Source of the DNA: Pelomyxa schiedti | Taxonomy: Eukaryota; Protista; Evosea | DNA length: 64,000 bases | Assembly: GCA_020536535.1 (NCBI GenBank) | Contig: JAHLWZ010000505.1 | Location: forward strand, 1 to 64,000 | Direction of reading: 5' to 3' | Shown: piece by piece, positions 1 to 64,000 of the stretch | Layout: every line of letters begins with the position of its first letter | Position numbering within the stretch: position 1 is the first letter of the stretch | Notes under the pieces: model-generated | The model's input: the letters and a program-made list of their open reading frames with translations, nothing else | Databases searched by the model: none | What the model was told of the DNA's origin: nothing | Made by a program: the position numbers and the translations under genes

Positions 1-473
1 GATAGCCAAGAAGGAACAATCAACTCAATTGCCGTTGCTGACCACCCTATGTCATCAGCCTGGATAAGCGGTTCACGCTTTGCAATTTGCCACAAAAAAC
101 CCAGAACTGCCTGGGAGGTTTTGAACCTCAACTCTCCGCCACGAAATACCACAGCACAGGAATTCACAAGGAGGCTATCTACGTTACCTGGACCACTTGC
201 TGCTCTGTTGAAGGGATGCCTTATGTTCCGTTCACATGGCAACACAGTGGATGTTTATGGCGTGAGACCTGCCGTTTTTGTAATGTCTATTTAGGATGCT
301 TACTTTTTCTAACACACATTCAAGAGACCCAGCCGAACAAAAAATTTTACCCCCACCATCCAATATATGACTGTAAGGCCAAATGTACCCAACAACCAAC
401 TCAACGACCACACCTTCCTTCTCCTGAAACAACAACACCAAAAAGCACCTTACAACAAACTTCAACTGATTGA
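1..473 (+). CDS. 3' part of a hypothetical protein entering from the left edge
   Basis: Frame 1 is open from base 1 (DSQEGTINS...TVDVYG). A probable short intron ending TTTAG at ~294 would join it to the frame ending at 473. No recognisable domain. Confidence 0.3.
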
Positions 474-605
474 TTACAAGCGTTGCTACAAGTTGGTTTT
501 TTTTTTCGCTTGTCTTTCCCAAGATTATCCCATGAAGAATATTCAGGACGTGGGGAACCCACAATGGCTAGACTGAGAGAGTGAGTTGCTTGGAAAGCGA
601 GTGAA

Positions 606-692
606 AGTTCAGTTAAGTTTGGCGGCGGCGGCGGACTTCAGTTCAGTTAAGAGCCACCAAACTTAACTGAACTGAAGTCCGCCACCGCCAAA
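606..692. repeat. Intergenic inverted repeat / foldback hairpin
   Basis: 618-651 TTTGGCGGCGGCGGCGGACTTCAGTTCAGTTAAG is the reverse complement of 662-692 CTTAACTGAACTGAAGTCCGCCACCGCCAAA, apart from one extra GGC and one mismatch. An extra AGTTCAGTTAAG copy lies at 606-617. Confidence 0.85.
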
Positions 693-798
693 GTTGTTCT
701 ATGGACAACCGCACCCACAACCCAAGGTGGCTCCAACTTTTTGCGGAACCTCCAACAAACAAATTGCGTTTCTTTTGGTGGTTTTTTTTTTTTGGCTA

Positions 799-3052
799 CT
801 ATTGCTTTTTGGTTGGTTCTTGTGATTGCGTGGGTGTAGAAGGTGCAGCGGTTGTTGTTGTAGTGGGAGTTTTGTGGACAATGACTATTTTTATGCCTGA
901 GGAAGATGTGGATGGCCTTGTGACCTGGGACGAGTCTGCTGGTGAAATGGGTTGTGTGGGATGTGACTGTTGCTGGGCGGGGGGGGCAGAGGGATTTGCT
1001 GCTGTTGGTGATGTCGTTGCTGTGGTTGTGGTCTTTGATGGTGCCGTTTGCTTGTTTTGTTGGGTTGTGGGCCGATTTAGCCGGTTGGCTGCGGCTACTT
1101 CCTCTCGGGTTGTGGACTTGAAGCCGAGCAAGTCGGGCCTGGACACATACTTTTTCTTCTTGCCCTTGGAAGATGCTGATGGTTGCTGTTGCTGCGGCGG
1201 CTGTGGTTGTTGCTGCTGCGGAATTATGGGTTGTTGCACTAGAGGTGGAGCGAGAGTTGCTGATGCAGAAGTGGAGTAATATACCGTAGTGCGTTGAGAG
1301 GGGGCGGACTGTTGTTGTTGTTGATGATGCTGCTGTTGCTGTTGCTGAGGAGGAGCTGTTTTCTTTTGGGCTGGTGATTGTGAGGACGACGAAGCGGTTG
1401 TTGTTGACGTCGTGGGGAGAGTCTGAATAAAGGCTGGCAAGTGAATTTGTGCGGTTTTCACTGGGCCTGTTTGCTGTGGAGGGTATCGTGTAGTGGGCTG
1501 TGAGGCAGGGGACTTACTTGGGGTTGGTGAAGCTGCTTTTTGTGGAGGAGGGGATGTGGAAAGTTGCGGAGTTTTTGAAGAGGGCTGTTTCTTCTTTTTG
1601 TCCTTTGGTGCGGCAGTTGTGGCTGGGATTGCGGGTGCATTCTTTGTCACTTGAATTGTTATTTTGGTGTTTGTCACCTTTGACTCCACAGTGGTTGTGA
1701 CTATGGTGGGTGGCGGGGGCACCAACTTTTTTGAGGATATAATTGACTTCACTTCTTCTACTGCTTTGCCAAAATTGGTGCTCATTCCCTTGGCTACAAC
1801 TTGCAGTCCAGTTTCGTCTGTCATTGAGGTGAGTTTGGAGACCATATTCATTGCTTTACCTTCGACGAAATTCAAATCCATATTGTATTTATCTCTCAGT
1901 GTGAGCTGATAACTAGCAAGATACTAGGTGTTTTCAGTATCAGTACGAGACGGAAATTCGTACCTCACGTTTCGATGTTGGCACCGGGAGGGTTACTTCT
2001 ATATCTTGTTTAGCCTTGCGCTCTTTCTCTTTTCTTGCCCGTTCCTGTTGTTCTTGCTCCCTGAGGAGCCTCTCTTTTCTTTCCTTTTCAGCAATCATTC
2101 GACGACAGTCCCAACTTGCTTTTCTCTTCGTTTGCACGCCTTTCAAAATAAGGACAACAGTGAAAGCAGATTAGGTGATTACATCAACAATTTCGAGAAT
2201 GCTCAGTCTTGCTTTGTTCCTGGCATCATCAGGGCCCATTATCGTAATAGTGCAGTTGTGATTGATGGATTCATCAACTACAAGCCTCACACCACATTGG
2301 GCCTCAATCGAGTGCATTACACTACCAGCACTCCCTTTGTACGTTGTTAATGACAATATCGTTGTAGGTTATACCAATTACAAGTGCCACATACTGTTGG
2401 CCCACTTGCATTTCCATCTTAGGAATATAAGGTTCCATAAGATAACGAACTTTTGGGGGCAGTATGTCAAGTGGAACAACACCAAATTTATTAACAGCAA
2501 GTGGGTTTGCCCCTAACACAGGTTTAAGTTGTGAGGGAAAAAAAAAAAACAAACATTTTGACAATAGCAGTGACAGTAAGTCTGCTACTCATGAGGTCGC
2601 CATTGGAAAATCTTGCAATGGGCTAACAGCCAAACGATGAAGTGGCGTCGACCCCAAGCCGTTCTTGCAGTTGGGATTACCTCCTTTATCCAGCAAGTAC
2701 CGCAACACACTTTTGGTTATACATCACAAATAAAGAAAAAGAATACATATGGGTAAAAAAAAAAAAAAAAAGAGAACATACTTGATCAGGCCCTTGAAAG
2801 AGGCGATGTGCAAAGCAGTATCACCCTCCACGTCCTGCCCTCTACCTCTATAGCGTTCTTCAATCCTTTAGTGTGTCACCATCAGCGACCAACTGAGCCA
2901 ACGACTTACACCCCTCTTGTGTACTTGGCCCCACAACCACGGGAACCGCAGCCACCTCGGCCCCTGCCCCTGCCCCTGCCCTGCCCCTGCCCCTGCCCCA
3001 TCCCCATCCCCAGCATTAGCACTCGCACTCTCTGCTGTGGTCTCTTCTCCAT
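799..3052 (-). CDS. Ankyrin-repeat + KH-domain protein with low-complexity Pro/Gln/Thr C-terminus (multi-exon)
   Basis: Ankyrin motifs QDVEGDTALHIASFKG (~2780-2840), LLDKGGNPNCKNGLGSTPLH (~2640-2700) and GANPLAVNKFGVVPLD. Spliced KH motif VALVIGSAGSVMHSIEAQCGVRL has the GxxG loop. Coiled coil at 1990-2100. Start codon uncertain. Confidence 0.75.
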
Positions 3053-3918
3053 TCGCCCCTGTGGCGTCGGCCTCCTCCGCCTCGCCGGCTTCCTCGCCTG
3101 CTCAACGAAGAACTTTTGGTTTATTAGTACCAAAACCTCCAAGAAATAACGTACTCATTGGATGACAACGAATGGGACATAATAACAGGGCAATGAGGGT
3201 CACGTGGGTTGTGTTGGTTCTGTGTACCCTTGTGGGTGCATCGTCGTTTAGAATCATAAGTAATCATCAACTGGTCGGTCAACCACGCTTCGATTCCAAA
3301 TGTTACTAAAAGAACTAATTGTAATGGGGATAAACCCAAGGCAAGTTCCCTCTGGAGGTATTTAACATTCTATGGAGGGTAGTTTCAACCCAAATAGTAA
3401 CAGATAAGACTGACCAAACCCAGGTTTATAATATTGGTGTATTATCCCCCAAAGCATTACCTTTTTATCCTTGTATTATTTATTGTTACTAGGTTGGAAC
3501 TCCAATATACATGCCTCGGGTATAGTTTACCTCTTTCCCCCTTCACCTTCTTGACGTTTCTCACAGGAACTTCTGTCCTATGGGAAGGTTGCTATATTCC
3601 TAATCCTCCAAATAGACTACTTATTTGATTGAGTAGTATAAACAAAGTGTGGATGGGTACAGGCACCACTCAAACCTCCATCTATTCACACTTTGCTTCT
3701 TTATATATACTCCTTACAAATTACCGCAATACCTCCAATCCCTAGGCAGGTCAGCATGCTGAAAGCAATCAAAAAAACCTACAAGTTTCCTTCCTCTCGG
3801 ACTTCAACCAGAACCAATGTTTATTTGTTATTGTGATTCACAAAGTAAGCGGCTGGAACGGTGGAATTCAATGAAACAGGTTGTGAAATAACCACGTGAA
3901 ATCGCCGCGGGTTGTCAC

Positions 3919-6140
3919 TCAGATACGGCAATCTCTGCGTGTCCTTTTCCTCTTCTTGGATGAAGACGAGGACGACGATGACGAGGATGAGTATGAAGAC
4001 GAGGGCACCGAAGACGAAGGGGATGATGGACTGTTCTTAGTCTTCCTTGCTGTCTTGTTCCTGTCATAAATTCTGTTTCCGTTGGTTGTTCTATGAATTG
4101 GTGGTGAGGAGGAAGAAGAGGAACCAGCTTTCTTCAGCCTCTTAATAGAGGGAGCTTCTTTTCCGGTGTGATTTTGTCTCTCCTTTCCTGGTGCTGATAA
4201 AACAACAACTTTCTCCTCCACTTCATCATCATCGGCTTCCACGTCTTTTTCCTCTTCAACACCAACAGTGGTACTCCCGATTCCATGCTCTGCGGCCTCA
4301 CTGCCTTCTTCAACATCAGGAATGTTGCTCACAACATCGGCGGCATCACCATAAGCATTTTTTCTTATCCCCAGTGGGCTTCTCTTCAGGCGGAATATCC
4401 CATTGTCAGCATCAAAGTCAAGAAGAGCAGCGAAAACTGGTCTTCCATCAAGAACGGACTCCTTGTTGGCACTTGGTGGTGGGTTCTCGAGGATGATCTG
4501 AAGAGCTCCTTCTGTTGATGGACGCTTGTTTAGGTCCTTCTCGGTGAGGCGCCTGGCCCACGTTGTAACTTGGGGGAACATTTCTGGATCATGGTCTTTG
4601 AAGAAAGGAGTCTTCAGCAGCATGGTTCCAAGCATGAACACATCAGACTTGGCACTGCATGTTTTGTCAACAGGTTCTTCCCTGAGCACCACCCCTCGAG
4701 GGTAAGGTGTGCCAAACTCAGCTGCAAATTCCAGGTCAATCAGCAGCCATGCATTTGTTTGTGGGTTAAACACAACATTTGCCCACCGCACGTCGCGGTG
4801 GGCCATTCCAAGGCCATGGAGTCCTGCAAGGGCAAACAAGGTGCTCACAGCGGCCACAAAAAGCTCCAGTTCATCTGTTGCACAGCGCTGATCCCCAACT
4901 GGAGTAAGTGTGACTGTGACCCACTCTGGGCATACAAAATCATCGTCAGCCACAGCAGAACTTCCTTTTGATGTGGAAGAAGCACCCTGCTTTGGTTTTG
5001 TGATAGTAGGAGGTTTGTTTGGGCACTCAACAGCATGTATTATAAAGGGTTGTAAATTGACATCAACAATATTCCGCACTTTCTCATATATTGAGTAAAA
5101 AGTATCAATAGAGAAAGTAGCACTTGGTGGGGAAGGAAGGGGGGTAAATTAGCATTTAGATGTTGTTCGCTCCAACTAACAAAAGAGATACCAATCAGTG
5201 CTGATTTTCTTTTGGATGTGTCCGTCTATTGTCAAGGTGACCACACAATTTGGGGAATTTGTCAGTTCAATAGGCTGGCGCAACGGGATCTAAGGAAAAG
5301 TCATCAAATTGTTGAAAGTTTTTTATGTTGTTACCCTATGAAACACATCAAACGTTGTTATCAAACGGCATACATTCAGAATAAAAATGAAAATCTTCAC
5401 CTTATCCTACCCTTTGTCAAAGAAAAAGAAAAAGAGAAAGAAAATCACCCACTTCCTCACACTGTAGGTCAAGAGGGGAACCCAAGGGATCTGTGTAGTA
5501 CTTACCCTCCTCTCGGTAAGTGACACAAGGTTGAAAATGCTGTCCAATTGACACATATGTTACAAGATACTTGGTAGAAGACAGAAACCAGGCATCCTCT
5601 GATGTCTTTTCACGTTCTTCTTTTGGTTTACTCACTTTATGCACACCACATTCTTCTTCACCTTGGATTTTTTTTGGTTAAACGTGGTTATGTTATGGCA
5701 GGCCAGTACGCACCTCTTATCATCACATGACCATCCAAGGAAAAAAACCAGTCTGGATGGTTTTTGCCAGTGATACTAGGTGTTGGAGAGGTTCTTTTAG
5801 CCGTCTCGTGGTAATAATTCCACCATGCATGAAATATTTCTCCAAAGTATGTCTCAAACCAGTGGCCAATTCCCTTTGCATGTTGTATTCCAAGAAGAAT
5901 GAGATCAAGACCCTCACAGCACCTTGGTGGGTCATAGACAAAAATATCTGGGTGATCGCAGGCCAATTGGTGGTTGACACGTGAAACTGGTATTTTCCCA
6001 GTCAATTTAGTCTCCAAAACATAGGTTTTAACTTCAGACATTGTGGGGACTTTGTCAAAAGGTTGTGTCAAGGCTTCAAGGGTTTGTTGTGTCACATCTT
6101 TTTTTTTGTTTTCAAGACAGCAAGTAGACAGGGTGCACAC
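3919..6140 (-). CDS. Crinkler (CRN/CR)-type protein: REase-like domain + atypical protein kinase (multi-exon)
   Basis: Kinase catalytic loop HRDVRWANVV and WLLIDLEFA, plus SDVFMLG and RPST in ORF 3919-5079. Upstream spliced motif HPDWFFSLDGHVMIRGEEE resembles the CRN REase signature PD...RGEEK. Linker RVKIFIFILNVCRLI. C-terminal basic NLS-like KKRKRTRR. Confidence 0.7.
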
Positions 6141-7784
6141 CTTGAGTTTTGATTATTGGAAAGAGGGCAGAACAAGATTTTATCCGTATAATCTTCTTCA
6201 AAAGCTCTTCAGATGCCGTCAAGTTTTGTACTTGAGTTTCAAGGAAGATCTTGTCTGAAGAGTTTTCATTCTCAATGAGAGTGCATAAGCGGTCTTGCTA
6301 TTACTGGGGTAAACGAGTACTAATTTACAAAGCAAAAAGAACCTCTGCATTGAAGAGATGGTCAACAAATTCATCAGGTGAGTGGGATGTGAGCAGAATT
6401 TCGATCAAAGATACAAGGGTATCCACATCATTTGAATGGAGGTTCCAAAATTGTCTTACAGCGACTTCTAAGTCACCACGTGCCATAGCTTGTATCTATG
6501 AAAAAAGGATGAGAAGTGAGACAAGTGAAGACTGTGTGACCTTGTTGATCGCAAGAACTTTAGTTAACTCATGTGGAGTTGAAGACCCCAGCAGAACTTG
6601 CATAAAAACAAAAAGAGAATGCAAACTTTCTGCCTCACTCTCAAGAAGATCTAGACCCAAAGATCTGGATCCAAGGCACAAATCCACCTTGTTTTTGGTG
6701 TAAGCCAAGAAACAGTTTTTATGAAGTCTCACCTTGCTTTTAACAAGTTGCCTAGCAACTTGTTGGGGAGTCTCTGAGTTTAATAGTTGTTGCACAAAAG
6801 GAAGGAGGAGACTGGGCTCCTTTCTGCCCAGAAAGCTCAGATCAATGGTTTGACTGAAAAACGACTGAACCTGTTATTGGTTTGGTGAAAATCAGAATAC
6901 AGTAATTAACTGAGACATCAACTTTATATTCGGCCAAGGTGATGGCATAAGCACTCTCTTCATGGCAGCTATCTAGAGCTGTGATCAAACGCATGAGAGT
7001 TTGAAGTGGTAAGCTTTGCACAAAGTTTGTGGTGTCCAAATTGCCCCCAAGAGTGTCCTTCATCTTCAATTTGTTATTTTTTTGAGTGTTGTCAAATAGA
7101 GAACAAAGAGGGCAGAACCTTATGAAGGGCAAATAACTGCAGCACTTGGTCAAAACTTTGTGGGTTTTGTTGACTCGTCTCATCAAGTCCCAACAGAAAG
7201 GGATGCATGTCATCATAATATGTGGATCCTAGCTTGCGGTTCACTTGATTCAAAACAAGTGTTGTTATCAGTGATGCATCCCCTGAATGAACCCTAGCAA
7301 TGGTGTTCCATGTGTCCATTACAGTTCTCTGCTGGTCTTCAGTGAGATGTTCTGTCCCCACAGGGGATGAATGGGATCCCGCAGAAACCCGTGATTTCTT
7401 CCTGCTGGGGGGTGATGCTTGGTTGCCATTGTTGTGAGAAGTACGTGTTCTTTCAGGAGTATTTGACACCACTGGCAAGGTGTTTATCGATGGTGATGAG
7501 CTGTAACCTCCTTCTTCAACTTCAATTTCTTCTTCTTCTTCTTCTTCTTCTTCTTCTTGTATTAGGGCTTTTATTGCAGGAATGTCACCTCCCCCATTTG
7601 TGTGAATGGTACCGTTATCGAGGGAACCACTCCCACTTCAACTGCGGCAAGCACAAACAGCGAGAGGAGAAGTGGTTGTGATTGGTGACAATGGTGCTGG
7701 TGTGAAAGCTGGTGACGCTGATGACGAGGGGGGCACATGAATGGACCTGATATGTGGTGCCTTGGTGGGTTGGTTTCCCTTCAT
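6141..7784 (-). pseudogene. Disrupted N-terminal region of the CRN-like locus
   Basis: ATG at 7784 is in frame with ORF 7092-7478 but is interrupted by one TGA at 7638-7640 (...CRS*SGSGSLD). An apparent 1-nt frameshift lies near 6230 (ELK/VQNLTASEELL). Exon-like helical segments are separated by GT-AG introns. Confidence 0.45.
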
Positions 7785-7968
7785 GGGCGTTTTAGAATGG
7801 TAACAGCTTCTGTTTATTTGCCCTATAAGAAGCTAAACAAACAACACTAACTCGATCATGGGAAGAGCACACCAGTGTGCTCAGGGCTTACTGCGCCGGC
7901 TTAATGTGTCGTCAATTGCCGGCGTATCACTACGAAAAAACAACCGGAAACGAAAAAGAATACAAAAA

Positions 7969-10900
7969 ATGCAGCCGATCGTTGAAGAAAACCGGCACTG
8001 GAGGAGCGAGACTGGTGGTGTCGCAGTTCCGGGACTGCCGAGATGTGCTCACAGTGCTGCCTTGGCTTGCTCCTCCGTGTCGCCCAACACGATGTTTGTG
8101 TTCGGTGGTTGGAACGGAGATCCAATGAATGACTTGTATGGCCTCTGTCTACCCACTTTTTTTTCCCCGTCGTAATAGTCCTTTGTTTTTTTGCATGCAG
8201 GTTTGCCTTCGACTTGGAGGCGAAAAAATGGTCCCAGCCAGATTTAACAGGGAAACCACCACCGGCAAGAGCTGGTCACACAATGTGAGTNNNNNNNNNN
8301 NNNNNNNNNNNNNNNNNNNNNNNNNNNNNNNNNNNNNNNNNNNNNNNNNNNNNNNNNNNNNNNNNNNNNNNNNNNNNNNNNNNNNNNNNNTTCTGGATTC
8401 CAATTGAATCAAGAGGAGTGGAAATGGGTTTCACATCGCACCCAAGGAGATATTTTACCCTCTCCACGATCAAGGCACACTGTAACATTACTTCCTGACA
8501 ATAGTGAGTTCGAAAATTTTTTTTTTCAAAGGGGAAACATAACTTCCCACTTCCATGTATTCCAGAATCATTACTGCTGATTGGTGGTGGAGATGAAATT
8601 GGAATTAGCAAAGATGATTGTTACATCCTCGATATTGGTTTATTATTTTTAAAAACCCTGTGAAATTAAATAATTCTCTTTCAAGAGAGATTGGAATGGA
8701 GGATCTCTGGGGCAAAAGTCACTCCTCCAACAGCTCCAACAAAACCTTGCAGGTTTTTCTTTGCTTAGTACTTACTTCCGTTTTAAACTCTGCTGGTTAT
8801 TCTCAAAGGAGATGGGGTCATTCCGCAACGTCAGTGCCTTTACAATCATCTGTTGTGGTGTTTGGTGGTAACAATTCTGAGCAACTGAGTGACTTGGATG
8901 TTCTTGACATAAGTATGCAAATTTGCTGATGCTATCCACCCTTTTGTTGAAAATGATCTTTGAGGAACAATGGAATGGAGGAGAATTCCTCCCGTGGGAA
9001 CGTGGCCACAGGCCAGAGCTGGTCACACTATGACACTTGTGGGGGATAATCTCTTATTTTTGTGCAGTGGAGGAGATTCTGAGATTTTTTCTGATGTTGA
9101 TTCAATAATCCTTCTTTTTTATTAATTTGATGATGCAGATGTTATTTCTCGATACCAGTAAGTTTGAATGGACAATCATACCTGGATCTGGTTTCCGCAA
9201 ATAAGAGACCCATTTTTTTTTTGACAACAAAATAGGCCCTGCAAGATGTGTCCATTCATCCGTTTTTTACAAACAGCAAGTTGTACTGTTTGGAGGAACC
9301 GATGGAAACAATTTCTTCCAAGATTTATTATTTTTTGATTTATCTGGTGCNNNNNNNNNNNNNNNNNNNNNNNNNNNNNNNNNNNNNNNNNNNNNNNNNN
9401 NNNNNNNNNNNNNNNNNNNNNNNNNNNNNNNNNNNNNNNNNNNNNNNNNNTTCTGGATTCCAATTGAATCAAGAGGAGTGGAAATGGGTTTCACATCGCA
9501 CCCAAGGAGATATTTTACCCTCTCCACGATCAAGGCACACTGTAACATTACTTCCTGACAATAGTGAGTTCCAATTTTTTTTTTATAAGGGGGAAACATA
9601 ACTTCCCATGTATTCCAGAATCATTACTGCTGATTGGCGGTGGGGATGAAATTGGAATTAGCAAAGATGATTGTTACATCCTTGATATTGGTTATTATTT
9701 TTTAAAAACCTGTGAAATTAAATAATTCTCTTTCAAGAGAGATTGGAATGGAGGATCTCTGGGGCAAAAGTCACTCCTCCAACAGCTCCAACAAAACCCT
9801 GCAGGTGTTTCTTTGCTTAGTACTTACTTCCATTTTAAACTCTGCTTGTTATTCTCAAAGGAGATGGGGTCATTCGGCAACGTCAGTGCCTTTACAGTCA
9901 TCTGTTGTGGTGTTTGGCGGTAACAATTCTGAGCAACTGAGTGACTTGGATGTTCTTGACATAAGTATGCAAATTTACTGATGCTATCCACCCCCTTTTG
10001 TTGAAAATGATCTTTGAGGAACAATGGAATGGAGGAGAATTCCTCCCGTGGGAACGTGGCCACAGGCCAGAGCCGGTCACACGATGACACTTGTGGGGGA
10101 TAATCTCTTATTTTTGTGCAGTGGAGGAGATTCTGAGATTTTTTCTGATGTTGATTCAACAATCCTTCTTTTTTATTAATTTGATGATGCAGATGTTATT
10201 TCTCGATACCAGTAAGTTTGAATGGACAATCATACCTGGATCTGGTTTCCGCAAATAAGAGACCCATTTGTTTTTTGACAACACAAATAGGCCCTGCAAG
10301 ATGTGTCCATTCATCCGTTTTTTACAAACAGCAAGTTGTACTGTTTGGAGGAACCGATGGAAACAATTTCTTCCAAGATTTATTATTTTTTGATTTATCT
10401 GGTGCGTTTCAGCCAGTGAAAACTTGTTTCTCATAATATGTTTCCGTGCAGGTCAGCAAGGAGAACTATCAGAGATGACACGGAAAGCCAGAGGACAAGC
10501 CCCCCCTACCAGAATTCCATCCACACAATATGAAACTGGTTCCGGTTCCCAAAAAACGGCAACATTGGGCACTCTCACAAACACCCCCACTAGCACACCC
10601 GCAATCAACATTACATCAGCAACAGGTTCCGTAATCACACCGGCACTCCCCATCTCTAGCAACACGACCAGTAGACTGCTATCTTCACCAACAACTACAA
10701 AGACCATCCCCATGCCTGTAAATACCGAAGCAACAAACCTACTAATTCCACCAACTCCTGAACAGCAAGGTCATTTCCGCAGGTCCTCGAGCTCCACTGC
10801 AATCAACATCAAGGCACAACCCCAATCGCAAGCACTACCAACGGACACCTCTGCATGGCTCAGTTCACTTGGCTTTGGGTGCTACTGTGCAGCCTTTGCC

Positions 10901-11077
10901 AACCAGAACATTGAGCCGGACATTTTGCCCATGCTGACAGATGAACACCTTGAAAGAGTGCTTGGAATAAGCCGCGTTGGCCACAGGCTCACGCTACTAG
11001 CAGAAATCCATAAGTTGAAGTCCCTCATGAAAGAAAAACCCCTCTCTGCCCCCGCCCACAACAGCAACAAAAGCTAA
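7969..11077 (+). CDS. Kelch-repeat protein with C-terminal SAM domain (multi-exon; spans gaps and a duplicated segment)
   Basis: Kelch motifs PRCAHSA...MFVFGGWNG, PRSRHTVT...LIGGGD, RWGHSAT...VVFGGNN and ARCVHSS...VLFGGTDG. SAM domain AWLSSLGFGCYCAAFANQNIEPDILPMLTDEHLERVLGISRVGHRLTLLAEIHKL. Confidence 0.85.
8291..8390. other. Assembly gap (100 N)
   Basis: Run of N. Confidence 1.
8391..10405 (+). repeat. Near-identical tandem duplicate (8391-9350 vs 9451-10405), each copy starting right after a gap
   Basis: Both copies start TTCTGGATTCCAATTG and end GATTTATCTGGTGC. They differ by scattered SNPs and small intronic indels. Confidence 0.95.
9351..9450. other. Assembly gap (100 N)
   Basis: Run of N. 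Confidence 1.
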
Positions 11078-11208
11078 AAAAACCAAAAGATCAATTCCAC
11101 GCAATTACTCACTTTCGCGCTTCCGAATAACCGTGATGAAAGTGAAGTTTGAACAACAACGAACAAAGGGGAAACTCCAAAACCCAAAGGCCCGGCGCAC
11201 CTGGTCTG

Positions 11209-14200
11209 ATGGGCAACACCAACGGAGGAGGAGGAGGCAGCAGCGGGGGGTACGAGGGGGCCAGGGAGTGGGGCAAGAGGCACGGGCAGGGGCAGCAGGA
11301 GTACGGGGACGGGTCCCGCTACGAGGGTCAGTGGGCCGACGACCGGCGGCACGGGGAGGGCCGGATGACGTGGGCGGACGGGACGGTGTACGACGGGGAG
11401 TGGCGGGACGGCGAGCGCGGGGGCGCGGGGACGGTGTACGCGAGGGACGCCCGCGGGGGCCACGTGGCCGTGGCCATCGCGACGGGTACGTGGGACGCCG
11501 GGGCCCTGGCCCAGGGGACGCTGCGGGTCACGCTGCACCCGAGCCGCGACGCCAGGGGCGCGACGGCCGCACGCCGGCGCGTCGGCGGGGGCGAGGCCGG
11601 GGCGGCGGCGGCGAGCGGAAGCACCAATGCTGCGAAGGCGAACGGGGGCGGAAGTGGAAATGATGGGACAGTGGCGGTGGAAGAAAGTGGAAATGCCGAG
11701 GAAGGAGCGGTTGTCGTTGCTGCTGAGGAGAGTAAGAGTGGGAATGGAGCAGAGCGGGGAGCGAGTTATGGGAAGGGAGATAGCCATGTTGTTGGGCAAC
11801 AGAATTCAGGAGAGAACGGGAATGATACTGCAAGCCGGGCCAAGACCGAATCTGGTTCGCAGTACGCGGAACAAACTCCTGCCACCAGTTCTAAATCCGG
11901 GAGGCCTGGAGGAAGGGTGGATAGTGATCAGGACAACGCATCGGAGCCCGACGGGGATTCTACCTCTGTTGTCACAGGGGTGACGTTTATGTATAAAGGA
12001 GCGTTTGTGGCTGGGAAGATGTGTGGCAAGGGATGTGCGTTGTGGAGTTGGGAAGGATTCGCGGCATTCTACAAGGGGTTTTGGAAAGATGGCCTGCGGG
12101 ATGGCCGTGGACGATGCAAATACTGGTGTAACCCAGAGCTGGCTAGTTCTATTCCATTTCGCCCGCCGCAACAGGTTGGGTCATCCTATTCGTCAGAGGA
12201 GACCGCTTCATCTGCTGTGTCACCCAGAATAACTCTGGATTGGAGGACGAAGATGTTGCCAAGACCAAATTCTCCACCTGCTGCCTGGTCTATTTGTAAC
12301 CAAGGGGAGCACGCTGAAACTCCTCAAGTTGTACCTGCGAACTTCGAGCAAGCCATTGAAATGGAGCCTCTGGAAGAATTTTTTGGGATATGGGACTGTG
12401 ACTCACGATTATGTGGTACCCACACCGTTAAGAAAAGCGGAGTTACTTATGACGGACACTGGGACCAGGATAAACCATGTGGTAGTGGTATATGCAAGTG
12501 GGGTCCTTCCAACCAGTATACCGGGAAGTGGCAAGGAGGCAAGAGGTGTGGGAAAGGAATGCAAGAGTTTCCCGATGGAAGAACTTACGAAGGAATGTGG
12601 CAGGGAGATAAGTTTCACGGCAAAGGAAAATATGTGTGGCCAGTTCAGAGTAGTGACCATGCTACTGCAGATACCTTGCATCACTTCTATGATGGAGACT
12701 GGGAGGAGGGATTGAGAAACGGAATTGGAACGGAGGAATTCGCTGATGGTTCTTCCTATACGGGAATGTGGTCAAAAGATTTGAAACATGGCCACGGAGT
12801 CTATATAACTTTGACTGAAAGATACGAAGGAAGTTGGATTGATGACCAGAAAGACGGCAATGGAGTTCTTGAATCAAGAATACAAGATGGGGCTAACCGG
12901 TATGAGGGTGAATGGGTGAAAGGGGATAAAAACGGACATGGAGTGCAAGTATCAGCAAATGGTGATGTATATAACGGAATGTGGGAGCACAACAAGAAAG
13001 CCGGCAAGGGCAAATATACTTGGGCAAATGGCGACACTTATGACGGCGATTGGGTTGATGATGTCTGCTCTGGATATGGCATCCTAGAATCCACCCTCGG
13101 CCATACTTATACAGGAGATTGGGTTAATGGGGTGAGATGTGGAACAGGTATCCAGAAATATGCTGATGGTACAATGTATGACGGAACTTGGACGAATGAT
13201 ATGCGGCATGGCAAGGGCGTGTTTAGATTCGTTTCTGGGGATAAGTATATTGGCCACTGGGACCGTGGTGTAAAAAGTGGCAGTGGGAGGCTCATATATT
13301 GTGATGGCTCGGAATATGAAGGAGAATGGAAAAATGATAAGATGGATGGTACTGGCGCACTAATATCCGACAATGGAGTGACGTACATTGGCCAGTGGCG
13401 GGAAGGAATGAGAATGGGAAGTGGAGTTCAGTGGTTTTCAGATCAATCTGCCTATGAGGGGGGATGGTACTTCAACAAGCGGTTTGGCAAAGGTGTGTGC
13501 AAATTCTCTGATGGAAGAATTTATACGGGAGACTGGGAGAATGACAAAATGCATGGTGAAGGGAAAATAGAATGGCCAGATGGATCAAACTATTCTGGAC
13601 AGTGCTTCCAGAATGTAATGAGTGGACAAGGATCTTTCACGTTCGCTAATGGGGATGTTTACAATGGCTCATGGTGTAATGGAGCAATGCATGGGCAAGG
13701 CATTTTGACTCTTCCAAACGGAGAGTGGTATTCTGGTGGATGGGATGGAAATTCGAGAAGTGGCCTAGGCAGTTATTGTAAGAAAAGTGTTCTGCGTACA
13801 AATGGAGAAGGCTTTTTCACATGGCAAAGTGATAACTTGTTCACAGTCTATACAGGCGAATTTGCCCATAACAAACACCATGGCTGTGGTACCCTGTCTT
13901 GGTCAAATGGCACTGTGCTATTTCAAGGAATCTGGGAAGCTGACATACCACTGTGCGGAATTTACAAAGGAATACTGAACAACGCCAAACCCTTGTTGCA
14001 AACGGTTAATGCAGGTCGCACTCTGTTTTGTGAAACTCCGTCATCCCTTACAACAAATGCTACTTTGGAACAAATTTCGCCCAGCGATCGAAGGTTTGCA
14101 GAAATTAAAATCTACTCACACAAATAATCTCTTAAACTAATGAATATACTTTACTTTCTAATATTTCACCCAGAATTTTGTTCTTTTTCCTTTATTAACA

Positions 14201-14773
14201 GGTATTCCGATTTTGAAGAAACCTATTTCCAGCGATCCTTCAATCCCCAAAAAGAGGCACTGCATCATTTCACCTTGACTGACTTGTTTTCTGTAAGCAA
14301 CCCAGGACTGGAATCCGGACACCGCCAACTACGAAGGGCGTTAGACACTTTGATGGGGGGTAGTCTACAATTCCCCGTTTTTTGCAAAGTTACAAAAGAG
14401 CAAGCCCAAACTATCTGTGACAAAGGTCTACCTTTTCCGAATAAATGCAATTTACAAGAAAGTGACACTTCACCTTTGCTGGTCTCGGAATGTGTGTAGT
14501 TCACAAACCAACTACCTTTTCTAAAATACTGAAAAAGACATTGATGCAAGCATGGCTGAAAACTGGGAACCAGCAAGTGGCACTACTGAATTGGTGTTCG
14601 TAATGCTGAATTTTACCACAGCACAGTGCTTTCAGGTCAACAGTGATCACCTGGTGGAAGTTTACAAAAGACCAGGATTTTTATCTCACCACAATACACG
14701 CCACACATGTTGGTTCCCTTTTCAGGAGGAACAATGTGTACCAGCATTTGTTTTTCTAGTGAGTGTACAATAG
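11209..14773 (+). CDS. MORN-repeat protein with a degenerate PARP/ART-like C-terminal domain; N-terminal MG (possible myristoylation)
   Basis: More than 20 YxGxWxxGxxHGxG MORN repeats in ORF 11149-14127. Frame-consistent introns 14094-14201 and 14492-14537 join exons ending at stop 14773. Confidence 0.85.
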
Positions 14774-14805
14774 GATTATTTTATACAGAATTTTTGGGTT
14801 TTTTC

Positions 14806-15985
14806 CTATTCGTCACTGAAACTATCAAAATCCTCATCAAGTTCGTGTGCTAGTTCTTCAATACTCTCCTCCAGGGATGGTTCTGGTTGTGGGGCAGCCT
14901 GATCTACTGGATTCTCGTTTTCAGTATTTACATTCTCCACTGGAAATTGCTCATTTGTTTGTGTAAGCTGGTGGGAACTAGTTGCCGTAGATAGGAGAGT
15001 ATTTTCATTTGTGCATGGTGCTGATGAGTGTGGAGTCAAGTCATGGTTTGGTGGAGTTGTGTCGTGTTGATGTGATGCCGCCATTTTCTTAATGGAATGC
15101 CGTGTGAAATCCACTGTGCCAATCTGCTCCAGTTCTTCAGCTGTTGGACTACGGTATAACTATACGGGAAATGTTATCCTAACAGTAAGTTCGTTTGGTA
15201 TGTGGAAAAACCTCAATCTCGCGACACAAATCACGTATGACTTGTTTCATCTTGCCACATTCTAATTGCGGGTGTACCAGCATGGCTTCATTGAAGAATA
15301 CTAACAAGTCTGAGTGCTTGAAGATGTGATTATCTACAATATTTTTGGCCAAGAATTTTTTGAATTGGAAGTATTCCATTTCTTCTGGAAAAGATGAGCC
15401 GGAAAAAAGGAAATATGTGGACCATACCCGTTTTCATGGGAGGACCATGTTCAGTCTGTGCTCTCTGTGCACTTGTCATACCTAGTGGAAAGGTGAGATT
15501 GGTAGTTAAGATATTTTACTACTGGGGTAAAGTTCATGGGTGTAACTACAACCAAACATTATGCTACACAATATTAACTAGTAAATCAAAAAATTTTCCA
15601 GGCATCACTCACTGACATGTTGATTTCCAGTCACCCTCGTGTCTCTTGCCATGGTTCTATTTCCATTTCTATCCACACCTGCACCCACAATCCCGCGCGG
15701 CTGCTGCCTCTGCCTCTGCAGCACCTGGCGGCTGCGCATTTGCCTCTCCCTTTGCTTCTTCTCCTCCAAGCACGCCTGGATCTGCTGCTCGGTCCTGAGG
15801 ACGTACGTAGGGTACAAGACCGGGTCCCAGGGGTTTTTCCGCCGCTGCGAGACCGACGTCGAGTCCTCCTCGATTCGGCGGCGCATCCGGTCCCAATTGG
15901 CCTCATGCTCCCCTGTCCTCGCTACCATTTCCTCGTGTTGCAGTCTGGCCTTGAGCCCAGCGCCGCTGTTCCTCGCCGACTTCAT
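14806..15985 (-). CDS. Hypothetical protein with a SPATA7/HSD3-like segment (multi-exon)
   Basis: Exon 15179-15385 EMEYFQFKKFLAKNIVDNHIFKHSDLLVFFNEAMLVHPQLECGKMKQVIRDLCREI resembles, from recall, the conserved SPATA7 helix block. Coiled-coil N-terminus and acidic tail. Confidence 0.45.
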
Positions 15986-16055
15986 TTTTATTCAAAACCG
16001 GAAGCCGAGTCTCTTCCCCTAAACTTCGTAGCTTTTTTTTTTGGCTCACTACGGA

Positions 16056-17759
16056 ATGGGAGGCGCAGTGGGGAAAACGGCGACCGTTGCAGATAGCATC
16101 GTAGACTCGGTACTGGTGCCCGGGGTGAGCGCCACGTACGAGTACGCGTCGTCGCTGGCCGAGGCCTACAGGCGCGCTGTGGCGCCCAGGAACGAGTTCA
16201 GGCACCGGGCGAGCAGCCGCATGGTGGCGCTGGCCTGCGCCTCGCACCCGCGGCTGGGGGCCGCGAGCCCCGCGCGGTGCGCCGTGGACCTGCGGACGCT
16301 CGCGCTCATCTGGCGCTACCTCCTGCTGCTGCCGCGGCCGGCGCACGCGTGGCCGCGGTCGGCGGTCGCGGTCGCCGACGCTGTTCCGACGCCCCGCTGC
16401 ACGGCGGCGGGCGTGGCCGACGCCCGCGACCCCGACGTCCTGCGCCTCAGCGCGTCGCTGCTGCTCTCGGTCCCCAAGGACGCGGTGCCCCCGGGCGCCC
16501 ACGCCTCCTGCGCCTGCCTCTGCGTCACCGGCCCCGAGGCCTCCCGCCGCCGCGCCCTCGCCTGCGTCCTCCGCTGCTACCGCGCCCCCGGCTCCTACGA
16601 CCTCTACCTCAAGGTCTGGTCCCAGGCCCCCACACCGCAGCAAACTCCCAAACCCCCCTCGTTATCTTCGTCTCCATCACCATCACCCTCATCATCATCA
16701 TCAGAGCTACTACTAGTGCTACCACCACCGCAACCACCACCACCTCCTCCCACTGAAGTCCTCTCTGCGTATCTCGGCACACTCGCGCACGTGGCGATGT
16801 ACAGCTCGGTTGGGTACGAGGCTATCACGTGGCACGAGGACACCGACGCCCTTGTGGCCCTGGCCCCTCGCTGCGACAAAATCCACGTCGGGGCGGTCGA
16901 CACGGCCGTTCTCGGAATCTCGCAGGCGTGCGTGTGCCCAGACCCCAGGTTCTCTTGCAGGTGGGTGGACAGTGCTGCCGTCGGGCACGTCGGCCGCAGG
17001 CTTATATTGGTGGCGGTGGTCATGTACAACTTATGGGGTGGCGAGGACGACGTGCGCAGGCAGACATTTAGCGACTCCGCCATGGGCCAGTGCGTAATTG
17101 TTTTCGACCTGAGGAAAATGTGCCTGGTGAATGACACTTCCGCAACTGCCTCCGCCTCTGATGACGTCACGTCCAAGTCCGATGCAACTGCAAGTACTGA
17201 CAGCAGCGGCGACCCCGTCTCTATGTGTAAGGTCCTGCCTGGGACCGGGGCGGTACACGAGTTCAATTCACTAGTTATTGGCGAGTCTCTGCAAGTGATA
17301 TCTTACTTGAGGGGCAAAGTCACGGTCAATGACGTTTTGGGCCCAACACTCTCTCGTCTAAGGGAAATTTCGCTGCCATCCACCTACATGCAGGACTTTT
17401 TCACGGCACCGGAATTCCCGAACAGCTTCCTTTTCATTGTCAACGACTACATCAATGTCACTGTGACAGTCTTTCCGCTGGAACCTTCCGACGCCTCGTC
17501 GGATGACGAAGTACAACTCGAAGCAAATACCAACAAATGGCCAACTTCTTCCCCACGACCCGGACCCCTCAGGATCGCTGTGCCGATTGAGAGCAAACAC
17601 CGCGCGTACGGGCCGGACCTGGCCCTCGTTTTGAGTTCAGGAACACGAACCCACTTGTGGGACCTCTCTGCGGCCGAGACTGAAATCATCAACCACGGAA
17701 TTTGGGCTCTTGTGAGCTGTTATGCAAGAAGAAATCGTCACCCTAGTTGTATGTCTTGA
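16056..17759 (+). CDS. Hypothetical protein (intronless; N-terminal ALACASHPRLGAASPAR motif)
   Basis: 567-codon open frame. N-terminal HPRLG motif followed by a predicted beta-rich region. No assignable domain. Confidence 0.75.
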   Translation: MGGAVGKTATVADSIVDSVLVPGVSATYEYASSLAEAYRRAVAPRNEFRHRASSRMVALACASHPRLGAASPARCAVDLRTLALIWRYLLLLPRPAHAWPRSAVAVADAVPTPRCTAAGVADARDPDVLRLSASLLLSVPKDAVPPGAHASCACLCVTGPEASRRRALACVLRCYRAPGSYDLYLKVWSQAPTPQQTPKPPSLSSSPSPSPSSSSSELLLVLPPPQPPPPPPTEVLSAYLGTLAHVAMYSSVGYEAITWHEDTDALVALAPRCDKIHVGAVDTAVLGISQACVCPDPRFSCRWVDSAAVGHVGRRLILVAVVMYNLWGGEDDVRRQTFSDSAMGQCVIVFDLRKMCLVNDTSATASASDDVTSKSDATASTDSSGDPVSMCKVLPGTGAVHEFNSLVIGESLQVISYLRGKVTVNDVLGPTLSRLREISLPSTYMQDFFTAPEFPNSFLFIVNDYINVTVTVFPLEPSDASSDDEVQLEANTNKWPTSSPRPGPLRIAVPIESKHRAYGPDLALVLSSGTRTHLWDLSAAETEIINHGIWALVSCYARRNRHPSCMS

Positions 17760-17844
17760 AAGAAGCGAAAGCAAAGAATATGATGGGGGACAAATTCACA
17801 ACAAAAAGTGGGTTTATTTTATATTTGTTCATAGGAGTGGGAAC

Positions 17845-19322
17845 CTAATAGCTTGTGCAGACAGCCAACATCACAGCAACACCATTTTCAGACAGATTAC
17901 AGTTGTAGGGATTGTTGTACCCCTCTTCATTGTTTATGTAGCGGGCAATGACAGCACTGCTGGCATTGGCATTTTCAATTGTATCAAAGTAGGAAAAAGA
18001 GACAACAAAACCTTTCAAAAAAGTTAGTTTAAATTGGTCTATTTCCGTAAAGTACCAGGAAAGGTTTTGCATCGGAAATCGATGAAGCCAGTAAGTCTCT
18101 TCATAAGAGGCAAGAAATGTTGGGTTAAATCCTCCATTTCTAGCCAGGTTAATGTGGTACTGAAAAGTCTTATGACAACTTTGCTTTCTGGGAAAAAGTT
18201 TTAATGTGGAAAATAAAGATAGGAAAAAATTACGGGCTGCAAAAGTCGTGTCCGGTACTATCTTCTTTCCTGTGTCAGCACTTTCCATAAGCTTCCACCA
18301 AGCTTGGTCCGGTTGTGGTGTTGCTTCAGTGTGAAGTACAGCGTTCACAATGTCTGTCAACGATCAGTCAGTACAAAGCTGCAGAAAGGTAAAAACCTTT
18401 CTTTTTTTGCTTTTCTCTGGCGTAGATTATAAATGGTGGTGAGGTCAAAGCTTGGGTATGGGGGAGCTCGTCTATTACAAGAATAACACGGCTTTTGAGG
18501 TGGTCTCTGTAGTAGGTTAGAGACTTGTTACATGTTTAGAACACAACCTGGAAGATGAACAATTAGTCTTACAGGTGTCGAAAGTGAACTTTAAAAATCC
18601 TTCTGAAGTTCTCGTGGGACCAAATATTTCCCTTGAACTGATTCCAATTTCGACAACTCTCTTACCAGCCGAGCAGTGGCACGATGGAAGATCTGTAGGC
18701 ATGAATATAATGCAGTGATACAAACTTAAGTACCAACAGTAGGATCATCCTCCTTTCGGGTTTTGGCGCTCAACCCAGCTCTCATAATTTCGTCCTCGGT
18801 ATATCTTTTTGCCCACTCGGGATGAATTGTGATATACATCTGAAAGACCCGAAATTTGAAAACCTAATGAACCGCAATATGAGAGCAAAGCGATACAATA
18901 CGTTACCTTACTTTGGAAGTTGACAAAGTCACTGTGGGTGGTGAAGGAGCAATGCAGCATGGTTGACTCAGAATCAAGCTTCTGAGAACATCTGGGTTTT
19001 CACGACTTTCAGAGGAAGTTGTACTTGTGGAAACTGCAGTGGAAGGAGATTTGTTTTGCTGTTGTGGTTGCGTTGGGGGTTGTTGGGATGGTGTGGATTG
19101 CGATGGTTGTTGAGACTGCAAGTGGAGTTGCAAGTGCTGTTGCAGTATTTGAAGTTGGTGTTGTTGAGACTGTGAGGTGGGTTGCTGGTGTTGTAACTGT
19201 TGAAGCAGTTGGAACTGTTGCTCTGTAAGTACACACTGGGATGAGAGAGCCGAAGGAGGAGGAGGTTGTGTTTGTGGCATAGATGCGTCAGACTCGTTCT
19301 GGGGTGGTGAATATGAAACCAT
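17845..19322 (-). CDS. CudA-family (amoebozoan) transcription factor with poly-Q N-terminus (multi-exon)
   Basis: Spliced core MYITIHPEW...LSAK...DLPSCHCSAGKRVVEIGISSR...FTFDTCKTNCSSSRDHLKSRVILVIDELP...SPPFIIYAREKQKRK matches the CudA DNA-binding signature (CSSSRxH). Confidence 0.7.
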
Positions 19323-20295
19323 CCTTGTGTGTCTCCGTTTACTGGGTGGTGTGCCCTAATTGATATTAATAAGAGGTGATCATTTGTCAAAAAAAAAAAA
19401 AAAAAAATTCCTAGCAGTAACATGTTATTCGTAGGTACTTGAAAGAAAGCTGAGGTATCATTTCGGTTCCCATTACCTGCGGAAAAAAAAAAATCAGCAC
19501 ACTTTCCACAACACTTATCTCGAACGTGAGTAATGAAATAAATGCGAGATACGTCGGTTACGACACCGTTTATTTTTTTTTTTTCGGCGGAAAACGGCGC
19601 GCGACCGACGCCTGTGGGGGAACAAAACAAAAACACACCTTGAAGCGGGAAATCCATTTGTGCGGAACCACTTTGAAATCAGTTGATGTGCACCACCTAA
19701 TTCCTTGCACTATACCCCACGTTGGTCTAACTTTTGGCTTTTTTTCGGTTCAAAAAAACTCGGTTACAAGCTTGTGATGAGAATTCAGGCCGGCGGGCTG
19801 TTAAAAAAAGACGTTGTGGGGAGCTTTGCGCACAGTGTTCAAGAAGAGGAAAAAAAAACCTGTCCCGCGCCTCACAGGTGTGGCACGACGGGATTGATTC
19901 TAAATGAGGAGCCAGCAACAACTATCTCATTCAGCTCTCACGTTACACACGAAGTACCCCATCCTGGCCCTCCCTGATTGCAGCACCCTCTTTCCTCTCT
20001 CGACACAATCTCCCTCGTCTCAAACTTTCCCACGATAGTTTCTTTGTCAACACATGCCCTTCCCCATCAGTCTTTGTCACTCACACTGTGACACTCCCTC
20101 CCCTCTGTTATCCTCTGACCCGGATCTGTTGAATTGTTCCCGTTCGAAGAACCGCGAACTCGGCCCCTCGATCGCGATTCGTGGGGAAAGATGGGGACTG
20201 AAAAGAACCCCTAACGACAAGATCCAGGTGCCAAAAAAATCAAAATAAAGCAAAAACCTGACAAACGCTGGGTTGTTGGTGAGGTGTGACCGTAG

Positions 20296-23200
20296 ATGGC
20301 ATCTACCAGTTCCGCGTCGTCTGCTGCAACCGGCACCTTGCAGTTTTCAATGATACCTCCTGTTAGTGGAGATCCGAACGTGTACGCTGTAGCTCTGCTG
20401 CAAAGTGAGTGGGAATCTGGATCAAAAAAAAAAAATTTTTTTTTCTGTGTGTACGTGGGCTTGTTTTTTGAGTGGATGCTTTGTTTTTTTTTTTTTTTTG
20501 TTTTGTTTTTCATGGTGACTCCAGGTATACATCAAGAAATTGAGCTTCTGCACGAAAGAATTGCGGCGTTGTCACAGCAATATCATGACCTTACTAGAGG
20601 GCAATCAAATTCACTCCTTATCCCTCCCACACTTCTTGTTCCTCAGCCAAACACTGCCCAGCCTATTGACAACATTCAAGCTGTGCAACAGCATGTAAGG
20701 CAGCAGCAGATGGACTCCTTACAGCAACAACGCGCGGAATTAGAATCTGCTGTTTGGACAGTGCTGAGAAATATTGTTTGGTTCAAAGCATGCTCTTCAG
20801 GGACTTCGGCAGAATTTGCAAAGCACGCCACTGAGGTTCACATATTTGCTACATACTTTTCTTACCTTGGCATGGTGAAAAACAGCTCGAATCAAAACTT
20901 TTACCCCTTGTTGTGCAACTGGAAAGAATTAGTGAGCAACCGGCAAATCGCTCAGCGGAATTAGCCAATGAGATAGCTCATCTGGATGATGATTTTAAGC
21001 TAGTTTTGACAGAATCCAACTTCTTCCCATTGTTGTCTAGCTCCTCAAAAACCCACGTGTCAAAGGTGGCTCGTAACTTACGGAGAGGTTTCTAACATTT
21101 TAAAGGTCATTGCTGTATGTGGAGATACACATGTTGGAAAATCTACTCTTATTTCTGAGCTACTAGGGGAGAGTGAATGGTATACCAATATTCGCCGACT
21201 TCATTAACTATTGCCAACATATTGTAGCAAACCGGATGTTGCTGGACCACAACAAAGTGAACCAACAACAGCCAATGTACACTACTTTGACGCAGCCTGG
21301 ACACCAGTTGAGAGTAAAGTCCGTTTCTTGGACTTCGAGGGTGAAAATGGGGGCAGACTCCCCAAGGTAATATGCACCTTTTTTCGAACTTACGTTTACC
21401 AACTTCAGTGGTTGAACGAAACCTTTGGTGAACTACTGGATAAACTTTCAATTACAGAGTACCAAGAAAAGTGAGTCCTAAATCTAATAAGAAAATCCCA
21501 CAAAAATATATAGACGAAGGCGAGCTGTATCCGAGAACCTTGCAAGACTTGCCTTTGTCATGACAAACATTGTTATTTTCGTTTGGAACGAATCCTTTGC
21601 AAATGCATCGTACCTACAACGTGTTGCCAAACTTGTTCATAACTCTGTGGAGGTACAACATAACCACTTACATGCCTACCTTACTGAAGCCACCTTAAAA
21701 GAGTGTGGATAGTGCTATTTCCCCAGCGCTCATTTTGATTTACAATAAATGTGGGCTTGATGAATGCTTCGATGTTGAGCAGGTTCCTTTTCGCCTCTTT
21801 TTTTCCCTACCACTTACCTAGAACTCCCAGGCTACTGCCCAATTCTTCTCCAATCCAGAAAACGAGAACCTGCTCAACCTCTACAGTGAAGTGAAGGTAC
21901 CCGTTTTTCTCTAGATAGAATCAGTCACAAATAACTCCAGTGTGTTGCCATTCCCCACAAGGATCAAGTGAAAAAAATCCGGAGGGAAGGCCTCCCACCA
22001 TACATTATTGATGGAGAAGAAATTTTTAAGCTGCAGATGGGCAAACTAAAGGTAGACTTCTTTTTCCTTTCCCTTTTTTTCTTTTTACCATTAGAAAACA
22101 GGATCTTATTGGAGACATCTGTCAGAGGCAACTTACGGTTCGGGAGCAGCATGGTAGAACCCTGAACCCCTGTTGATAACCAACAATAATACTTTGTTCC
22201 AGGATTACTCTTCTCTGACTACGTTTGGAGCATCCTCTTCAGGGAGGTATTGGCAAGGTAGCCACCCTTCCCAAATTGTATCGTTGCAAACAGAGTGAAA
22301 GATTTGGAGAGAAATTGCGCATGGGACAAATTCTTGGAACAATCCTGAAGCCACATACTTTGGCTGTAGCACAAGCGTTAGTATCCTATGGTGAAACATG
22401 ATTCACTTCTCATTTTCCTAGATTGGATTTTTTCCTTTCCACATACCGATTTGGCAAGTTGTACAATAAAGAACAATTCCTCAGGTTAACAGAATTTGCC
22501 TATTTCATGCCCGTTAATGGCGTCTAGGTGTCGCGAGTCTGCATTTGACATGCTGGCGTGTCTTATTGCCACCAACATAAGGGATAAACAAGAGATATAC
22601 GATAGATTTATAATCACACATCTCAAGTCTGCTTCATTCCGAGAAAGTGCCATTGAGATGTACAATGAATTGCATCAACATATCCATAAGCTCTCCCCTT
22701 GTGAGGCTTACTTCCCACAACAACGACCTGGAGAACCTCCAGCATATTGTACACAAGAACAGGTAGCCTTCAGAAAAGTCTTACCTACTCACTTGCTGAA
22801 AATAGATTTGCCATGCAAAAGTACATCGAACAACAACAAAAATCAATGCACCCAGTACGGCTGATAGTCTTTTAACAAGGTGTGATGAGAACTAAAAAAT
22901 AAAGTAAAATAGTGACCGTTTCCAGAGTAGAAGAAAACTTCAAATACGCCTTATCCATTGGCTACAAACCAACATGGAATGGGGCACACCAATTCTCTTA
23001 TCCTCGTCTAATCGAGGAAGAACAGCGTGACTTTCTTGAAAAACTGCAGATGATTGCTCAAGTACTTTCCTCCCAAATGACTTCAGATACCATGTTGAGG
23101 TTGGGTAGTAATTTAATTCGTAGGCAATGCCATCGAGTTTCTTCCTCACGAAAGTAAACGCACTGCAATATGCCACCTCTTCAGCAAAAAGAAAGGTTGG

Positions 23201-24555
23201 TCATTCCCAAAAAAATTGATTACTTAACATTTAAACCATACAAAATTCCTGCTAGAAATTGCAAAACCAAAGGTAGTTTCAAACCTAGAGTAAAGATAAC
23301 AACTTACCTGGAACAGTGATTTCTGCTGGATATGCCTCATTAATCTTCCCAATGTTAAGCTTAATGGATGCAAACACGTTTTCTGCTCCAGTTGCATCAA
23401 GTTCTTCATTCCAACCAACTTCGTTACACCTAATCGCATGCAGGGTGCTTTCTACCATTGTGGAAGGTTCTGCTGGCGTTGGTGACCAAACCTTCCTTGT
23501 GTAAGTTTCTGTATTTAATAAAAAGTCTCTTATCACATAAGATCCCCTGATAAGTGCCCGATCTGTGAGATAAGATTCACCAGGAGTGAAGATAACCCCC
23601 CAAAATCCATCCCCAAGGTAAGACAGAAGATGGATGGTCTCAATATTAAACCGTTCAACAGAGCGCAGAGTTTGCTAGAATCTTCGGAGATGCAAAACCT
23701 CTTCCATTGCCTCAACTTCCCACCACAAGCACAACACCACTTCCATCGGCTCCTGTTGAGAGCCCTGTTCCATCCCCTACCCTTCACCGGCAGGTATCCA
23801 TGAGTCCACAAAATTCACCTTCTCTCCCTCTTCTACCTCAACATCACACTTCTCAAATCACTCCAACTGCGCCCCCAATGCCTGTAATAACACTTCCCAT
23901 CCCTCCCAAGACCCAACCTTCAACCACTTTCGTGTATGGCGACCCACCCACCAACTCACCCCCTACCTACGGGAATCATTCTCCCTCTCCATCCAGTTCG
24001 CCTGATGCATTGTACCCACCTCTACCCCAAGTGCAGCAACAAGCCCCGCCCAGTGCATGGCCACCGCAGTTTAACTCACAACAACCTCCACCATATAATT
24101 CTCAACAGATGTCACCATTGCAGTATTCAACCCCACAGCAGAACAACACCCAACAACCGCAATTTGCCCAACAATGCAACACCACTCAACCTTATATGCA
24201 ACTTGTTCCTCAACACCAAGCGCAACAGCAGATGCAACAACAAATGGCACAGCAGCAGTTTGCCCAGCAGCAACTTCAAGAGCAACAACAACTAGCCCTG
24301 CAGCAGCGGCAACTCCAGCAGCAACAGCAACAAATGGCACAACAGCTGGCACTACAACAACGCCAACTGGGGTCTCAGCAAGTCTCCCAGCACCCGGAGC
24401 AACAGCAGCTCACCCGGCAACAGCTAATGCAACAAGCGCAAATGGTGCAACAACACAACCAAGCTACCCAACAGCAGCAGCTGGCGATGCAGCAGCAATT
24501 GATGCAACAACAGCTCCCTGTTCTCTACCCCCCTCAGTTCCATCATTCTTCCTGA
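20296..24555 (+). CDS. Large multi-exon P-loop GTPase-like protein with N-terminal coiled coil and Pro/Gln-rich tail
   Basis: G1 motif VIAVCGDTHVGKST (21106-21147), G2-like TTAN, G3 motif FLDFEG (~21325-21342). Cys/His clusters downstream. Poly-Q ORF 23707-24555. Confidence 0.65.
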
Positions 24556-26658
24556 AGACAGAAAAAGTCACACCAAAATTTTTTTTTGTCCAAATGGCGT
24601 CGGGTTCGTTCGTATGGGTGCACGACATGCGCCACCAAACCAACCAAAACCAACCGAGCCGGTGGCGTCCTTCCTCCAATCAACCTGTACAAGACACTGC
24701 GACTCCCTCTCCTCCCTCTCTGCAATCGAGAGGATCACCTTGACGACCTCTGTCCAGCGGGGGGGGATTTGGAAAGACTGGGAAGCCAAAATACCGCCCT
24801 CTGAGTGTACAAGTGGTTCTTATTTACGAAGTAAGCCAGTCTCGGCCCCCATCTTCAGCAAGTGCCTTACGGCTGTGCACCGACAACAGCACCCCCCCCA
24901 AGCACTTCATCTGCAGCACTCGTTCCCAGTAACCAAAGTGTCACAGGCTCAGCAAGTGGTCGTACCACAACATCCCCTGCACAGTACCCCACACAAGGGA
25001 TTCCGAACCAGACATATCCACCACATCCTCCTTATCCACAATCACAACAACAACAGCAGCAGCAACCCTATTATGTTCCCTTACCAGCCGCAATACAACA
25101 TACCCAGCATGCCATATGAGACCATGCATTTCCACCAGTACCCACCACAACCACAATCACAACCACAACTGGGTGCCAACTACCCTCCGGTCCCACTGCC
25201 TACGTGTTGTCCAGAAATGCGCCACAAAGCAACTACGACCCCACACCACCGCAACCAGTCACTTACACACCAACCACAAGACGAGACATGAAGTGCTTTT
25301 GGAAAAGGACAAAAATAAAAATAAAAAAAAGCACTGCGGCAATAAACAGCAGCCACACAAACTTCTGGAGTGGGTGCCCACCGTGGGGGGTTGTGCGTGC
25401 AGATCCAGCCATGGGGCCTGGTGCCCCGCTTGAGCAGTGAAGAGCCGGCTTCCCTCGCTCTCCAATCTCCCTCCTTCCCCACCCTTCACTAGTGCCCTAA
25501 ATTTTTTTTCGCTGTTTTTTTTTTTTGCTTTTATTCTTCTTTTCATCATGGCGCGCTGGGTGGGTGTGGCTCTTCACTCTCAAACCTCTCCCTATCTGTG
25601 TGTGGTGTCCTGCCTTTTTTTTTTTTTTTCTCTTTCTTGTTGTGAAGAAGTAAACAAGCAATGAGAGAAATTAAGAGAACACTTTGTTTTTTCCCATTTT
25701 GGTGCGTTTGTTTGTGTTTGTCTTTGAATCCTGATCCTAATGATGGTGGAGACTGAAAGGAAGAAGTAGAATTCCGTGTCGGGAGCCAGCAGTGTTGGCA
25801 TCTGTTGTGCTTGCCCAGAACACATGTACTGCCTGAAACTGTAAGACATTGAGTTTTGTTTCATCTCTCACCTTATTAACCTTGCATTAATCTGTGTCTT
25901 TCTAGTTTTGCTGTGTCCTGTTGAAGGAGCATTCCCTGCGTAATATTGGCCACACAGAATAGGTACCACTACTGCAACAGTTAGACTCCCACCTGCTCAC
26001 GTGTATTTCAAATCTCTCCCCAACAGCACAAAACACGGGCTCCTCCTGAAACCCTGAAGATAAAGGAAGGAGCACAATGACAAGGCCTGCTTACCCCACG
26101 TGCCAAACATCAGATTTGTCTTGACACCTGCTCGCGAAAAAATCTGCACAGTGGAGTGGGGTGGTGCGGCGGTAAGTCAAAGTCGACGAGGTGACGACAT
26201 GCGTGGCGCCGGCTGTCCCGACAGCCGCGGAGGCGCGACTACGGCCACGAGGGCGCGTGTGGTGGGGTGACACGAGCGTGTGTGGCTACTGGCCCGATGG
26301 GTGTGGTGGTGGCAGGTTCGTCGGGTGTGGGCGATGGGTTCCTCACTGGGTTTTTGGCGTCTGTCCCGCATGCTTTGGCTTCCGGTTGTTGACTACAATT
26401 CGACAATGATGTTTTCTTTTCACTCAGATCTGCAAAACACAAGACTACTACAACGGCCAGTGCTGACCCCTGCAGCACTTGTGCTGGTTGATGCAGGTGC
26501 GTCCAGCTTCCTGTGTTTCAGGAAATACACAAAGCGTAACCTTGGGCTTCTAAACCCAAATTGGCCTTGCATTCACTTGATTTGCGTGATGATGGCCTTT
26601 CTTCGACTTGTGTTTCTCACCCACCGAAAAAAACAAACAAAAAAAAAAAAACACGCAA

Positions 26659-28313
26659 ATGGTCGATTCGCTGGTGGTAGCCAAGGCAATCTGCGCCATC
26701 ATCCTCGCAGCCGAGACCATCCTTGGCACCCTCATCCCCATTGTCCTCCGCAAACTCGCTGCCCGCGCCCCCAGGCCCAGCCCCGCGACCCCCTTGCTGT
26801 CTGGCGACTCCGGCTCGCCCAAGGGCGGCGGCGCGGCGCCCCCCTCAGCCCCAGCAGCAGCCGAGGGCTACAAGGCGGTGGTGGAGCGGCGGGTGAAGCG
26901 GGCGATGGCGGGGTGCTCCGCCGCGGCCGCGGGCGTGTTCCTGGGCGTCGGGCTGTGCCACATGCAGCCGGACGCGGTGCGGTACCTCGAGGGGTGTTTG
27001 GGCGGTCTCCATGGGTTCCCCTTGCCGTATTTCCTGGTCCTTCTGGGCTTCTGCCTCCTAGCTTTTTTGGATAAGGTTCGTTTGTTCAGTGGCATTCCTA
27101 ATATGTTCTGTTCTGTTATGTTTGTGCAAAATACTTTCAATGACACATCCGTAATTGGTTGATATATTTATATATTATCATATTCATAATTTTACCCACG
27201 AACTCTTGGCTCATCAATTTGTACTATTGTCCTCCCAAAAAAAATGTGGTTCTTCATAAACCTCAACCCAATTAGGTGCTAACACCTACACATGAACATC
27301 ACTTGTCCCATGAGCAATCTTCTCATCCAAGTGGCACTTCAATAAACAGTGAAAACCCAAGTGACGGGACACCAACCACACAATTACCAGGTGCCTGGAA
27401 GCAGCGCTACGCCAAAGCCGTGGTGCTGACCCTTGGGATGGCCATACATGCCTTTGTTACCGGCCTTGCACTGGGCATGAGCGAATCCTTCGATGATCTC
27501 ATGGGAATTGCTTTGGCCTGCATGTGCCATGAATGGGCTCATGCCGGTGCTCTTGTAGTGCTCTACGATTCCCTAGCTATATCGAAAAAAGTCCAGGTTG
27601 GCCCCCAATCCCTCCCACAATCGAAACCTTGCCACCCCCTACACGCCTTTTTTTTACCTGCCCACTAGATTATACTCTTGTGCACGTACTTCACAGTCAC
27701 TCCCAGCAGCATCGCGATCGGCACTGCGCTCTACGCGGAGCTCGAGGGAAGCCGAGCGGGGTACATATCGACCGGCGTGCTGTCGGCCATCGCGGCGGGC
27801 ACCTTCCTGTTCATCGGGGCCTGCGAGCTCATGCACGAGGCGTTCGAGGCGGACCACAGCCACGCGCACGGCGGCGAGGCCGACCCGCACCTCGAGGCCC
27901 TGAGGCAGCACGAGCACCACCACCTGCACCACCACGCCATCGAGCACGAGCACATCCCCGGCGACGAGAAGGACCACGAGCAGTGGGGCGCGGGAGCAGG
28001 GGCAGGAGCAGCTGCGGGGGGAGGAGTTGGCGACCAGAATCCCATAATACCGGACGGGGAGGCATCTGACGGCAAAAAGGAGGCCAGGGAGTACGCGCAT
28101 GCACACCCGCACGACCACGTGCATTCGCACGAGCACCTGGACCACACGCACGAGGCCGCCGTGATGATTCCGGTGCACAGCCACGGCGATGACGACGAAT
28201 GGCTCCACGGCATTGGGTACAGGACCATCAATTATGGGATCATGCTGTTCTTTGCAGTTGGGATTGCGTCTGTGGCTGCAATTGAGGGAGATCCAGGGCC
28301 CATGGTCTGCTGA
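26659..28313 (+). CDS. ZIP-family (Zrt/Irt-like) metal transporter (3 exons)
   Basis: TM2 AAGVFLGVGLCHMQPDA, TM4 MAIHAFVTGLALG, TM5 CHEWAHA, TM6 TPSSIAIG, TM7 SAIAAGTFLFIGACELM. Long His-rich loop. Confidence 0.9.
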
Positions 28314-28520
28314 GAGAGAGAGAGAGAGAGATTCCGAAACAGGAATTGCAAACGAAAACCTGTTTATCAAATGATGAGAGAATAACACAATCTTGAGGTG
28401 GGTTGTGTTTTGACTTTCTTTTTTCTTCATTTACAAGTACTAGTGGACAATATTGTTTGTTTGGTGCTGGTAGTGGAATAGGAAACGGTATGTTTTGGTT
28501 TGTTTTTTTGTGGAGCCTCC

Positions 28521-29521
28521 TCAGTCATTGCTGGTGGGTTGTGCTTGTGGTGGTGGTTTTTTAACAGAACTTGAAACAATTGGAGCAACAGTGCGAAGTG
28601 ATCCACAGTCACAGCAGGTCAGTTGTTGTAGCTTGTGTACTTTCTTCAATGTAGTATTTACACTATTACAGGTCTTACATCTGACATATTCGACTGTTTT
28701 AGAGGATGTTAGTAACTGCATGAAGGGCCATGGAGCAACCAATGTATTTTTTCATAGTAGCTTCGACACTTCTGATCTTAAATCTTCCGCGCAGAGCCAG
28801 GTGGTGGCTCCCATTAATAGAAACCAGAACACTAAGTTCGTTCTCTACAAACTTGAGTACATGTGACTCTGGCCGATTAAACCTTTTTGTAGGGGGAGTG
28901 TAATGGTTGGGTTGTTTAGGAAGTAGGGAGAGAACAAACGTGGCACAGAATTCCGCGAAATTCGCCCAACTGGTTTTCCAGCCGTCTCTAAGTAACATCG
29001 GAGGGTGTATCACAATAGAATTCTTGTGTGGCCCGAGTTCACGGCCAGAAGCGGACATTTTATCAACTAACCTTTGCAATAGCTTTTTGTTTTGTGTTTG
29101 TGACGGGAATTGTCGGAATAATGGGGATGAATACCTTGTCGTAGTTGTAGTCAGAAGTATTATAGTTAGCAGTCTGGTTAATATTCATGTCAGTGAATAA
29201 GAAAAAGACCAAGCATTCCAATCACGCACTTGGTCACTAGATGTGGATGGTGGTGTGCCAGTCGCAGTCTCATTTGACACTGGTTTTGGAACATCTACAG
29301 ATACGGAATTTGGCACAGAAGGAATTACTTCCGGGGCAGCAGTTGTTGATGGTTGCGGGGGAGAGGTAGTGGTTGCAATTGTGGGAGGCTTCTTGGCTTT
29401 CTTTTTACGGTTGGCATTGAACTGGGCAGCATTTTGTTGGTCGGCAGCTGGATCGAAGAGAGATGAAATTAGCAAAAGGCCGAAACCCACGTCGCGTTTG
29501 ACACTAAACACCGGTCGACAT
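28521..29521 (-). CDS. eIF2-beta-like protein (eIF-5/eIF-2B domain with C2-C2 Zn ribbon; multi-exon)
   Basis: PPMLLRDGWKTSWANFAEFC..FNRPESHVLKFVENEL...LALRGRF...MKKYI-VEYVRCKTCNSVNT...LTCCDCGSLRTV. Confidence 0.85.
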
Positions 29522-29625
29522 GTCAAACAATCAAATTGCACCGATGATCGTCGAACGAGTCAAAAAAAAAAAAAAAAGAGCCACAGGTCAGATCTCTCCT
29601 CACATCGTTTTATTTATTGCGGGCA

Positions 29626-31586
29626 ATGACAACGTGCGGTAGTGGTGTTGGTGTTGGTGCTGTGTCGGGTGTGCCTACGGGTGGTTCCGTTGTTGTCGCT
29701 CCCGGTTGCACAACAACGTCTCCGCCTCCCCCCATTCCGCACAACATCCAACTTCAGCTCTTCGGCAATTTCAACCCTGATGCGCAGCCCAACACCACCG
29801 TTGCTTCCGTCGGTACTGCCTCCTCGAATTCGCAACAAACTCTCACCGTTCCACCCCCGCCTACTGCGCCAATTTCCTCGCTGCCCCTACCGTCGGGCGG
29901 CGCTGCTCCCAGCGATCACGGCAAACACCAGCAACAGCACAAACAACCATCGCAACCACAACAAGTTTCACTTCCCCCTCCTCCCGTGCGTGACCCGGTG
30001 CACTCTGTAAACGTAGCTCCTGGCACACCACCTACACCACACCCGGCTATAGCACTTGCACCTCCGTCTCTGTCACTACCACAACCCACTGTGACACCTT
30101 CACCAACTCTACCCTCTTTGATGCTCCAATTGCCTTCAGGCACCGGTTCTAATACTATGTTCCGGCCAAATTCATCTGGTCCGCAGCCCGGCCCTCGTAC
30201 CTCAAGTAACCCACCATTCCCAAATTCAGCATCACACCACCCTCTCTCGCCCCATCTCACCACCGTTCCATCTGCTACTTTGACCGCTGCAGCAGCAGCA
30301 GCAGTTGCTGCAAGTTCCAACTACAGTACCACAAACGAGCCACCCAAACCTCGTCAAAATGCCTCCGTTAATGTAGCTGCAGAGGGCATTTTAGGTCTCA
30401 CTCCTCCCCCACCCCCACAAAAAGCAAGCACCATTGCCTCACCTCCTGCAAACCAGAGTGGGGAGGCTTTTGGGCAAAAAAAACCGAATGCACCTTCTTC
30501 ACCAGTAGTATCTGAGTACGATTCTATTAGTACTTCGCCTCTCAACGGTGCCTTCAGTACCTCAGTGAACAGCTTAGTCCGAGGAGGAATGCCTGTATGC
30601 AACTATTGGATAGCCACTTGTCTTTCTTATACATCCATTTAGCCACAGATTTCTGGTGGAATGAACAGCAATGTGCAGAACAGACGGGTTCCTTCTCAGC
30701 CGCAACCAAAGGTTGGTCCATTACCTCTTGCATTCTATTTATTAGCCATCTCTAGAGGAGAAGTACTGTTGCTCGAAAGAAATCTCTGAAGCAAGATGCG
30801 CAAGAAGTGGAATTCACAGAATATCCTTTGGAAAACACAGACTCTGTTCCACAACCACAGACTCAAGGAGCACCGCAACCAGCACTTGTACCACAGACAT
30901 CGATCCAGCAACAAGTTATTCACCCACAACCAATTACGCCACAACTGACCCCCCCAGCACAACAACCCCAACAGACCATTTTACCGCAACAGGCACCACA
31001 GCCCCAACCACCACTTCAGACTCAGCAATCACCGCAAGCTCAACAACCAGCCAATGGCATCAACAACAAAAAGGCACATCTCCATCGCAAACATCAACAT
31101 AAACGACCACCAACTGACCTTGAAGCTGAAAAGGCCATTAGTGAAGGAGATCAGCATCCCGCATTTCAATCCAGTCGTGTACCCCCTAACGGCCTAACTG
31201 AGCCCATTCTCTCACAAGCACAACAAACGCAACTACCTTTGCAACAGCCACAACCACAATTACCCCCAGAACAAGGCATGACTGTACCGCCACTACCAGT
31301 ATCTTCAATTCAAGTTACACCCTCACAGTTACAGCAGCCTATGGCATCAGCATTCAAATCCCCCGGAGTTGTAGACTTGGGAAAGCTTGATGTTACTGCA
31401 CTTCTGAAGTACAAGAAGGCTTTCAAGTTGAGGTGCAAGAGTAATAAAGCTGAAGTAGTAGCTGCAGCCCAAGCTCACTGGAATTCATACCAAGTGAATG
31501 AGGAGGAAGTCGTTGAGGCATTCATGCACGCCTTATTTAACGGTGGAAGAGACAACAGTTACACACACGGCAAAGTTGATGAATGA
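29626..31586 (+). CDS. SAP30-like histone deacetylase complex subunit (C-terminal Sin3-binding domain)
   Basis: C-terminal VDLGKLDVTALLKYKKAFKL...NKAEVVAAAQAHW...VNEEEVVEAF matches the SAP30 Sin3-binding helix bundle. The rest is Pro/Gln-rich and disordered. Confidence 0.75.
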
Positions 31587-31640
31587 AATGTACATTTGTG
31601 TATCCATCATTTAAAAAAAAAGAAATTCAAAAGAAGTTTT

Positions 31641-32508
31641 CTATTGCAACAATTCTAGAGAACCAAAATACTTTGGCCTGTGGAAACATGCAGGACTTGC
31701 CATTGTTGGTGACCAGCAGCTATATTCCTTGGACATTCCCTTTGGTGTATCTTGTGTTGTGTTTGGTTGCACAGTTAGATGAAGTACCAGAGGGCACAGG
31801 CGAAGGTACCAATCCTGAAGAAGTTGGCAAGCCACGTATCAGCAGAGGACTTTCCTGGCCACAGGGAGAAAGGAACGTAGAGAGACGCCGACCACCGGTC
31901 ATTGGCATCATCTCTGGTGGCACTCCATTCTAACCCACTTGTAGAGCAAGGTAGCAAAACATCTGGAGTGAAGAATAAGAGCGAGGCAGTTGCCAGATAC
32001 CACCAACACAGACCAAAGGCACTGTACCTGATATGCCGCTGCAGTCGCCGTTGGTGTTGGTTATGTTGGCTACAAACAGAACTCCATTCGGGGACACTTC
32101 CAGCTCAACGTAGACATACGGGGCCGCGGAGGCGTCCGAGGCAGGTGCCACGAACATCTCCACCACGCTGTACTCGTACAGAGGGTCGTTGCATTCCGTG
32201 TAAGGGTTCCGTGGGTTGTCGTCGACGCAGCCGAATTCGACCTGTATCCCGTTGTCGTCGTGGCACAGTGTCACGTTGGTCTGCTGTACTGCTTTGCCTT
32301 TTTATTATACACAAGTTCAGTTTCGATCCGAACACCACAAGGCGTTGATGTTGTTGTTGTGACTACTCATACCGCTCCCGTCGTCAAGTATGAATGCCGA
32401 CAAGGAAGTCGTCGTCGGACAAACTGGAACAGACGCAGAGTAGTCTGCAGCCGTGCACAGTGTCACCAGAACAGCCACAAGAAACAAACACCCAGTAGTT
32501 CGGTTCAT
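31641..32508 (-). CDS. Secreted carbohydrate-binding family 9-like (DOMON-like) protein (multi-exon)
   Basis: Signal peptide MNRTTGCLFLVAVLVTLCTA. Motifs VVEMFVA, YVELEVSPNG, WSASLYVPF, NFFRID and YSCWSPT...FHRPKYFGSL. Intron 31809-31751. Confidence 0.7.
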
Positions 32509-32570
32509 TGTCAAATGAAGGCAGGGTTTTTTTTTTTGGGATGAAAAGTTTTGTTTTACGATGAGACATT

Positions 32571-35500
32571 TTAGTGAGAATCGAAGGGGAGAGGCATGGC
32601 CGGGTCGGGGATGCCGCGGCAGGGTTTGTGTGGGATGCTCTTGCGCTCGTAGGTGATACAATCGGCTGGGCACACGCTTTGGCAGAGGCCGCAGCCCATG
32701 CAGTCCTGCATTGGGAACCAATTAGCGTGCGGTAGAGGGAGGGGAGTGGGCGGGTGCTTACATCGGTTACAACAGGGTAATGTGTCTCGTCAAACTTGAT
32801 GGCAACGTAACCGGTGTCATTGCATGACATATCTGCAAAGTTTTGTTGGTTGATTTGTACATAGTAAATAAATTACGCACAGCATTTGCCACACTGCAGG
32901 CAACTGGAATAGTCTATGACAGCATGGACCTGGGCTTCAAGTTCGAGCTGTGGGACAACCATGATGTGAGGGAGGGTGACACCAACTACACTGGCGAGAG
33001 ACGGAACCGGTGTGCTGGTTGCTTCCTGCAGACGAATTAGTTTGTACCAGGAAAGTAACTTCAGGGCACACCCGTGTTGCTGGTACATAAGATGGAGGTG
33101 GGATCTGTCCTTTCCAGGCAGCGAACCTCGGCTGGCTCTTCATATACAGTGCAGTCTACTGTAAATTTAGTACCGAGTGGAGTAGCATAGATTTAGTAGT
33201 TGACCTTGATGCCGTTGTTCAGTTCATCAATAATAGTGTATTCTTGATTTTGAATGGCACTGGGTTGTTGTTGGTTTGGTGATTGTTTTCCCTTTTTTTA
33301 CCTGGTAATTTGAATTGCACTAGCACCACAGTGGAACATTTGCATGGCAGATTCTGCACTATCACATCCTCCGACGCCAAGAATAGGGAATCCAGGTAAA
33401 GTCCTGGCTATGTCAGAAATTGCCTGAAACCAAATTAACGCCCAAGAAAATGGAATTTTAGTGGTAAAAACCTGAAGGGCCATTGGGCGAATCATGTTTC
33501 CTGAAGAGCCACCATAAGCAGTATTCCTGTCTGCCCCAACTGCAGGCCAAGGGAGCCCTTTTGTTCATAGTGAGGGTGTTAGAAAGAACAAGTAAGAGAC
33601 AAACCATTAGATTGAATGTTAGAAAGTGCTCTCACGGTGTTAATTGCTGTTACACCGTCAGCACCACCTGCTTTGGCAGCTTGTGCGAGTTCGACGATGC
33701 CTGTGCAGGAAAATTCAGTGGAAAGTATCGAAAATGAGTTGAAAGGTACTTGTAACATTTGGTGTGAGCTTCACAAAAACGGGAAGTGTGGGTGGTACGG
33801 CAGCTCGAACCCAGGTTGTAATATCATGGACCATTTGTGGCTAACAGTTTTACATTAAATTAAACCTATACTGTATTAGTGCTTACACTTTGGCCTGCAA
33901 GCATTCCGTATCCTGACTTTCCAACATGAGGGCAAGAGAGATTGAGTTCAAGTGCATCAGGGTTGGATGTTGCAGCTGCAGCAGCTATTTTCTGTTTACG
34001 GTAAGTATTTAAGGAGAAAGTCTCTTTCCAAACCTGCCATTCTCCTTTATCTGCAGGAGCCATGATATTAAAAATCACAACTTTGTCAGGGTACTCCCTC
34101 TTTAACAACTTGACGCCTTCCACCCAGTACTGGAGTGTCTTCTCTGAGAGAAGCTCTATGTTCTGGAAACCAACTACAGGTATTTAGCACAGGAAAAAGA
34201 GTACGGGGGAGATACCTTGATTGGGTCCATACATCCGAGACGCTGGCGATCTTATTATACGAGGAGATATATTTGTTGACTGAAAACGAATGTGAACTAG
34301 GTGAAAGTAGAAGAAAAAGAGATTAAAGAATACCGGAACAGGCAAGGCAGTTTTAGTAACAGCAAATCCCCATCCCATTTCAAATGCGCGCCTGATCTGT
34401 CCTATGCTTCCTGTGGGTGTGGCACTGGAAAGACCGAAGGGATTCCGGAAATGTATTCCACAGACAGTTGTTGAAATGTCAACGAGGTCAATGGCAGTGG
34501 AGATCATAGGCAATCGAGGTACTTGATCAACAACAGCTTTGTTTTTTTAATTCACAAGGTGTAATGTAGTAACACACCTCCGGAAGTCAATTGCAAGTAT
34601 TTGTGAATATTCCAAGCTGCGTTCTTGCCATCATTTGCTGCTTGAACTATGCTTACACTTCCAACACAATCTCCACCAGCAAACACACCTTCGACCTGTA
34701 TTTTGTGTTAAAATAGAACAGTAGTTATTTCCGGTAATCTTACCGAGGTTGCATTTGAAGACGGATCTATCTTGATGAAACCCTGAGGTAGAACTGCAAG
34801 TGTTCCAAGAATGGATTTTGGTGGTGGTGTGCTTCCAAATGCAACAATGACGAAGTCACATTTCACAGCTAATGTTTGTCCCTTTTGCATAAATAATCCA
34901 TTTGTAGGGGTCCAATCTCTGTGCTCCAGAACAACTTCAGAGACCAATCCCTCAGTACGCACAACATTGGCAGGGACAACATTGGCGAGGCATTCAATGT
35001 GGTGCAGACCAACACCATGATGAAACTCCGAATCGCTGCAGGGTTTGTGTGGAAGATCCTCGCGAAAAGCAATGGTGACTCTTGAAGCCCCACTATTTGT
35101 GTGAGGGCAATAATTGGAGCAAAGGGAACTGTATACCAGCGGAAAGCGGTATTAGATACATCATATGCAACGTCCCCACCACCAAGTACAAGAACATGTC
35201 CATGTAAGGCAGGTAAGTTGGCCTATTTACTTAAGACAGGAAGGAGCAAAGGGGAAAACGTACCGGGTTTAGTGGCCTTGTAGCACACGACACAGTATAT
35301 AAGAAATCGTTTGCAGTAAGAAGATTCTTAGCAGGCTCGTTAAACATTGGGAGAGTGAAAGCCTGAGAGAGATCAGAGCAGTGAGAAGAAAAAAAGGGTG
35401 CACACATTTGGAAGTCCAACACCCATAAAAATGGCTGCAAATCCCGATTCCTTGAGTGAATCAAGTGTGAAGTTGGTTCCAAGTGCTTTTTCAAACTCGA

Positions 35501-36762
35501 GTTTTACACCCAATTCACCAACAAGTTTGGCCTCATACTGGGTTACCGTTGAGGGAATCCTTTCAGTGAATTTAAGAAAAAAAAAGCAGGAAACATGCTA
35601 TCCTAAACTAACCTAAATTCAGGAATTGTCAAATGGGGTTGGCCACCTTAGGAAATGAGTAGAAGAAGAGACCAAGAAAAAGAATACCAGGCTGGCGGGA
35701 TTTTTCGAATATGGTGATATCCGAGTATCCAAGTCTGGCCAAGAATGTGGCACACGAAAGGGATGCTGGTCCAGCCCCAATGAGGGCAATTTTTTTTGCA
35801 TAACCTGCTGGCATCTGAACACAGTTACTTCATTGAGAAGGCATGTTGATCAACCTTCTCAGGTGCAGGAAGAGCAGGGTTTCGAATTTGGGGCACATCC
35901 ATTTTGCGGAAAATGTCACAAGCAAACTCCTGGAGGCGAGATATCTCTGTGTAGTATTAAGCTTACTGAAGGGATGTAGAATATTGCACACCAATAGCTC
36001 CCCCAAGGCGATCACGCAAATTGCAACAGCTACGGCATGTGTGCTCTGATGAGCATAGGAGTCCTGGCGAAAAGAAATATTATTTATGGAGAAATCTTAA
36101 ACAAAAAAAAGTACCACATGTAAGACCCAGAGGATTATCAGAAAGAATAATCTTAGCAGCATGGAAATAATCCTAGAAATGGTTAAAACATACTTTCATG
36201 TGCCACTCAACCTCTTTGGCAATTGCGTGCATGAAACCCCTAAAAAAAGTAATCTGTTAATAGGAAACCAGAATCTGGCAGGCAAACTTGATATCAACTC
36301 CAGTAGGGCAACCCTTTGAACAAGGTGCATCAGCACACTTCAAGCATCTGCCGCTCTCAGCTAAAACCTAACTCAAGTCTTAAAAATGATAGAACTTAAT
36401 AATTCAGAAAAGCGTACCTCCTCAACAGACAAAGACTGTCTCGCCAAGACGAAGTCCTTTACTGGGCTCACAAAGCGAGCTGCCTCCTCTACGGGAGCTA
36501 CGCGGCCTTGCTGCAACGACGCACAACGGGATGTTCTGGGAAGAGATGCGCACGATCCAGATCTGAGGGCTTCCTTTGCTCTTTCCGCAGTCGCTTCAGC
36601 GGCACCTGTGGGCGCGCCCAGCGGAGGAACTACGTGCGACAACCACGCTTTCACCTGGATCTCATCCGACAGCACCGTCGGACGCACAGCCACGTGATCT
36701 TTAACTTTGGGGTGTTGTTCCAGTCTCGCCTTGTTGTCGGTCCAGATGTCGTGCGTCGCCAT
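32571..36762 (-). CDS. DPYD: Dihydropyrimidine dehydrogenase (NADP+), eukaryotic single-chain type (many introns)
   Basis: [10 protein letters not shown] Fe-S motif, [45 protein letters not shown], catalytic [20 protein letters not shown]-terminal 2x[4Fe-4S] CLQCGKC..SCND / [12 protein letters not shown]. Confidence 0.95.
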
Positions 36763-37071
36763 CGCCTCTTGGGGTTTTTTTTTTATTTAGTTATTTATTC
36801 CCTTTTTTTCGGGTTTGTTGGTTCAGGCAACGGAGTTTTTCGTTTTGGGGTTTTTCGCGGCCTCGCGGCGTTTCGTTGCAACAATAACAAAATTGCTTCG
36901 TGAGAGTTTCTAGAAATGACATAGGGGACTCTGTGTTTTTGTTTCATGTAACTGAGGATCTTGCTCAGCCCATACAAAGGAACGAGATCTCACGGCGATA
37001 ACATCATTGCGGGTATGTTTCCTTGACGTTTTTTTGTTCTCCTTTTCTCCTTTGTCGTGGAACTGGGGGTG

Positions 37072-38386
37072 ATGAAGAGAAGCAAACACCATGTTGTTGC
37101 TGAGTTATCGCAACCTGCAATTTGGCCTGGGTGCAATGCTCACGTACTTGGCTTTTTTCTTTTGGGAGTTTTTTTTTTTTTTCCCCTTTTTCTTTTTCAT
37201 TTTTTTTTACATTGTCTACTAAACTTAACTGTTGCAGCTGGATATTACTATCGATAAAGAGTGGAAAATGCAACAAGGATTAAACTGTCAGAGCATTCAT
37301 TCCATTGTACTCTCGGCAAAAGTTTGCTTGTATCCGTCGATGCAAGGTTTACATATCACACGAGTTTTTATTTTTGCACTGGATTTACTCTGGTGAAGAT
37401 GCGATATGTATTGAATGTGGCGGGCCTGGAGGGAAGGTTATGCAAGTGGAGGAGAACATCTGTAGGGAAACCGACTGTGATATTCATAAATTCAATATTA
37501 AGCAGTACTGTTCCTCATCTAGGTCAATCCGTCTATCTTATTTTTTACAGTTCTATTTACGTTGGGTAGATACCACATGAGTAATTCTGAACTACTCATT
37601 GTTCTGAACTTTGATGGCTTCATTGTCAAAACGAACATCTTTCGTTTAGTCTCCAGGCCCACTAAAGCAAAACCCCCTCTGCATCACTCCCCCGGATGTT
37701 CGATAGCCACTATTCCATCACCACTCAAATCTCCACTACTACACATATCCAGTGACTCCTTTGCCACAGTTCCTGCACTTCCGCAACCACTTCACAATGT
37801 ATGTACTCTTAATTTGTCAGGCTCCCCACCTCCCTCGCATTCCTCATCATCATCACCATGTTCTCCTCCTAGCCCAACCTCTGAGAAAAATCTGGAGAAT
37901 CTGAATCAGAATTTTGACAGCAAACACAACACCCCGCAAGAATCCTTGTCAGTGAAAGAAACAATACCTCAGAGCTGTATCACCCCCTTCAACCCCACAC
38001 GCCCCTGGCCAGGAACATGTAGCACCTATCTCAATCCATGTTCCGTTTTCTCACCCATTCACCCAGGTCCACCGATCGTTGTACGCTTACTTGGGTCTTC
38101 CTCCCCAAAGGAGCTCACAAATCCGCTATTCAACTCCCTCTACCCCGTTTTTGGAAACACCTGCGGGGTAGTTTGGCGACTCACGGAATTCACACACCCA
38201 GCCATTTACCAGAACAATGGTGGGGCAATACCTCCCCGGCTGGCCGTCACCACAGCCCTATACACTGATGTCACTGCAGCGGTATGTGGAATGGCTGTAT
38301 TTGACGAGGTTTGCAACACCGGAGCTGGAGTTGACCTAATTCCGGCCGGCATTGTTCAAACCCTTGCCCTTTTCACATCCTGGTGA
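37072..38386 (+). CDS. Second CudA-family transcription factor (multi-exon)
   Basis: Spliced LDITIDKEW...LSAK...DAICIECGG..KVMQVEE...HKFNIKQYCSSSRYHMSNSELLIVLNFDGFIVKTNIFRLVSR is colinear with the 17845-19322 gene. Start uncertain. Confidence 0.6.
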
Positions 38387-38510
38387 AGCACTCTGTTTTT
38401 CTAAATTGTCTAACAATACATAATACACAAAGTTGAATTGTTTTTTTCTTTTCCACCTGTGGCGCAGGGGAATCACACCTCGCCACACCACCCCCACGGA
38501 AATCTCTTGC

Positions 38511-39665
38511 TTAGAAACTGTATAACTCAGAGGTTCTTGCCGCTGATAGACCTTTTGCAGGAGCCAGCTCCCAGAAGCTCTCGAAGGTAAAGTCCGGGCC
38601 ACAAGAGGCCGATTGGGAAGTACTGGGACTGGGGCTGGGGTGCAGGATCTGGTATTTGTGCAGTGCCACCATCACCGAGCACTTGAGCTGGTCCACAGAG
38701 ACCAGCTCCTTGCCGTCGTAGGCGGTGAGGTAGGTGGCCCTCGCCTGCTCCACTGGGATGCGGGCGATGCTGGCCGAGTCGAGGGCCGGCTGCACGAGGA
38801 GCCTGCGCCTCTTGACGTGGGTGACGAGCTGGGGGTCGGTGCGCCGCGCCTCCCCCTCCATGAGGGAGCTGTCTGCGCACGAGGGCAGGAACAGCGACGC
38901 GGCCCGCCAGCGCGGCGGGGGCGGGGGCGAGGGCGAGGGCGAGGGCGAGGGCCGGCGGGGAGGCCGCTGCCCCTCTTCCTCCTCCGCCTCCTCCGCGGCC
39001 CTGCGGGCGCTCCGTGCGCGCCACCAGGTCGAGCGCTCTGGTTCCTCGCTGCGGACCGCCTCGGCCGGCGGCTGGTCGGGGAGGGGCCTCATGGCGAAGT
39101 CGGGCTCCCACAGCCCGTAGGAGGGGTTGTAGGCTACGTCGAAGCACCAGGGCTCCCACGGCGCCGGCTGCCTGGGGTTGTACACCATGCTTGTGTCCAG
39201 CACCTTGTATCTTGCCGCCATTGCCTTCTCCCTAACGGCCATCCACAGAAGCCTCTTCCAGTCGCGGAACATTTCGGTGTCGCGTCCGTCCGCGCTGCCA
39301 TCTGCGCGGCGTTGGCGGGAATCCGCCGTCGCAAGCGGCGGCTTTGGGAATACCTGGCTCTGGATTGGGCCAAACCAGCATACTTGGTGCATTTGAGTCC
39401 AGAACCAGTGCTCGTCCTTTTGTATCCTGCACACAGAGGTCGGAAAAAGGGCGCGCGTGAGGTATTGCCACGGCCCTAGGCCCTCAGTGTGGAGGTGGTG
39501 GCGCCACCCATAATTTACATTGCAGCACTCCAGGCACGAGTTGAAGTCCAGAAAAGTGCACACTTTGTCGAAGAGGGTGGGGCCCAGGGCCAATAGGGGG
39601 TCGCGTCGCGGTGTGGCCTCGGCGTCGCGGGTAGCCGACGAAGAAGCACTTGTGGGATTGTCCAT
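38511..39665 (-). CDS. F-box protein
   Basis: DPLLALGPTLFDKVCTFLDFNSCLECCNVNYGWR F-box-like motif; 384-aa open frame. Confidence 0.7.
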   Translation of the reverse strand: MDNPTSASSSATRDAEATPRRDPLLALGPTLFDKVCTFLDFNSCLECCNVNYGWRHHLHTEGLGPWQYLTRALFPTSVCRIQKDEHWFWTQMHQVCWFGPIQSQVFPKPPLATADSRQRRADGSADGRDTEMFRDWKRLLWMAVREKAMAARYKVLDTSMVYNPRQPAPWEPWCFDVAYNPSYGLWEPDFAMRPLPDQPPAEAVRSEEPERSTWWRARSARRAAEEAEEEEGQRPPRRPSPSPSPSPPPPPRWRAASLFLPSCADSSLMEGEARRTDPQLVTHVKRRRLLVQPALDSASIARIPVEQARATYLTAYDGKELVSVDQLKCSVMVALHKYQILHPSPSPSTSQSASCGPDFTFESFWELAPAKGLSAARTSELYSF

Positions 39666-39931
39666 TTATTTAGTGGTTGTTCGGCGCTGTCCCACTGCGC
39701 TTTTAATGTTGAAAGTTTTTCTGGGTTGGAACGACCCTTCAGAATGACGAACGATCACTGATCAACATCCCAAGCCACAGTGGCAGGATTTATTCTTGCT
39801 CACGGATCACACAGTTCTTAGTGCGTTTTCTACTTCGCACCTTTCTCCTCAATATTGAGGCGGTGCCCCCAGTCCAGTTCGTTGAATCGCCTGTTCATCA
39901 GAGAGGAAAACGAACTCGTTTCGACATACGA

Positions 39932-42311
39932 ATGGACACCACAGCCCGAGCCGTGCCCCTCAGCATGGGTATAGATTTTGGTACCAACAGCGTGCGCGTT
40001 GTGCTGGTGGAGTTGCCCCATAATCTGGAATCTTCGGTGCCGGGGACTCGCAAGGTCGGCAGCATTGTCAGCACGGGAACTTGCGGCTACCGCAGCGGCT
40101 GCGAGGGTGTAATTTTGGACCCTTCGAATCCTGATTTGGCACGCCAGCATCCAATTGTACATTGTCATACTTTTTTTTTTTTTTCGCACTCAAATTGCTT
40201 GACATTTCACTTGAAATACCTTGTGTCCCTTATAATAGGCCTAGTAAAATGCTAATTTATTGACTGTTAAATTTGATTTGTAACGGTACTCGTTTGCTAT
40301 TTGACGTTGTGTATAAATGTCGATTGGTTTCTTGAAATGCACTGTGAATTGTTCCTGGGTCTTATTGTTGGGAGGCAGGATTATCTGGATGCTATGAGTG
40401 TTGCAGCTCAGAGAGCCATAGAGCAAGCTGGTGGAATAAATGTTGCCCAGCTTGTGGTGGGTGTTGGTGTTGACACTACTGGATCCACGCCAGGTCCACT
40501 GGATGCCCATGGTGTTCCTCTGGCTATGTTGGAAGAATTCTCTTCAGATTTGGATAGCCACTTTTGGCTGTGGAAGGTTTCAGATAAAGCTTCTCTCATT
40601 GCGTTCCTTATGTACATCTAGGATCACACTTCTCATGCAGAAGCGAAGTTAATTACCCAGACAGCTCAGTCCTCAAATCCAGAGGTTCATTAGCCCCACT
40701 TGTAGCCATTATTTTAAAACTATTCAGTACTTGAGCAAATGTGGAGGCGTTTATAGTGCTGAATGGTTTTGGAGCAAAATATTCCACTGCTGCCGCACAA
40801 ATAGTAGAATCTTCAATGCGGCCTATACTTGGGTTGAGTGTTGCGACTATATCACTGCAGTGTTAAGTGGAACCACTATGCCAACTTCTCTAAAGAGAAG
40901 CAGGTGTGCTGCAGGCCACAAGGTATAACTTATTTTATAATCATTATTAAACTTTTTTTTTCCCCCACTATGTAGGCCATGTACAATGATAACTGGGGCG
41001 GACTTCCAAGTAAAGAATTTCTAGCCAAGCTTGACCCATCACTGGCTACTCTTCGAGAAAGACTATATTCTCAGACGTACACTTGTGATACAGTTGCAGG
41101 TGGATTAACTGATGAGTGGGCACACAAACTTGGGGGTCTGAGACCTGGAATCCCAGTTGCTGTGGGAGCGATTGATGCACATTTTGGGGCTGTTGGCTCT
41201 GGAGTCGAAGAGGGGAAATTTGTCAAGGTCATCCCACTTCTGCCATAAGTACGGCTAGTGTAACAGAAATTACCAGATTATAGGGACTAGCACTTGTGAC
41301 ATTTGTGTTTGGCCACGTGATTCAGAGCCCACACATGATATCCCAAAAGTATGTGGCGTTGTAGACGGGTCTGTATTACCTGGATTTATGGCTCTTGAGG
41401 CTGGCCAATCGGCAGTTGGAGGTAAGTTCCTTCATTTTTATTTTATTTTATTTTATTTGTTCATCTTACCCAATTCTTTTAGATATATTCAATTGGTTTG
41501 TGAGTTCCATTCAGCCTCTTGGTGCCAAGGGAACTCACGAGGAACTTACTGAAAAAGCTTCTAGTCTGCAACCAGGTGGGTGATAATTCCTACCTGAATG
41601 AACTGATTAAGTTCAGGCGAAACTGGATTACTTTCCCTGGATTGGCACAACGGGAACAGAAACCTTCTTGTTGACCAGCGCCTCTCCGGACTGATTCTTG
41701 GGCTTACCCTATCCACCCAACCTCATGAAATCTACCGTGCACTTCTCGAAGCCACTGCTTTTGGTGCCAAGATGATCATTGACCATGTTACCAACCAGGG
41801 AATACGAGTTAACGAAGTACACAAACCACAGTGGTGAGACAAGAACTGACCTTTTTCCAAAAGGTGATCTGTTGTGGTGGAATTGCAGAGAAGAATCCAC
41901 TGCTTATGCAGATATACGCTGATGTAATCGGCAAAGAGATGAAGGTATCTGGATCACCACAGGCATGTGCCCTCGGAGCAGCAATTTCTGGTGCTGTGGT
42001 TGCCAAAAGGTACCTCCCGCTATTCTATTATGACCAGCATCATATTGATTCCAAACAGAACCGGAGGTGGCTATAACACTTTTGCTGAGGCCCAGGCAGC
42101 CCTTGTACCTCCTACTACCAGAACCTATACACCTTGCTCTGCGGCACACCAAGCATACCTCCGCATATTCAAGTTATACACACAAGTGCATGATGCATTT
42201 GGAACTCAACCCACACCCTCAGCACCTCTTTTTAATGTTATGAAGGAATTGTTGGACCTACGTGATATGGTCACAACCCAACAGCAATGTACCACAACCA
42301 AAAGAGTCTAG
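39932..42311 (+). CDS. araB: L-ribulokinase, bacterial AraB-type FGGY kinase (multi-exon)
   Basis: [109 protein letters not shown]. Confidence 0.92.
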
Positions 42312-42482
42312 AACCCAAAAAAAAAGTCCAATTTTGGTCTTTTAACTTCTTGAAACCTGATCTCAAAAAAAAGTGCCAATCCTTTTGCAAAAGCTACGAA
42401 ATAGGGAAAAATGAAATGGTTTCTGGTTTTCTTTAAAGGACAGGGCTTTTCGTGTGCTACGTTGCTTTGGGTGCTTCTGAGT

Positions 42483-43793
42483 TCAGTGACTTTTTACAAG
42501 CATACTGTGAGTGAGGCAAATTCCACATCCAGGGTACAAACGACCATACGCATTACACAGCAGGCACAGTGTGAGTGACTCCCATTGACTGTCCTTAGCA
42601 CAGGCGGGGAAATGGTGGCATATCTGAAATCTATTAGTGAAACTTGGATAGGGAAATGTCAATACCCATCGCCAGAGCGGCTTCACGTCGTCGGTGTGGA
42701 TCACGACTACGTTGTCCGTGTCTACGAACGAATGCTTGAGTATCTTTCGCAATTGAGCAGACCTCTGTAATTGTTCATATATTGCTGTTCCACACGCACC
42801 AAAATCAGCATTGTGTCTGAGTAATTACTTACACATCTCCCAAAAAAAGTAGAAGAGTATACTGAAAAGAGTTGTAATAATCAATTCCATCATTGGTAGA
42901 GGCTGCCGTAAGTATTAAAACAATACGGTAAAGCGAGTTTAGTGCATCTAATTCTGTTCTTAAGCAGGTCAAAATGAATATGTACTAGAGTACCTATCAA
43001 AGGTGGGCTTGGAGGATGGGCCTTCCCGTCGCACCAGATTTCCAGTCTTGTCTTAATGCCAATGCCCCTATTAAACCTGGTCAAGTAATAGACAAAGTAT
43101 GTTAGTGCATAGGTGTACACTTTAACTTATTTATGTGGCACACTTGGTAATAAAATGCCATCTCATGCTCAGCTTCTGCCGAGAGGTGTGGGGCTCAGTG
43201 TTGAGGCCGTTCTTCCAGAGGCACTCGAACAATTCCACGGTTCGTGCCTGTGGCGGGAAGGTCATGGTCCACAGGTGCAGCACCTCCTTCGCAAAGCCCT
43301 CATTGTCGAGTGCAGCTGTTGGCCTCACAGCCGGTGCGTGGCTCTGAAAGGAGCAGAATATGTATCCCGTCTTGTTCCAAAGCAAGGCCAGCTGAGTCAA
43401 CTCCATACTCGTGAATGATATCAGAATTGCCCCATCACCAACGACCTGGACGTAGTCGATGCCACCAACTTTGTTTCCACGGACGAGATCAGTTGCAAAT
43501 CTGAACAGCTTGGCAGTCCTTTGGCCCACTTCCCACTCTGACCCGGTGTAGACAACTCGAAGGACGGCCTTGTCGTTGTACGGCAAAGACACGTAGGCGT
43601 TCACGAGTGCCCATACGTAATCGGTTTTGTGGGAGCACCAGGACAGGTCAATAAGGAGATCCGCAACGAGGTTGATGAGATCTCGGATTGTGGTACTCGG
43701 GAGCAGAAAATACGGCACCATCACGGCGAGGTTGAAAACGACATCGTCTGGCAAAACAAGCATGGTCAATAATGTATAGTACGAGGAAAACAT
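42483..43793 (-). CDS. Hypothetical protein (multi-exon)
   Basis: 220-aa ORF 43131-43793 plus downstream exon-like frames to 42483. No recognisable motif. Confidence 0.45.
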
Positions 43794-43978
43794 AAAAAAG
43801 AGGGAGAACTGACAAGGCCTTCATGTGTCGTATTTTCCCGTATTTTCGTCCCACCACGACGGAATAAAAATAAAAAATGAAAAATTGCAAGTTGGTGCGA
43901 CAGGTTGTTTGACATCTCCAGCACCGGTCAACAAAGCCACACACAGCAAAAAAAAAAAAAAATAAGTTCTTAGCATAG

Positions 43979-46900
43979 TCACCTCAGTTGCTTTCCCTTC
44001 AGAACCACTCTCACTTCCATGTGTTGTTCCTGTCCTTCTTCCTCATCAACCTCCACTTCCTGTTGTTCCTCTTCTTGTTCCGGCCGCTTCTTGTGATGTG
44101 ACTTACGGCTGTGTGACGAGTGGTACTGGCTGGTCTGGGCGTCCTGCAGGAGGCTCGGAGCTTCCTTCTTGTGGTGTGATCGAGGGTGATTGCTGCTGTT
44201 GTTCTGATGTTTATTCGGCGACGGCCTATGGCTGCCGCTTGTAGTGGTGCAAGGGGTTCCCGTGTCAGAGTAGTCGTCGTCGTCGCTGTAGTTCTCTTCC
44301 TCCCCGGCGTCGGGCTCGCTGTCAAACCAGACAAAGGCATCATCGGCGCCGTTGTCTTGGGAATGCGAGGAGGGGGTTTTCTTGGAGGAGGTTGTTGGTC
44401 CTCCTTGCGGTAGTGCCGAACTGGTAGTATCGGTAGTTGGAATTGATTTGCCTGATGGCTTGGTCACTGTTTTACTATCTAGTTAGCTAAATTGTGGGTG
44501 GTTGCATTTTTGTTAACCTTGGGAAGCTGGAGAGTTTTTCGAGCTATAGAAAAATGATTTTCTGTTGAGAAGGGGAGATGTATCTTTAGGTGAAATACCT
44601 TGTTTGTTTGCTCTTGTTCTTCCGGCCTTTCCGTTTGTCTGCACCAAATGTTAGTAAACAATTTCAATAGATATGCTGACCTGAATACACAACAGTAGGA
44701 GGAAAGAGTGCAACCTCCATTTCTCTCATAAGATTATGCCTCCGTGTGTAGGCTTCATCAGATGTGTCCTCTTCACTAGATCCCTTAAAGCAGAACCAAA
44801 TAATTCAGACAGGTATTGCAAGACGATTTACATACTTCTGTCGGTGTTGGTTGGTTGTTTTGCAGAACTCTCCAGGATGGAAGAGGAATGGCTTTTGGAA
44901 TTGGAGGAGGCTCATATCTTACACTTATCTGTTATAATATAAATTAGGAGCATAGTTACGGTTAAATATATCGTACAGGGGAAGAAATAACAATCCGGTC
45001 TGGATCATAATCAGCAGTTCTGGAATTTGGTCTGTGCAACGACTGACGAGCTCTTTTACTTGAAGGTGGTTTCAAGATCTTATTATTGTATTTGAGGGAC
45101 TTAAAGAAGATAAAGCTGCCGTACTTCTGGGGGGAGTACAGAAAAATCAGGGGGGTTTGTGGAGTATGCTACACGAACTACCCAGTGTCCATACATGTCC
45201 CTGGTCAGGGAAGGGTATTGCTGGTTTTCCCAAGAAAAACAGGTGGAGTTTGAATGTGATGATTGCCGTTCAGCGTTGTCCCATTGCAAAAGAAGTCTAG
45301 AATATGTGATGAGTGCAGCTTCTATTAGCGGGAGAGGTCCCCAAGTAAAAATATTGAAGAGATTTTTGGGCAGTACTCTTTACGTTCATTTGATTGATGA
45401 CAGGCTAAGAGAGCCACTGGTTGCAATGCCGATTTTTCTTCATAATCCTTCTTTTTTCCCCCACTCCAGTCACTGCAAAGAAGTGGAATAAAAGTTACAT
45501 ACAAGATCGTTCAAAAGAAGTAACCACAAGTATCTACAGAATATTCTTACACGCTTTGATTTAGAAAAGCACATCATTTTCCTCATCAGTAGAAGGTGCT
45601 TAAGTGTTGCTTGTAGTTTCCAATCTTCCTCGTTTTCCTCACTCTCCAAGTCATCATCGTCATAAGTAATTTCCACTTCTTCCTCACTGCTTGTCTCCAC
45701 CAATTTTTTCCGCGCAGGACGATGGCGATTTGGTTGGGATGACTTCAAGACCCGCCGAGGTACAGGAACACCCCCCGATCTCCGCCTGTTGCATGCAGCA
45801 CACTGACAGATATTCCGGCAAACAAGGCATACATAAGTGTGCAAGCAACTGTCTACGTCAGCAGTGTAGTGCTTGAGGAGGCAATTAGCGCAAAATGAAC
45901 TCCCACATTGGTTGCAGCATATATACCAAGCATGTCTGAGCACAGACAATGTAAACTTTGAGAATTATTTGGGGTTCAAAATTACTTGAGATGGCATTGA
46001 TGACAAGTGCGCCCCAAAGGATAGATGATGTGCCGCTTGTGAGCTACTCTTTGTTGTTTCTGCATTTATGACGTGATATGAATACAACTTTCAGTGTTAA
46101 TATATACAGTTATTTTTCTTTCACTGCATACAAACCAGCCCAAGTCTTTCTTCATTTGATCTATCCATGTCTTGAAAAATTGTGCCCCAGCCCAACTCAG
46201 AGGCATTTCGCCAAACAGGTGGCTCCCCCTGCGCTAGTACAACTAAGTATCTAAGGTGTCCGTTCTTGCAATGTGAATATCAGATGACGCACTAAAAGGC
46301 AAGAAAGATTACAGTAGTGACTTTCTTTGATAGAACTTCGACAAGTTGTGGCTCGCTTCTTGAAGACGGAACACGAGCTGGAGCAAAGTACTCACTAGGG
46401 TCATCGTTATCAATGAAGTCGGCACAGTTACAAAGCGTCGACCCGGTGGGAGAGGAAAGTCTAGTTATGGCTCTAGGACTAGAAATTTCCTCATTTGGCA
46501 ATTCAGTTGCTGACACACGAGTTGTCTCAGTTGAGCCAAAATTGGAAAGAGTGGGTAGGATGGAGCCAGTGTTGGAGCTGGTTCTGCCCTTTTTCTGAAA
46601 ACGGGTGCGAGAAGCAATTTGCCTTTCCAAAGGATTGTTCTGCACGTCTATTGAACTGGCATTGTTTCCCGCAGTAACTGGCTGTTGACTTTGAAGCTGG
46701 GAAGCTGCCATTCGTGCCAGTACTTGGTCGAGTTCTTTACGAACTCCATCTGTTGTTTGATCCTTGAGTGCCAATGACACAGTTCCATTTTCAGAACTTG
46801 CCTCCTGCATCACATTGTGTACAACGGTATTGCCAGTAGCGGGTGGGATACATAATGGGATTGCATTTACAAGAGGCAAGATTTTTGGTGAAAAAAGTTG

Positions 46901-47769
46901 TGGATACGCCTGCGCCTGTGTGATACTAACGTTGCTGCGCTGGGCATTTGAAGGTGATTGTGAAGACATGGTTGATGTCTTCCTGTGCCTGTGGGAGGAT
47001 TTTGAAGAGTCACAGAGAGGAAACGCTTGTTGCTCTATAGATGCCGAGTTTCGAGGTTGCATAGCCCAGAGGTCTGCTGTTTTGTTAACTTCGAAGTCTA
47101 TTGAGTTTGTGGGTGGAATGTACCTGAGCCACCTGAGATGAAAAGGGTATTTCTGTTGCTCTCCAAACAGGCACGCACATTTTCCCTCCAACTGGGACCT
47201 ACAATGTTAAGCACAACAACTAACAAATCACAAGTACTTGCAAGAAGTTCAGGAAGAGGCTCAAAAAAGTAGTGAAAATATTGGATGTATTCACAGATTT
47301 CTGTATTCCAGTGAAAGAAGCTAACCGCACTAGAATTCGATTTGTGGATCCACCCAAGGTTATACAACACAGTGAAAATGACTTCCTGCCTGCCACAAAT
47401 GAATGATACACCACTTTCATTAACAGTGTCCAATAAAAAATGAATAGTGTACCAATTCTTGTCAACGTGAAGGATAATTGGAGTCTCCCCAGCACATTTC
47501 TCACACAAGTACTTGAACTTGGAGTCACCTGGATATGGCATCACTCCACCTGCAAACCAAGTCACTTTGTCAACCAAAACGAGGTTCAAGAAAAGGAAAA
47601 AATAAAAAACACCAACAACTATGTATGGCATCTCCACTAAGACATTATCCAGTAAAAGAAAAGAAAATTGGGGAAAAAAAAACGGACTCAATAATTTCAG
47701 TTGCTTGCAGCCCTGGCACCTGTACTTGAACTCCAGTGGCTGAAAAAGTTTGGACCGCTGGGTGCTCAT
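43979..47769 (-). CDS. Chromatin protein: N-terminal PHD/winged-helix (ASH2/PCL-like) + zf-4CXXC_R1 (CDCA7-type) zinc finger (multi-exon; 3' end uncertain)
   Basis: YRCQGC...FKYLCEKC...WQEVIFTVLYNL...FFHWNTEICEYI, then GRTCHQC...CCNQCGSSFCANCLLKHY...YVCLVCRNICQCAACNRRR. Confidence 0.65.
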
Positions 47770-47863
47770 CACTTTGATTTGTAATTTTTCTTTTTCATGG
47801 TTTACGTAAGACACGATTTGTTCTTGGCTCTTTTACTTTCGGAGCTAAGTCAAGGCAAAGAGG

Positions 47864-50037
47864 TCAGGGATACACTACACGGCCATTGGAGACGCAAAGC
47901 AGAACTTTTGCGGTGTGGATGGAAGTTAGGGGTATTTGAAAGAGGTCTTTGCTCAGAACAATCAGGTCAGCTTTCTTCCCAGGTTCTAGTGTGCCGGTCT
48001 CCATCTTTGGTTTGTTTAGTAAGTTTTGTTTTGTATGAGGTAACTGACATCAAGGTGGTTGACATAGGCCGAGCCAGATGTGTATGCGCATAGAATGTCT
48101 TCCAGTGGCACAATTTGCGAAGGTAACCAAACCGGCTTGGTTTCATCGTCTCCTATGTTCCTGTGGGTAACAGCTATCTCGATGCCACTGTAGAATAATG
48201 TCAACAAATTCAAGGTGGGTGCAGATATTACTCTAGAGGGTTAAGTGATGACACTGGCCAATCACTTCCACAGCACAATTTCCCACCCGATTCCAGAATT
48301 GATCTGATAGGGTATTGCTGGGATGACCTCAAAGGACCTAGTACTGTTTGAGTTGTTTTCATGTCGTTGTCCAGGCGAAACCAAAGAGGACTAAAGGTCG
48401 ATATGATGCCCAGTCTTGCAAACCTCGGTATGTCAGAAGGACACACTAATTGCAGGTGTGCAATGTGGTGCCGCAAGTCATTCATGCCGTGTTTCCTTCT
48501 TGCCACTTCAAACCCATCTAAGGCAACAGTGACGGCTCTATCGCCAACTGCGTGGATATGAATCTAGTTTGGTTGTTGGATACTTTTTTTGGACTTTTCA
48601 ATCGCACACCTGATACCCATTACCATCCAACTGGACTATTATGTCTTCCAATTCTTTTGGGTCATAGTTTAATAGCCCCATAGGATTTGGGCAGGTTTCG
48701 AGTAGGAAAGGTTGGTGAAGCGCTGCAGTTCTTGACTCCATGACTCTTGAAAAATTTTAACATCAAAGATAATGCAGAAAAATACACACCCGTCTAGCAT
48801 TATTTTTACTGTGCTTACTCGAAAGTGGGTGCGTTGTGAAGCCCTCAACGAATTCAAGTGCCTGGGATTCTGTTAATTTGATACTGCTATCCCGTATTCG
48901 TTGGAGTTGGTGGGCTACTCTACAGTTGTGACGCCCTTCACCCATTGTAGTGATAAAGACGCCTTCGGGAGAAGATATCTATCTGGCAGGCGATAGTGCA
49001 CACCACACGGCTTGCATATTGTTGATATCCTATCAGAAGGCTCTCTCTCACTACAAGGTTCGTTGTTTGTTACAGTAGGTTCAGTCAGAAACATGTCGGC
49101 ATAGTAAGGAAAATTCGAGTCGCGAACAAGTCCTTCCTGAAATGCTGTTATTCCCAACGGCCTGAGTTGACTCAAGCCAGTAGCAAGGGCAGCCATCTGT
49201 GAGAGGTTATTTTTGAATTTGCGTAATAAGATACCTTAAAAGCGTGTGTTGGGGGAGGAAGGCATTTATAGAGGAACTCACTGGCTTCCTCATGTAACAA
49301 TCCATTCGGGATTCCATTACTAGTGTATGTGCTAAGTACATTGATACAAACTTGAGGCTACCTATCCAAGCATACTACGCCACCAGTAATATGAGTATCT
49401 TCAGTGATTTTGGCAATCTGAAGAGCCCTTGTATTGGCCCAGGCGGCGTGCCCGTCCCACCTCCTGCAGAAAAAATGGGTTTATGGAGAGAATGGAGAAA
49501 TAACCTAATTACTGCAGGGCGAGAGGGAACTACGGCATCGAGCATTGCTCGTGGGGATTCATTGCAATGAGAAAACCAATCATCAACCCATCCAGAGCCT
49601 ATCACCCATTCACAGTCACTTGTGAGGCAATTTGAAGAGGCGAATCTTAAAGAAGGATTCATAGAGTTTCAAAAGCTAGCAGGAGAGTACTCGCGAATTG
49701 TCTTTAAGCCATTTGCGAGTGTTCCTGTGCTCTCCAAAACGCAATTGCACAGCTGTGAGCCCCCAAAAATGACATGCACATGAGCATCCTGAAACGCCGG
49801 CATGCAGAACACGCCCGCCTCAGCACCTAGCATTGGATGAACAAATAATCAACGGGCACAGCACAAGCACAGATCCACACAAGAACCAGTCAACATTGTC
49901 ACATCCGCAGTCTCCGCCTCAGATCTTACCGGCCCCACGTAATCGATGGCATCACCGCACCACGTCACCTCGCCCATCGTCCTGTACCCACATTTTCCAG
50001 TCCACAATGCGCCCCTAACGCCAAGCTTTCGTGACAT
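47864..50037 (-). CDS. Amidohydrolase-3 family (YtcJ-like) metallohydrolase (multi-exon)
   Basis: MPAFQDAHVH, WVIGSGW, DGHAAWANTRAL, GITAFQEG, VKIMLDG, IHAVGDRAV, HHIAHLQLV, GSDWPV, ADLIVL. Confidence 0.9.
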
Positions 50038-50121
50038 CCCACGTGCCGGGGAATACTGTCAAAGTGCCAAACAGGTGACGAAGAAAATTGTTTCGTTTGT
50101 GAAACAACAAAACAAAAAAAA

Positions 50122-53100
50122 ATGGCAGGGAGTGATGGTGCTACGGAGGACGGTTGGAACTTCGAGATTGGGGAAGGTGAAGATCTGTCGCTCAACAGTG
50201 CGGCACAACCTGCTGTGTCGTCTCAAACTAGCAGCACAGAGACACAGAGTACTACTACAAGTGTTACGGCACAACCACCTGTTGTCACTCCTCCGGAAGA
50301 GAGTGCTACTGTGTTGCTTAGTGGGAGTGCGTCGGTCGAAAAAAGTGCACCTGCGGTCGCACCCAATAAATATTCGAGCAGTAGTAATGTGCAAAAGGAG
50401 GAGTCTGAGCAACCCTTTGAAATACTTGACTTCACTTGTGCCTCCCCATGGGAAAAATTTGTGTCTCAAATTGAAACCATTCTACGCTCTTGGAAAGGCA
50501 GTCCCGTTTCTGACTCAGTAAATGTTTTCAATTATCTTTCATGTGGACACTCAAACACCCTTTCCATAGTGTTCTCAATATGTTAAATGGAATGGCCGGT
50601 CCTTTTCCATTGAATACAGAATCAACTCGAAAGTGGCAACTCCAGGCACTTCATTAAGCACGCATATTAATAACATGGGACTCGATTTTTGCGCCAATCC
50701 TCTTCAACGCTGGTTTCTTTATTTTTTTCCGCTCCCTCATCCATTTGCTGATTGATATCAGGTTTGGAACACCCGAATTTTTACACGTCATTCCGCAAGA
50801 TAGCGCCAGTGTTAGCCCCTGTACCAATTCTCAACTTATAAGCAGCTTTTCTATCGCAGCAGCCAACTGCTCCTGGTACATTGGATACCGTATGATTGTA
50901 TCTAAGGTTCACAGGCACACACCCATTTTTGTACCCTATGGACCAGCGGCCATGTTCGACTATGTTGGAGTGTCCAGAGAAGAGTTTAAAACCGCACATT
51001 TTTCGTCACACACCATGCAGGCAGCACCTTACGCTCTTCGTTACCTTGATGGCCTACTTCCTTTCTATTTTTCGAAAATTGTACCAATTCCTTCCATTTG
51101 TTCTAGCGTCACAAATGCACTGCAGGGAGTATCGGGTACTCTTCCAGATAAGCTCCATATCCGTACTCTTTTTACATATCTACAAATTGGAGGACCACCC
51201 ACTCTTTGGCGCTTTCCAGGGTATTCTTCTTTCACTGAGTATTCATTTGACCCTTTCTAGTCACGCAGATGACCCAACAGCCACAACTACTGGTCAGCTG
51301 TCACCTCCTTTATGGGGTCCTATTGAAGATCCTGTCTCAAGTAACTATCTCGTATTTTTCGCGTTAATCCCTCGAAAGAGGCTAACATAACTCATCGGTA
51401 CTCTGAACATAAGACTTACGACTACAACTGGAGTGGCAACACACAAACCGTTTGTCTTGCTAATTTATTATTCCCTTCCTCATCTATGCCAGCTGTTACT
51501 GATAATTCTTCCATTACGGAATACACCTTGGACTCGGCTCAGCATTGCTATATAACTTGCAAATTTGATGACAGGTAGTTGCATTCTCACACTTTGTCCT
51601 AATTCTTTAAATCAGTCTGAGGTGCCCTTTATCACGAAGTGTCCGTGCCTTGATGCTTGGAGTCATTGATGTCACCCCATTTACCTCAATATCCCAAATA
51701 ATCAACAGTATGCACTTTTTTTTGTTGTTTTGTATCCCCGTCCCACATTCCACCAGCAACCAAGCAAACATCTGATAGCACTTTGAAAGCAATCTCTAGG
51801 TCTATATCCAATACATTTAACACAACTCATATTCCCATGAAACAAGTACGTTTTATCACCCCCAAACTCACTAATATAATGCAGGAACTAGAGGAAATAA
51901 TGTTGCGCGTCTTCTCGTCTACCGACAATTTCACTCCAGTCACATATAACCGACTGGATATTCAGAGTGCTCCTCCTTTGTCCCTTCCATCCATCCTTGT
52001 ACTGCACATGCTACGATTTCCTGGTTTAACAGGTTCAGTACTTTTTCCCATTGTTTTACTTGTCAATGCATGCCAGGTATGCTGCATATTTGGCGAGAAT
52101 TTGTGAAGCAATTAAGATATCACTGGGAGAGCAACCTTCCTCTTCCCAGTGTTACTCAGTCTCCAGAACTTGACTGTTGTCTCCTGTATCAAAAACTGCA
52201 AATGGTGCAGCCTTTTAGTGATAGGCAAATCACTAACATAGCATGGTTATAGTTAAATTACTGCCGGTGGTACTCCAACCATTTTGGCAATGATACAGCA
52301 AAAAGTAATGATGTAATCAATGGCTGGGATTTTGGTGCCGACCTGGAATCTCATGACACCCCTCGTCTTCTTCTCACCGGGGAACCAATTGTTGCTCCTG
52401 TCACGCAGGTGTGTTTATTTGGTCATTCAAGTATTTCACATAGCTGAAGGAAACTGGGGTTATGACAGAAGATATGATAACTGAGTATGAGTCTGTACTT
52501 TCAAGACTTGGAACATCAATGGAAGGGTCCCGTTTGCGCGCTAGAATGCAATCTGCTTCTCTCCTCTCTGGTAATATTAATAATGTCATCTTACACTGAC
52601 AACTTCTAGATATGCAAGCATTTAAGGCAGCCAATCCAGGTAGCATGCTGGAGGATTTTGTACGTTGGCATTCCCCGAATGATTGGATACCTGATGGTTC
52701 TGGCGGGGGCCATCTTAGCAGTAGGATGACTGGATCAACCCAAAACTTATGGCGGAGTGTATGGGAGGTTTATTCACATTTCTAGAGTTAAAATGTAACG
52801 CCTAGCAACAGGAAGCACAACCGCTACCAGTATGCAAACAACCACCTCTGTTTGATTGTAAGAAAGAAGCAGCGAAGGTACAACTGTCACATTGACACAC
52901 GTCTTACATTTTCCAGGTTCTGCATTACTTCGAAACAATTACTCCATCAGATCTTCTAAAGCAGTTTGTTATTCCTCAATTTTTGTTTTCCTAACCAATT
53001 TACGTTATTAGGCTCCTTGGAATAATTTTCACTACGTTACATCACTTTTTCACAACTCCACCAAGTCGTTCTCCCTTCGTAGTATACCTAGGTCTCACTT

Positions 53101-53677
53101 ACTCGTAGGTTTCGAGCTACAAGACGAATTAAATAGTGCACACGAAGCATACACTGGAAATTATACAGCAGTAAAGAACCGGGCAGCTGCATTTGAGGAT
53201 TCCGTAAGACGGCTTTGGAAATCCCCTACAAAGTAAGTAACCAGCATAACCGTAGCTTTAATTCTTTTGTTTAGTCCCTCCTCCGATTATGAGGCTATCT
53301 GGTTGGCTCTAGGCAGCCTGGAATTAACAGCAGCAAGAGCTGTCTCTTTAATTCATAAACTCGGTTCTCTTACGGCCGTTGTGGAGTCCCTACTACTAAC
53401 GAACAATTGTGCTCTCACATCCTCTTCTGAGAGCAGTGAAGTGATAACTAGCTTCAAGAACGTAGAAGGAAGTATGCCCCATCCACATCCTCGCAATTTT
53501 TCTCGTATTTAAAAAAACCACACAGAAATGCCAGACGCAGAACAGTACGAGTTCCTTGTGCGCTGTGAAACTCCAGGACACGTTCCGCACACAACATTGA
53601 TGCACCGTTTCTATGCCGCAGTGATACCGAGTACCTTTGCTCCAACAACGGTGAGAGTCGCCTACAGTTACCTCTGA
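50122..53677 (+). CDS. RAB3GAP1: Rab3 GTPase-activating protein catalytic subunit (multi-exon)
   Basis: DFTCASPWEKFVSQIE; LRARMQSASLLSDMQAFKAANPGSMLEDFVRWHSPNDW...HLSSRM; C-terminal HRFYA...VRVAYSYL*. Confidence 0.92.
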
Positions 53678-53784
53678 GTCTCAGGCTCTATTTTTGCGTC
53701 CTCGGGCCGCAGTTGCGATGACTTGATTTTTCACTAAACACAGTCTTTTTAATCAAAGTTCGTTCGCAATTTTATTTTTTTTCA

Positions 53785-54261
53785 CCAGAGAAATTTGCAG
53801 AAACGGAGTGAGGCACTGGCGGAGTGGTGTTCCGCAACACCACATCGTTTTCCGCGGTGTGGTGTGCGGGTACCCTAACCCTAAGTTCAGGGCTATGTGC
53901 CGCTCCAAAAGAGGGTTTTTCCCGACACTTCTTTTTTGTGCTGAGTGTCGGGAGCAAGCCAACCCCTCCCCTCTGTCCTTTTTTCCTCGTAAAAAAGGGT
54001 TGGCCTTCGCCGGAGCCCTGTGGTGTTTGCCTGCGTCGCGCGCGGCGTCTGCCCCCGTCCTGCGGGCGAGAGCGGCGGCAAGAGGGCCTGGGCGAGACTG
54101 CCCCCCGGATATTTCCTGGGGGGCATGAGAGGTGCGTCCTCGCTTCTCGCTCTTGGCTGTCTTGTTGTTGCTCTCGCTTGTGGGTGGGGACCTTGCACGG
54201 CCGCCGTGTGCGTCGCGGGCGGACGCCTCACGCCGCTTCTGCGTTTCTCTGGCCTTTTTTT
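53785..54261 (+). ncRNA. Candidate telomerase RNA (TR/TER), ~470 nt
   Basis: 5'/3' closing helix 53785-53814:54225-54252. Core-enclosing helix 53816-53824:54005-54013. Boundary hairpin 53831-53870. Template ACCCTAACCCTAA 53872-53884. Pseudoknot 53907-54004. Long G-U-rich arm 54025-54224 capped by a three-way junction with a P6.1-like hairpin at 54129-54141. Confidence 0.75.
53872..53884 (+). other. Putative telomerase template (two copies of CCCTAA; specifies TTAGGG)
   Basis: ACCCTAACCCTAA lies 1 nt downstream of a 16-bp hairpin and is single-stranded in the hand-derived fold. Confidence 0.7.
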
Positions 54262-54647
54262 AAACCTAAAAAGAAAAACGCTTCTCTACTGTTGGGTTTT
54301 TTCCTTCCAAAAGGGAGAACAAACACAGTCGTTGATGCCCCTCTACAAAGCCTCTTTGTGCGCGCTGTTCTGGTAAAAAAAAACAGAAAAAGACACGTTT
54401 CCGAAAGCACGTTTTGTCCTTTTGCGATAACAAAAAAACACTAGACTAGAACAAAAGACAGCGTTCCGGTCTGTTGAATATTTTATTGCATTTCGTGGCA
54501 GGTGTGGTAGGTGCCAACTTGCGCTTTTCTTTTTTTCTCATTGTGATCGATCTGATGGGCGTACGGCGAAAGGCTTTCCACGTTGGATCTGGGTGTCCCG
54601 CTGCGTTCGAAAAAAAAAACAAAAAAAACCCCACTTAAACAGACGTG

Positions 54648-57600
54648 ATGGCGAGTACGACGACAAGCGCACATTGCAGACAGCCGTCCCTCACCACCAA
54701 AGCCGGCAAGTCCCTACCAACCCCTCCCATCCCGCGTCGTCCTCAGTCATGGGTATCACCGACCACTCAAACAGAACCCCCGCAGCCCCAACAATCACAA
54801 TTTCACTCGCCATCACCACCTCCACAACAACAACAAGAAACCACGACACCCTTACGCACAACCCCGCCGTCGTCTCCCACAATTCCGATTCCCCCGCCCC
54901 GCCCCCCCCGCCTCCTAATGGACGACAACGACCAACAGCAGTTGCAGCAAACTCAGCAACAAAAACAAGAACAGTCCCCAGTCCCGGCCGCCGTCGTGCC
55001 TGTCTCCACGTCGCCTCCTTTGACAACTCAGCCGGGGCGCAGGCTTCCTGCTCCTCCGATGATGCCTGTGGCAAACAGAAGCAGAAATTCGCGGCTGTCA
55101 ACTGAGACGCCGTCGGCTATCGCGGCGGAGATCTGCGGTGCATCTTTGGGAACAAAAGAGGGTGGCAGTGGTGGTGGTGTTAGCGGTGGAAATAGTAGTA
55201 GTAGTGGGGGTGGAGGCTGTTTAAGTGTTGTTAGCGGTGGTGAAGTGACTTTGTTGCCGGAGCCCGAGGTTGGCGATTCTTTGTCGCCGTCATCGATTGA
55301 GGTTAGTGGCGTGAGTGGCGATGATGCTGACGAGATCCGCAGGAGATCTTCGTCGTCTCCCGATGATAGTTTGGCTCACAGCACTCCGCCGTTGTCTCCT
55401 ACTGTTTCGCCGTTGTTGGCATCACCTTCGGCGTCTGGCGTTGTGGCGGTTTCTCCTGTGTCACCTCAGTTGAGCCCTTCTCGGTCTCCCTCATCATCAC
55501 CATCTATTGCTTCCCCTAGTTCGTCGCCTTGCTCATCCCCGGCTGTTTCCCCCCTTCTTCCGCCTCAGCCGATCCGTCCTGTACCACCGCCTAGGCCAGC
55601 ACAACTTTTATCTAACGTAGTTCTACCTGTTATTCCCCCAAACTTGCCTAAACGCCATACCGCTACTCCAAGTAACTCAAGCACGATCAATTCAGGGACT
55701 GAATCACCTGCTACTGCTGCTCGCCAGTCTCCAGATAGATATGGCACTGCACGCGCAGCACATGCTCTTTATTCCCCAAGTCCAACCCAGCCCAATGACA
55801 CTACCACAGGGAATCCTTCACCTCGGCTACACCATAGCTCATCGGAGGCTGTTTTATGTTCACCTTCACCCCCACCACCACTGCCACCACGGTCATCATC
55901 GCCTCCGCATAGATCTTCTTCCCCATCTCCACCGCCTCCACTGCCACGTAGGTCGTCCTCACCATCCCCCCCACCGCCTCCCCCTCCAAGGTCTGCATCC
56001 CCGTCGCCACCTCCACCACCTCCTCCGCTTCCACCATCTCCACCCCTGCCACCCCCATCTTTTATTCCACCACCACCACCTCCCCCTCCCATGCGTCTGT
56101 CTATTATACCCCCTCCTCCTCCTCAATCACCCAAGCCACACCCTGTTTATAGATTATCTGCTTCCCCAGAAACCACCCCAACATCTCCACATCTTCATAA
56201 TGCCAGATCTAGCTCTCCTGTTTATACACATGCAACCTTACCAACTCTGAATTTATCTTCTAGTAGTCCAGTAACATCCAGCACATCTCCTGAAGCCAGA
56301 GCTCTGCAGATGCGGCAGGTTGGATACTAGAAATATCCTAAAATGCACAAACATCTTTTTTCCCATAGAACCGCCGAACTGTTCTTCTGCACAATGCCCT
56401 AACACGTGAAGCTCTAAGCAATATGCAATTAGAGACATTATCTGCTTTAGAAAAGACTTCAGCACCAGATCCCAGTTCAAAAGTAATTCCAGCTCCAGCT
56501 CCTGCTCCAGCTCCTGCTCCAGTTTCAGCTTCAGCAGCCTCAACTGCGATACAACCAGTATGTTACCCTTGAGGTGACCACTTTGTAATTTTCCCCAAGC
56601 AACCAATCCCAGAGCCTACATCAAAAAAGGACAAAAAACGCAACAAGCGGTATGGGGTCTCCCTATGACTTTAGGGAATCACCATACCTCAGGTTCATAG
56701 GGCAGTATGGCGTTTACTCGAAATTTTCGGCCTATCACAGTGTATGGCTGAAGCAAGCTGGTTTAGTAAGTGGATTTTGCACCTTCTTTTCTCTCAATGG
56801 GGGAAAAATATTAGGAAAAAGAGAGAGAGATGAACTTCTTCCAGAAGAAAATGCAAAAATTCCTTGAAGAAAACGAGGTAAAGGGACAAGACTGTGAGTT
56901 CCTTACAAAATGGGTTGTATTAGGCCACATCCTGGAGCAAAGCTTGGATTAAGAGTGTTGTGAACACTGACGAAAATGACCTTTCTGTTGGTGACTTTAC
57001 AACTCATTTTCGTCAAATTCCCGAGTGGGTTAGAACGAGACTACTCAAATTGTTCTTATATTCCTAGCATTCAAAAGCATCCTTTATGCAAGGCGTATTC
57101 ACAATTATTGAACACTTTGTATACTGCTGTCACAAATCAACTTAAAGGGAACAATGATATCCAAGTAGTGAGCTCGACGATAGCTGATTTAACTTCAAGT
57201 TGCTGTGGTATGTGACAACTACAAAAAAAAAGCTATTCCCAAGCATAATGTACTTCAGAAAAAATGTTGGATGTCACTTTAGCGAAGCTGTATTCTCCAC
57301 TTGAGCCAGTTTGTGCTTTGGTGGAAAGAGCCTTATTGGATGTTATTTTTGAAAAACTAAATGACATTTTATGGCCGTATTACACGCAAAAAGTAATGTC
57401 CTTTTGGTGATCACACCAGACTCACTTTCTCCAGTATTCCACTGAAGATAGCCAATTCAAAGCCAAAGCCACACTTTTGAAAAATGTACCTGCAGCTGGA
57501 ATTGGTGTTTCTCCACGGTTCCAATTACTAGATGTACTGCCTCTTCCCTATTTTTACTTTCAACTAATGTCAAAAAGCCCAAAGCATTACTGGTTCCGTA

Positions 57601-59303
57601 TTACAATGCCATTCTCGGTGACAATACCTAAGTTAGGTTTTTTTTGTACTGAATTAAATTTTTAGAGATTAATCACCTCGATTCATTGGTTACCCCAAGA
57701 GAAAAAGTCCACTGTCTCATTGATACTGGAAAGGCAATTAATTTTTGTGTTCACCAATTTTGGGCCGGGAAATTATCCGCTGATAAACTAGAAATGTACG
57801 ACTTCCTCTTCTCCAATATTCAACTAATGCCTCCAGTGGCGCGGATGACTTCTTACCTTTATTCTCGTTCGTTCTTATAAGAGGAGCAATTGAGCACGCA
57901 TTTAGTGGTACCGTTCTCTCTGCAATTTCAGTATCTTGGCTAAGAAATGCCAAGCTTCAAAATACATTGAGCACTATCTACCTGAAGAGGACCTAAATGA
58001 TGAGCAAGGGTACCTTCTTGTAACATACCAAACAGCACTTTCCTTTGTCAATCTAATGACGATGGAAGAAGTTACAGCCTCCCTCAGCAAATCACAAGGT
58101 CAGTGAAGTGTATCAAAACTTCATGGTTCGACTTACTATTTCCACCTCACTCTAGCTATCACAAATGTAATTGATCGCTTCGTACCAAATGAAATCCGCA
58201 AGACTTTCAAGGCAATTTCAGCAGAAAGTATTGTAGTATCCGACCCTTTAAGTAGAAGGATAAGGCATCAACCACCGGCACACCCCCTTCCTGCCACCCC
58301 ACTCCAAGCTTGTACTGCTCAAACTTCCCCAACTTTGTCACCAGTTGTACGTCAAGTTTCTCCTGCAGTTCAAAGTCTTGACGCAACAAACCCACCAACC
58401 GGTATTGCAGCAGATTCCGGTTCTGTTAAATCAAGTCTTTGTGAAGTAAAGGCCAGGCCTCTCTCACAGTCAGCAGAAACATCACCGTCACCACTGAGAT
58501 TCCAGTCGGACGACGATAGTCCACGAACTCCTGAAGCGACAAGAACTACTCTTGCAATACCTCGGAAACAGCTTCCACCAACGCCACCTTTGAGTGCCAG
58601 TGAAAACGTCCCTCATAGTGACAGAAAATCTTTGGATGCGGTAACACCCCTACCACCTACGATCATTGAAGCCAGTGAACAATTGGCTGCCACTCCAAAT
58701 CCGTCGCAATCTCCACCACCAGACTCAGACCCAGAATCGGACAATGAGGACTACTCAGACACAGAACCTCCCTCTGATACAGTACCAACACTTGACCTGC
58801 AACCAAGCGTAGAGTCGGCACCGAATGAAGCAGGTACAAATCCTTGCCAAGCACCAGTATGGCAAAAGCCAATCCAGCTGGCACCAAGGTCAGCCAGTTC
58901 TATAGGCATAGCCAAGCGCAAGCCGTCTGTCCCATCGGCCAACAAGCCACCACGCCGGACCACCCACGTTGTACCCCCTACTGCTCCTCCACCACCGCCA
59001 CCACCTAAACCTAAAAGCCCCCTTGTCCCCCGCTCCAGAGCACTCAACAATCCCTCAACCTCACAAAACAACACCGGCACAAACACCAACACCAGTAACA
59101 CCAACACCAATAATACAAATACAATCACAAGCACAAACACTAGCACTAGCAACACACCCCCACCTATCACAAGAACCACTTCTACCACAAATTTCACTGT
59201 ACCACCAAACCTTCCCCTCCGCAGCTCCGCACCACCAGCACTACCGCCACGCAGCAGGGACACAATAGTAACAGCAGCATCCAGCCTGAAGTCCTCCTCA
59301 TAA
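54648..59303 (+). CDS. VPS9-domain (Rab5-family GEF) protein with long proline-rich regions (multi-exon)
   Basis: TPREKVHCLIDTGKAI...GADDFLPLFSFVLIRG...EQGYLLVTYQTALSFV. Multiple PPPLPPR SH3-ligand motifs. An alternative start at 54918 is possible. Confidence 0.85.
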
Positions 59304-59523
59304 CGCACAGACGCACCCCCATCATGCCAATTTTGGTTTGTCGAGATTAGCAAAACGCTCTTGTTTTAACTAGATTAAATAAATAAAAGCATAAACCTCA
59401 CTTTGTGATTCGCCGAGGCACCTCACTGTGCCATTGTGTGAGGCACACCCGGCAACGACGCAGAGCAACCACAAAAAGGGCGAAAAAGTACCAGCGGACC
59501 GAGTGCCATTCGAAAAATAAACA

Positions 59524-62500
59524 ATGTCCAAGGCAACGAGTGGCGGCACGGGGGGGAGTGGGACGGGCGGGGGAGGGAACGGGGGGGGAGGAGGGGGGCC
59601 CGGCGGCCCGGGGGCGAGGATAAACGTGTGGCCGGCAACCAAGTCCCAAACTGTGCAATTCCCAAAGGAGGTGAAATTCACCTGCTCTGTGCCATCCTCT
59701 TTTTTTTGTTTTTTTTTACTTATTTTGCTTTTTTTTTTTTATTTTTTTTATTTTTATAATTTTTTTTTTTTTGAATTATATTTACCTCTTTTTATCTATT
59801 GTAGGTGTTGAAACGGACAGTGAGGTGGCTGTCCTGGTTCTGTCAACCAGTTCACGTTTCTGTGCCGTCAAGGGGTGTGCAGGTTTGTACTATCGAGCTT
59901 CTATTCAGCATTATGTAGTAAAAACGAATAACAGGGAGTAACATGTTGGACTGGGCGTGTGACTGTAGAAAAGATTGAACCGGGGTGCCGCTCAACAGTG
60001 GAAGCAAATGACAGTGTGTGGCCAAGAGTCTTCTTGGTGGAATTGCGTTCACCAGCAAGCAAATTTTGGTACCATCATTCACTTGTAGAGTTCATTGTGA
60101 CCCCAGCATCGTATCCTGTAGCATTTGCAGCCGGTACTTTTTTTTTGTTGTAGTGTGGAGCTCTTATTTCCTCACTTTAGAAATGTCAACTTGCGTCAAA
60201 TGTGGGAAAGCCATTAAGAACAATCTTGGAGAAGGAGGTGCATTTGCCTTTGATCTACCTTGGCACCTAAATTGCTGGAATGGAAATGGTTTCCTTCTCT
60301 CCAAAGGAATGCTTGGTGATTTTCACAAAAATAATTAGCTGATGAGGATCATGACCAACTGAAATACTCTCACCATGAAGTCATTGACCAAGTACTCCAA
60401 GCCTTTTGCACACTTTCAGTGAAACAAACTTTGAATAGGCCAATATGATAGATTTGCGGGTGCCATCTGTTCCAGCAGTAAGCATTATGTAATAAAAGAT
60501 CTGAATAACTTGCTATTTTAGATTGTTATTATTGCCCCACAGCAATTCACTGCTACAAATACGGCAAGCTATGTCAGTACTCTCTTCCATTAACGTATGC
60601 CTATAGCATATATCTGGTCTTCAATCGGGCTACCATCGCCCAACAGCCACCTGTGTACAAGCACTTGTTGACGACTACCCATATCTCGTTTCATCAGGTA
60701 ATTTCTTGGTTGATTCTATTTGTAATTAATACTTCCAGTTGATCTTATAGCGTTTCTCTCTGTACCCAGTGTGATGGCCGAAATTCAAGGAGTCAAATCC
60801 AAAGTTACTTGCTCCCAGGGTTCTACACAAAATTTATGGTAAACTGTAGGGCATTTCTGATGGCCTCCTTTTGCACATGGCAGTAAAATGCCATCCATAT
60901 GTCGATTGTAACCAAATTCGACTAGACTTGTTGAATACTGCGTGGTGCGTCAAGTTGTCTGAATAAAAAAGTGTTAAGTGTTGTAGGGATCCTGATAGTC
61001 GAACTCTTGGCAAGGCTGCTAATCAGGTCGCAATAAACATGAACAGCACTGTAGTATATGCCAGTGACGAACTTGTAAAGCAAGCAAACGCACTCCGAAC
61101 GTTGCTCAAAGATATACCTCCAAGCTCTGAAGGTATCTTTATTTTCAAACAAATACAGATTACTCAGTCTCCCTAGATTCATTTCAGCTTCTTCATTGCC
61201 CTCCACCTGTAATGAAGGTTCATTGCAAACATAAATTACTTTTACCGTGTTCAATAAACCAGGTTGCTATACACATTGTTGGGGAAGCCAGTTTCCAAGC
61301 CGCTCAATTCCAAAAATGGTTGTACGAAATGCTGTGCAAGTCCCCTTCGATAACAGTTGTGGGTCATTCCCATGCAAATGCTACAGTATGCATCATGGTG
61401 CAAAAGGTATGAAGTAAATTTTGGCTGCCTTAGCTCAAATTTCTAGGAACTCTCTGTTGTAGTTTTGTTTAGTGGCATTTATGGTCTTTTCCATCCATCC
61501 AGAGCATGCCTTCCTCCAGTACATACCCTCCTCTCTTTTCTACTGGCTTCTATTTTAAATGCAACGATCCTAATTTTTAACAGTATTGTGACATAAGTGA
61601 ACGGTCTGCATCGATAGCGGCAAAAACACTGGAAGAAGAGGCAAGGCTCCGTTACCTTCTCATGTTGTCAAACCCATCCCTTTGCAGTGCTCCTCTCAGG
61701 GCTGCTGTATGTAATGAGACCAATCTCGCCCATTAATTTACCATCAGGTAAAAGTGGAGATTGTTCGACAGTTAGGAAGAGATTGGAAAGCTGTTGGAAA
61801 CTGGTGCAGACTTCGACCAGATGAGAAATTCAAGCTTCTACTGAGCAATTCTCATTCAACATCAGTATACTACTTTGTGATTTTTTTCAACTCAAGGTGC
61901 ACATAACTCAATCAATGCCAACATTTTGAAATTGATTCTAATACATTCTATCCTCCCATCAGAGGCTCTGCTCAAATGTTTGAACCTCCAAAAGGAAGGC
62001 ACCGTGTGGAGAGCAACACCTCAAAACAACTCACTCTGGACACTGAAATGGATCCAAGTTCCAAAGAACTGCCATCGATGGGTTCCAGTGGAGCGGCCGC
62101 AGCAATGGCAGCGGCAGCTGTTGCAGCCGCAACAGCCCACTCTTCTCACCCCCATCCACATTCAATGCACTCCCACATGCACATGCAACAGTCCCAACAA
62201 GAAATGTACAACCCACAGTATCAGTACGAAGCACAATATCATGCACAACAAATGCAGATGCAACAAATGCAAATGCAACAAATGCACCACGCACAACTTG
62301 AGGAGCAAGGACTACTTGAACAACAGGGGATGAACATGGGTGTCGGAATGAACATGGGTGCACCAGATGGAATGGGTGTTTCTGAGGGCGTTGCAGATAC
62401 CCTGGAGATGGACGATATGCAAGTAATGGCCACAATACAAGAACACCAGCACCGAATGATGTCAGAGCAGCACCGATACGAAAGTCGGCTACTTCAACAA

Positions 62501-63543
62501 CACATGATGCAACAGCAAGCCCAAGACGAAATGGCACAACAAAATTCAAGTCAACAACAAATTCAACAACAAATACAGGAACAGATGCAACAACCACAAA
62601 TGCAACCGCTTCAGACACAAATGCCACCACCCACCCAGCCTGATCTTCCTACAATTCAGCCACAACTTTCTGAGATGCCACCTATTCAACCTGATGTGCA
62701 AGTTAGGCAACCATCCCCCTCCCAAGTGCAACCTCCACCTGAGCAAAAAGATGGACAAATTGCACACTGTGAGGTAAAGACAGAGCAAGATCAAATGCCC
62801 CTGCAACCACAAGTTATTCCTCAACCACCCATAGAACATCTACCAGAAGATAAAGATGGAAGACAACTTCCACCCTCAACCCAACCAGATACACAAAACA
62901 CATCTGTAATCTCTGAAGTACCCAGTTTACCTGTGCATTCCCCACTTCAACAAAACACATCCACCACCACGTCGACCACGCCGCCACCCCCACAACCTCC
63001 TCAATCACAGTCATTTGAACCACACCAAGTTGTGGAGGGACCAGCAATCCCTCCCTCATCTGGCCTACCAACACAAATTTCACAACAAACCGCACCAATA
63101 CCACCGCAAGACGCCCAACAACAGCAACAGGTACAATCAATGCCACCCCCACAGCCGGCTCAACCAAATCCTGGAATGGTCCCGCAACAATCAATGCCAC
63201 CCATGCAACAACCACCATCACCATCACCCGCCCCACCACCTCCACCCACAACAATCCCGGTTCACCACATGTCACAGAGAATGCAAACCGTTACCATCCC
63301 AGCATCTGTCTACGAATCCAAAATGGACCATGCCAAGTAAGCTTCTTCCGCTTCCAATTTAGCCAGTAACAACTATGTAGGTTCTTCATATTCCCCAGTG
63401 AGGGTGTGTGCCGGCGGTTCTCCAAAGAGATGGAACAGATTCTAGCCGGAAGCAACATGGAACTAAGCCTGGAGATGAAAGAGACTCTAGAAGGACAGCC
63501 TTGGCTCACAAGCATAGCCAGTTGGTCGTCCTCCTATCCCTAG
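59524..63543 (+). CDS. Large hypothetical protein with LIM-like Zn motif and Gln/Met/Pro-rich C-terminus (multi-exon)
   Basis: Gly-rich start. TCVKCGKAI...AFDLPWHLNCW is a LIM-like half-domain. ORF 61976-63340 plus a final exon ending ...WSSSYP* at 63543. Confidence 0.55.
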
Positions 63544-63626
63544 TCACCAATTGTGGAAAACAAATTTCAAAAAGATTTTTCGTTTGCAATTGCCCAAGCC
63601 AATTTGCAACAGATTCCAGATACCAG

Positions 63627-64000
63627 ATGCAGAGCACAACAACCACAAGCAGCACCCCGGCGGCCGAGACACCGCCCTCGTCGTCTTCAACAACAACAAG
63701 GACACCGCCGCCCTCCTCGGCGTCGCAGCCTCCGGAGCCGCACGAGAGGACGAGGCCCGAGGCCGAGGTCGAGGAAGCACACGAGGAGGAGTCTGAGGAA
63801 GATGGAGAGGCAGAGGAAGGTGATGGGGAGTACCTGGACCCAGTGTTTGTTGACGCTGAGGGGGGCGTGGTAGTGGACAAGTCCGCGGCGGCTGCAGAGG
63901 CATCAGGTATGCTTTAGATGTGGGGCGGCTGTGTGGGAATTACATTGTGGGTGGGTAATCGCTAATGGCGAGTTAACGGGAAGCAGGTGGTGCCGAGGCA
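63627..64000 (+). CDS. 5' end of a gene running off the window (Thr/Ser/Glu-rich N-terminus)
   Basis: ATG at 63627, open GC-rich frame to a probable donor GTATG at ~63907. Confidence 0.5.

What the first reader, a model, noticed from the sequence alone, without database searches (positions are those of the whole stretch)
53785..54261. Candidate amoebozoan telomerase RNA between RAB3GAP1 and the VPS9 gene
Seen in sequence, in the order shared by known telomerase RNA cores: (1) 5'/3' closing helix, CCAGAGAAA..GCAGAAACGGAGUGAGGC (53785-53814) with GCCUCACGCCGCUUCUGCGUUUCUCUGG (54225-54252), followed by a U7 run; (2) core-enclosing helix, CUGGCGGAG (53816-24) with CUUCGCCGG (54005-13); (3) a 16-bp hairpin (53831-70) ending 1 nt before the template; (4) template ACCCUAACCCUAA (53872-84), complementary to TTAGGG; (5) a pseudoknot; (6) a long arm ending in a CR4/5-like junction. 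Established: enclosing helix, boundary element, template, pseudoknot and a distal activating domain define TR in ciliates, fungi, vertebrates and plants. Inference: this is the organism's telomerase RNA. I am not aware of a described amoebozoan TR, which would make it important for TR evolution in Amorphea; that needs a literature and Rfam check.
Basis: partly seen in the sequence, partly recalled or inferred. Interest (0 to 1): 0.95.

Follow-up and report, generated by a model that had tools for sequence, protein, structure and literature searches.

The report
Probable first amoebozoan telomerase RNA
The amoeba Pelomyxa schiedti makes a separate 477-letter folded RNA that carries a template for the usual TTAGGG chromosome-end repeat and is built like a telomerase RNA; none was found described from the amoebae, the sister group of animals and fungi.

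Summary
The window is from Pelomyxa schiedti (Archamoebae). New evidence: a single-cell RNA library holds a contig covering exactly 53784-54260, with the template-switch adapter at 53784 on the + strand, separate from the upstream RAB3GAP1 mRNA contig (ends 53680). The RNA has a 13-nt TTAGGG template one base after a boundary hairpin, a predicted H-type pseudoknot and a P5/P6/P6.1-like junction. The genome encodes TERT with its RNA-binding and catalytic motifs. Verdict: very probably this organism's telomerase RNA (about 0.88). No amoebozoan TR was found in the searchable literature. Gaps: no telomere array is assembled, so TTAGGG ends are inferred; no homologue was found, so there is no covariation; the P6.1 loop lacks the conserved U; activity is untested. 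It lacks H/ACA, Sm and C/D signals and the CCCAYAA promoter element used by this amoeba's U2, U6 and MRP genes, so its biogenesis is open. A second library holds only a circular 420-nt form with RNase III-like end geometry (unexplained). The scan's index showed no earlier report of a telomerase RNA in this genome.

The parts
53784..54260 (+). Discrete non-coding RNA, about 477 nt, candidate telomerase RNA
   Evidence: RNA contig of run X3 covers exactly this span, template-switch adapter directly before 53784; no RNA contig over 53681-53783
53770..53783 (+). Pyrimidine tract ending in C before the +1 A; no CCCAYAA element upstream, even at 2 mismatches
   Evidence: sequence
53785..53814 (+). 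5' strand of the terminal helix (pairs with 54225-54252)
   Evidence: fold, pair probabilities 0.94-1.0 for the outer 23 pairs
53816..53824 (+). 5' strand of the core-enclosing helix (pairs with 54005-54013)
   Evidence: 9 pairs, p 0.99
53831..53870 (+). Template-adjacent hairpin, predicted template boundary element, ending 1 nt before the template
   Evidence: 17 pairs, z -5.3
53872..53884 (+). Template ACCCUAACCCUAA: 7-nt alignment plus 6-nt copying region for TTAGGG
   Evidence: sequence; expectation 8e-6 in an RNA of this length and composition
53910..54004 (+). Predicted H-type pseudoknot: stem 1 53910-15/53969-74, U5 loop 53916-20, inserted hairpin 53921-53953, stem 2 53958-65/53997-54004, A6 tract 53991-96
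   Evidence: best pseudoknot of the region; 1 of 1000 shuffles as stable, 0 of 1000 with U loop and A tract as well; no covariation available
54022..54227 (+). Long arm (about 72 pairs, 18 G-U, no A-C mismatch) carrying the distal junction
54099..54125 (+). P6-like hairpin
54126..54141 (+). Linker UGA and P6.1-like hairpin: 4-bp stem GAGG/CCUC, 5-nt loop UGCGU
   Evidence: p 0.96; compared with the NUNGN consensus of PMC3592445
54255..54261 (+). U7 run at the 3' end
   Evidence: RNA contig ends at 54260
53811..54230 (+). 420-nt circular or head-to-tail form seen in run X4; joint 54230 to 53811
   Evidence: A53811 pairs U54228, giving a 2-nt 3' overhang
50122..53677 (+). Upstream neighbour RAB3GAP1 (not part of the RNA); stop codon 106 nt before the RNA start
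   Evidence: spliced mRNA contig ends at 53680

Best explanation
This is the telomerase RNA of Pelomyxa schiedti. Shown: a single-copy gene makes a discrete + strand RNA of about 477 nt, and the genome encodes TERT. Inferred from the fold and from known telomerase mechanism: TERT binds the template core and the distal P6/P6.1-like junction; the chromosome 3' end pairs with the 3' half of the template (53878-84); TERT copies 6 nt towards A53872, where the hairpin ending at G53870 stops it; realignment repeats the cycle and adds TTAGGG units. The pseudoknot frees the template from a competing helix, the terminal helix and U tail protect the ends. Biogenesis is the least certain step: most likely Pol II from a non-snRNA promoter with trimming to the terminal helix and a U tail bound by an Lsm or La-type protein (about 45%), else Pol III with read-through of internal T5/T6 runs (about 30%) or release from a RAB3GAP1 read-through transcript (about 25%).
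For: Discrete transcript with ends matching the predicted terminal helix and + strand adapter, in libraries tailed in vitro with poly(A) polymerase so that untailed RNAs are captured (PMC10579272). Single copy. z -13.9; 18 G-U pairs and no A-C mismatch in the long arm point to selection on the + strand RNA. 13-nt template, expectation 8e-6; of 14 distinct genomic sites with two CCCTAA units examined it is by far the most structured (z -8.8, next -4.2). Element order matches published TR cores (PMC3592445, PMC8480181, PMC4993307). Pseudoknot beats 999 of 1000 shuffles. TERT on G000:C931: PF12009 over cut-off; exons hit solved TERT structures best; catalytic aspartates present in motifs A and C. 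RNase MRP has its own gene elsewhere. TTAGGG is the telomere repeat of the amoebozoan Acanthamoeba (PMC11995660); one TTAGGG run in this genome lies between two 20-bp direct repeats, as at a telomerase-healed break.
Against: No telomere array is assembled and TTAGGG runs are not enriched over the reversed control, so the organism's repeat is not shown. No homologue found, hence no covariation. P6.1-like loop lacks the conserved U at position 2. In the best pseudoknot the A tract is not paired in stem 2 as in human TR, so the U-A-U triple register is unclear. Expression rests on one contig in each of two libraries of one study, without read-level data.
Confidence: 0.88

Rival explanations
1. 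A different, undescribed structured non-coding RNA (for example a scaffold or a Dicer/Drosha substrate giving small RNAs from the long arm) that carries the telomeric 13-mer by chance or uses it to base-pair with telomeric DNA without templating.
For: 25-bp and 14-bp uninterrupted helices in the arm; RNase III-like geometry of the X4 joint; loop U missing; telomere repeat not shown.
Against: Chance of the 13-mer is 8e-6; it sits single-stranded next to a hairpin inside an enclosing helix, upstream of a pseudoknot; TERT needs an RNA and no other structured template-bearing locus was seen among the sites examined; full-length 477-nt form is present.
Confidence: 0.08
2. A structured 3' UTR element or stable processing remnant of RAB3GAP1 read-through transcripts, without telomerase function.
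For: Same strand, starts 106 nt after the stop codon; no snRNA-type promoter.
Against: mRNA contig ends at 53680, nothing bridges 53681-53783, and run X4 holds the RNA without the mRNA; does not explain the template. (Origin from a 3' UTR is compatible with the best explanation, as in Ustilago, PMC9564094.)
Confidence: 0.02
3. A decayed MITE or foldback DNA element that happens to be transcribed.
For: Terminal inverted repeat of about 28 bp; T runs on both flanks; the genome has MITE-like families.
Against: Single copy at E up to 1; no target-site duplication; G-U against A-C asymmetry 18:0; multi-branched, not a simple foldback; exact transcript ends.
Confidence: 0.01
4. A diverged RNase P, RNase MRP or SRP RNA.
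For: Similar size to this amoeba's 493-nt MRP RNA, paired ends, U tail.
Against: No Rfam match at E up to 10; CR-V motif found in the true MRP RNA but not here, no SRP helix 8 motif; MRP has its own gene. RNase P and SRP genes were not searched genome-wide.
Confidence: 0.01

Closest known systems
Filamentous-fungal and fission-yeast telomerase RNA core (Neurospora crassa, Schizosaccharomyces pombe; PMC3592445)
   Same: Core-enclosing helix, template-adjacent boundary helix, pseudoknot with an inserted helix, P5/P6/P6.1 junction with a 4-bp stem, 5-nt loop, loop G at position 4 and an A before P6.1; U-rich 3' end as in S. pombe
   Different: 477 nt instead of 1.2-2 kb; loop position 2 is G, not U; extra hairpin sits in the U-rich upstream loop; no Sm site and no 5' splice site after the 3' end
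Animal telomerase RNA (vertebrate and basal metazoan; PMC8480181)
   Same: Size range, TTAGGG template of 1.5-2 repeats, P1.1-type boundary hairpin as in invertebrates, pseudoknot, CR4/5-like junction
   Different: No box H/ACA domain; 5' and 3' ends pair in one long terminal helix; ends in a U run
Ciliate and plant (Diaphoretickes) Pol III telomerase RNAs (PMC12133305)
   Same: 3' U run, enclosing helix, template-adjacent helix, pseudoknot
   Different: No type-3 upstream element although U2, U6 and MRP genes of this genome have one; internal T5, T6, T6 runs; longer, with a three-way junction
Ustilago maydis TER (PMC9564094)
   Same: Lies just downstream of a protein-coding gene on the same strand
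   Different: No joined transcript seen here; 5' end carries one extra G after the adapter, compatible with a cap; no Sm-like site

Membership tests
Telomerase RNA (TR/TER/TERC) | Template of 1.5-2 copies complementary to the organism's telomere repeat | tested here: inconclusive
   13-nt perfect match to TTAGGG; the P. schiedti repeat itself is not assembled; Acanthamoeba uses TTAGGG
Telomerase RNA (TR/TER/TERC) | Discrete non-coding transcript from the template strand | tested here: met
   contig 53784-54260 with + strand adapter; second library 53811-54230
Telomerase RNA (TR/TER/TERC) | TERT encoded in the same genome | tested here: met
   (exon by exon)
Telomerase RNA (TR/TER/TERC) | Template boundary element 5' of the template | tested here: met
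   predicted 17-bp hairpin ending 1 nt before the template, p 0.88-0.99; function not assayed
Telomerase RNA (TR/TER/TERC) | Core-enclosing helix | tested here: met
   predicted, 9 pairs, p 0.99
Telomerase RNA (TR/TER/TERC) | Pseudoknot with U-rich loop forming U-A-U triples | tested here: inconclusive
   H-type pseudoknot with U5 loop and A6 tract, 0 of 1000 shuffles; stems 3 nt apart, triple register unclear, no covariation
Telomerase RNA (TR/TER/TERC) | Binds TERT and directs the synthesised repeat | not testable with these tools
   needs reconstitution or immunoprecipitation
Telomerase RNA (TR/TER/TERC) | Structure conserved with covariation among relatives | not testable with these tools
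   no homologue reachable
Vertebrate/fungal CR4/5 domain | Three-way junction with 4-bp P6.1 stem, 5-nt loop and an A between P6 and P6.1 | tested here: met
   against PMC3592445 and PMC4993307
Vertebrate/fungal CR4/5 domain | L6.1 loop consensus NUNGN | tested here: not met
   loop is UGCGU: G4 present, U2 absent
Animal H/ACA-type TR | 3' hairpin-H box-hairpin-ACA domain | tested here: not met
   no ACA or H box in the 3' half
Yeast Sm-type TR | Sm site near the 3' end or spliceosomal 3' cleavage signal | tested here: not met
   no Sm pattern; no GT after the U run
Plant/ciliate Pol III type-3 TR | Upstream element shared with U6/MRP genes | tested here: not met
   CCCAYAA about 60 nt upstream of U2, U6 and MRP but not of this gene
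Trypanosome C/D-type TR | Box C and terminal box D | tested here: not met
   no box C
RNase MRP / RNase P RNA | CR-V motif and Rfam model match | tested here: not met
   MRP gene elsewhere
MITE | Many copies with target-site duplications | tested here: not met

The most novel reading that the evidence does not exclude
It is the first amoebozoan telomerase RNA, its P6/P6.1 junction is a true homologue of the animal-fungal CR4/5 (dating that domain to the ancestor of Amorphea), and it matures by a route unlike any described TR: no H/ACA, Sm, C/D or type-3 promoter, ends sealed by a terminal helix, and an RNase III-type cut of that helix giving a circular 420-nt form that keeps every functional domain.
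Probability: 0.15. Interest if true: 0.93.

Novelty: new variant of a known kind. Interest (0 to 1): 0.82.

Why it matters
Telomerase RNAs are known from animals, fungi, trypanosomes, ciliates and plants and their allies, but none was found described for Amoebozoa, the sister group of animals plus fungi (four paper searches; a 2019 paper states that the Dictyostelium RNA is unknown). An amoebozoan TR is the outgroup needed to decide whether the pseudoknot triple helix and the CR4/5 P6.1 hairpin predate opisthokonts and which biogenesis route is ancestral. It also gives a seed for finding TRs in Mastigamoeba, Acanthamoeba, Physarum and Dictyostelium, and shows that a free-living relative of the telomerase-less Entamoeba kept the enzyme.

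Tried and rejected
Rfam at E up to 5 and 10: only chance hits (Pseudomon-1 27 bits against a 50-bit cut-off). Homologue hunts: template-plus-flank pattern in JGI metagenomes gave 16 unrelated telomere-like or random stretches, none alike beyond the pattern; P6.1 pattern in IMG/VR gave 2 bare 17-mer matches, not followed; synteny through RAB3GAP1 relatives failed, the nearest are about 30% identical with other neighbours or no flank. Relaxed template-pseudoknot patterns in the own genome found no paralogue. Telomere arrays: none at contig ends for TTAGGG or other TDNGGG hexamers; 5- and 7-mer repeats not searched. ORFs over the element are short and without support. A second low-energy stretch at 38638-39114 is GC-rich coding DNA (z -1.4). 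The TERT gene was examined exon by exon by reference; the exons were not joined into a protein model, so an intact reading frame is not shown. One search was a mistaken empty call. No covariance model was built because there is only one sequence.

Full report
Source. The assembly has 52,367,397 bases in 5337 contigs, matching the published Pelomyxa schiedti assembly of 52.4 Mb in 5337 scaffolds (PMC8887013); the upstream protein is named in NCBI as the P. schiedti Rab3 GAP catalytic subunit. The organism is a free-living anaerobic archamoeba (Amoebozoa).

Observation. The stretch folds at -282 kcal/mol against -195 +/- 6 for shuffles (z -13.9) and is the strongest outlier of the window after GC correction. 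The + strand folds 54 kcal/mol better than the - strand, and the long arm has 18 G-U pairs and no A-C mismatch, the pattern expected from selection on a + strand RNA and not from a DNA inverted repeat. The locus is single-copy, has no target-site duplication and matches no Rfam family.

Expression. Two single-cell RNA libraries of the same study hold the element. By year and description they fit a SmartSeq2 protocol with in vitro poly(A) tailing (PMC10579272), which captures untailed RNAs. In run X3 one 491-nt contig covers 53784-54260, with GTACATGGGG directly before 53784 on the + strand. From my own knowledge this is the end of the SmartSeq2 template-switch oligo plus one extra G, so it marks a 5' end and the strand; the extra G is compatible with a cap but one contig cannot prove it. 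The spliced RAB3GAP1 mRNA contig stops at 53680, three bases after its stop codon, and no RNA contig covers 53681-53783. The transcript ends thus coincide with the terminal helix predicted from sequence alone. DNA carry-over cannot explain the adapter, the sharp ends or the spliced neighbour. These are contigs, not reads, so levels and end heterogeneity are not known.

Anatomy. Inside a 9-bp enclosing helix lie a 17-bp hairpin, one U, the 13-nt template and a pseudoknot region. A 13-nt match to the CCCUAA register has an expectation of 8e-6 in an RNA of this length and composition. Genome-wide such 12-mers are no commoner than the reversed control, but among 14 distinct sites examined only this one is strongly structured. 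The best H-type pseudoknot pairs AGAGGG 53910-15 with 53969-74 and GCCAACCC 53958-65 with 53997-54004, with U5 opening the first loop and A6 closing the second; 1 of 1000 shuffles gave one as stable and none also had the U loop and A tract. Its first stem (-13.0 stacking, by subtraction from the -31.5 total) slightly outweighs the helix that would otherwise bury the template (-11.8). How the U loop forms triples is not clear: the A tract can pair with U6 53979-84 instead, and several registers are possible. The long arm ends in a three-way junction with an 11-bp P6-like hairpin, a UGA linker and a 4-bp stem with a 5-nt loop. This is the geometry of vertebrate and fungal CR4/5, including the A before P6.1 and the loop G, but the loop reads UGCGU where the consensus is NUNGN (PMC3592445; PMC4993307).

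Partner enzyme. A TERT gene lies on G000:C931 (PF12009 above cut-off). Read exon by exon it shows the T motif, motifs 1/2, A, B', C with its two aspartates and E; five exons each have solved TERT structures as best hits (E 2e-7 to 0.19), one of them the QFP region that contacts CR4/5 in vertebrates. The exons were not joined, so frame integrity is not shown.

Telomere repeat. No array is assembled; TTAGGG occurs as internal runs of 3-4 units, not enriched over the control. The genome came from amplified single cells, where loss of ends is expected (inference). Indirect support: Acanthamoeba uses TTAGGG (PMC11995660), and one internal run sits between two 20-bp direct repeats, which resembles a break healed by telomerase (inference, one case). 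The Mastigamoeba genome paper does not give its repeat. This is the main gap.

Biogenesis. U2, U6 and RNase MRP genes of this genome all carry CCCAYAA about 60 nt upstream, the position of the Dictyostelium DUSE element (PMC7919456). The candidate has nothing within two mismatches of it. U6 and MRP genes end in T8-T11, whereas the candidate ends in T7 and contains T5, T6 and T6 internally, which argues against plain Pol III transcription. There is no H/ACA domain, Sm site, box C or downstream splice donor. Pol II from a pyrimidine-rich start with trimming to the helix is my preferred reading; Pol III and release from a RAB3GAP1 read-through transcript, as in Ustilago (PMC9564094), remain open.

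Unexplained. Run X4 holds only a 450-nt contig that goes round 53811-54230. The joint has no splice signal and no microhomology. A53811 pairs with U54228, so the two ends form a 2-nt 3' overhang in the terminal helix, the signature of an RNase III-type cut. It could be a real circle, a cut by host or endosymbiont enzyme during lysis, or a reverse-transcriptase jump; it is one contig in one run.

Comparison and novelty. It works like a telomerase RNA by every structural test that could be run, and it fails the subtype tests for animal H/ACA, yeast Sm, trypanosome C/D and plant/ciliate type-3 TRs. It is closest in core design to filamentous-fungal and invertebrate TRs. Searches of the paper library found no amoebozoan TR; a 2025 review mentions Amoebozoa only for telomerase loss in Entamoeba (PMC12133305) and a 2019 paper says the Dictyostelium RNA is unknown (PMC6592521). 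Papers outside the library could not be checked. No homologue was reachable, so covariation is missing.

Verdict. Observation confirmed, interpretation supported: telomerase RNA about 0.88. New variant of a known kind; interest 0.82 because it supplies the missing outgroup to animal and fungal TRs and is directly testable by reconstitution.

Noticed in passing
window 54423-54490: Decayed copy of a roughly 90-bp MITE-like family with terminal inverted repeats beginning TGGCTGAATAAAA; its 32-mer has 203 matches in the genome against 0 for the reversed control, some copies head to head.
   Followed up: partly
G000, U2 loci L024-L029, U6 loci L030-L035, MRP locus L074: U2 (33 hits), U6 (21 hits) and the single RNase MRP gene carry CCCAYAA about 60 nt upstream, i.e. 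a DUSE-like promoter element outside Dictyostelia, which PMC7919456 did not expect. Usable to find further P. schiedti non-coding RNAs.
   Followed up: partly
L074 1501-1993 (G000:C811:110023-110515, -): RNase MRP RNA is unusually long, 493 nt against a 266-position model.
   Followed up: no
L006 about 1480-1540 (G000:C1393): A TTAGGG run between two 20-bp direct repeats, resembling telomerase-mediated repair of a staggered break.
   Followed up: partly
window 51845-53680: Ten GT-AG introns of 39-54 nt in RAB3GAP1 confirmed by RNA contigs; the mRNA contig ends 3 nt after the stop codon, suggesting a very short 3' UTR.
   Followed up: no
L014 3400-7550 and 8197-8302 (G000:C931): The TERT gene has many short exons and a U6 gene lies just upstream on the same strand.
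   Followed up: partly
window 53971-53984 and 54247-54260: The 14 nt ending the RNA are repeated at 93% identity inside the pseudoknot region; chance or an alternative end signal.
   Followed up: no
window 54216: C read as A in the X3 RNA contig only, breaking a G-C pair; amplification error or a modified base.
   Followed up: no

Follow-up and report, generated by a model that had tools for sequence, protein, structure and literature searches.

We analyzed a 64,000-nucleotide stretch of the genome of Pelomyxa schiedti, an anaerobic archamoeba of the supergroup Amoebozoa, and refer to the whole stretch as the window. Within it, a strongly folded unit lies on the plus strand downstream of a protein-coding gene, whose product is on record as the P. 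schiedti rab3 GTPase-activating protein catalytic subunit (RAB3GAP1). The stop codon of RAB3GAP1 (53675-53677) is in the last exon of the annotated protein, and the closing helix of the unit follows after a gap of 107 nt on the same strand. Given this spacing and the shared strand, the unit may belong to the RAB3GAP1 3′UTR, either as an unrelated element or as an RNA matured from the mRNA. Folded as RNA, positions 53785-54261 (477 nt, plus strand) have a minimum free energy (MFE) of -282.3 kcal/mol and a z score of -13.9. Two domains, a core containing a template-like sequence and a long arm, both sit within the closing helix, which delimits a unit of about 470 nt (Table 1).

Table 1. Features of the folded unit, in window coordinates
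Feature	Position	Strand	Description
P1-like closing helix	53785-53811 with 54228-54252	+	23 bp in 4 segments (fold of 477 nt)
Core-enclosing helix	53812-24 with 54005-17	+	12 bp; shuts the template domain
Hairpin in template-boundary-like position	53826..53870	+	Helices 53831-36:53865-70 and 53838-48:53854-64
Template-like sequence ACCCUAACCCUAA	53872..53884	+	Two TTAGGG-complementary repeats plus one base
U/A-tract region	53907..54004	+	U-tracts 53916-20, 53932-37, 53979-84; A-tracts 53907-10, 53991-96
Hairpin inserted in U/A-tract region	53919-54	+	From the 477-nt fold
Whole long arm	54022..54227	+	206 nt; identical fold alone and within the 477-nt unit
Basal shaft helix	54025-35:54214-24	+	11 bp
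Second shaft helix	54037-47:54202-12	+	11 bp
Contiguous helix	54059-83:54160-84 (encloses 54059..54184)	+	25 bp, 8 G-U
Three-way junction	54090..54152	+	Pair probabilities 0.85-1.0; tip helices 0.82-1.0
P5-like stem	54090-97:54145-52	+	8 bp
Junction strands	C54098; UGA 54126-28; GCU 54142-44	+	
P6-like hairpin	54099..54125	+	11 Watson-Crick pairs (8 + 3), one-base bulge, 4-nt loop
P6.1-like hairpin	54129..54141	+	Stem GAGG/CCUC of 4 bp (54129-32:54138-41), loop UGCGU 54133-37, probability 0.96
U7 run	54255..54261	+	2 nt 3′ of the closing helix

In the 477-nt fold, a 4-nt linker joins the core-enclosing helix to the long arm. Inside the core, the first hairpin stops 2 nt 5′ of the template-like 13-mer, which is on the same strand as the long arm and 137 nt upstream of it. 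The tracts farther downstream, read together with the secondary-structure fold, suggest that 53907-54004 has the potential to form a pseudoknot or triple helix; their U/A composition is typical of telomerase pseudoknots. The U7 run is a possible 3′ end of the candidate RNA. As predicted by the fold, the closing helix and the core-enclosing helix match the canonical two-domain blueprint of telomerase RNAs (PMC4993307, PMC5175330). Two properties of the fold are among the points against a telomerase RNA: the MFE fold of the 477-nt unit pairs part of the template, and a shaft of 64 bp separates the tip of the arm from the core.

Strand-specific pairing of the long arm

The initial annotation had described 54025-54224 as a long, G-U-rich arm ending in a CR4/5-like three-way junction. 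All the helices that it listed are present in the minimum-energy RNA fold, among them the contiguous 25-bp helix with its eight G-U pairs. The arm so defined has 84 pairs, 17 of them G-U, and an MFE of -148.4 kcal/mol (z -11.55 relative to 200 dinucleotide-shuffled sequences); within the full unit, its base gains 3 bp, extending it to 54022-54227. In the shaft, stacked helices are separated by small bulges and, at 54048-58 / 54185-54201, by a larger internal loop. Besides the two 11-bp helices and the 25-bp helix, the shaft has three short helices and one of 4 bp, and the arm terminates in the three-way junction.

When folding was scanned along all 64 kb with a sliding window, the arm emerged as the strongest plus-strand outlier. 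The sole outlier comparable to it, at 501-800, folds as stably on the minus as on the plus strand and represents a near-perfect DNA palindrome. The near-perfect inverted repeat there, at 606-689, comprises 28 nt at 96% and 21 nt at 95% and has the same stability on either strand; this DNA-level palindrome may be a fold-back element or may have arisen as an amplification chimera.

A comparable DNA-level origin of the arm itself, as a palindrome, a fold-back or MITE-type element, a whole-genome-amplification chimera or the precursor of a small-RNA hairpin, is highly improbable and has already been largely refuted. The assembly comes from multiple-displacement-amplified single cells (PMC8887013), a treatment that yields inverted chimeras, and the strand-symmetric palindrome elsewhere in the window also speaks for such an origin. 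The two halves of the arm, however, are only 74% complementary at the DNA level. With the 5′ arm aligned to the reverse-complemented 3′ arm, their divergence comprises 15 G.U oppositions and a single A.C (binomial p 5e-4). Moreover, the locus occurs once in the genome, the tip branches into a junction instead of closing in a simple loop, and the outer helices of the unit pair sequence from both sides of the arm. We rejected a DNA palindrome or inverted amplification chimera on the G.U bias and the limited complementarity.

The reverse complement folds worse than the plus strand, reaching -99.5 kcal/mol (z -5.4) and thus being weaker by 49 kcal/mol. From the 15:1 excess of G.U over A.C, the DNA complementarity of 74% and the weak minus-strand fold, we infer that the arm has been shaped by selection for RNA pairing on the plus strand. 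The earlier proposal of a plus-strand, RNA-specific fold rather than a DNA palindrome thereby gains quantitative support.

The branched tip and its likeness to CR4/5

The P5-, P6- and P6.1-like elements follow each other in this order from 5′ to 3′ in both the MFE and the centroid folds, whether the arm is folded alone or in the 477-nt context. The P5-like stem, the P6-like hairpin and the GAGG/UGCGU/CCUC hairpin all form in the MFE fold where they had been placed by the initial annotation. The last of them is preceded by A54128 and followed by G54142. Except for one G-U in P5, all pairs of the tip are Watson–Crick, whereas the shaft tolerates G-U.

In the published definition of CR4/5, P6.1 combines a stem of 4 bp with a loop of 5 nt that follows the consensus 5′-NUNGN-3′, of which vertebrates and Neurospora require both the U and the G (PMC3592445), and TERT binding depends on an invariant A located between P6 and P6.1 (PMC4993307). 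The candidate hairpin has the same stem and loop lengths, and A54128, directly 5′ of its stem, corresponds to the invariant A, a match that carries little information. The loop UGCGU deviates from the consensus: it keeps the G at position 4 but has G in place of U at position 2, both as originally noted in a comparison with the human P6.1, GA[AGAG-UUGGG-CUCU]G.

We evaluated this likeness by holding P5 fixed and shuffling the 47 inner bases 3000 times. Two hairpins were formed by 30% of the shuffled tips; a 4-bp/5-nt hairpin in the 3′ position appeared in 1.2%, and in 0.23% when G4 was also required. The native tip was 3 sd more stable than the shuffled ones. The likeness to CR4/5 is unlikely by chance, yet it carries little information and was recognized post hoc. 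What stands of the claimed CR4/5-like junction is its layout, the 4-bp/5-nt hairpin, the A and the G4; a hairpin of this kind in that position forms in roughly 1% of the shuffles, and position 2 of the loop lacks the U. As this U is absent and the function is a candidate one, we do not file the arm as canonical CR4/5: it is a CR4/5-like variant.

The arm might also belong to a telomerase RNA with a tip that only looks like CR4/5. In that case, which we consider quite improbable, it would serve as a scaffold for accessory or biogenesis proteins, analogous to the arms of yeast or to ciliate stem IV with its La-family protein and 3′ U-tail, and the presence of a 4-bp/5-nt hairpin would be fortuitous. 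The lack of the essential loop U, the distance of the tip from the core and the U7 tail at the end of the unit agree with such a role, as does a low-information likeness that about 1% of shuffles reproduce and that was chosen after being seen; P6.1 has also been repeatedly lost within animals and is absent in plants and trypanosomes (PMC8480181, PMC5175330). A pure scaffold is harder to reconcile with the arm being the sole domain besides the core, since every telomerase RNA studied for a second, distal TERT-bound element has one (PMC5175330, PMC4993307), and the near-complete Watson–Crick pairing of the tip on a G-U-tolerant shaft suggests a tighter constraint at the tip.

The candidate shares the P5-P6-P6.1 order, the 4-bp/5-nt third helix, the junction A and the loop G4 with the CR4/5 of vertebrates, filamentous fungi and fission yeast, and like the vertebrate and fungal elements it is located 3′ of a helix-enclosed template core. 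It differs from them in having G and not the essential U at loop position 2 (PMC3592445), in carrying its P5 on a 64-bp G-U-rich shaft, in being followed by no H/ACA or Sm-type 3′ domain and in being known from sequence and predicted fold. As a template-distal helical element, it also resembles the eCR4/5 of trypanosomes, echinoderms and protostomes, the stem-loop IV of ciliates and the P4/5/6 of plants. These represent the second TERT-bound domain, a common feature of telomerase RNAs (PMC5175330, PMC4993307), and all are without a P6.1-type stem-loop (PMC4993307, PMC5175330, PMC8480181). In ciliates (stem IV) and trypanosomes (eCR4/5), the element is a simple stem-loop, whereas the candidate tip is branched and includes a stem-loop of the P6.1 type.

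Genomic setting of the template-like sequence

We searched the P. schiedti assembly (5337 contigs, 52,367,397 bases); for this species, a single-cell genome of 52.4 Mb in 5337 scaffolds has been published (PMC8887013). The 12-mer CCCTAACCCTAA gave 35 matches at 26 distinct sites genome-wide, fewer than the reversed control pattern, and the motif by itself therefore means little. For comparison of the flanks, the equivalent 480 nt were folded in template orientation at all 25 other sites. Their z scores ranged from -3.0 to +1.7, while this locus had -16.2 and is the only one of the 26 sites with a strongly structured flank.

The telomere repeat of Acanthamoeba, another amoebozoan, is TTAGGG (PMC11995660), and by analogy TTAGGG is plausible for P. 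schiedti, but not more than plausible. In the assembly, (TTAGGG)3-4 occurs as short interstitial runs only. Three-repeat arrays of (TTAGGG)n had 9 matches genome-wide versus 23 for the reversed control (GGGATT)n; with the control being more frequent, the short TTAGGG runs are no evidence of telomere identity. No telomere arrays were present at the 20 contig ends sampled. Contig C16 terminates, within 290725-290924, in at least 50 consecutive T.

The RNA-binding domain of TERT was found above the Pfam cut-off in two adjacent exons on contig C931 (32777-33290), indicating that P. schiedti has telomerase. About 2 kb from these exons and on the same strand lies a U6 snRNA gene (C931:35196-35301, minus strand).

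We derived an snRNA promoter element from 10 U6 and 10 U2 loci of the genome, in which the copy numbers are about 20 for U6 and 30 for U2. The motif CCCA[TC]AA[TC] is common to all 20 loci examined, where it begins some 60-65 nt 5′ of the coding start, and is a candidate for the proximal sequence element (PSE) of P. schiedti snRNA genes. No copy of it lies within 52500-55000, and an snRNA-type promoter was rejected on this basis. Compared with the U7 run that follows the closing helix of the candidate, the U6 genes terminate in T9-10, and a tRNA-Leu(CAA) gene (L008:1190-1276), located about 230 nt upstream of a U6 gene, is directly followed by T5. The candidate contains internal runs of T5, T6 and T6, which, set against this single tRNA gene ending at T5 (n = 1), make transcription by Pol III unlikely.

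The unit could be a structured element of the RAB3GAP1 3′UTR or an unrelated intergenic noncoding RNA, with the CCCTAACCCTAA run being one of 26 copies in the genome that are there by chance or as interstitial repeats. We regard this explanation as rather unlikely. It draws on the short same-strand distance of 107 nt from the RAB3GAP1 stop, the missing snRNA-type promoter element, a 12-mer that is not rare and a TTAGGG repeat that is seen as short interstitial runs and forms no arrays at the 20 contig ends. The location of the 12-mer on the RNA strand, after a hairpin and before U/A tracts, would however have to be a coincidence, and a helix-enclosed core beside a second long arm is the blueprint of telomerase RNA. 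The other 25 CCCTAACCCTAA sites, furthermore, are all unstructured, and a closed 470-nt fold of -282 kcal/mol would be exceptional in a 3′UTR element.

Searches for relatives of the unit returned no homologue. With E values up to 10, the region 53760-54280 matched no telomerase RNA family in Rfam, giving only chance matches (Pseudomon-1 and miRNA families); telomerase RNAs diverge past sequence recognition, and no Rfam match is therefore expected for a new lineage. The translation of a chance ORF at 53824-54441 found no protein relatives and no annotated protein of the species itself. Among 1.84 billion representatives, one RAB3GAP1 exon matched the species' own protein alone. Full-length and region searches with RAB3GAP1 recovered no close relative, the best matches being no closer than vertebrate proteins, and a Logan contig (L083) with a distant RAB3GAP1 orthologue was intronless and not syntenic. 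A metagenome scan for the pattern template–gap–P6.1-like hairpin gave zero matches, and a second scan, with an 18-mer spanning the P6.1-like hairpin, gave 11, all on GC-rich bacterial contigs with unrelated flanks and thus attributable to chance. Protein-anchored synteny, ORF translation and the two metagenome scans accordingly revealed no orthologous locus of the candidate RNA. In the literature searched, there was no report of an amoebozoan telomerase RNA, and for Dictyostelium the presence of a telomerase RNA component is stated as unknown (PMC6592521).

A candidate telomerase RNA

The template-like 13-mer, the enclosing helix, the U/A tracts, the uniquely structured site and the presence of TERT in the genome form a context compatible with telomerase RNA, and we consider it probable that the locus encodes one. 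Our main reading, to which we give a probability of roughly 0.55, takes the arm for the template-distal, CR4/5-like stem-terminus element in a candidate P. schiedti telomerase RNA of about 470 nt (53785-54252/61, plus strand).

Under the main reading, the junction and the P6-like hairpin would be bound by the RNA-binding domain (TRBD) of TERT, with the 4-bp/5-nt hairpin positioned at the TRBD-CTE interface, where it would activate catalysis in the manner of the vertebrate and filamentous-fungal CR4/5. The tip would come within reach of the core-bound enzyme only through a bend of the 64-bp shaft at the internal loops (54048-58 / 54185-54201), and the G-U-rich sequence of the shaft would act as a spacer selected for RNA pairing only.

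The candidate RNA is probably a Pol II product and possibly matured from the RAB3GAP1 transcript. To our knowledge, maturation of telomerase RNA from the 3′ end of an mRNA has so far been seen in Ustilago only. The telomerase RNA of Ustilago maydis is processed from the 3′UTR of the Emi1 mRNA (PMC9564094), and the candidate likewise follows immediately after a protein-coding gene, shares its strand and lacks a recognizable promoter of its own. The host gene differs, being RAB3GAP1 and not Emi1, and the linkage, known here from the genome sequence, could be coincidental.

More tentatively, and with considerable doubt, the locus may represent the first telomerase RNA of Amoebozoa, with an arm that contains a true homologue of P6/P6.1 and a co-evolved loop, and possibly also with maturation from the 3′ end of the RAB3GAP1 transcript. 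Amoebozoa are the sister group to the clade of animals and fungi. The P6.1-bearing, canonical CR4/5 is documented in animals and fungi and not in plants (PMC8480181). If the homology were true, the origin of CR4/5 would shift from the ancestor of animals and fungi to the common ancestor of Amoebozoa and Opisthokonta. A branched, P6.1-like element in an archamoeba would make the age of CR4/5 directly testable, using an RNA of about 470 nt and reconstitution from two fragments, and the candidate would supply a seed structure for telomerase RNA searches in other amoebae.
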